DNA of 42,983 nucleotides from Octopus bimaculoides (taxonomy: Eukaryota): the NCBI RefSeq assembly GCF_001194135.2, contig NC_068983.1, positions 28,798,775 through 28,841,757 of the forward strand, given 5' to 3'. Positions 1 through 42,983 of this stretch are shown here, one piece after another (the first letter of the stretch is position 1; each line of letters begins with the position of its first letter). A program made the position numbers and the translations under genes. The notes beneath the pieces are model-generated. The model saw only the letters and a list, made by a program, of their open reading frames with translations, was not told where the DNA came from and ran no database searches.

Positions 1-465
1 CTTTGAACTTTGGCTTAATTTTTTAAGAATGTAAGTCAATAGATATAACAAGTTAATGAGTTGTTTCTTTTACTATAATTATCATGTTTGTTTGTTTGTT
101 TGTTTGTTTGTTTTTGGGTTTTTTTATCTGAAAGATATTTGATCAATGAAAAATACTTCTCATTTGAAGAGAAAACAAATTAGACATATATTAAATAACA
201 TAGATCAATTAAATGTGAAACTGACAAAGTGTCCATGAGTTAATATCAACACAAAATGGCCTTTTATGACATAATTCATTATCTTAGCCGAGTATACTAT
301 TACTTACTTTATTACACTTTAATGCTTCCACCACCACTGCCACCGTCACCATCACTTTATTTTCTATCAATCAGAATCTCACTCTGAAGTAATAATGCTA
401 TGTAATAAATCATATAAATTACCCCNNNNNNNNNNCCCACCATACAGAATGTCTCTTAACATCAG

Positions 466-1000
466 CTGCACAGAACTTTTACATTTATCACTCTGGAGAT
501 AATAATACAGGTTAGAACTGCTGCCATTCTAATTTTGCTTGTTGATTGGATCAAATAAACCAATCAGTGAACTACACTCTAATAAGTCAGCTGATACAGT
601 GAAACTAAAAAAAGAAAAAAGAAGAAATAAGAGAAAGAAATGAAATAAAATAAAAAATCAAATAACGACGAAAGTTAAACTAATTTATAGGAGAAATAAA
701 TTAATCAATATGTCAGCTAATTATAGATGTAAAGCAATTTATGATTGAGTTCTTGGTTACTCGAGAAGTGATAGAGGTAAGTGATAGACAACTTTGAGAA
801 AATACAATTTTTAGTAGAAAGAAAATAGAGAGAAATCTTAAAATTACAAAAAAGTGACAGTAAAATGGTGACTGTGTAGATAAGAACAACTTAATTTTTA
901 AAAGTTGCAAAAATATAGGTTTTCACTTCAAGCTTTTGTAATGGCAGAATTAATTAAAAATCAATATTAAAGTGACTATTTTTCTTTTTCTTTCTTTCTT

Positions 1001-1038
<38 letters not shown>

Positions 1039-1061
1039 AGTGCAAAATTGTTAAGTACTAA
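466..1061 (+). CDS. Probable last three coding exons (466-510, 727-776, 1041-1061) of an unidentified gene; spliced peptide ...AQNFYIYHSGDNNTDVKQFMIEFLVTREVIECKIVKY*
   Basis: Acceptors aacatcag|, attatag| and (T)n-gcag|; donors cag|gttaga and gag|gtaagt. Phases join in frame (1/1, 0/0) to a TAA at 1059-1061. AATAAA at 1255-1260. Protein not recognised. Confidence 0.55.
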
Positions 1062-1720
1062 TATTTCACGATAAAAAACGAAAAAGAAAAAGAAAAATGA
1101 AATTCATAAAATTAAAATGGAATGTGATTTCTGATTTCTAAATCCGGTTATTGTAGCTATGTTTTGTATCAGATATTGATCTTGTTGAAATGAACTCTTT
1201 CCGAGTAGATATTTCATGATTGTCTGTCTACACAAGTCTATGTTTGTTATTTAAAATAAAAAGGATTAAAAAAAAAGGAGTAAGGATAGATTGTTTGTAA
1301 TCCACTTCTGGTCGTATCCCACTTCATGCCTGAAGCATTTTGGTTGCTCCTTTGACATGTTATTGCTGCTGTCCTAACTTGATACTGACCAAGTGCTGGC
1401 TCGCTCAGTCTTAATACTCACTTTTGCTAGCTAAGTAGATTGGAGCAGCAAGAAATACTGTGCTTCACCCAAATACATAATATGCCTCCCAGACTGAGAA
1501 CCAAACCCTTGACCTTATGATCAAGAGCCTAGTTTCCTAACCACTACGCTATAGGTTTTCTAATATCTAAAATAAAGAAAAAGTTTGGAACATAGATCTG
1601 AAAATTTCTTCTAGATATTGAACCATTAAATCAGTTTTTAGGTAAGCATATCTCTACATTGTATATAATTGAATCGAATTGTACTTGGGCATAACAATTT
1701 TAATGTTTAAAAAATGTCCC

Positions 1721-1772
1721 AAATTTTTGGCCACAACTGTAGATATAAATTTTTGGCCACAACTGTAGATAT
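1721..1772 (-). mobile_element. Tandemly duplicated Tc1/mariner-type terminal inverted repeat end (2 x 26 bp)
   Basis: aaatttttggccacaactgtagatat occurs at 1721-1746 and 1747-1772. The reverse complement reads TA|CAGTTGTGGCCAAAAA, a Tc1-like terminus. No partner end was found. Confidence 0.5.
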
Positions 1773-2178
1773 AAATTTAGAAATAGAAAATTGTAAGCTT
1801 TCGTGAAGACTAACAAGACAATGAAGTACTACTCCCAAGTCTAGGATGGGGTTGCTGCAACACACACAGACATCCACATCCTAGACAGCACTCATAGTAA
1901 GGCTACTTAATTGAGACAAAGTTGTTCACAGCCACTGGCCCATAGACATGCTACCTCCTATGTCCACTTTCTGTGCTAAAATTACCCTGGGCTCTAATCC
2001 TCAGAACTGACCTGGTCTCATAACTACCTCCAGTCAGGCACTCCAAACTCACATGAATTTTCACCTCTTGTTAACTATATTGTGTGAACCTACCTTCTCC
2101 CAGTCCCACACCCAGCATTCACCACTATACTCAGTTCTACCATCTCAAAATGTCAACCATCTGGAATTCCTCTCTTGT

Positions 2179-2358
2179 CACTAGTGTAGCTAGAGTTGGG
2201 GAGCAAAGCAGGCAGTCTGTCCCAGTCGCACTTTTATGGGGGCAGCACCACTTTTGGGTCTGCTGTAGGCAATATGCAATTTTTGTGGGGACCCAGGGGT
2301 GGGTAGGTGGCAAACTGAAAGGTTACCCTAGGGAGCACATATTCTATCTACGTTAGTG
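2179..2358. mobile_element. Decayed MITE-like element
   Basis: Imperfect 15-bp terminal inverted repeats (cactagtgtagctag / ctatctacgttagtg, 12/15) around a GC-richer core. No clear TSD. Confidence 0.35.
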
Positions 2359-3974
2359 TCCTTTGTGCATGTTTTATTTTTCCCTTCAGCTGTCAACTTG
2401 CGCTTATGCATTTATTTTGCAAGATTCTTGATGGGAAATTATGTGTTGAAATGGATATTGTAACATCAAGAAGAACATTAAGCATGTTGATCTCATTAGC
2501 CACAGAAGACCTGCAAAAGCCACAGGCACAATCCTCTTTCACCTTCCCAATCCAATAAACAAAAACTATAACAACTCAATGAATGTTATCATTAAATTCG
2601 ATATGACCAACAGCATAGTTAATCTATTGATAAACCAACATATTGTATTAAATCTATGGGAGGATTAATTGCAGGCATCCATACAAAACTCGGATGAAGA
2701 GACAATGGTAATGTGACTCTGATGACTTTAAGACATTGATAATGGTATGGTATATGTGGAACACCCACCATCCTCTTAACGCAAGTTCAAGTTGCAGTTA
2801 ATTGACAATGACAACGACAACGATAATGATGCCAATGATGATAACGATGATGATGATACAAAATATTTTTTACTAATACATTAACTAGCTTTATGAAAAC
2901 TATGTTCATCTATGAGCTGGAGGAAGGAATCATTCGACCATCATTGCAATTCCTCAGAGACAAGTGAGATTGGCCTCATAAATGTTTCTATAGAATATTT
3001 TTACATATTTGGACAATTATCCTTATCTTGGTTGTTATAGCAACAACATTACTGTCATTGAGTCATTTGGGCTTCTGCAAAGGCCTCTTGTATTTAGTAA
3101 CTATCTTGAAATTTAGAAATGAACCACTTCTTAAATCCATGGAGAAAAGTTGTTCTAATTTTGTTGACCATGCAAACCATATTCTACAATCAGTTAGTTT
3201 CCTATTTGTGATGTCAGTCAACTGTTCCACTTGAACCTAAGTGTATTGAGACTGACTAATCCAGAGATTGAACTCAAGACCAATAAGTACTGCTAGCATA
3301 TTTTACATTCAATCAAAGCATATATTTGCTATCCCATTGTTCCATAGAACAGTTAGGTAATGGAAATTGAGAGCTTTAAACCTAATTCTATGAACAGAGA
3401 CCTCAAAAACATCCTCCAACAGGGATATACCAACCTTGTCTTTTGAACAGTAAGAAAACACAGCCTCCATATCAGACTAAGAGAAAAGTCATTGAAAAGG
3501 TTGCAAATAGCAAGGAAAGAGCTTTGATAAAAAAAAAATAATAAAAAAAACTAACTGTTTTACCAAGTTAAGCAAACAATCAATAATTTAGCTGGATATT
3601 TAACCAACTGACTAATAAGAAAGGAGTGGAATTGAACCAGTGCATGTGTTATTAATATTGACATAATGACTCTCCTTAGACACAACAAAACACAAACATT
3701 TGTCTTTAACAAAAAAACATCATTATACCACACCCTGCTTAATCATGAGCGTTTCTTTTCCTAAATGTGTTCACTTAAAGAGGTCTCCTTCTTCCACAAC
3801 TTTTCTCCACTTTAAGTGATTGTGTATAATAATTTACTGGTGGTTATGAGTTCAGTCTTTGGGTCAGTTCATCTATGTATGCAGTGATTCAAACATTTAA
3901 AAAACATCACATGTAGGAAAATAACAAAAGACATGATTCTGATATGGACAACAGGCTTTAGCATGATCTGAGCT

Positions 3975-4281
3975 CATAATGTAAAGCTCTGGAAGAAATG
4001 CTGCTAAGCATTTAGCTCCATGTGTTAACGATTTTGCCAGCTCACCAATTCAATAATGATAATAATAATAATCCTTTCTACTAAAAACACAAGGCCTGAA
4101 ATTTGGGGGAAGGGGGCTAGCCAATTACATTGACCCCAGTGTTTCACTGGTACTTAATTTATCAACTTAATTTATGAAAAGATGGAAGGCAGAGTTGCCC
4201 GTGACTGAATTTGAACCTTGATGGGCGAAATACTGCTAAGCATTTCATCCAGTATGCTAATAATTCTGCCAGATTGTCACC

Positions 4282-4314
<33 letters not shown>

Positions 4315-5335
4315 CTGATGATGATGATAATCCTTTCTACTATAGACACAAGACCTGAAATTTGAGGAGGAGGGGACTAGTTGATTGCATCAACCCCAAT
4401 GCTTGACCAGTACTTTTTTCATTGACCTCAAAAGGATGAAAGGCAAGGTCAACCGCAGCAGAATTTGAACTCAAAACGTGATGACAGCTGAAATTCCATT
4501 AAGCATTTCAAACGGCATGCTAATGATTTTGACAGCTCACCACCTTCTTAATGATAATAATAATAATAATAATAATAAATAATAATAATGCAGTACAAGG
4601 CAGTGGCTCTCATGGCTTCTGATCCTAACTGATTTGAAGTGTTATCATGTACATTTGTTTTGTCTTGGTATAAGAGATGGACTACAGTAAATATTCTACT
4701 CAATACCACAGATTTGCTTGTAAGTTGCTTGACCTTAACCAGTGGCTGACAATATGTGCATCTCTGATCATGAGCAGAAAAGTGAGGGAGCATCATAGCC
4801 ATGTGTTGAGCAGAATCCCTTGGAGTTTAAATCATTCACCTCTGGAAACATGAGTGTTTTGTTCATCCTACTTAAAACAACCCTTATTCAGGAAATTTTT
4901 CAGTAGGATGGGTTACTCAACCTGAAGAAAATTCTAACTGGGCTCCACCTGCAAGGTCATGAACTGTTTATCTTGTTATATTAGATCACCATATTGTGCA
5001 CATGTGGTTGTGATGCATGTGCCGGGTAGTCATGATGGGTATATTGGGCATCATATAATTGTACCCCAGTGTCACTTTGATGGCATGTGCTGCTCTCTCA
5101 CTCAATAATAATAATAATAATAATCCTTTCTATGATAGGACAAGGCCTGAAACTTTGGGGAGGGGGATAGTCGATTATATTGACTGCAGTGTGTAACTGG
5201 TACTTATTTCATCAACCCTGGAAGGATGAAAAGCAAAGTCAACCTCAGCAGAATCTGAATTCTGAATGTAAGGACAAACAAAATACCACTAAGCATTTTG
5301 CTCGGTGTGCTAATAAGTCTGCCAGCTCACTGCTT
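3975..5335 (-). mobile_element. Cluster of tRNA-derived SINE 'family B' copies with (TTA)n tail (full copies about 4072-4282, 4331-4545, 5124-5335; partial head 3975-4045)
   Basis: Three mutually alignable copies: head ..gctggcaga..ttagca..aaatgcttag..gttcaaattc, body ttgcctttcatcc..ggggtc(a/g)at, tail ..aaatttcaggcc(t)tgt..agaaagga followed by (TTA)n. All are in the same orientation. Confidence 0.8.
4591..5103 (+). mobile_element. Interspersed repeat resembling a LINE 3' UTR, embedded in a (TAA)n tract
   Basis: About 510 bp of non-coding sequence flanked by (TAA)n on both sides and ending ctctcactc-(aat)n. I recall it as a recurrent octopus repeat; the family is not assigned. Confidence 0.5.
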
Positions 5336-5336
5336 C

Positions 5337-5562
<226 letters not shown>

Positions 5563-5904
5563 GGCAAAGAACAGTGTAGTAAGAGCAGCAAACTTCTAGA
5601 TACACAAGCTCTATTATAATAAGATTATAACATATAACTGTATTTAACGGAAGTTCATTGAAATGAAAATATCAAAGAAGCCTACAGACATTGTAATCAT
5701 CGTTAATTTCTAATTGCCAACACAATGTAAATACAAAGTTCAATCTTGTGATTGTTAAAAGTCAAGATGTCTTTTTGCTTCAAGATAGTTGCTACGCTTC
5801 TTTAGTTCACAGATCGAGTTAAATGTCAACTGTCTTGATGAAAATGTTCATATTTAAAGTAAGCCTTGTACAAACATAGCTGTAAACAAAACAATATATA
5901 AATA

Positions 5905-6886
5905 CATTGGTATTGCTGGCACCGCGAGTGTCGCGTTGCTCTCAAGCAACTCTGCCGTCCGGGACCAATCTTGTGCAACTTTGATTCCACAAAAGCGTTC
6001 TATAGAGGATTAGTGGAGGGGAGGTGCGACGACGATCTTGGGCAGAATCTGGGCATCGACGAGGAACACCTGNNNNNNNNNNNNNNNNNNNNNNNNNNNN
6101 NNNNNNNNNNNNNNNNNNNNNNNNNNNNNNNNNNNNNNNNNNNNNNNNNNNNNNNNNNNNNNNNNNNNNNNNNNNNNNNNNNNNNNNNNNNNNNNNNNNN
6201 NNNNNNNNNNNNNNNNNNNNNNNNNNNNNNNNNNNNNNNNNNNNNNNNNNNNNNNNNNNNNNNNNNNNNNNNNNNNNNNNNNNNNNNNNNNNNNNNNNNN
6301 NNNNNNNNNNNNNNNNNNNNNNNNNNNNNNNNNNNNNNNNNNNNNNNNNNNNNNNNNNNNNNNNNNNNNNNNNNNNNNNNNNNNNNNNNNNNNNNNNNNN
6401 NNNNNNNNNNNNNNNNNNNNNNNNNNNNNNNNNNNNNNNNNNNNNNNNNNNNNNNNNNNNNNNNNNNNNNNNNNNNNNNNNNNNNNNNNNNNNNNNNNNN
6501 NNNNNNNNNNNNNNNNNNNNNNNNNNNNNNNNNNNNNNNNNNNNNNNNNNNNNNNNNNNNNNNNNNNNNNNNNNNNNNNNGATGGTGCGTGCGAGTGACG
6601 ATACCTCTTTGAGCATGATCCTATAAATCGAAAAAAAAAAAAGGAAAAAAAAAGAGAGAGAGAGAGAGAGCACTTCGCTCTCATGTGTCTATTCCCTGCT
6701 GAGGTTACCATGGTCTTTTCCGTAGGCTTTTCTCTCCATGGATAAACCTAATGTTACCCCATTTTACACAATTGACATTTTCTGTGATATACGATACCCC
6801 CATTTTTTTTTTTTTTTCTTAAAGAAAAGCTCTACAGTTGTATTTGTCCCCTCTGTGTGCAGCCCTGTGTGGCTAATAAAAGAAAG
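5905..6886 (+). mobile_element. 3' fragment of an L1/Tx1-clade LINE (ORF2 C-terminus plus 3' UTR), interrupted by the gap at 6073-6580
   Basis: CpG-rich frame WHRECRVALKQLCRPG..TKAFYRGLVEGRCDDDLGQNLGIDEEHL before the gap and MVRASDDTSLSMIL* after it, then a UTR ending ..gcagccctgtgtggctaataaaagaaa. Matches my recollection of octopus Tx1-like ORF2 ends; not database-verified. Confidence 0.6.
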
Positions 6887-7037
6887 TTATCTTATGGTCT
6901 TGCCAACTAAGTAAGATGTGCTTTCTGATGAGGCCTAATAAGACTGGAATATGTCTGCTTTCATTAGATATAAAATTGACTTTATCTGCATTATCTATAT
7001 TATATAAAAATTTCAATCAACACATCTTATTAGAGTT

Positions 7038-7312
7038 ACTCTTTTACTTGTTTCAGTCATTTGACTGTGGCCATGCTGGAGCACCGCCTTTAGTTGAAGA
7101 AATCGACCCCAGGTCTTATTCTTTGTAAGCGTAGTACTTATTCTATCGGTCTCTTTTTGCCGAACAGCTAAGTTACGGGGATGTAAACACACCCGCATCA
7201 GTTGTCAAGCGATGTTGGGGAACAAACACAAACACACACACACACACACACACANNNNNNNNNNNNNNNNNNNNNNNNNNNNNNNNNNNNNNNNNNNNNN
7301 NNNNNNNNNNNN

Positions 7313-7345
<33 letters not shown>

Positions 7346-7445
7346 TTTCAGGGTATAGTAGAAGACACTTGTCCAAGGTGCCATGCAGTGGGACTGAACC
7401 TGGAAACGTGGTTGGTAAGCAAGCTACTTACCACACAGCCACATA
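7038..7445 (-). mobile_element. tRNA-derived SINE 'family A' with internal (TA)/(CA) microsatellite
   Basis: Head ggctgtgtggtaagtagcttgcttaccaaccac..ggttcagtcccactgc (A/B box-like), central microsatellite, tail ..ggtgctccagcatggccacagtcaaatgactgaaacaagtaaaaga. Aligns to copies at 11.6, 13.3, 26.3 and 39.4 kb. Confidence 0.85.
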
Positions 7446-8129
7446 TACAAATATATATAAACAATGGACTTTTTTCAGTTCCTGTCTACTAAATCCATTC
7501 AGAAGACTTGGGTTGGCCTGAGGTCATAGTCGATGATACTGGCTCTAGCTGCCAAAACGATATTGAACTCAAAACGACATTGTTAGGAGTGAAAGGGTTT
7601 CTGTTGACCAAACTCTACTCACAAGGCATTTATCAACTCAAGGTATTTTTGGGAACATAAGACATTTGCACGATGTGCTGCTCAGTGGGATGAAATCTGG
7701 AACTATATGGTTGCAGAGCAAACTTCTTAACCACAGAGCCATGCATGTTTCTGTTTCTATGGACATTTAGTTTTACTGTGAAGGAATAATAAGTTTGCAA
7801 ACTCCAAATTAAAGATGGAACCTTCACACTATGTTAATGATACAATCTCAATCATGTAGTAAAATAGTTATTAATAAAAAAAAAGTTCCTATCATCACTT
7901 ATATTAATTTAATATTGGTATATTAATGCCAGTAGGACAATCTTTTACTTTATGAAGATTTAAAATATTTAATTGATAAGATCCCTGTCAATTTTCTTCT
8001 GGTAGGGGATTGATGGATCTAATCTGTTGCTTGGTCTAGCAATATCACCAGAACCATGGGTGAATGCCCTTCTTCAGGTCTGTACACTGCTCAGTTTGAG
8101 GGCTTTTATCTTGTGGGTACTCAGCAACA

Positions 8130-8325
8130 TAACCAGTGCTGGTGCCACATAAAAAGCACTCAGTATATTCTGTTAAATGGTTGGTATTAGGAAAGGAACC
8201 CAGCTGTAGAACGCATGTCAAAGCAGACATAGAATCTGGTGGAGCCCTCTGTCCAATCCATGCCAGCATGGAAAAAAAGGATGTTAGATAATGATGATGA
8301 TGATGACGACAATGACGACGATGAG
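8130..8325 (+). mobile_element. Decayed 3' end of an RTE-type LINE or its SINE derivative, with (GAT)n tail
   Basis: ..ttaggaaaggaacccagctgtagaa..tccaatccatgccagcatggaaaa..gatgttagataatgatgatgatg, homologous to 20679-20925 and 38996-39300. Confidence 0.7.
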
Positions 8326-9385
8326 TTTGTTTCAAGTATTAATGTCAGATCTCTGATCTAGTGATAACTTGATATCCTGGTATACAGCTTTCTACTTCAG
8401 CAGTCTTATGACTCATTGATTCTCCACCACCACTACAACCATCACCACCACAACCACATCCACCACCAGTCTCAGAGGCCCTTGCATAAAAACATCATGG
8501 GCACTGCCCTACCTCCTTCTATAGAACCTAAAAGAAAAATTCACTCAACCATAAAATCAATTACTATCAGTAGACACATTAATGTAATTACTATTTATAA
8601 TAATTACTATTTCATACAATTACTATTCTCCCAAAATTCTAAGTCAGCATAATAATTATATTACAATTTTATACAGAAAAATGTAATTCAACAATTATTT
8701 GATTTTCATTAATTCTAAAACTCTGTGAAAATTCTTTATCCTTCTAAATACAAAAACGAGATTCTAAAAGACCAGCCAACCAACACACTGTTTCTGTTGT
8801 TGTTTTTTTCTCTAATTGTGATAAACAATAGAATTGTGTCATACTTAAATATTCAGTTAATAAGTATTAAGTTGTTTTTTTTTTAAATAATTAAATGGAA
8901 TTGTTCAGCTCCCCTTCAACAATGCAATTTATCTGCAGACAAAGAAACAAAATGGAAAAACAAAACAAAAAACTAACAAGCTTTATGTTCTAATTAATTA
9001 TTCAGAAACAAAAGAGTCTTGAATATCTGTCAGACGGTTGTCATTTTTGTTCTTAAATCACCTGAGGTCGTTTTCAATATGTATCCTATCACAACAGAAA
9101 TATACTGAATATTAAGTTTACGTAATCATAATGGAAGCTAAAGAAATATTTTGCAGTTCTTCTTTTAGATAAACTGTGTCTGTGTACACATGTACTTACG
9201 TGAAGTAACACACATGCATTTTAAGCTATCACTATTTGAAACATAACAGTAATGCAAACTAATTTTATGTTAAGTCAATAAGATAACAAACGAGCATCTT
9301 CATGATTGTACAGTCTACTAAAAATAGCAGCCAAATTTCTCTCAAAATCACTCTATCATCAAAAGGGAAAAGGATACAATTAGAT

Positions 9386-9677
9386 CAGTGCTACTCAAAG
9401 TGGTGCTCCACGGACCGGTGCCGGTCTGTGAGCCATCAGCTGCCGGTACACGGCAAGTTTGCAGAAAAGAAACATTATAAAATGCTTATGTAACATCATA
9501 TTATTTGTTTATAATATAAATATATGATAAAAAAAAAAATTGTCAACTTTTATTGTATTCATTATATATATATATTGTTTCTGGTATAAATTAATATTAC
9601 TAAGAAACATTACCGATCCCTGACACATTGGGAAAAAAACTGCAGGTACGCCACATCAGATAGTTTGAGAAGCACTG
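9386..9677. mobile_element. hAT-superfamily MITE
   Basis: TIRs cagtgctactcaaagt / agtttgagaagcactg; 8-bp TSD aattagat (9378-9385) / cattagat (9678-9685). Confidence 0.8.
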
Positions 9678-10203
9678 CATTAGATAATGTAGTCCTAGGC
9701 AGCTTTATAAAGATGAGATTGATATGGCTGAAATACCTTTGATCATAAATCTGCTAGATCAAGGCTTTACCAGGGGTTAAAAAAACAACAACAACTGGCT
9801 TTTGTTGTGAAGAGCTTCTTGGAGATTATATCCTCAAAAGACCCTGAAGTCAAGGTTTTATTATTGAGATTTTATGAATCAATAGCATTTTACATTGTGG
9901 AAGAGGTATTTAATAATGCACAAAGCTGTTAAATTCACTTTAAATTTAAATTTATTTCACAGAGTGCCAGATTTGTGTGTTATTAAATGGCTTTTCCATG
10001 ATGTAATCACTTCAGTTTCAACACTTAGTCTCTGTACAATTCCCAAATATCATTTTGATTTAAATTTAGTTTTGGGTTTCTTTATTAATGGAATGGCATT
10101 CTTAAGCATATTAGTTAAAAATTTCCCTCCCATATGTATATATGATATCATGGATCTATAACATATATATACAATGTGCGTGTGTGTGTATTTGTATGCA
10201 TAT

Positions 10204-10247
<44 letters not shown>

Positions 10248-10253
<6 letters not shown>

Positions 10254-11440
10254 GGAGAGTCTAAATTTATATGCACTCTTGTTTTTTCAATGTATTTATA
10301 CAAAATCAGGGGATAAACAAGTACGTCATTTTTCTATATAGTTTCCTTCCTTTTTGACGTACTTGGTCGAGTGGTCCACAAGCTTGCATATCTCCTCCAA
10401 GAAGAAGGTTTCCATTTGGTCATGCAACCATTTATGCACCACTTCCTTCACATCTTCATCCATAAGAAATCAACAACCTCCCTCGTAAACCACCTTTGAG
10501 CAGTTTAAAGATATGATAGTTGGAAGGGGGTGAGATCTGAGCTGTAGGCAAAGTGTTCCAGCACCTCAAAACCCAATTGGTTAATGGTTCCAATTTTCAG
10601 GGCGGCCATGCGTGAGCATGTATTGTCCTCCAACAACAAAACTTTCTTTGACAATAGGCTTCTGTATTTGGTGCAAATTGCTTAGCTTCAGTTTTTTGGC
10701 CAGCAAAGCATTGTATCTTGCACTGTTGATCGTACACCTCTTTTCCAGATAGTCTTCCATTATAGACCCTTTTGAGTTCCAAAATAGGGTTAGTATCACC
10801 TTCCCTGTAGAAGACTGAGTCTTGAATTTCTTCATCTCTGGCGAGCCACGATGTTTCTAGTCCATGCTCTGTTTTGGGGATTTTGCTTCATAATGATAGA
10901 CTTACATTTCATCTCCTATGCCTATCCTGCTCAAAACTTCCTCACCCTCCTGGTTATAGTGATCAAATAAATATTGACAGACCTCAAGGCATTTGCACTT
11001 GTGCTCTGCAGTAAGCTCTCTTGGCACCCATCTTGCACAGACTTTATGGAAGGCAAGGTCGTGGATGATTTAATAAGCAGAACCATGACTAATCTGCAGA
11101 GAACAAGCTACCTCATTGATGATAACTCACCAGTTCACTATCACCATCTCTCGAGCTTGCTGAATCTTCTTGTCAGTGGTTGAAGTTGACGGGCGTCCTG
11201 CTCCCTCTTAGTGCATCACACTTGTCTGGCCATTTTTAAACATCTTGATCCACTCATACACACTTCAACACTGTAGTGGACTGTCCCCATATTGTGCTAA
11301 ATGCCTACAATGAATTTCAGCACCTGACACACCTTCCAATCAGAGAAATAGGACCACTGTTCTTTGTTCTTTTTTGGTGCACATTGCTAGTGGAGTGGGC
11401 ATGCTTACACCCTAAAGCCAGAAATAAAAATGTCATGATA
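10248..11440 (-). mobile_element. Near full-length decayed mariner (Tc1/mariner) transposon
   Basis: Transposase remnant 11402 to 10326; inserted next to a (TA)n tract. Element ends are approximate. Confidence 0.85.
10326..11402 (-). pseudogene. Mariner transposase pseudogene (multiple stops and frameshifts)
   Basis: Motifs VCARWVPRELT, IGDEM*VYHY (first D), STGKVILTLFWNSKG..EDYLEK, VLLLEDN (second D; HDN to EDN) and GFEVLEHFAYSSDL (YSPDL-like). Confidence 0.9.
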
Positions 11441-11639
11441 TATATATATATGACATATATCACTGAAAGAAAATATAAAAGATATATATATAAATGTGGT
11501 ATATGTCAATATATATATATATATCCTAGTGATACCCTAGTTTTTGTGTGATTTTTGCTACCCATGGTAACTATTAACATATTTACATTGTCAAAGTTTT
11601 TTCAACCGAGATAATATTAATATATATATATATAAATCT

Positions 11640-12050
11640 TTTATTTTTTCTTTCAGTCATTAGACTGCAGCCTTGCTAGAGCATCAACATGAAGAATTTT
11701 TAGTCAAACAAATCAACCTCAGTACCTTTTTTTTTAAGCCTGATACATATTTTATCAGTCTGTTTTGCACAACTGCTAAGTTATAGGGATGTAAACACAC
11801 GAACACCAGTTGTCAAGTGGAGGTGGGGACAAACACAGATGCAGACAAACACACACACAGACACACGCATATACACACTCACACACATATATATGACAGG
11901 CTTCTTTCAGTTTCCGTCTACTATATCCACTCACGAAGCTTTGGTCAGCCTGAGGCTGAAATAGAAGACACTTGTCCCAGGTGCCATGCAGTGAGACTGA
12001 ACTCAGAACCCTGTGAATGGAAAACAAACTTCTTACCATACATTCACACC
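11640..12050 (-). mobile_element. SINE family A copy
   Basis: Aligns with 7038-7445 including the internal CA/TA microsatellite. Confidence 0.8.
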
Positions 12051-12075
12051 TGCGTGTATATATATATATGCGTAT

Positions 12076-12112
<37 letters not shown>

Positions 12113-12139
12113 CAAACACACATCATATATATATATATA

Positions 12140-12172
<33 letters not shown>

Positions 12173-12312
12173 GATGTGTGTGTGTTTGTATGTGTGTATA
12201 TATTTATCACATATACAATACAGCAATTTTGCTGTGCTCTGAGGACCCTAGCATTTCGACTGGGGCTGCCCAACTTGTATTTTGCTATTACTTCGTGATC
12301 AATGTTTTATCT

Positions 12313-17621
<5,309 letters not shown>

Positions 17622-18662
17622 CTATCCAGAAATAGGTAATGTGATCTTGCTTGACATGTTTAAGGTGAAGAATAGAGAAAATTGAAATAAATGAACACTG
17701 ATAAATCACATTGTGAAATTCTCCAATCTGTTATCAAAATTCAGCTAAAGCTCTAATTTGCAACAGAATATAGAGAGAAGATAGAAAAGATCATTGAAGA
17801 AAGACAATGACCTGGAGTCAGAACTACTGTGATAATTTCATACTGTTTTCTGAGTTTCTATAGATAACATACTTGGTGTATTTAAAAATAGTTCTGTGTA
17901 AGAGGCTATCTTACATTAACTAAAGATTCCTGATTAAAAGAAAACAAAGAGTAAATGTAAAAATATTCAAGTAAAAGAAAGCAAAGATTTACAAATATTT
18001 ATCTTTTGTTATTGTCAAATAGCTTTTTCATTAACTTATATTCTTTAATCAAGTGCAATTATTCCCTGAGAAATTAGGGAAAACAACTTCAGTTGGAAAC
18101 ATAGCCAGAATAGTTAGCTTATTTGTTTGTTCATCAAATATCTATGTATTTTTTTTCTTCCGAGATAACATGGTTGGGATTGGAACTTATTTGAGGTAGG
18201 ATTTTATGACTGGATGCTCTTCCTGCCGTTAATCCTGTTTTTCAGGTACAGGAAATTTTATTCCACAAGTCTTTGGAAGCACAGAGTGACTAGTAATAAT
18301 GTCAACAATGAATGGCAATATCCGCACGGCTTCACTCAGGCAGTGACAAACAAATGAAACCTTGGAATATCAATATTTGCAGACATGCACAAATAAACAC
18401 ACATACACCATCTTACAGACAGGCTTCTATACCCTTTCTGCCTACCAAATTCACTCACAAGGCTAAATTAGTTGGTTGAGGGCTATGGAACAAGATACCT
18501 GTTCAAAGTATCATGCACAGGGCCTGAACTCAAAACCATGTGGATCTGAAGTAAAATTCTTGATCACAAAACCATGCCTGCACAACTTAAAATCTCTCTC
18601 AGACCTGGAACTCTGTGTCTAACTTTACCCTCTGCCTGGGGCTCCTGAGCAAAAATATACAT

Positions 18663-19240
18663 AGTAGGCGCAGGAGTGGCTGTGTGGTAAGTAGCTTGCT
18701 TACCAACCACATGGTTCAGGGTTCAGTCCCACTGTGTGGCACCTTGCGCAAGTGTCTTCTTTCAGTTTCCGTCTACCAAATCCACTCACAAAGCTTTGGT
18801 CGGCCCAAGGCTATCCTATTTACATGACCTGCTTCAACATCATTTGTAAAACAAGCCAATACATGCTGGCAGAATCATTAGCACACCAAATTCTGCCGAA
18901 GTCAACTTTGCCTTTCATCCTTTCGGGGTCGATGAAATAAGTACCAGTTACACACTGGGATCGATATAATCGATTTAATCTGTTTGTCTGTCCTTGTTTG
19001 TCTCCTCTGTGTATAGCCCCTTGTGGGCAGTAAAGAAATAAGAAACATTAGCACGCCAGACAAAATGCTGAGCAGCATGCATTCTAAATTCTAAGGTTCA
19101 ACATCCTAAGGTTGACTTTGCCTTTCATCCTTTAGGAGTTGATAAAATAAGAACCAGTTGAGAATTGGAGTCGATGTAATTAAATTAGCCCCTCTCCTGA
19201 AATTGCTGGCCTTGCAGAATAATTTGAAACCAATACACAC
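18663..19240 (+). mobile_element. SINE pile-up: family A head (18663-18805), family B with Tx1-like tail (18865-19043), family B third-tail copy (19044-19235)
   Basis: Direct alignment to other copies in the window. Confidence 0.75.
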
Positions 19241-19254
19241 ACACACACATATGA

Positions 19255-19672
19255 GTACAGGCATGACTGTGTGGTACGAAGTTTGCTTCCCAACCACATG
19301 GTCTCAGTTCAATCCTACAGTGTGGTACCATGAGCAAGTGTCTTCTGCTATAAACCTAGGCCCAACCAGAACCTTTTGAGTGGATTTGTAGACAGAAACT
19401 AAAAGAAACCCACTATGTGTGTGCGTGTGCATGTGTGTGTTTGTGCATGCATGTGTGTTGCTGTCACTGCCTTGACACCGTGTGATAGCTGTGAGTTTCC
19501 TTGTCATCCAACTGGTATGCTTTGCTTCCAATCTGTGAAAACATATATGATCATGGGGGAAATATTACCTGGCAACAGGAAGGGAATTCAGTTGTAGAAA
19601 ATCCACCTCAATAAATTTCATCCGATCCAGGCAAACATGGTAAAGTGGATGTTAAAATGATGATGATGACGA
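19255..19672 (+). mobile_element. SINE with family A head and RTE-type (GAT)n tail
   Basis: Head ggcatgactgtgtggtacgaagtttgcttcccaaccac; tail ggaagggaattcagttgtagaaa..aacatggtaaagtggatgttaaaatgatgatgatg, matching 20840-20925. Confidence 0.75.
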
Positions 19673-19868
19673 CATAAGTTATTTAAGACATCAATGTTAA
19701 AAAACAAAAAAGATTTAAACTTTTCGATTTTGTTTTGAGAAACTATTGTGCCATGAGAGCCAAATTGATGATATTGATGTAAAAAATTCAATATTCAGTT
19801 TTTGTTTACACAATCTCACAACTGGATAAAAGTATTCAATATCACTTATTTTCATTTAAGTTTTGTAA

Positions 19869-20027
19869 TCAGGAGCGGACCCAAGGAAGGGCCCAAGAGG
19901 TACATGCCACCCTCAAGAAAAGAAATGCATCTTTCTAAATAATGTTGTTACGCCCTTTTTCTCCTGAAATTGTATTCCCTTTTGACCTTCTGCCCTCCTT
20001 TTGAAAATTTCTTGGGACCACACCTGG
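19869..20027. mobile_element. MITE with 3-bp TAA TSD (PIF/Harbinger-like TSD)
   Basis: TIRs tcaggagcggacccaag / cttgggaccacacctgg; TAA at 19866-19868 and 20028-20030. Confidence 0.6.
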
Positions 20028-20052
20028 TAATATTACAAAGCTACTATAGTTC

Positions 20053-20096
<44 letters not shown>

Positions 20097-20123
20097 GGGA
20101 TAAAAATCCCAAAAGTTTCACAG

Positions 20124-20165
<42 letters not shown>

Positions 20166-20249
20166 NNNNNNNNNNTATGTATGTATGTATGTATGTATGT
20201 ATGTATGTATTCTATACATACAATTTTTATACTTGCTCCAGACATTCAC

Positions 20250-20324
20250 AAGAAAACAGATGAAATGATGAGAAATGGTTTCAAGAAGATGACTAAAATC
20301 TTTGATGATTAATAATAAGCAATT
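20250..20324 (-). CDS. Candidate upstream exon of the minus-strand gene (NCLLLIIKDFSHLLETISHHFICFL)
   Basis: Acceptor tctctttcag|, donor |gtgaat, phase 0/0, joins in frame to 17621. The antisense frame (DIHKKTDEMMRNGFKKMTKIFDD*) is also open with a good acceptor, so the strand is uncertain. Confidence 0.3.
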
Positions 20325-20678
20325 CTGAAAGAGACCATCCCACAAACGCAAACTTGGAAAATTGGTTGTTACAATAGTTATAATGTTGGAGGATGGGATG
20401 TATAATATAGCAAGAATTAGGTCTCTTCATTAGCTTTTCATCTGTCACTCCCCACTCTCTATTTAGTGTATCAGGCTGTGCACACGCTGTGTATGTAATA
20501 AGGGATGGCATTTGATATGCTTGTATTTAATCCCTTTACCATCACCCTTTACCATCATACCTCTCTTCCACTACGGTCTTTTATCATTCTGCCTCTCTTG
20601 CATACTTATTTTTTGTCACTCTACTTCACTCACAACAAACTGTCCATTGTTTTTTATTTATCTATCTTTTTTTTTTTT

Positions 20679-20925
20679 TTGAGCGAGGTTGTTGCCAGTG
20701 CCGCTGGACTGGCTCCTGTGCTGGTGGCACATAAAATACGCCATTTTGAGCGTGACCGTTGCCAGTACTGCCTGACTGGCGTAAAAGCACCCACTACACT
20801 CTCGGAGTGGTTGGCGTTAGGAAGGGCATCCAGCTGTAGCCTTCTGGTTCACTAGTCCTCAGTCAAATCGTCCAACCCATGCTAGCATGGAAAGCAGACG
20901 TTAAACGATGATGATGATGATGATA
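20679..20925 (+). mobile_element. RTE-type LINE 3' UTR / derivative with (GAT)n tail
   Basis: ..gagtggttggcgttaggaagggcatccagctgtag..ccaacccatgctagcatggaaagcagacgttaaacgatgatgatg; reverse complement of 38996-39300. Confidence 0.85.
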
Positions 20926-20976
20926 GTTAGAGCCTTAAAAATATATCATTTACCTTATTGTTAAAACTCTGATTGT

Positions 20977-21225
20977 GGAGATGCATGGTTTAGTGGTTAG
21001 GGAGTTGGACTCATGATTATAAGATTGTGGTTTCAATTCCTGGACAGGCAATGTGTTTTGCTCTTGAGCAAAACACTTCATTTTACATTGCTCCAATCCA
21101 CTCAGATGGCAAAAATGAGTAATCCCACGACAGACCAGTGTCCAGTCCAGGTGGGGAATTCATACAGCTTAGAAACTGGGAAGCTGACCTTTATCAGTCG
21201 ACATGACTTGTGGAAGTAACTCTGC
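20977..21225 (+). mobile_element. tRNA-derived SINE with a V/Meta-domain-like core
   Basis: Head gcatggtttagtggttaggg..ggtttcaattcc; core cttgagcaaaacactt..ctccaatccactcag..cccacgacagaccagtgtccagtccagg. The domain assignment is from memory of the V-/MetaSINE consensus. Confidence 0.55.
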
Positions 21226-22740
21226 CTTTTTTACTCAATACTTTGACTTGATTCAAACAATGAGGGTACCTCTATGTGGCAACTCAGTCTGGTAGAAATA
21301 ACAGTCAAATTCACCTCAAACCTTAAAGCAGTATAAAATAATTAGATAATGTGGTCTCAAGTCCAGTATTTAAAAATTAAGTGGAATGGTCATAGTTAAA
21401 CCTGGAATGCTTTAATCACAGATCTACTTCATCATAACACTGGGCAGGGACCAAACAACATCCTTTTTCCTTATGACTTAGAGCAGGAAGTCCAGTACCC
21501 TTCACAATTTTCAGGGCCTCCAAGATTGATGGGAGGAAGTTATCCTCAGATTTGAAACCTGGTCAGAATAGACTCTGCTAAAAGCACCCAAGGGCTTAAT
21601 AGTGGTATTAGAACTAGTCAAATTCAAATTTGGCATTAAACAAAAACAAAAAAAAATACTTGAAATTTCTTCGATGAGAAAATATACTTAAAATGGAAAG
21701 AAAAGAATTAATCGGTGTCTTAATAAAGTTTTTCATTTTTTGAAAATTTGTTTAGCAAGAATTTTGTTATGAAACCATACGTTGAAACCAGTATTGTTAT
21801 ATTTTGGTAGAGTTATGTTTTGAAAACCTTTAAAAATGCACCAGTTGCTGTTTGTCAATATTCTATATTCTTTGTCTTTTTAGATTTTGAAAATTTACAC
21901 ATTTTTTGAGAAGACCACAGAGATAGTGTGGTAAAAAATTGATTGTAAAGAAAATGATTATAGACAAAAAACACACAGTGGGTTTGTTTATAGACATTAA
22001 TGAAATGTTTAATAATAACAAACTATAATTCTGTTAAGGTTCATCACATGATCGACTCAATCAGTTTAATTATCTGTTTGTACTGTTGATGTAATTAAAC
22101 TTCAAACCAATAGCAGAACTGTGTCCTTTTATGGTTATTTGGGTTGACTGGTTAGACAGCAAATTGGCAGAGTTGTTAGAGCACAGGACAGTACGCTTTT
22201 CAGTATTTGTCCTGACATTCTTCTCTCAAGATTCAAATCCTTCTGAGCTCAGCTTTGCCTTTCATTCTTTGAGGATAAATAAAAAATGTTCTCATCCATG
22301 GCAATGAATTAGCAGAATTGTTTAGACATCAGATGAGATGCCTTGCAGTATGTCTATTAGCTCTTTGCACTCTGACAGCAAAGTCAGTGATGATGATATT
22401 AGTTCTAAGTTGTAGAGGCCGTCAACAATAATCTTTCCCTTCGACAATAACCTTTCCTTTCAGCAACACTAACGACATGCAGCAGAGACTTGTATAATTG
22501 AGCAACTGCTAGGTTTTCACAATCATTAGATAATTGGAATGCTTCAGAGTAACTTTTCCAACTCTTTTCACTCTGAGTTCAAATACCACTGAGAGCAATT
22601 TACCCTTCCATTCCTTCAAGGTTGCAAAATGATATCCAATCCAGGGTGATAAACTGGAAGAACTATAAGAAAGTCAGACAGGATCTTTGTAGTATTGATT
22701 CCAGTTCTTTACATTTTAAGCTCAAATCCTACCATAACCT

Positions 22741-22967
22741 TCTTATTTCTTTATTGCCCACAAGGGGCTAAACATAGAGGGGACAAACAAGGACAGACAA
22801 AGGGATTAAGTCGATTATATCGACCCCAGTGCATAACTGGTGCTTAATTTATCGACCCCGAAAGGATGAAAGGCAAAGTTGACCTCGGCGGAATTTGAAC
22901 TCAGAACGTAACGGCAGACGAAATATCGCTAAGCATTTCGCCCGGCATGCTAACGTTTCTGCCAGCT
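22741..22967 (-). mobile_element. Young-looking SINE family B copy with Tx1-like tail
   Basis: Intact head agctggcagaaacgttagcatgccgggcgaaatgcttagc..gagttcaaattcc; tail tttgtcccctctatgtttagccccttgtgggcaataaagaaataag; CpGs retained. Confidence 0.9.
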
Positions 22968-23394
22968 AACCGCCATAACCTTCTCGGGTTCTAGATTTAC
23001 TCATTCACCCAGCTTTACACTCCTTGAAATCCTGAATGTCAGTAGTAGAGTCTACAGTATTAGAAGCATTTTTTGAGTCAGCTCTGTGATTTCAGGATAC
23101 NNNNNNNNNNNNNNNNNNNNNNNNNNNNNNNNNNNNNNNNNNNNNNNNNNNNNNNNNNNNNNNNNNNNNNNNNNNNNNNNNNNNNNNNNNNNNNNNNNNN
23201 NNNNNNNNNNNNNNNNNNNNNNNNNNNNNNNNNNNNNNNNNNNNNNNNNNNNNNNNNNNNNNNNNNNNNNNNNNNNNNNNNNNNNNNNNNNNNNNNNNNN
23301 NNNNNNNNNNNNNNNNNNNNNNNNNNNNNNNNNNNNNNNNNNNNNNNNNNNNNNNNNNNNNNNNNNNNNNNNNNNNNNNNNNNNNNNNNNNNNN

Positions 23395-23433
<39 letters not shown>

Positions 23434-23595
23434 TACACAATGGACTTCTTTCAGTTTCCATTTACCAAATCCACTCACAAGGCTTCGGTCAGCACAAGGC
23501 TATAGCAGAAGACACTTACCCAAAGTGCCATGCAGTAGGACTGAACCTGGAAAAATGTGGTTGGAAAGCAAGCTTCTTACCACGCAGCCATACCT
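23395..23595 (-). mobile_element. SINE family A 5' half (the rest lies in the gap)
   Basis: Head and core align to other family A copies. Confidence 0.8.
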
Positions 23596-23819
23596 GATCA
23601 ATACTTTCATTTATATCAGGGGTGGGGAAGCTTTTTAGTGTGACAGGCAAAAATTTCCAAAGTAAAAGGTTCTAACTTTTATATTTGTGTAAATCTTGTA
23701 TATATATCTATGTATAATTCGATATACATTAATAAAGATAAGTTTAACACATTAAATTAATGCATAACATCTTCATTAACGCTGCCACTGAATTTAGGAT
23801 GTTTATATTATTTATGAGG

Positions 23820-24072
23820 TACATTATTTACATTCAACGGATATTTGTCCTCATCTTGTTTGTTGTTAACACAACGTTTTGGCTGATATACTTTCCAGCC
23901 TTCATCAGGTATCTTGGGGAAATTCCGAATCTGGGTTCTGATTCCTAAGGTATTTTTTGACGTTGTCGTTGTTATTATTATTATTATTATTATTATTCAG
24001 GTCACTGCCTGGAATCGAACTCGGAATCTTGGGGTTAGTAGCTTGCACTCTTAACCACTACGCCATATGCCC
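23820..24072 (-). mobile_element. tRNA-derived SINE with internal (AAT)n and a Penelope-like 3' end
   Basis: Head gggcatatggcgtagtggttaagagtg..gagttcgattccagg (A and B boxes), then (aat)n, then ..ccccaagatacctgatgaaggctggaaagtatatcagccaaaacgttgtgttaac. Confidence 0.75.
23868..23913 (-). ncRNA. Minimal type I hammerhead ribozyme motif (Penelope-like); this copy has the core G12 replaced by A
   Basis: gatac (stem I) CTGATGA-A ggctg [10-nt loop] cagcc (stem II) AAA-ACGT-T gtgtt (stem I partner). Palindromic ACGT stem III, as described for minimal hammerheads of Penelope-like elements. Confidence 0.6.
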
Positions 24073-24289
24073 AAGGAGGCATTGAAAGTTTGAAAAGCAT
24101 ATCTTTGCTCCACTTCAATGACATCTTCAAGCTAAAGCCAATTAAAGTGCCTCATCAGAGAAACCTTAACGGCATTATAAGTCTCTGAGTAAATCAACCC
24201 ACTGGGCCCTAAAGTATATATTCATTGACGGCAAAGCACAGCATAGAGAGATTAGAATTGAGCTCCTAGTTCCCATGAGGACCCTAAGC

Positions 24290-24573
24290 CAGGGGTTCTC
24301 AAACTGTGGTCCATGGACCACAGGGGGTCCGCAAGGACAAGACAGGGTGTCCGTGGACAGCAAATACTTTTTATGGGCAATTTGATTTTATATATGTTTT
24401 TTAATCAAACTCTTTTAATTGACAATAAACCTATTTGTTAAATAAATGTAAAAATATATGTTATTTTAAGCAAATATTTATGTATAAATTTCATAAGCGT
24501 TTATAAGGGGGTCCCTAAAGTAAAGCCTGAAATACAAAGGGGTCCGCAAGTCAAAAAGGTTTGAAAACCCCTG
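24290..24573. mobile_element. hAT-superfamily MITE
   Basis: TIRs caggggttctcaaac / gtttgaaaacccctg; perfect 8-bp TSD ccctaagc at 24282-24289 and 24574-24581. Confidence 0.9.
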
Positions 24574-24907
24574 CCCTAAGCAATTGTCTGGTGCATCCAT
24601 GCCTTAAGATAGCACTAGCCTTCACCTCAGTCACTAGACATGCTAAAAATAGCAGCCAAATTGCCAACAAATCTCATTGTACCATATTGTAAGTGGGAAG
24701 GATCATGTAATGTCCTAGGTATATTCCTAAATATAAGAGATGGTCATGACTAAAAGGCTTTTGATCATTGGTCTACTCAAATCAACAACAGTCATTACTA
24801 AGCTGTTTCCAAAAACAGAGGAATTGTCTCACTCTTCTGGTTAAATAATGATGAAATAGAAATCATCAGAATAAAGAGAGGAATATATACTTACGTATAC
24901 GAGTATG

Positions 24908-24943
<36 letters not shown>

Positions 24944-25771
24944 AGAGAGCTACATTTATAGGTATCAATTTTAGCTAAGCTCAAAGCAGAATTTTATAAG
25001 CTATGGGAGACTACTCTAGCAAACTAAATATATATATACTAAATAGAGGATTTTAGCGACAAGATGGCATAATCAGTAAAGTAAAATAGTATGTTTTGTG
25101 GTATTCGTTCCGGTTCTCTTCACTCTTAGTCCAAATTCTGCCAAGACAGATTTGTTCCTTTTGATATCGATAAATAAAGTATAAAATAATACTGAATGTG
25201 GTTCTTTTACCCGCAATGCATTGTTACACCCACCTTAGGGACCCAAGTTAAAATACCTGCTTGATGCTAAGTTAGATTGGCTCTTTCCTCGCAATTATAG
25301 GCTGTCTCAAATTAAAAACACCGCCTTTAACCTGTTCTTGTAGAAGGCCATCTACTGAGCATCTCCCCAGGCCTTTCTAAATCACCATATCTATTCATCT
25401 CTTTATAACAACGTGTACGTAATATCTACATGTTATATCTATATAATACAACTATGGCAAGCACTAGAGTTGATTTAAATGATAGATACAATTATCTGTT
25501 CGATTTTTTTTAACTGTAGCAATTGACAGACAAATCATTATAGTACTGCTTGTACTTTAAGGGCGGATGATATTAAAAAAAGCAAACGGCTGCGGTATTC
25601 CTCTTAGAAGCAGAAATACCCTACCCCCACACTTATCAGGTATTATTAGCTCTGAAAGACATTGTATTTCATGCAATCCGCAGTAGAAAGGCCTAATGAC
25701 GAAATATTTATCAAATATACAAGCTTTTCAAAGCTTTCTGGTTCTACCTTAACCAATTAATACCATTACCT

Positions 25772-26010
25772 ACCACAGAGGCGTTAGGTGATTCCTGTGA
25801 GGGTGCTTTGCTGTTCCAACACCTTAGCCTTGCCATCGCTCATGGTAATACCGCCAGTGTGTTAGCTTGCTTCAGTTGGTTCCGTTGAACCTTGTGATGT
25901 GCGACCAATTGAGGCATTTGGTGTTGAATGGGTGGTTTTTTGGTTTGTTTTTATTGAATGGATGTTTTTCCTTTTTTTCTTTCTTTGTCCCTCTTTTTTC
26001 CGTTTTATTC
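25772..26010 (+). mobile_element. 3' end of a CRE-clade non-LTR retrotransposon
   Basis: Reads TTEALGDSCEGALLFQHLSLAIAHGNTASVLACFSWFR*, the C-terminal 'LF-QRLS-AI-RGN-ASV' motif of CRE restriction-like endonuclease domains, then a UTR and T-rich tail. Confidence 0.75.
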
Positions 26011-26050
26011 CTTTCGATTTTGTATCTGTATTTCACAAAGTTGTTTTGGG

Positions 26051-26156
26051 GCGTAGGTAAGGAATACGTACACCACCCGTTTTCGGCGTAACAAAACCCC
26101 TAACCCTAATCCTAACCATAAAACAAACACAGGGTGTACGAATTCTTTACTTTCGC
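26051..26156. mobile_element. Small inverted-repeat element with a telomere-hexamer core
   Basis: gtaaggaatacgtacacc (26057-26074) / ggtgtacgaattctttac (26133-26150), 16/18; ccctaaccctaatcctaacc at 26098-26117. Confidence 0.55.
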
Positions 26157-26287
26157 TTGTTTTTATACATTTAATATTGTGCAAGAAAAAATATTAAAAT
26201 ACGTTATAAAACAGTGAAAGAAAGAAAGAAAGAACGAACGAACAAACGAACGAACGAACGATAGATAGATAGACAGATAGATAGATT

Positions 26288-26512
26288 ACTCTTTTACTTG
26301 TTTCAGTCATTTGACTGCGGCCATGCTGGAGCACCACCTTTAGTCGAACAAATCGACCCCAGGACTTATTCTTTGTAAGCCTAGTACTTATTCTATCGGT
26401 CTCTTTTCTCGAACCGCTAAGTTAAGGGGGCGTAAACACACCAGCATCGGTTGTCAAGCGATGGAGGGGGGACAAACACAGACACACAAAGACACATATA
26501 TATATATATATA
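26288..26512 (-). mobile_element. SINE family A 3' half, preceded by a compound GAAA/GAAC/GATA microsatellite
   Basis: Near-identical to 7038-7250. Confidence 0.85.
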
Positions 26513-27511
26513 NNNNNNNNNNNNNNNNNNNNNNNNNNNNNNNNNNNNNNNNNNNNNNNNNNNNNNNNNNNNNNNNNNNNNNNNNNNNNNNNNNNNNNNN
26601 NNNNNNNNNNNNNNNNNNNNNNNNNNNNNNNNNNNNNNNNNNNNNNNNNNNNNNNNNNNATTAAATAATGACGAGCTTATTGCATACGATGCTCAGGTGC
26701 ACTACAAGTAGCAGTTGTAAGATTATAAATAGGCGGCAGATAGCAGCAATAAGTCAAGTGAAGAAACACAGTGGAAGCTAAATGTTTATGTACAGTACAC
26801 AGAACAAAACACAAAAAGACAGATAAGCGAACATTAAAAGAACCATAAAAAAAAAACAGAACGGGGGCATAGAGAAAGTTTATGTCCCTTTTTAAAAAAT
26901 TCACAACCTTGCCCCCACCTCTCCTATGAAAAAATTGTCTTGGCCAAGGTATGTATTTTCAGTTATGTTGATGAATGAGTCAACAAGGCCTTGTGGGTCA
27001 AACATATATATATGCGAGCGCGCATTTTTTTCTTCATATTCGTTCCCAACAAGTTGTTTTACACCTATTAGACTAATCTTTTTTTTTATTGTTTTTTTTT
27101 TTTTTGTCACTAGGTCAAACGCTTTACTTTGACCGATTCATGTCTTTGTCATGAGAAAAGTGCAGTGATAGAATAGTAACGACACTTCAGTAAGCTGTAA
27201 AATAAGCGCTGACATTTCCTGCAGAAGGCGAGCAAGAAAATTTTAATTCTTCGTGATACGCCCAGCAGTGTGGAAAGTAAAACATTGCATCAACGTTAAA
27301 ATCTGCCAAACGTTGTCAAGGGAGATAACTCTAATTCTCAAATATTGACAATTGATTAACGACACTGACATTTCGACTAAAATTAGAAACAGGCATGGAA
27401 TTAGGAGAAAAATGATAATCTTGCGCAAGGTATTTCAAGGTATTAGACCGTGTGTGTGTGGGGGAGAGAGAGAGAGCTGCGCTGCGTCTCTCTGAATAAA
27501 CAATGTTTATA

Positions 27512-27721
27512 CAGGGTGTCCACAAAGTCTGGGTACAGAGTAAATAAAATCATAAGATAAACGGTTAAATATAAGAAATAATAATTTCTTAAAATATGTA
27601 TTAATCTCCATGTGGGTATATGGAGTAAATAAAATCATAACATAAACAATTAAATATAAGAAATAATAATTTCTTAAAGTATGTGTTAATCCCCATGTTC
27701 CCAGACTTTGTGGACACCCTG
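27512..27721. mobile_element. Tc1/mariner-type MITE with an internal ~85-bp tandem duplication
   Basis: TIRs cagggtgtccacaaagtctggg / cccagactttgtggacaccctg; TA TSD at 27510-27511 and 27722-27723. The internal block gagtaaataaaatcataa..ttaatc(t/c)ccatgt occurs twice. Confidence 0.9.
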
Positions 27722-28005
27722 TACATCCGAGATATCTGAATGTACAGGTGCATGACGTAGTGGCTTGCGTTGATCTCACGATTGTGAAATGTATTCTGAG
27801 AGGCGGTGGCACGTTGCTCCTTTTTGAGCGAACTACTTCATTACACGTAATTTTTGTTCACTCTGTTGAAAATGCAAGTACCAGCGACAGCTTAAGTAAA
27901 GGTTAACCCTGCAACTTATTAGCGCCCCTTTCACAAGAGGAAGAAGAGCTTACTACTTTCGCTCATTTCAATATCATGGAAACCTAGGTAAGCTCGGACC
28001 TAATG

Positions 28006-28050
28006 GTAAAAGTCATCTCTGTAAAAGTCATCATTGTAAAAGTCATCTCT
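28006..28050. repeat. 3 x 15-bp tandem repeat gtaaaagtcatc(tct/att)
   Basis: Units at 28006, 28021 and 28036. Confidence 0.85.
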
Positions 28051-28254
28051 GGTTAATCGTAGAGAATATGTTGGTGTTGCCTTGGCAGAGGTTTGCACTC
28101 TCTGAGTGCTCTTGTTATTAATTAAATTAAGCCTACCATTGCCCAAAGTGTATGATCTTCTACCAAAGTTAGAAGTCAATATTATCACTTCTATTTTATT
28201 TTATTTTATTTTATTCATTCATTCATTTATCTTTTCTTTTTTTTTTTTTTGCAG

Positions 28255-28284
28255 TATTTAACGACAGCAAAATCTTTCATGAAG
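28255..28284 (+). other. Candidate 30-nt exon near the 5' end of a + strand transcript (upstream donor at 27987/27988)
   Basis: Long T tract plus gcag| acceptor and aag|gtaagc donor; upstream ctag|gtaagc. Coding status is unclear (..FNDSKIFHE, or an ATG AAG start). Confidence 0.45.
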
Positions 28285-29227
28285 GTAAGCATAAAATGCA
28301 TATTTAGCACAAGTGTTCTTTTAATAGTAGTAGATCTGTTTATTTGATTTAGATGTGCTTTTTGCATGCTGGCATAGATTGGATGGATATTTATTTTGAA
28401 GCAATATTTTATGTCTGAATGACTTTCTGGTTGCAAACTCATACCAATTTTTTTTTTTTTTTTTTCAAATAAAGGATTTTTGTATATTCTATTAAATTTT
28501 GAAATAGCAGCAGAGCTATACAATATATTTTTCACATGACATCACCGTTTTTTTGCTCATCATATACAGACATGTGCATGCACACACACACGCAAAACAC
28601 ATGCATGCAACACACTTATATATACCCACAGTAGTCTTTTTTTTTCTACTTACTAATTACACTCATAAAATATTAGACAGTTTGAGACTATAATAAAAGA
28701 CATTTTTTCCCAAAGTACCACCCAGTTAAACTGAACTTGAGACCAGGTAGTCGCAAAGTAAATTTTTTAATCACACACCCCATTCATATCTGTTCACAAT
28801 CCATAAAGTGATAAGTGTTCAGATTTATAATTAGCAAAATTTAAAAGAATTAATTGAATCAAATATGTTTTACAAACAACTTGCTCATGCAAGTGCTACC
28901 AGTCGAGAACTCTGCATACCGGAAGCCAGCAAGTGTATGGGGTCATCAGTTGTCCCTGTTCCATCTACTCCGAAATTCTAATATGCAGTACTAATATTTA
29001 TATTATAGTATATTATAGTATCTATCCTTGATTTTATTATAGTCTCAGGTAAGGCAGTGAGCTAGCAGAATCATTAGTGCAACATTCAAATTCTACTGAG
29101 GTTGACTTTGCTGTCATCCTTTCAGGGTCAATAAAATATTTGCCAGGTGAGCACTGGCGTCCATGTAATCCATTATCTCTCCCCGAAAATTACTTGCCAT
29201 GTGTCAAAATTTGAAACCATTATAGGC

Positions 29228-29600
29228 GAGGCATGGCAGTACAGTTAAGAAGTCCTCTTTCCAATCATATGCTTTTAGGTTCAGTCCTACTACATGGCAA
29301 TTTTGGGCAAGTGTCTTCTTCTATAACCCCTGGACAACTAGAGTTTTGTTAGTGGAATTGGTAGACAGAAATTGAAAGAATGCCAACATATAAATGTGTG
29401 TGCTTGTGTATGTGTGTGTGTTTGCCCTAACATCATGGGATAGTTATAAACGAGTGTCACCAAATTACAAGCAGAGTCTCTCGTTTCCAGTCTTCCGTGT
29501 AAACATGTCCGACCACTGGGAGATGTTAACCTGCTTGGAGACAAGTGAGAGTTAAGGACAGAAAGGGCCTTCGACCGCAGAAAATTTGCCTCAACGAATT
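29228..29600 (+). mobile_element. SINE with family A head and RTE-type tail (truncated), preceded by a family B remnant at about 29055-29222
   Basis: Homologous to 19255-19672. Confidence 0.7.
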
Positions 29601-29826
29601 TCGCATGAAAAACTAAGTGTTAAATTAGGAATGTTAATGATGAATACAATTAGGATTAGTTTTAAACTTTTCGAACATATCCAAAACTGTAGCAAAGTAT
29701 TCTCATTAATAAAAGTGGAGGCGCAATCTTTCACTAATACCAGGAGAAGGGCAGATAGTATTTGAGAAGCACTATTCTGCGCCTTCGTCTTAGACATTTA
29801 TCATTCCTCGCTCGAATTCTGATATC

Positions 29827-30190
29827 TTAGGGCAGCGGACTCGCAGTCATAGGATTGCGGTTTCGATTCCCAGACCGGGCGTTATGAGTGTTTATTGAGC
29901 GAAAACACCTAAAGCTCCACGAGGCTCCGGCAGTGGATGGTGGCGAACCCTGCTGTACTCTTCCATCACAACTTTCTCTCACTCTTACTTCCTGTTTCTG
30001 TTTCTTCCTGTAATTCAAAAGGTCAGCCTTGTCAGACTGTGTCACGCTGAATATCCCCGAGAACTACGTTAAGGGTACACGTGTCTGTGGAGTGCTCAGC
30101 CACTTGCACGTTAATTTTACGAGCAGGCTGTTCCGTTGATCGGACCAACTGGAACCCCCGACGTCGTAAGCAACGGAGTGCCAACAACAA
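29827..30190 (+). mobile_element. tRNA-derived SINE with (ACA)n tail
   Basis: B-box ggtttcgattccc; GC/CpG-rich body; ends ..cgacgtcgtaagcaacggagtgccaacaacaa. Confidence 0.75.
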
Positions 30191-30669
30191 TATTTCAAGG
30201 GAAATAATTCTATTTTGACTTAGTTAATTTCTATATTATCTCCCTTATATTAGAATTTCTGGTAATGCTGAACATCCAGTTTGAAAAATTGTATCCGCTA
30301 CACCAGGATTATATGCTCGACAATCTTGTTAAGTAAAGTAATATTATATGCGGTCATTCGGTCTGCGAGACATATCAGCCAAACCTTCGTAGAATCACAC
30401 CATCCTGCGTTTAAAAATCAAAAAGGTCGCAAAGGGAAATGTCACGGATAATCAAAACAAGATCCTTTCTTTAATATAATTTTATTCATATCTAAGATGC
30501 TTTTTAAAATTTAAAATTTGGGTAAAATATTTATTTCATATTAACATTCAAATATGGTATAGTTTGATATATAAGATAATATAAAGAATTAAAATGTATT
30601 TAGATGTATGCATACGATAGATATAAAACACAAAACCACATCAAAAATACATATTAAAAAAAATAGATA

Positions 30670-30880
30670 TAAAAAAACGGAAGTCAAAATGGGAAAAGAG
30701 AAACAAGGTAAATAGAAAATAAAGAAAAGAAAAACAAAAGAAACAAGGAAAAACACATCAACTCAACACTAAGTGCCTCAATTGGTCGCACATCACAGGG
30801 CCTACAAGCTCGCGGTATTGCCACGATCGATGGCGAGGCTAAGGCTTTAGAACAGCCAAGCACCCACACTGGCATCACTT
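30670..30880 (-). mobile_element. 3' end of a CRE-clade non-LTR retrotransposon
   Basis: Minus frame SVGAWLF*SLSLAIDRGNTASL; shares the UTR tgtgatgtgcgaccaattgaggca.ttrgtgttga with 25772-26010. Confidence 0.75.
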
Positions 30881-31307
30881 CACCGTTTGCGGACTCGAAA
30901 CTAGTTTTTGGGTGACAGTTTATTACTTTCGATTGAATGAAAGGCAAAACTGACCGTGACGAGATTTGTCACAGAACGTAAAGAGGAGTAAACTAAATAC
31001 TGCAGGCATTATCGCCGATGCTCCAACGATTCTGTCCGACTTAGACGATACTGTTCTTTGCTTGTGGATCTGATCTGTTCGTTGAGAGCTGATCTGGCTT
31101 AAACAAAATCAACAACTACTGAAATAGTACTAAAACAACTCTTGCTCCATATATTCCATACTCGTTACTAAGAAATTTTTATTGATTACTTCTACATTAT
31201 TATGATATAAACAAGAGGATCACAGCAAGTATTTTGGAGGGGTTTCTTTACGTTTTTTTGACTCCTTAATTCCAGTTGAAGTTGTAGAGTACACCATCGA
31301 GACTTAC

Positions 31308-31355
31308 GATATACCTTAGTCTTTTGAGCCTAGCGGAGTCCAGTCCTTTCCACGG
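31308..31355 (-). other. Candidate 48-nt exon (PWKGLDSARLKRLRYI)
   Basis: Long pyrimidine tract (partly gap) plus aatcag| acceptor and |gtaagt donor; only frame 0 is open. Confidence 0.4.
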
Positions 31356-32517
31356 CTGATTGGGNNNNNNNNNNNNNNNNNNNGGGGGGGGGGGGTGTAG
31401 AGAAAGGGTAGTAAAAGAAAAATAGCAAAACAGCATACAATTTTCTTCTTTTGTTGACATTATTCATAGATGACTATTGATGCTTCTATATACAAAAATC
31501 AAAACACCAAGGCTAAAATTCAAAGTTCTTGGTAAAAGAATTAAGACTATGGTCTTGAGCAGTGGTTCCTTTGCGTATTTTGTCACACAACGCTTATATG
31601 ATTTTCTAAAATCACAGAATCCACACCTATACTTCACAGACTGTTACTGCCACCTTAATTTTAGTGAGACATTAAATGAAACATAACTTAAGATAAACAT
31701 CTTAGTAGAGAATTTGCATACATACATTAAAATAAAATAAATGTTTATTAAGTTTCATTATAAGACTCTCGCAGAAGTCCCCAATTTTTTTGTCCGGGAG
31801 CCCATTTTCATATAAATTGTGTATCTATTGCGTACTCAGACCGAAGAGGAGCTTGGTCCGGGCAAACATCCCCTCCATCTTAGACCCATCTGGTTTGTCC
31901 AGACGTGATGGGAAAAGACCTGATGGCCTCAACCTGTGCCCTTGTTCGAGAGGCAGTGCCTTGTCTGGGACGTCACAGTTAGCGACTCTGTAGTGAAACC
32001 TCTCTTTCGGGTATTCAATCACAAATGATAACAAAGCGGCTAACATCTAGCCTTCAACTGCCTTGGACCCTTGTGTCCACCACTCTGATTGGTTCTTAAT
32101 TGCGTGGCAATTGTCTACAGTTTTGTTTCGCGACAAGGTGCATACCATCCAATCGTGGCCTTCAGATAAGGTCACGTGAGAGAGTGATTTTCTGCTGTTC
32201 CGGTGAGCCCCTGTTCATCTATAAATAAGCCTGCTCCAAACTACGCCAGTCTTCGCGATCACAGGCCTTCTCAGGTGTGGTCGTTTGACCACATACCAAC
32301 CAGCCAGTTTCCAGTGACGACGCCAACACCACCGATCTACCGTCTACCACAATGTCGTCGCCACCAGCACCAACAACAGTAAACGCGGTTTTCATCTCGA
32401 CACTGTTTGAGTGGATGTTTGGGACTACTAAAGTAGAGTGATCTCGAACGCGCAGTCGCGCGTCCGCCCTAGCTAGTCGTGAGTGATCGATCCTAACCCT
32501 AAACACATGTATTCATT

Positions 32518-33065
32518 GGATCTTTTTTAAAACGGGGGCCACATTTTTCATTAACGAAACACTTTGAAACTTGGAACACTGGTAGAATGTGTCATATAAA
32601 ACATCTTTTTCTCTTAGTCTTCTTAAAAAAAAAAGAAATCCATAAATTATTCCATGTTAAAGTTGTCGTATTTCTGTAATTTCAACCAATCACTGACGTC
32701 CATTCAGCCGATATACATTAAGCGCCGACTACATAAACAAACGATTCTGAAACAATTAACCCTAACCCTAACCCTAGGGTTAGGGTTAGGGTTAAAGCAA
32801 ATTTAAAATGAAAAAAGCAAATAAAACGAAGAATCGTTTGTTTATGTAGTCGGCACTTAATGTATATCGGCTGAATGGACGTCAGTGATTGGTTGAAATT
32901 ATCGAAATAAGACAATCTTTTACATGAAATAAATTCGAATACAAAAATATTTTTCTGTTCTATAACACAAAATAGATAAGTATACGAAGTTTGAAAGTCT
33001 TTCGGTACCAAAAACACTACGTAAAACATTAATGAAAAATGTGGCCCCCGTTTTAAAAAAGATTC
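32518..33065. mobile_element. 548-bp MITE with 8-bp TSD (Merlin-like by G-starting TIR), internal 72-bp inverted repeat and telomeric palindrome
   Basis: TIR g(g/a)atcttttttaaaacgggggccacatttttcattaa; perfect TSD tattcatt at 32510-32517 and 33066-33073; inner arms 32677-32748 / 32830-32901 (one mismatch). Confidence 0.85.
32756..32795. repeat. Perfect 40-bp palindrome of telomeric hexamers tt(aaccct)3(agggtt)3aa
   Basis: The sequence equals its own reverse complement, centred on CCT|AGG. Confidence 0.95.
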
Positions 33066-34051
33066 TATTCATTTGCACACGCACGCGCACTTTTTATAGG
33101 ATCGACCACTCACGGCTAGCTAGCGTGGGTGCGCATTCGGGACCACTGCTTTAGTAGTACCTGGATGTTTCCACCACTTAGATAATAGTCAGAACAACCT
33201 GCGAGAATCTTCTGAACAAAGTAACCGGTCCAGCATCTACACTCAACTTCACACACAACATGAGACCACAGCTCTGCTCTTGGCCACAACTTCTTGTATA
33301 GACACTCTTTCCCATGTGAAACTCTTCTATGAACTGGTATTTCTCTATGTGCTCTGGACTCTCATAGTCTCTATTGCAACTATCAACCTTTTACAACTCC
33401 TTTGATTCTTCTGACATCTTGGATGCTGCAGCCAGAGTGAGATCCACAGCTTCTGCGGCTGAGTGGGACAAACTTCTGGAGTACCACGATCCGTCGGCCA
33501 ACTACAGTTTCCATCCTGTGGAGTTCGAGACGTTTGGTGGGGTCGAACCACTGACTGCGAGATTCTTGTCTTCATTGGCAGCTCGGGAGGGCGCTTGGTT
33601 GTTCTAGTGCATCAGCCTTGCCATCACCCGTGGCAACACTGCAAGCATGCTGTCGTGCCTCAGAAGTCATTAGAGAGGTTTCCCAGCGCCCCAAAACTTA
33701 CTTTTTGTTCGAGTAATAATGATACTATAACAATTTATTATTGAGTTTCTATCGATTAAGTAAAATGTTTTTCAAATTCAACAAGGTTAAAAATTTGAAA
33801 TGTTGGTTCCAGAACCTTAGTTGCTCATCACTGTTCATACGTTAATGAATTATTTCTAGAATTAACAAGCATTAATAAGTACTTAGTAATATAATATAGT
33901 GAAATAATGATGCTAGGTGTTCCCAGAAACGTAGAACATCAGATGAAAAGCTTTACGCTGTTTAACTCCATTCTACTATATTTTTAAGTTCAAATGTCCT
34001 TTGGACTTGACGTTGTCTTTAATCTTATAATCAATTTTAAAAAATTAATAC

Positions 34052-34191
34052 CAACGATGTTCTGAGTTTATGCAACCAACTAGAGAACCTCTTCCCTTTG
34101 TCTTTGATCAATCGTATTCCAGTCAAGTTACTGAAACAAACAAATACTTCGTGGAGTATTATCAGAGTAGATTCCCTTTGATCATCTTCAA
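34052..34191 (-). other. Candidate exon (EDDQRESTLIILHEVFVCFSNLTGIRLIKDKGKRFSSWLHKLRTSL)
   Basis: ttttctccatattgatag| acceptor, ttg|gtatta donor; phase-compatible with 31355. The antisense frame is also open. Confidence 0.3.
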
Positions 34192-36445
34192 CTATCAATA
34201 TGGAGAAAACGTGACTGACAATAAAAACTAAATCGCACTTTATAAAATAACATCGCACATGGTTTTACATGAATTTTATGCTTGAACTTAAATGGTGTTC
34301 AGTACGGGGGAAGCAAGGAACCTTTTTATGTTCAAAGGCTACATAAAAAGTTCAATTTAAAAAGGCTTAATTTTTTTTTTAAATCACTAAGAATAAACAT
34401 AATTACAATTCCTGTAAATATGTAATTAGAAATATTAAAGAAAAAAATTTTAATTGAGTTTATGTTATTTTTAAGAATATGAGAACATCAAGATAAATTA
34501 TCCTGTGTAATTAACAAAAAAAAAATGCACTTTTATAATTTCCAAACCTCTCCCAGAAGATCCCCTTACTAGTCTTTCTCTTAAGGCCATTTAGGTACAC
34601 ACCGATATACCATAAAAGAGTCCTTTTGTATTTTAAACAATAAACTAAAAGTGGAAGTCCCGAAGTTCACTTTTTAAACAAATATTCACATTGACAGCCA
34701 AGAGTCAACAAACTCTTTTGGAGATGGGGAAGATTAGAAATGTTTTCATCACTTGTAGACCAAACTGAACATAAAGTGAAACTATAATCATACAATGCTA
34801 CACAAACAACTTCTTTCTATCAAATGTTTGAAATGTCACTTGTTGTAATGAAGAAACTGCTACATATTTCTTGGCATAAATATCAGCATGCACCATGTAT
34901 AACCCACAGCAGTAAAGAGTTGGAATATTTTTAATTAGGCTAAATAAGGGCAATTGTACATTCAAAGTAAATACGCTTTCCTCAGTTGACAAAGTAAATC
35001 ATTTTTGTCATTCCATGGTTTCTTAGAATTCATTACATATGCTGCAAACTATATTGGAACAGCATGGATGCTGTTAGCTTCTGTTGCTCCATTTGTTCAA
35101 GAAGATGAAAACGTTTACTGTTTTAACATATTTCACTTGAGAAACGTTTTATTTTCTTACCAATTGAATGAACCTTTCATTTTTTTAATGGTATATTAAA
35201 ACAAAACATTGATTCATTTAGAAGTATTGCCAAAAGAAGTCTTTTGCTCTAGTTTATGGTACTGAATTTTACTATTTGTAATGTTGAATAAAGTTAGTGG
35301 GCTGGTCAAAATGAGGTTGTGGGCTGTTGTTTGCCAACCCCACTAAGGTAGATGAATATTTCTGAAACAGTAAATTTCATTATTACAGCAAATAAATAAA
35401 ACATGAGGCCTCTATTTAGTCACTCAATTTGTTAGAAACAGCAACCAAAATCTCCTTCAAATTATACTCAACTGTTTTAAAAATAGAAGGAAAACATAAA
35501 AAGGTAAGGAGATATGTCTTTGTAGAATAATGTAGTCATAAATACACTAATCATTGAACAAAGCTGAAATGATAGCAGCTTGACTTTTGTCATATATCAG
35601 TCAATGAAGGTTGACCTGTGGCTAAGAACAACAGAAATCACAAAAAAGAAGCTGAAAGATTTGAGAATGCTTACGTGATTTTAATAATTCTTTTCTTTAC
35701 AATACTAAACAGTATACAACAAGTAGTAAGCTCCCTAGTTTTCAACCATTAACTCAAGCCATTTCATTTCAATTATGCCCCTAACACTCTTGAGAAAGAC
35801 ATATACATCAAAACTTATTTCTACCTCAAATAATAATATACAGGACAGATACACCTAGATGAGAAAAACATCCCAATAATTTTGTGTACCATAATATAGT
35901 TTAGTCTTGCGCATTCAATAAATACACTGAAACAATTAAGATATCCCGGGAGAACTCTTTATAAAATGTATAATCCAGGAATAATCACATCTTAGAAGTG
36001 GAGTGGGAGAATTGAACAAAATACATTGCATCTTTAGCTTAAGTTTTGAGTTCAAATCTTACCAAGGTCAGCTTTGTCTGTAATCTCTCTAGGAATCAAG
36101 AAAATGTAATCTTAGTTGTGGGTTAGCATGACCATAGGCAATACATTTTAAACAGTGTAAAAAATCTGAAGAATATCAGCTTAAAATTACTATTAAAGGA
36201 AAGTTATAAGAAATATTTCTCTACAAATCAATGTAAAAATAATGTATTTAACAGAATGGTTGCTCTATTGCCAAAACATGGTGTATTTCTACATAAGAGA
36301 AGAAAGTTAATGGCTTAATGAATATTTTGATTTCCATTTCAAAATAAAAAAGATTCTTGGAAAAATCTATTATAAAATATTTATGTGAACAAATCCAGAA
36401 TGAAACCAGAAATAGAGCAGGCTTATTTGATATCCTCTGTTATAG

Positions 36446-36598
36446 GAGAATCATGAACACCTTCACATTACTGAAGGTGGACTGACCAATGACAATAAAT
36501 TAGAACTGTCGGTGGTAGTTGATGGTATTAGTTCAGCGTATGTTGGTTTGATAGTCGGTAGCTGCACAGTGAATACTGAGTATCATACCTACATTCAA
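36446..36598 (+). other. Candidate exon (ENHEHLHITEGGLTNDNKLELSVVVDGISSAYVGLIVGSCTVNTEYHTYIQ)
   Basis: tcctctgttatag| acceptor; 51 codons with strong G/purine first-position bias; weak donor |gtagta. Confidence 0.3.
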
Positions 36599-37464
36599 GT
36601 AGTATGGAGTGCATTCTGTGTTAACATATATTTCTGTGATAGGTTATTTTTAGATAACTACAGCCAACTATTTATTTGTGTAACACCATTTACACCAGAC
36701 ATGTATACCTACATCATAACATCCTTTCTCTGCTATATTACACAATGAGAAAGCATGTATGTAGTCCCATAGCCTGTAAGAAATAGCAACTGTACCTTCC
36801 TCAATGCACCTGCTACCAAAGAAGGGTACATAAGAGAAAATAGTTTTAGGTGCCCCAGTAAAGACAGATTCATCATGTCTAGAGTGTCTTTGATCATTTC
36901 CTTGGACCATCAACCCCTGATGGAGTTGTAATGGTACTGTTAATATATACAGCAAATCCTAGGCACTCTGAGATTAGCAGAAGCTCATCCCTTTCCAGAT
37001 CTGATCACAGGATTTTTTTATCAACTTGACCTAGAGTTAAACAATAACAGGAGTAAGTCTAAATGAAAAATCCTCACCCATCTATTATTTTCTTTATCTA
37101 TTCCATTCAAATCAATCCAGAATTATCATATGATCACAATTTATATGCTTATTTATCATGATGAGAGAATGAATCTATAATACAGTAAATTTCATGTTTC
37201 AACTCAGCATCACCTCTACTTATACAATATAACTCCATTGTCTCAGATCTTCCTTAGTTCTCATGTATCACACAACATACCACCTCCTACAAATTAATAA
37301 AACTTCCTCACTAATATTCCTTCATCCATTACATTATATCTCTACTTGTGTAACTGGATGTAGGTATGGCTGTGTGGTCAAGAAGTGGGTGCTTTCTAAG
37401 TAGGTTGTAGACATAGTCCATTGTCCAGATTAATTACATCACATGATCCTTGGGTGTCTTTTGT

Positions 37465-37680
37465 AGATTTCACTCAGTTGTAGAAATAAGCTGCAATGTC
37501 ACTGGTGCCAAGCTGTATCAGCCTTTGCTTTCTGCTTAGATAACATCAAAAAGGGGAAGCTGGTATGCATGAGTGACTGCTGGTCTTCTATAAACAACCT
37601 TGCCCGGACTTGTGCCTCGGAGGGGAATTTTCTAGATGCAATCCCATGGTCATTCATGACCGAAGGGGGTCTTTACCCTT
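37465..37680 (+). mobile_element. 3' part of a tRNA-derived SINE
   Basis: ctcag.tgtagaaat..gtcactggtgccaagctgtatc..cccatggtcattcatgaccgaagggggtctttaccct; a recurrent octopus repeat from recollection. A related head occurs at about 14560-14690. Confidence 0.65.
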
Positions 37681-38995
37681 ACTCTGGATGCAACCATCCT
37701 GGCCAGATCTCCATTTTAAAGATATCTTCTTCCAGCCCTTCATCTCACAATTCTCAAAAGCTCAGTAAAAAGTTATAGGCGTTGCCTGTTCCTTCTAATT
37801 AAAAATAAATTCCATGGCATAGTACTTTAAGAAAGAATCTTCACACATAACCTCCAGTCATTTAAATTTCGTTCATGAAAAGAACCTGTTTCCATTTGTA
37901 TTCATAGATGGTAGACTTAATCTATCATCCGGATAAACAGTACCACTTAGTTCTTGGATGGGTATTTTAGCAGAGCCCACTTTATTGTAAACATTCAAAC
38001 TAGATCTCCTGTCTGAAGATAACTTACACCCCAGCCTTCCTACCAGGCTCAAAGACCCTAAAAATGTGGTGGATACTGGTCTTTCTGCCTCCAAGTAAAT
38101 CGTGTAACAATTAATTGAAAAACGCAACTAAAATTTTATGCCTTTTATACTTTTACTTCCATGTTGTTTCAATCTTATTTGTAACCAATCTTTCTTATTA
38201 TTTATCAATAATGTGTGTCCAATGAACCATGTTCAGCTTGTTCCACTTCATTTGTTACAGATCCCCTATATGTATAGTCTACAGTTCAGAGAAATACTAC
38301 ATGTTATTTCTTGTGTACACCTCAAGGAGTTTGCGTTTGTATACACACACACGCATATATATATATATATATATATATGTTCATATTTATACTTATAGAG
38401 AGAGACGGGGAGATAGAAACACAGACAGACAGAGGAATTTTTCTACAGTAAACAGATATAAATTAAAAATGGATCTCTATCAATTTTGACAAAGATGGCT
38501 CCTACATACTTCCTATGAGGTGTATGATTACTCATTGTTGAAAAATAAATTTAAATGTATTATTACTTCATATCTATAATTAACAACTAAAAGATGCCTT
38601 TCTCAATATGAAAAGCAAAACCACACTTTCTTCAATCAACTGAATTTATCTGCTCAACGAATAAGCATGTGACTGAACATTCTCAGGCACTTGTACTCTT
38701 AACTTAATTTTCAGGCAGAGTCGACATAACACGGTTTCTCTTCACCCAGTTTCCCTCACAATGCTTGTTTTCATCACAAGGTTGGAGTAAAAGACACTTT
38801 ACTGAAGAGGTTACTCAGTAGAACTCAACCTTGGAACTTGTGATTCTCAAGCAAAATAGATATAACAATTTCTTAAATGTATTCCATTCTGTCAAGGCCC
38901 TATCCATTATCGTGTCTCTAATTCTACTTTCAGTATTATTTAATCAAATTGCCAGGACATTGTTTAACCCTGGGTCAACCTCGATTAAGCAATCA

Positions 38996-39300
38996 TCATC
39001 ATCATAATCATCGTTTAACGTCCGCTTTCCATGCTAGCATGGGTTGGACAATTTGACTGGGGACTGGCGAACCGGATGGCTGCACCAGGCTCCAATCTGA
39101 TCTAGCAGAGTTTCTACAGCTAGATGCCCTTCCTAACGCCAACCACTCTGAGAGTGTAGTGGGTGATTTTACATGCCACCGGCACGAGGGCCAGTCAGGC
39201 GGTACTGGCAACGGCCACGCTCAAATGGTGTTTTTTACGTGCCACATGCACAGGAGCCAGTCCAGCGGCACTGGCAACGACCTCACTCGAATGTTTTCTA
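38996..39300 (-). mobile_element. RTE-type LINE 3' UTR / derivative with (GAT)n tail
   Basis: Reverse complement of 20679-20925, with internal repeats (ggcactggcaacg / gtactggcaacg). Confidence 0.85.
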
Positions 39301-39394
39301 ACGTGTTCAAAACCATTCCAAACACGACCAATCCATCTTTATCCCTTATTTAAGATGGGTGTGTGAGCTGAAGAAAGTTAGAGTGCTATTTCTA

Positions 39395-40070
39395 GCAGTC
39401 AAATCGACCCCAGGACTTAATCTTTGTAAGCCTAGTACTTATTCTATAGGTCTCTTTTGCCGAACCACTAAGTTACGGGGGCCTAAACACACCAGCATCA
39501 GTTGTCAAGCGATGTTGGGGGGACAAACACAGACACACAACATATACACACGCATACATATATACACATATATATATATATATATATATACATATATACG
39601 ATGGGCTTCTTTCAGTTTCCATCTACCAAATCCACTCACAAGGCTTTGGTCGGCCCGAGGTTATAGTAAAAGACACTTGCCCAAGGTGCCACGCAGTGGG
39701 ACTGAACCTGGAACCATGTGGTCGGTATGCAAGCTACTTACCATACAGCCACTCCTGACCCCAGTACTTTTCCCCCGTTAAGCCTGATACTTATTTTATT
39801 GATCTCTTTTGCCAAACTGCTCAGTGATGGAGACATAAACACACCAGCACTGGTTGTCAAGCAGTGGTGAGGAACAAACATAGACACACACACATATATA
39901 TACTCATACAACAGGCTACTTTCAATTTCTGCCAACCAAAACCACGCACAAGGCTTTGGTCAGCCCAAGACTATAATTGAAGACACTTGCTCAAGGTGCT
40001 ATGCAGTGGGACTGAACCTGGAAGCATGTGGTTGGGAAGCGAACTTCTTACCACACAGCCACTTCCTTCA
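39395..40070 (-). mobile_element. Two tandem SINE family A copies (about 39395-39755 and 39760-40070)
   Basis: Each aligns to 7038-7445. Confidence 0.8.
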
Positions 40071-40289
40071 GTGTCCATCTACATTTCCATGCAAAGTATT
40101 GGTCAGCTTGAGACAATAGTAGAATACACTTACCCAATATGCTGCACAGTCAGATTAAATATAAAACTGTGATTATGAAGCAAACTTTTTGGCCATACAG
40201 CCATTCTATTCTTGCGTCTATGAATATAGTTGATAGTTTCTCTTAGCTAAGTAATCTAATTAGTGTTGATGGTGATTGGAAGGAAGAAA

Positions 40290-41010
40290 TTCAGTAAACT
40301 GCTGTCACAGCGAACCAGGAAAAAATTTCACTTGTCTACCAAACACAGATATTTCAAAGCATATATAAAAAATGTGACACAGTATGGTAGTGAGACATGG
40401 ACTGTAATTGAAAGAGCTGTAAAAGCTAGAGAGAAATGAATTGTTGAATGAATAATGTTAACTTGCTCAAGAAGTATACAATAAAACTGAAGAAATCCAG
40501 GAAACTGTTGTCACAGAAAACTAGAAAAAAATTTCCCCTTGTCTACAGAAGACAGACATTACGAAGTGTATATAAAAAAAAGCATGACACAGCATGGTAG
40601 CAAGACATGGACAGCAAATGTGGTAGAGTTGTAAAAGTTGGAGAGAAATGAACTGTTAAATGAATAATGGTAACCTGCATAAGAAACTAAGAGAGCAGCT
40701 GTGCATCGGACACAGAAGCTGAAAGATGAAGGACAGAAAACTACATTAGTAAGGTTCAAATGATACTATCAGGTGAGGAGTGCTGTTTAAAGAGGTATCA
40801 TGTACGACTGGTGGAGACGTATATGCAAGAGAAAGATTAAGAAGGACTTGGAAGAAGTGGTAATTTCAGATATCTTGATAATGTCTTCTAAAGAAAGATT
40901 ATGATGAAAGACTGAGATGATGGCTAATATGCTGTATAGTGGAACTAACCAATTCCTAAACCATCATACAAAATTGGACGTTAAATTACTGATGATTGAA
41001 GATGATTGCC
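40290..41010 (+). pseudogene. Decayed RTE-clade LINE ORF2 C-terminus with an internal ~205-bp tandem duplication
   Basis: Two copies of the (H/Y)GS(E/K)TW..KLERNE segment (about 40290-40465 and 40495-40680), then ..CLKRYHV..RRTW..VV and a degenerate ..ggacgttaaa..gatgat tail. Confidence 0.7.
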
Positions 41011-42910
41011 CAGAATTGTGAGAGATGATGAGTTATCAAATCATAATCTTTATTATAACTGACTATATTTTTACTCAGCAAAATAACCTATTTTAAGTAA
41101 GTGAGAATGGTTTTATATGGTTACTCAACATGCCAAAAATAGGTCAAATTACCCTCAACTAACATTCTGCAGTCTTATAAACAAAAGGACACATGGGACT
41201 AAATTAGCCATGGATGTACAATGTTACAAAAAGGGGCAAGAAGGATTATGAAGACCAACAACTGTCTGGATGAGAATTAGACAGAAATAATTATAGATTG
41301 TAGAACAAATAGAGGTGATCAGAAACTTCAGTAATAACTGGAAAATGGACACGAAACTCTTCATTCTTTAGTTTTTTTTCCTCATTTGATTAGTTTAACC
41401 AATATTTTATTCATCCTCTGATTAGCAACATTAAAAACCTGCAAATTGCACTAAATTTCTTTTACATCACAAGTGAATACCTTCAATTAGATGCAGTAAT
41501 AATTCTGTCATTACAGAGGAATTATTAATGCTGCAAAGAAATGTTCTCTTTGTATAAAGTCAATTTATTACATGTGTTAAAAGTGTGAAGCAACTGACAA
41601 CAAGAGAGAAAACTATAGCAATAGTGAAGCAACATCGAAGAGACTGAAGGCTGGAGATTGGCAGCTAGAGGAGAAAAATATTTGAGTGTGATTTCTTAGC
41701 TATTTAATTTAAAATTAGAAAGATAGAAATAACTATTCTCACATCTTAGATAGTGGAGATAAAAATATAATTGCTTTGTTATAAAACAGTATCGTTACAA
41801 ATTTGAGATAGATTCATTACAAATAAATGAGTAATTATGGGTCTTATTGGGCAGGTTGGTAATGTAGTACCATGAAAATTTCTATATGGTACTAGTAATG
41901 ATAGATTTAAATTTTAGGAGTTTGGTGGGCCTCTCAGACACAAAAAATATATAGCATAAATTATCAAATTATATATATAAATGTCCCTTCTTGGCATGTA
42001 ACTGGAATTAAGTTAAACCTCCATACAAAGGTTAAATGTAAAAAAAAAACTAACCCATTGTACATAAATGTACCATGGAAATAGTCAAAATTTATGAATG
42101 TTAATGTTATACACCATCACCATCATCATTTTAGCATCCACTTTTCTATGCACGCATGGGTCAGAAGGAGTTTATTCAAACAGATTTCTATGGTTAGATG
42201 CTCTTTCTGTCACCAACCCTTACTTGTTTCCAAGCAATATAATATTTGCCTATAATCAAACATATTTTTGTAGAATTTTGAAAATGAATAATATTGATTT
42301 ACAACAATCAATGTCAAGACAAGGAGACGAACACATATACGTACATTTAAACACACATACAGGCACTACAGAAGACACTTGCCCATGGTGTCATGTGATT
42401 GAAACTATGTAGTTGGGATGTTAAACATAAAAACTGACAAGTTAGCAGCAGGGCTACCATAGAGCTTGGAGCAAATGTACTAAAAGCTTAGGCTAAAATA
42501 TACCAAATCAAGTAAAATATGTAAAAAAAATTTTTAAATTCATCAGACCTGCCTCAAATTTTAATCACCCATGCTTCCTTAACAGGAAAATAAGTTTTGC
42601 ATTTTTATTTTGGTGCATTTTACACCCAAATAAACTTAATCAGTTGCTTGGTTCAACAACACTTCTTAGCCATTGGATGCCTTTAATGGAATACAATTAG
42701 CTGCAAATATCTGAAGCCAGGTCTCATCAGATAATAATCAAGAATATTAATTCAATCATTTTAGCAATCATGGAAGACGACTTTGGAAACGTTTCAGTTA
42801 TTTTAGACCACATTAGCAAAGTGCAGATTTCACTGTACTTGCTCAATTTATATATGTGGTGTTATGGGCTGTGGTGAGCTGTGTGTTGTGGTGGAGAGAG
42901 GTGAAGCCAG

Positions 42911-42983
42911 ACCGGAAGGGTCATACCGGAAGGGTCATACCGGAAGGGTCATACCGGAAGGGTCATACCGGAAGGGTCATACC
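42911..42983. repeat. 14-bp minisatellite (accggaagggtcat), at least 5.2 perfect copies, running off the window
   Basis: Directly visible perfect tandem repeat. Confidence 0.95.

What the first reader, a model, noticed from the sequence alone, without database searches (positions are those of the whole stretch)
31840..33770. Four-layer nested insertion with every TSD intact: CRE LINE < solo LTR < 9-bp-TSD MITE < 8-bp-TSD MITE
Seen: removing 32518-33065 with one tattcatt, then 32421-33161 with one tggatgttt, then 31989-33395 with one actc restores an in-frame CRE endonuclease (WDVTVSDS|FDSSDILDAAAR). Established: TSD lengths of 4, 9 and 8 bp fit Gypsy-type LTR, Mutator/Merlin and Merlin/hAT/P chemistries. 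Inference: four different mechanisms hit the same ~1.4 kb in a fixed order, all recently enough to keep perfect TSDs. This gives a relative chronology of activity and suggests an insertion hotspot in open, CpG-retaining chromatin.
Basis: partly seen in the sequence, partly recalled or inferred. Interest (0 to 1): 0.7.

Follow-up and report, generated by a model that had tools for sequence, protein, structure and literature searches.

The report
Nested transposon pile-up in octopus DNA
A dead fragment of a LINE retrotransposon in an octopus-type genome carries an LTR-like element, which carries a small hairpin DNA transposon, which carries a second one. This is a clean but ordinary nested-transposon cluster: it gives the order of events and no evidence of an insertion hotspot.

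Summary
All three inserts sit at the stated coordinates with perfect target-site duplications (8, 9 and 4 bp). Removing them joins the two halves of a LINE remnant without a gap, as three uninterrupted paralogues show (two from Octopus vulgaris, one from a public read assembly).

The host element is the 3' end of a non-LTR retrotransposon that carries a restriction-like endonuclease. Its full-length relatives match R2 proteins from the reverse transcriptase through the nuclease. The 'CRE' clade label could not be tested. The remnant is not intact: it is 5'-truncated and has a 1-bp frameshift, a premature stop and a 27-bp deletion.

The innermost element belongs to a real mobile family. A separate copy in O. 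vulgaris has its own 8-bp duplication. No second copy of the 185-bp element or of the 657-bp 'solo LTR' was found, so their identities rest on structure alone.

Nesting fixes the order of events. It does not show that all events happened at this locus. 'Recent', 'hotspot' and 'open chromatin' are not supported: CpG content rises with nesting depth, as expected if inner elements are younger. Nested transposons are routine in a genome that is about 66% repeats. Interest is low.

The parts
31800..31988 (+). Left half of a 5'-truncated LINE remnant: the C-terminal restriction-like endonuclease region (...GKRPDGLNLCPCSRGSAL / VWDVTVSDS). A 1-bp deletion lies between 31956 and 31957.
   Evidence: DNA is 85% identical to O. 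vulgaris L001:10282-10422. Protein matches begin at 31793-31835. The frameshift is seen.
31985..31988 (.). Left copy of the 4-bp target-site duplication ACTC of L3.
   Evidence: The three paralogues have a single ACTC here.
31989..32420 (+). Left part of L3, the 657-bp TG...CA element (probable solo LTR). It has a TATAAATA motif near 32220.
   Evidence: L3 is absent from three paralogous LINE copies. It has no inverted repeat beyond TGTA/TACA and no protein family match.
32412..32420 (.). Left copy of the 9-bp target-site duplication TGGATGTTT of L2.
32421..32517 (.). Left arm of L2, a 185-bp hairpin MITE with terminal inverted repeat GGGACTACTAAAG. It contains CCTAACCCTAA at 32492-32502.
   Evidence: With L1 removed, L2 folds as a near full-length hairpin with z = -9.3.
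32510..32517 (.). Left copy of the 8-bp target-site duplication TATTCATT of L1.
32518..33065 (.). L1, a 548-bp hairpin (foldback-like) MITE. Its terminal inverted repeats match at 36 of 37 bases and its inner arms are 92-95% complementary. The centre (32756-32795) is a perfect palindrome, (CCCTAA)3 | (TTAGGG)3.
   Evidence: An independent family member lies at O. vulgaris L001:6101-6862 with its own 8-bp duplication ACTGTTTC.
33066..33073 (.). Right copy of the L1 duplication TATTCATT.
33074..33161 (.). Right arm of L2.
33162..33170 (.). Right copy of the L2 duplication TGGATGTTT.
33171..33395 (+). Right part of L3, ending ...TTTTACA.
33396..33399 (.). Right copy of the L3 duplication ACTC.
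33400..33700 (+). Right half of the LINE remnant: FDSSDILDAAAR... It has a 27-bp deletion after 33580 and a premature TAG at 33605-33607. The family's normal stop is near 33671-33673. Homology to paralogues fades at about 33700.
   Evidence: DNA is 82% identical to L001:10413-10600 and 78% to L026.

Best explanation
This is an ordinary nested transposon cluster in an octopus-type genome.

1. A non-LTR retrotransposon with a restriction-like endonuclease inserted by target-primed reverse transcription. It left a 5'-truncated 3' remnant, which then decayed.
2. A 657-bp TG...CA element cut the remnant and made a 4-bp duplication. It is most likely a solo LTR, left after integrase-mediated insertion of an LTR retrotransposon and LTR-LTR recombination.
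3. A 185-bp hairpin MITE cut that element and made a 9-bp duplication.
4. A 548-bp hairpin MITE with a telomere-type repeat at its centre cut the loop of the first MITE and made an 8-bp duplication.

Shown: the boundaries, the duplications, the order of events, the type of LINE, and that L1 is an independent mobile family.

Inferred: that L3 is an LTR, which transposases moved L1 and L2, and that every step happened at this locus.
For: - Boundaries, duplications and inverted repeats were read directly. They are far beyond chance: a window-wide scan found L1, L2, one unrelated MITE and two artefacts, against 0.03 and 0 hits in shuffles.
- Three paralogous LINE copies (L001 and L025 from O. vulgaris, L026 from a read assembly) run uninterrupted through the L3 site with one ACTC.
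- The joined 114-aa fragment finds 2638 relatives. The best is an O. vulgaris protein at 69% identity.
- Long relatives have RVT_1 in the middle and this domain at the extreme C-terminus.
- Those relatives have invariant columns for a CCHC motif, a Glu, Pro-Asp, Asp-x-Thr and a Lys.
- A profile of 17 of them matches R2 proteins 9nl3 and 9dou at E about 3e-27, in one stretch from the reverse transcriptase through the nuclease.
- An L1 family member in O. vulgaris (L001:6101-6862) shares the RGATCTTT termini and has arms about 79% identical. It has unrelated flanks and its own 8-bp duplication.
- L2 folds as a full-length hairpin, z = -9.3.
- L3 has TG...CA ends, no long inverted repeat and no coding signal.
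- CpG observed/expected rises from outer to inner layers, consistent with the nesting order.
Against: - No second copy of L2 or L3 was found in the window, in 41 kb of O. vulgaris DNA, or in the metagenome, prokaryote-genome and viral collections. Their status as families, and L3's identity as an LTR, rest on structure only.
- No whole octopus genome could be searched. Composite movement of L3+L2+L1 or of L2+L1 is therefore not excluded.
- The 4-bp duplication would be weak evidence without the paralogue alignment.
Confidence: 0.72

Rival explanations
1. Fewer local events than layers. L2 and L1, or L1 alone, inserted elsewhere: into an LTR of an active retrotransposon, or into a mobile L2 copy. 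The composite then moved to this site as one unit. Only two or three events would have happened at this locus.
For: L2 keeps both termini and could still be mobilised while carrying L1. Inner duplications travel with a composite. No L2 or L3 copy without its passenger was found for comparison.
Against: L1 exists on its own outside L2 in O. vulgaris. The reconstituted 657-bp L3 is a normal LTR size, whereas a 1.4-kb composite LTR would be unusual. The CpG gradient fits stepwise ageing but does not exclude this reading.
Confidence: 0.18
2. One reading: the locus is a true insertion hotspot in open, CpG-retaining chromatin that attracted four different integration mechanisms.
For: There are four layers within 1.9 kb. 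CpG observed/expected is higher at 26-34 kb (0.54-0.97) than in the rest of the window (0.14-0.51).
Against: CpG observed/expected tracks nesting depth element by element, with the inner and younger elements highest. It falls back to 0.32 immediately downstream. About 66% of the O. vulgaris genome is repeats, so most new insertions land in older repeats. Hundreds of thousands of nested transposons exist in the human genome (PMC2836564 abstract). The window is full of other transposon remnants. Chromatin state cannot be read from sequence.
Confidence: 0.05
3. L3 is not a solo LTR. It is a non-autonomous DNA transposon moved by a retroviral-type integrase (Ginger1-like: 4-bp duplication, TGTNR termini) or some other unclassified element.
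For: Both ends read TGTAG and TGTAA (as the reverse complement), which fits TGTNR. The duplication is 4 bp. Ginger1 is annotated in O. vulgaris at 0.82 Mb.
Against: The inverted repeat is only 4 bases long, while Ginger elements have long terminal inverted repeats (my own knowledge of Bao, Kapitonov and Jurka 2010). LTR elements cover about 26 times more of the O. vulgaris genome than Ginger1 (21.6 against 0.82 Mb).
Confidence: 0.1
4. Assembly artefact: the layers come from chimeric joining of repeats in a gapped short-read assembly.
For: The window has runs of N at about 6070-6600 and 23100-23400.
Against: Misjoins do not create three perfectly nested pairs of duplications, each next to matching termini. 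Nor do they leave a host sequence that rejoins base-perfectly against three paralogues. No gap lies within 8 kb of the region.
Confidence: 0.02

Closest known systems
Nested transposon clusters used for relative dating (interruption or defragmentation analysis: TCF, REANNOTATE, TinT)
   Same: Younger elements interrupt older ones, duplications mark each event, and the nesting order gives a chronology (PMC1914374, PMC2672092, PMC3014933, PMC2836564).
   Different: Nothing in kind. This is one tidy four-layer example in an octopus genome. A single locus gives only a local order, not a genome-wide chronology of families.
R2-type non-LTR retrotransposons with a restriction-like endonuclease (the R2, R4/Dong, NeSL, Hero and CRE clades)
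   Same: Full-length relatives have one ORF of about 900-1000 aa with a central reverse transcriptase and a C-terminal CCHC plus PD-(D/E)XK-type nuclease. A family profile aligns to solved R2 proteins through both domains. The window copy is 5'-truncated, as LINE copies usually are.
   Different: The N-terminal 190 profile positions do not match R2, and some relatives have a weak PHD finger. The clade was not determined. Copies lie at unrelated sites and are not site-specific like R2, CRE1 or SLACS.
Solo LTRs of Ty3/Gypsy-type retrotransposons
   Same: TG...CA termini, a 4-bp duplication, a length of a few hundred bp, no coding capacity and a TATA-like motif.
   Different: No paired copy, no internal region and no second family member were seen. 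LTR elements make up only 0.77% of the O. vulgaris genome.
Tandem-repeat-containing and foldback-like MITEs of molluscs (for example the Donax trunculus MITEs of Satovic and Plohl 2013, cited)
   Same: They are short and non-coding, with terminal inverted repeats, a target-site duplication and a core of short tandem repeats.
   Different: In L1 the core is the telomere-type hexamer, and the element is a hairpin over nearly its whole length. The autonomous partner and superfamily are unknown. The termini GGATC and GGGAC do not fit the hAT YARNG motif.

Membership tests
Non-LTR retrotransposon with restriction-like endonuclease (R2/CRE/NeSL/R4/Hero group) | Reverse transcriptase domain in full-length family members | tested here: met
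   All nine long relatives tested have RVT_1, with E from 1e-13 to 1e-19. The window copy itself lacks this part because it is 5'-truncated.
Non-LTR retrotransposon with restriction-like endonuclease (R2/CRE/NeSL/R4/Hero group) | C-terminal CCHC motif followed by a PD-(D/E)XK-type nuclease, downstream of the reverse transcriptase | tested here: met
   Invariant columns C704, C706, H716, C720, E751, P763, D764, D780, T782 and K810. One profile match to R2 proteins 9nl3 and 9dou runs from the reverse transcriptase through this region at E about 3e-27. The window copy keeps RPDG, WDVTV and AE..K. It has D in place of the Glu and E in place of a later, nearly invariant Lys.
Non-LTR retrotransposon with restriction-like endonuclease (R2/CRE/NeSL/R4/Hero group) | Dispersed copies that share the 3' end and are variably 5'-truncated | tested here: met
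   Three 3' remnants lie in the window (about 25778-26080, about 30600-30890 and this one). Further copies are L001, L025 and L026.
CRE clade specifically | The reverse transcriptase groups with CRE1, CRE2, SLACS and CZAR in a phylogeny with reference elements of all clades that carry this nuclease | not testable with these tools
   No reference sequences for CRE, R4/Dong, NeSL or Hero could be fetched. The O. vulgaris annotation lists CRE at 1.9 Mb, Dong-R4 at 92.7 Mb and Hero at 8.2 Mb. On abundance alone, Dong-R4 is at least as likely.
CRE clade specifically | Site-specific insertion into spliced-leader genes (a feature of the founding trypanosomatid members) | tested here: not met
   Flanks of the six copies examined are unrelated. 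No RNA gene lies in the window.
Solo LTR (L3) | TG...CA termini and a 4-6-bp target-site duplication | tested here: met
   TGTAG...TTACA flanked by ACTC on both sides. The paralogues show one ACTC at the empty site.
Solo LTR (L3) | The same sequence occurs elsewhere as paired direct repeats around a gag-pol region | tested here: inconclusive
   No other copy was found in the window, in 41 kb of O. vulgaris DNA, or by a protein search with its 130-aa open frame. No whole octopus genome could be searched.
MITE (L1) | Terminal inverted repeats, a duplication of fixed length, small size, and several copies at unrelated sites | tested here: met
   Inverted repeats match at 36 of 37 bases. The 8-bp duplication is TATTCATT here and ACTGTTTC at L001:6093-6100 and 6863-6870. 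The two copies are 548 and 762 bp.
MITE (L2) | Terminal inverted repeats, a duplication, small size, hairpin potential | tested here: met
   Inverted repeats match at 14 of 16 bases, the duplication is a perfect 9 bp, the length is 185 bp and the hairpin z is -9.3.
MITE (L2) | Several copies at unrelated sites | tested here: inconclusive
   None was found in 84 kb of octopus DNA. All 23 metagenome pattern matches were unrelated.
hAT, P, Merlin or Mutator assignment of L1 and L2 | An autonomous element with the same termini that encodes the superfamily's transposase | not testable with these tools
   No octopus genome or transposon library is available. The hAT terminal motif YARNG is not met by GGATC or GGGAC (direct reading). 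A neighbouring MITE at 24290-24573 (CAGGGGTT, 8-bp duplication) does meet it.

The most novel reading that the evidence does not exclude
The innermost element represents an undescribed octopod family of hairpin MITEs whose core is the telomere hexamer. In the window copy the core is a perfect (CCCTAA)3(TTAGGG)3 palindrome. In the O. vulgaris copy it is a degenerate one-directional CCCTAA tract of about 75 bp. Such a family would scatter interstitial telomeric sequence through the genome. L2 also carries CCTAACCCTAA beside its loop, 8 bp from where L1 landed. Either the two families share an origin, or L1 prefers telomere-like targets.
Probability: 0.3. Interest if true: 0.3.

Novelty: new member of a known kind. 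Interest (0 to 1): 0.12.

Why it matters
The locus gives a firm relative order for one copy each of four octopus repeat families: LINE, then LTR-like element, then 9-bp-duplication MITE, then 8-bp-duplication MITE. It could serve as a phylogenetic presence/absence marker among octopus species. It says nothing new about transposition, and one locus cannot establish a hotspot. The only mildly unusual item is the MITE family with a telomere-repeat core.

Tried and rejected
- Pfam on the joined LINE fragment and on four open frames of L3 found nothing significant.
- The word-indexed protein search with the LINE fragment found nothing. The exhaustive search then found 2638 relatives.
- A protein search with the 130-aa open frame that crosses the L2 site in the reconstituted L3 found nothing.
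- Exact look-ups of three window ORFs, one inside L1 and two spanning junctions, were tried to find the same locus in other assemblies. None is on record.
- A metagenome scan for the paired L2 termini gave 23 chance matches, none similar to L2.
- Scans of prokaryote genomes and viral contigs for a conserved L1 arm segment gave no hits.
- The search for more octopus loci yielded only two O. vulgaris proteins and short read contigs. About 41 kb of comparison DNA was all that could be had.
- Rfam and tRNA scans of the window were empty.
- A telomeric-repeat tail for the LINE family was considered, because CCCTAA repeats follow the remnant at 25.8 kb. It was dropped because the 3' ends of the copies do not align there.
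- A fifth layer, with the LINE inside another repeat, was considered. The flanks match no repeat in the data held.

Full report
**What the sequence shows**

- L1 is 32518-33065, 548 bp. It starts GGATCTTTTTTAAAACGGGGGCCACATTTTTCATTAA and ends with the reverse complement of GAATC..., a 36 of 37 match. It is flanked by TATTCATT on both sides.
- L2 is 32421-33161. It starts GGGACTACTAAAGTAG and ends with the reverse complement of GGTACTACTAAAGCAG. It is flanked by TGGATGTTT on both sides.
- L3 is 31989-33395. It starts TGTAG and ends TTTTACA. It is flanked by ACTC on both sides.

After the inner elements are removed, L2 is 185 bp and L3 is 657 bp.

**Is it more than chance?**

I scanned the whole 43-kb window for a perfect 8- or 9-bp direct repeat lying directly against an inverted repeat of at least 12 of 14 bases. 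For 9 bp the only hit was L2. For 8 bp the hits were L1, an unrelated hAT-like MITE at 24290-24573, and two artefacts. One artefact is a microsatellite; the other is the palindrome inside L2. Shuffled windows gave 0 and 0.03 hits.

The 4-bp duplication of L3 would be weak on its own, but paralogues settle it. Three other copies of the same LINE family run straight through the site with a single ACTC: L001 and L025 from Octopus vulgaris chromosomes, and L026 from a public read assembly. The window sequence with L3 and one ACTC removed aligns to them with no gap at the junction.

**The host element**

Joining the flanks gives ...GKRPDGLNLCPCSRGSAL / VWDVTVSDS|FDSSDILDAAAR.... Pfam and the word-indexed protein search found nothing. 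The exhaustive search found 2638 relatives, and the best is an O. vulgaris hypothetical protein at 69% identity.

Relatives of 886-1117 aa have RVT_1 in the middle and this domain at the extreme C-terminus. Some have a weak N-terminal PHD finger. Seventeen of them share invariant columns for a CCHC motif, a Glu, Pro-Asp-Gly, Trp-Asp-x-Thr and a Lys. Their profile matches solved R2 retrotransposon proteins (9nl3, 9dou) at E about 3e-27, in one stretch from the reverse transcriptase through the CCHC and nuclease region.

The host is therefore a non-LTR retrotransposon with a restriction-like endonuclease. Whether it belongs to the CRE clade could not be tested, because no reference sequences were available. 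A curated O. vulgaris annotation lists CRE at 1.9 Mb, Dong-R4 at 92.7 Mb and Hero at 8.2 Mb. The window holds two more 3' remnants of related elements, at about 25778-26080 and about 30600-30890. On abundance alone, a more common clade is at least as likely as CRE.

The remnant is dead:
- Homology starts at about 31800-31850, so the reverse transcriptase and the CCHC motif are missing.
- A 1-bp deletion lies between 31956 and 31957.
- There is a 27-bp deletion after 33580.
- TAG at 33605-33607 replaces the CAG seen in a paralogue.

'Restores an in-frame endonuclease' is thus true only for the few codons around the junction.

**The three inserts**

L1 is a hairpin over almost its whole length. 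Its centre is a perfect palindrome of telomere-type repeats at 32756-32795.

By chance, the first O. vulgaris locus fetched holds another member of the L1 family at L001:6101-6862:
- It has the same RGATCTTT termini, and its arms are about 79% identical.
- Its flanks are unrelated, and it has its own 8-bp duplication, ACTGTTTC.
- Its centre is a degenerate CCCTAA tract.

L1 is therefore an independent mobile family that makes 8-bp duplications. It is not part of a fixed L2-L1 unit.

L2 folds as a near-perfect 185-nt hairpin (z = -9.3), and L1 sits in its loop. L3 has no inverted repeat beyond four bases, no protein family match and a TATA-like motif. A solo LTR is the best reading. A Ginger-like element is a minor alternative.

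I found no second copy of L2 or L3 anywhere I could look. That amounted to only 84 kb of octopus DNA plus collections that are not expected to hold octopus sequence.

**What can be inferred**

Topology fixes the order of events: LINE, then L3, then L2, then L1. CpG observed/expected agrees with that order. It is 0.46-0.65 in the LINE halves, 0.69 in L3, 1.31 in L2 and 1.36 in L1, against 0.43 for the window and 0.32 just downstream. This is the gradient expected if CpG decays with time since insertion. It is not a sign of special chromatin.

The perfect duplications say little about age. With 21 duplicated bases and no mismatch, divergence between the copies is bounded only at about 13% (95% limit, my calculation). 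On the published octopus scale of Jukes-Cantor distance 0.09 for about 25 million years, that allows many millions of years.

Nesting does not prove that each event took place at this locus. An LTR already carrying L2 and L1, or an L2 already carrying L1, could have moved as a unit.

A hotspot is not needed to explain the cluster. About 66% of the O. vulgaris genome is repeats, the window is crowded with other remnants, and nested transposons number in the hundreds of thousands in the human genome (PMC2836564).

**Comparison with what is known, and verdict**

Dating transposons by which element interrupts which is an established method (PMC1914374, PMC2672092, PMC3014933). This locus is a clean example of it, not a new phenomenon. 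The nesting and the order are supported. The labels 'CRE', 'solo LTR' and the superfamily names are unverified. 'Recent', 'four mechanisms', 'hotspot' and 'open chromatin' are not supported. The one mildly unusual item is the hairpin MITE family with a telomere-repeat core.

The flanks were joined only to show empty sites.

Noticed in passing
window 32756-32795; 32492-32502; 26098-26115; L001:6470-6546: Telomere-type repeats (TTAGGG/CCCTAA) give 7 matches at three sites in the window, against 0.12 matches expected by chance. They lie at the centre of L1 as a perfect head-to-head palindrome, beside the loop of L2, and just after the LINE remnant at 25.8 kb. The O. vulgaris L1-family copy has a degenerate CCCTAA tract at its centre.
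   Followed up: partly
window about 25778-26080 (+) and about 30600-30890 (-): Two more 5'-truncated 3' remnants of related LINEs with a restriction-like endonuclease. They are closest to the O. vulgaris L025 copy (about 78% identical) and have T-rich 3' untranslated regions.
   Followed up: partly
window 24290-24573: A 284-bp MITE with hAT-like termini CAGGGGTT(C/T)TCAAA and a perfect 8-bp duplication CCCTAAGC (24282-24289 and 24574-24581).
   Followed up: no
window 27510-27723: A 28-nt inverted repeat, 96% complementary (TACAGGGTGTCCACAAAGTCTGGGTACA), encloses an 85-bp tandem repeat present in 1.9 copies. It is probably another tandem-repeat-bearing MITE.
   Followed up: no
window 10584-10887 (-): Open frames that look like a mariner/Tc1 transposase remnant (...VILTLFWNSKGSIMEDYLEKRCTINSARYNALL...). 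This was recognised by eye only.
   Followed up: no
window 26000-34000: CpG observed/expected is 0.54-0.97 here, against 0.14-0.51 in the rest of the window. This probably reflects a cluster of younger repeats.
   Followed up: partly
window 33361-33171 joined to 32420-32222 (- strand): With L2 removed, L3 has a 130-codon open frame on the minus strand that crosses the L2 site. It has no homologue and no Pfam match, so it is probably chance.
   Followed up: yes
window 38998-39189, 39616-39757, 23455-23582, 30007-30142, 20784-20927 and others: Several short SINE-like repeat families are shared with the O. vulgaris loci at 80-94% identity. This supports an octopod origin for the window.
   Followed up: no
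L026:about 885-905: The public read-assembly contig carrying a LINE paralogue ends in what looks like a Nextera adapter sequence (AGATGTGTATAAGAGACAG).
   Followed up: no
protein P0061 (1395 aa) and P0119 (1117 aa): Some relatives of this LINE family carry extra domains. P0061 has a ubiquitin C-terminal hydrolase after the nuclease. P0119 has an RFX DNA-binding domain before the reverse transcriptase.
   Followed up: no
window 42911-42983: A perfect 14-bp tandem repeat (ACCGGAAGGGTCAT, 5.2 copies) runs off the end of the window.
   Followed up: no
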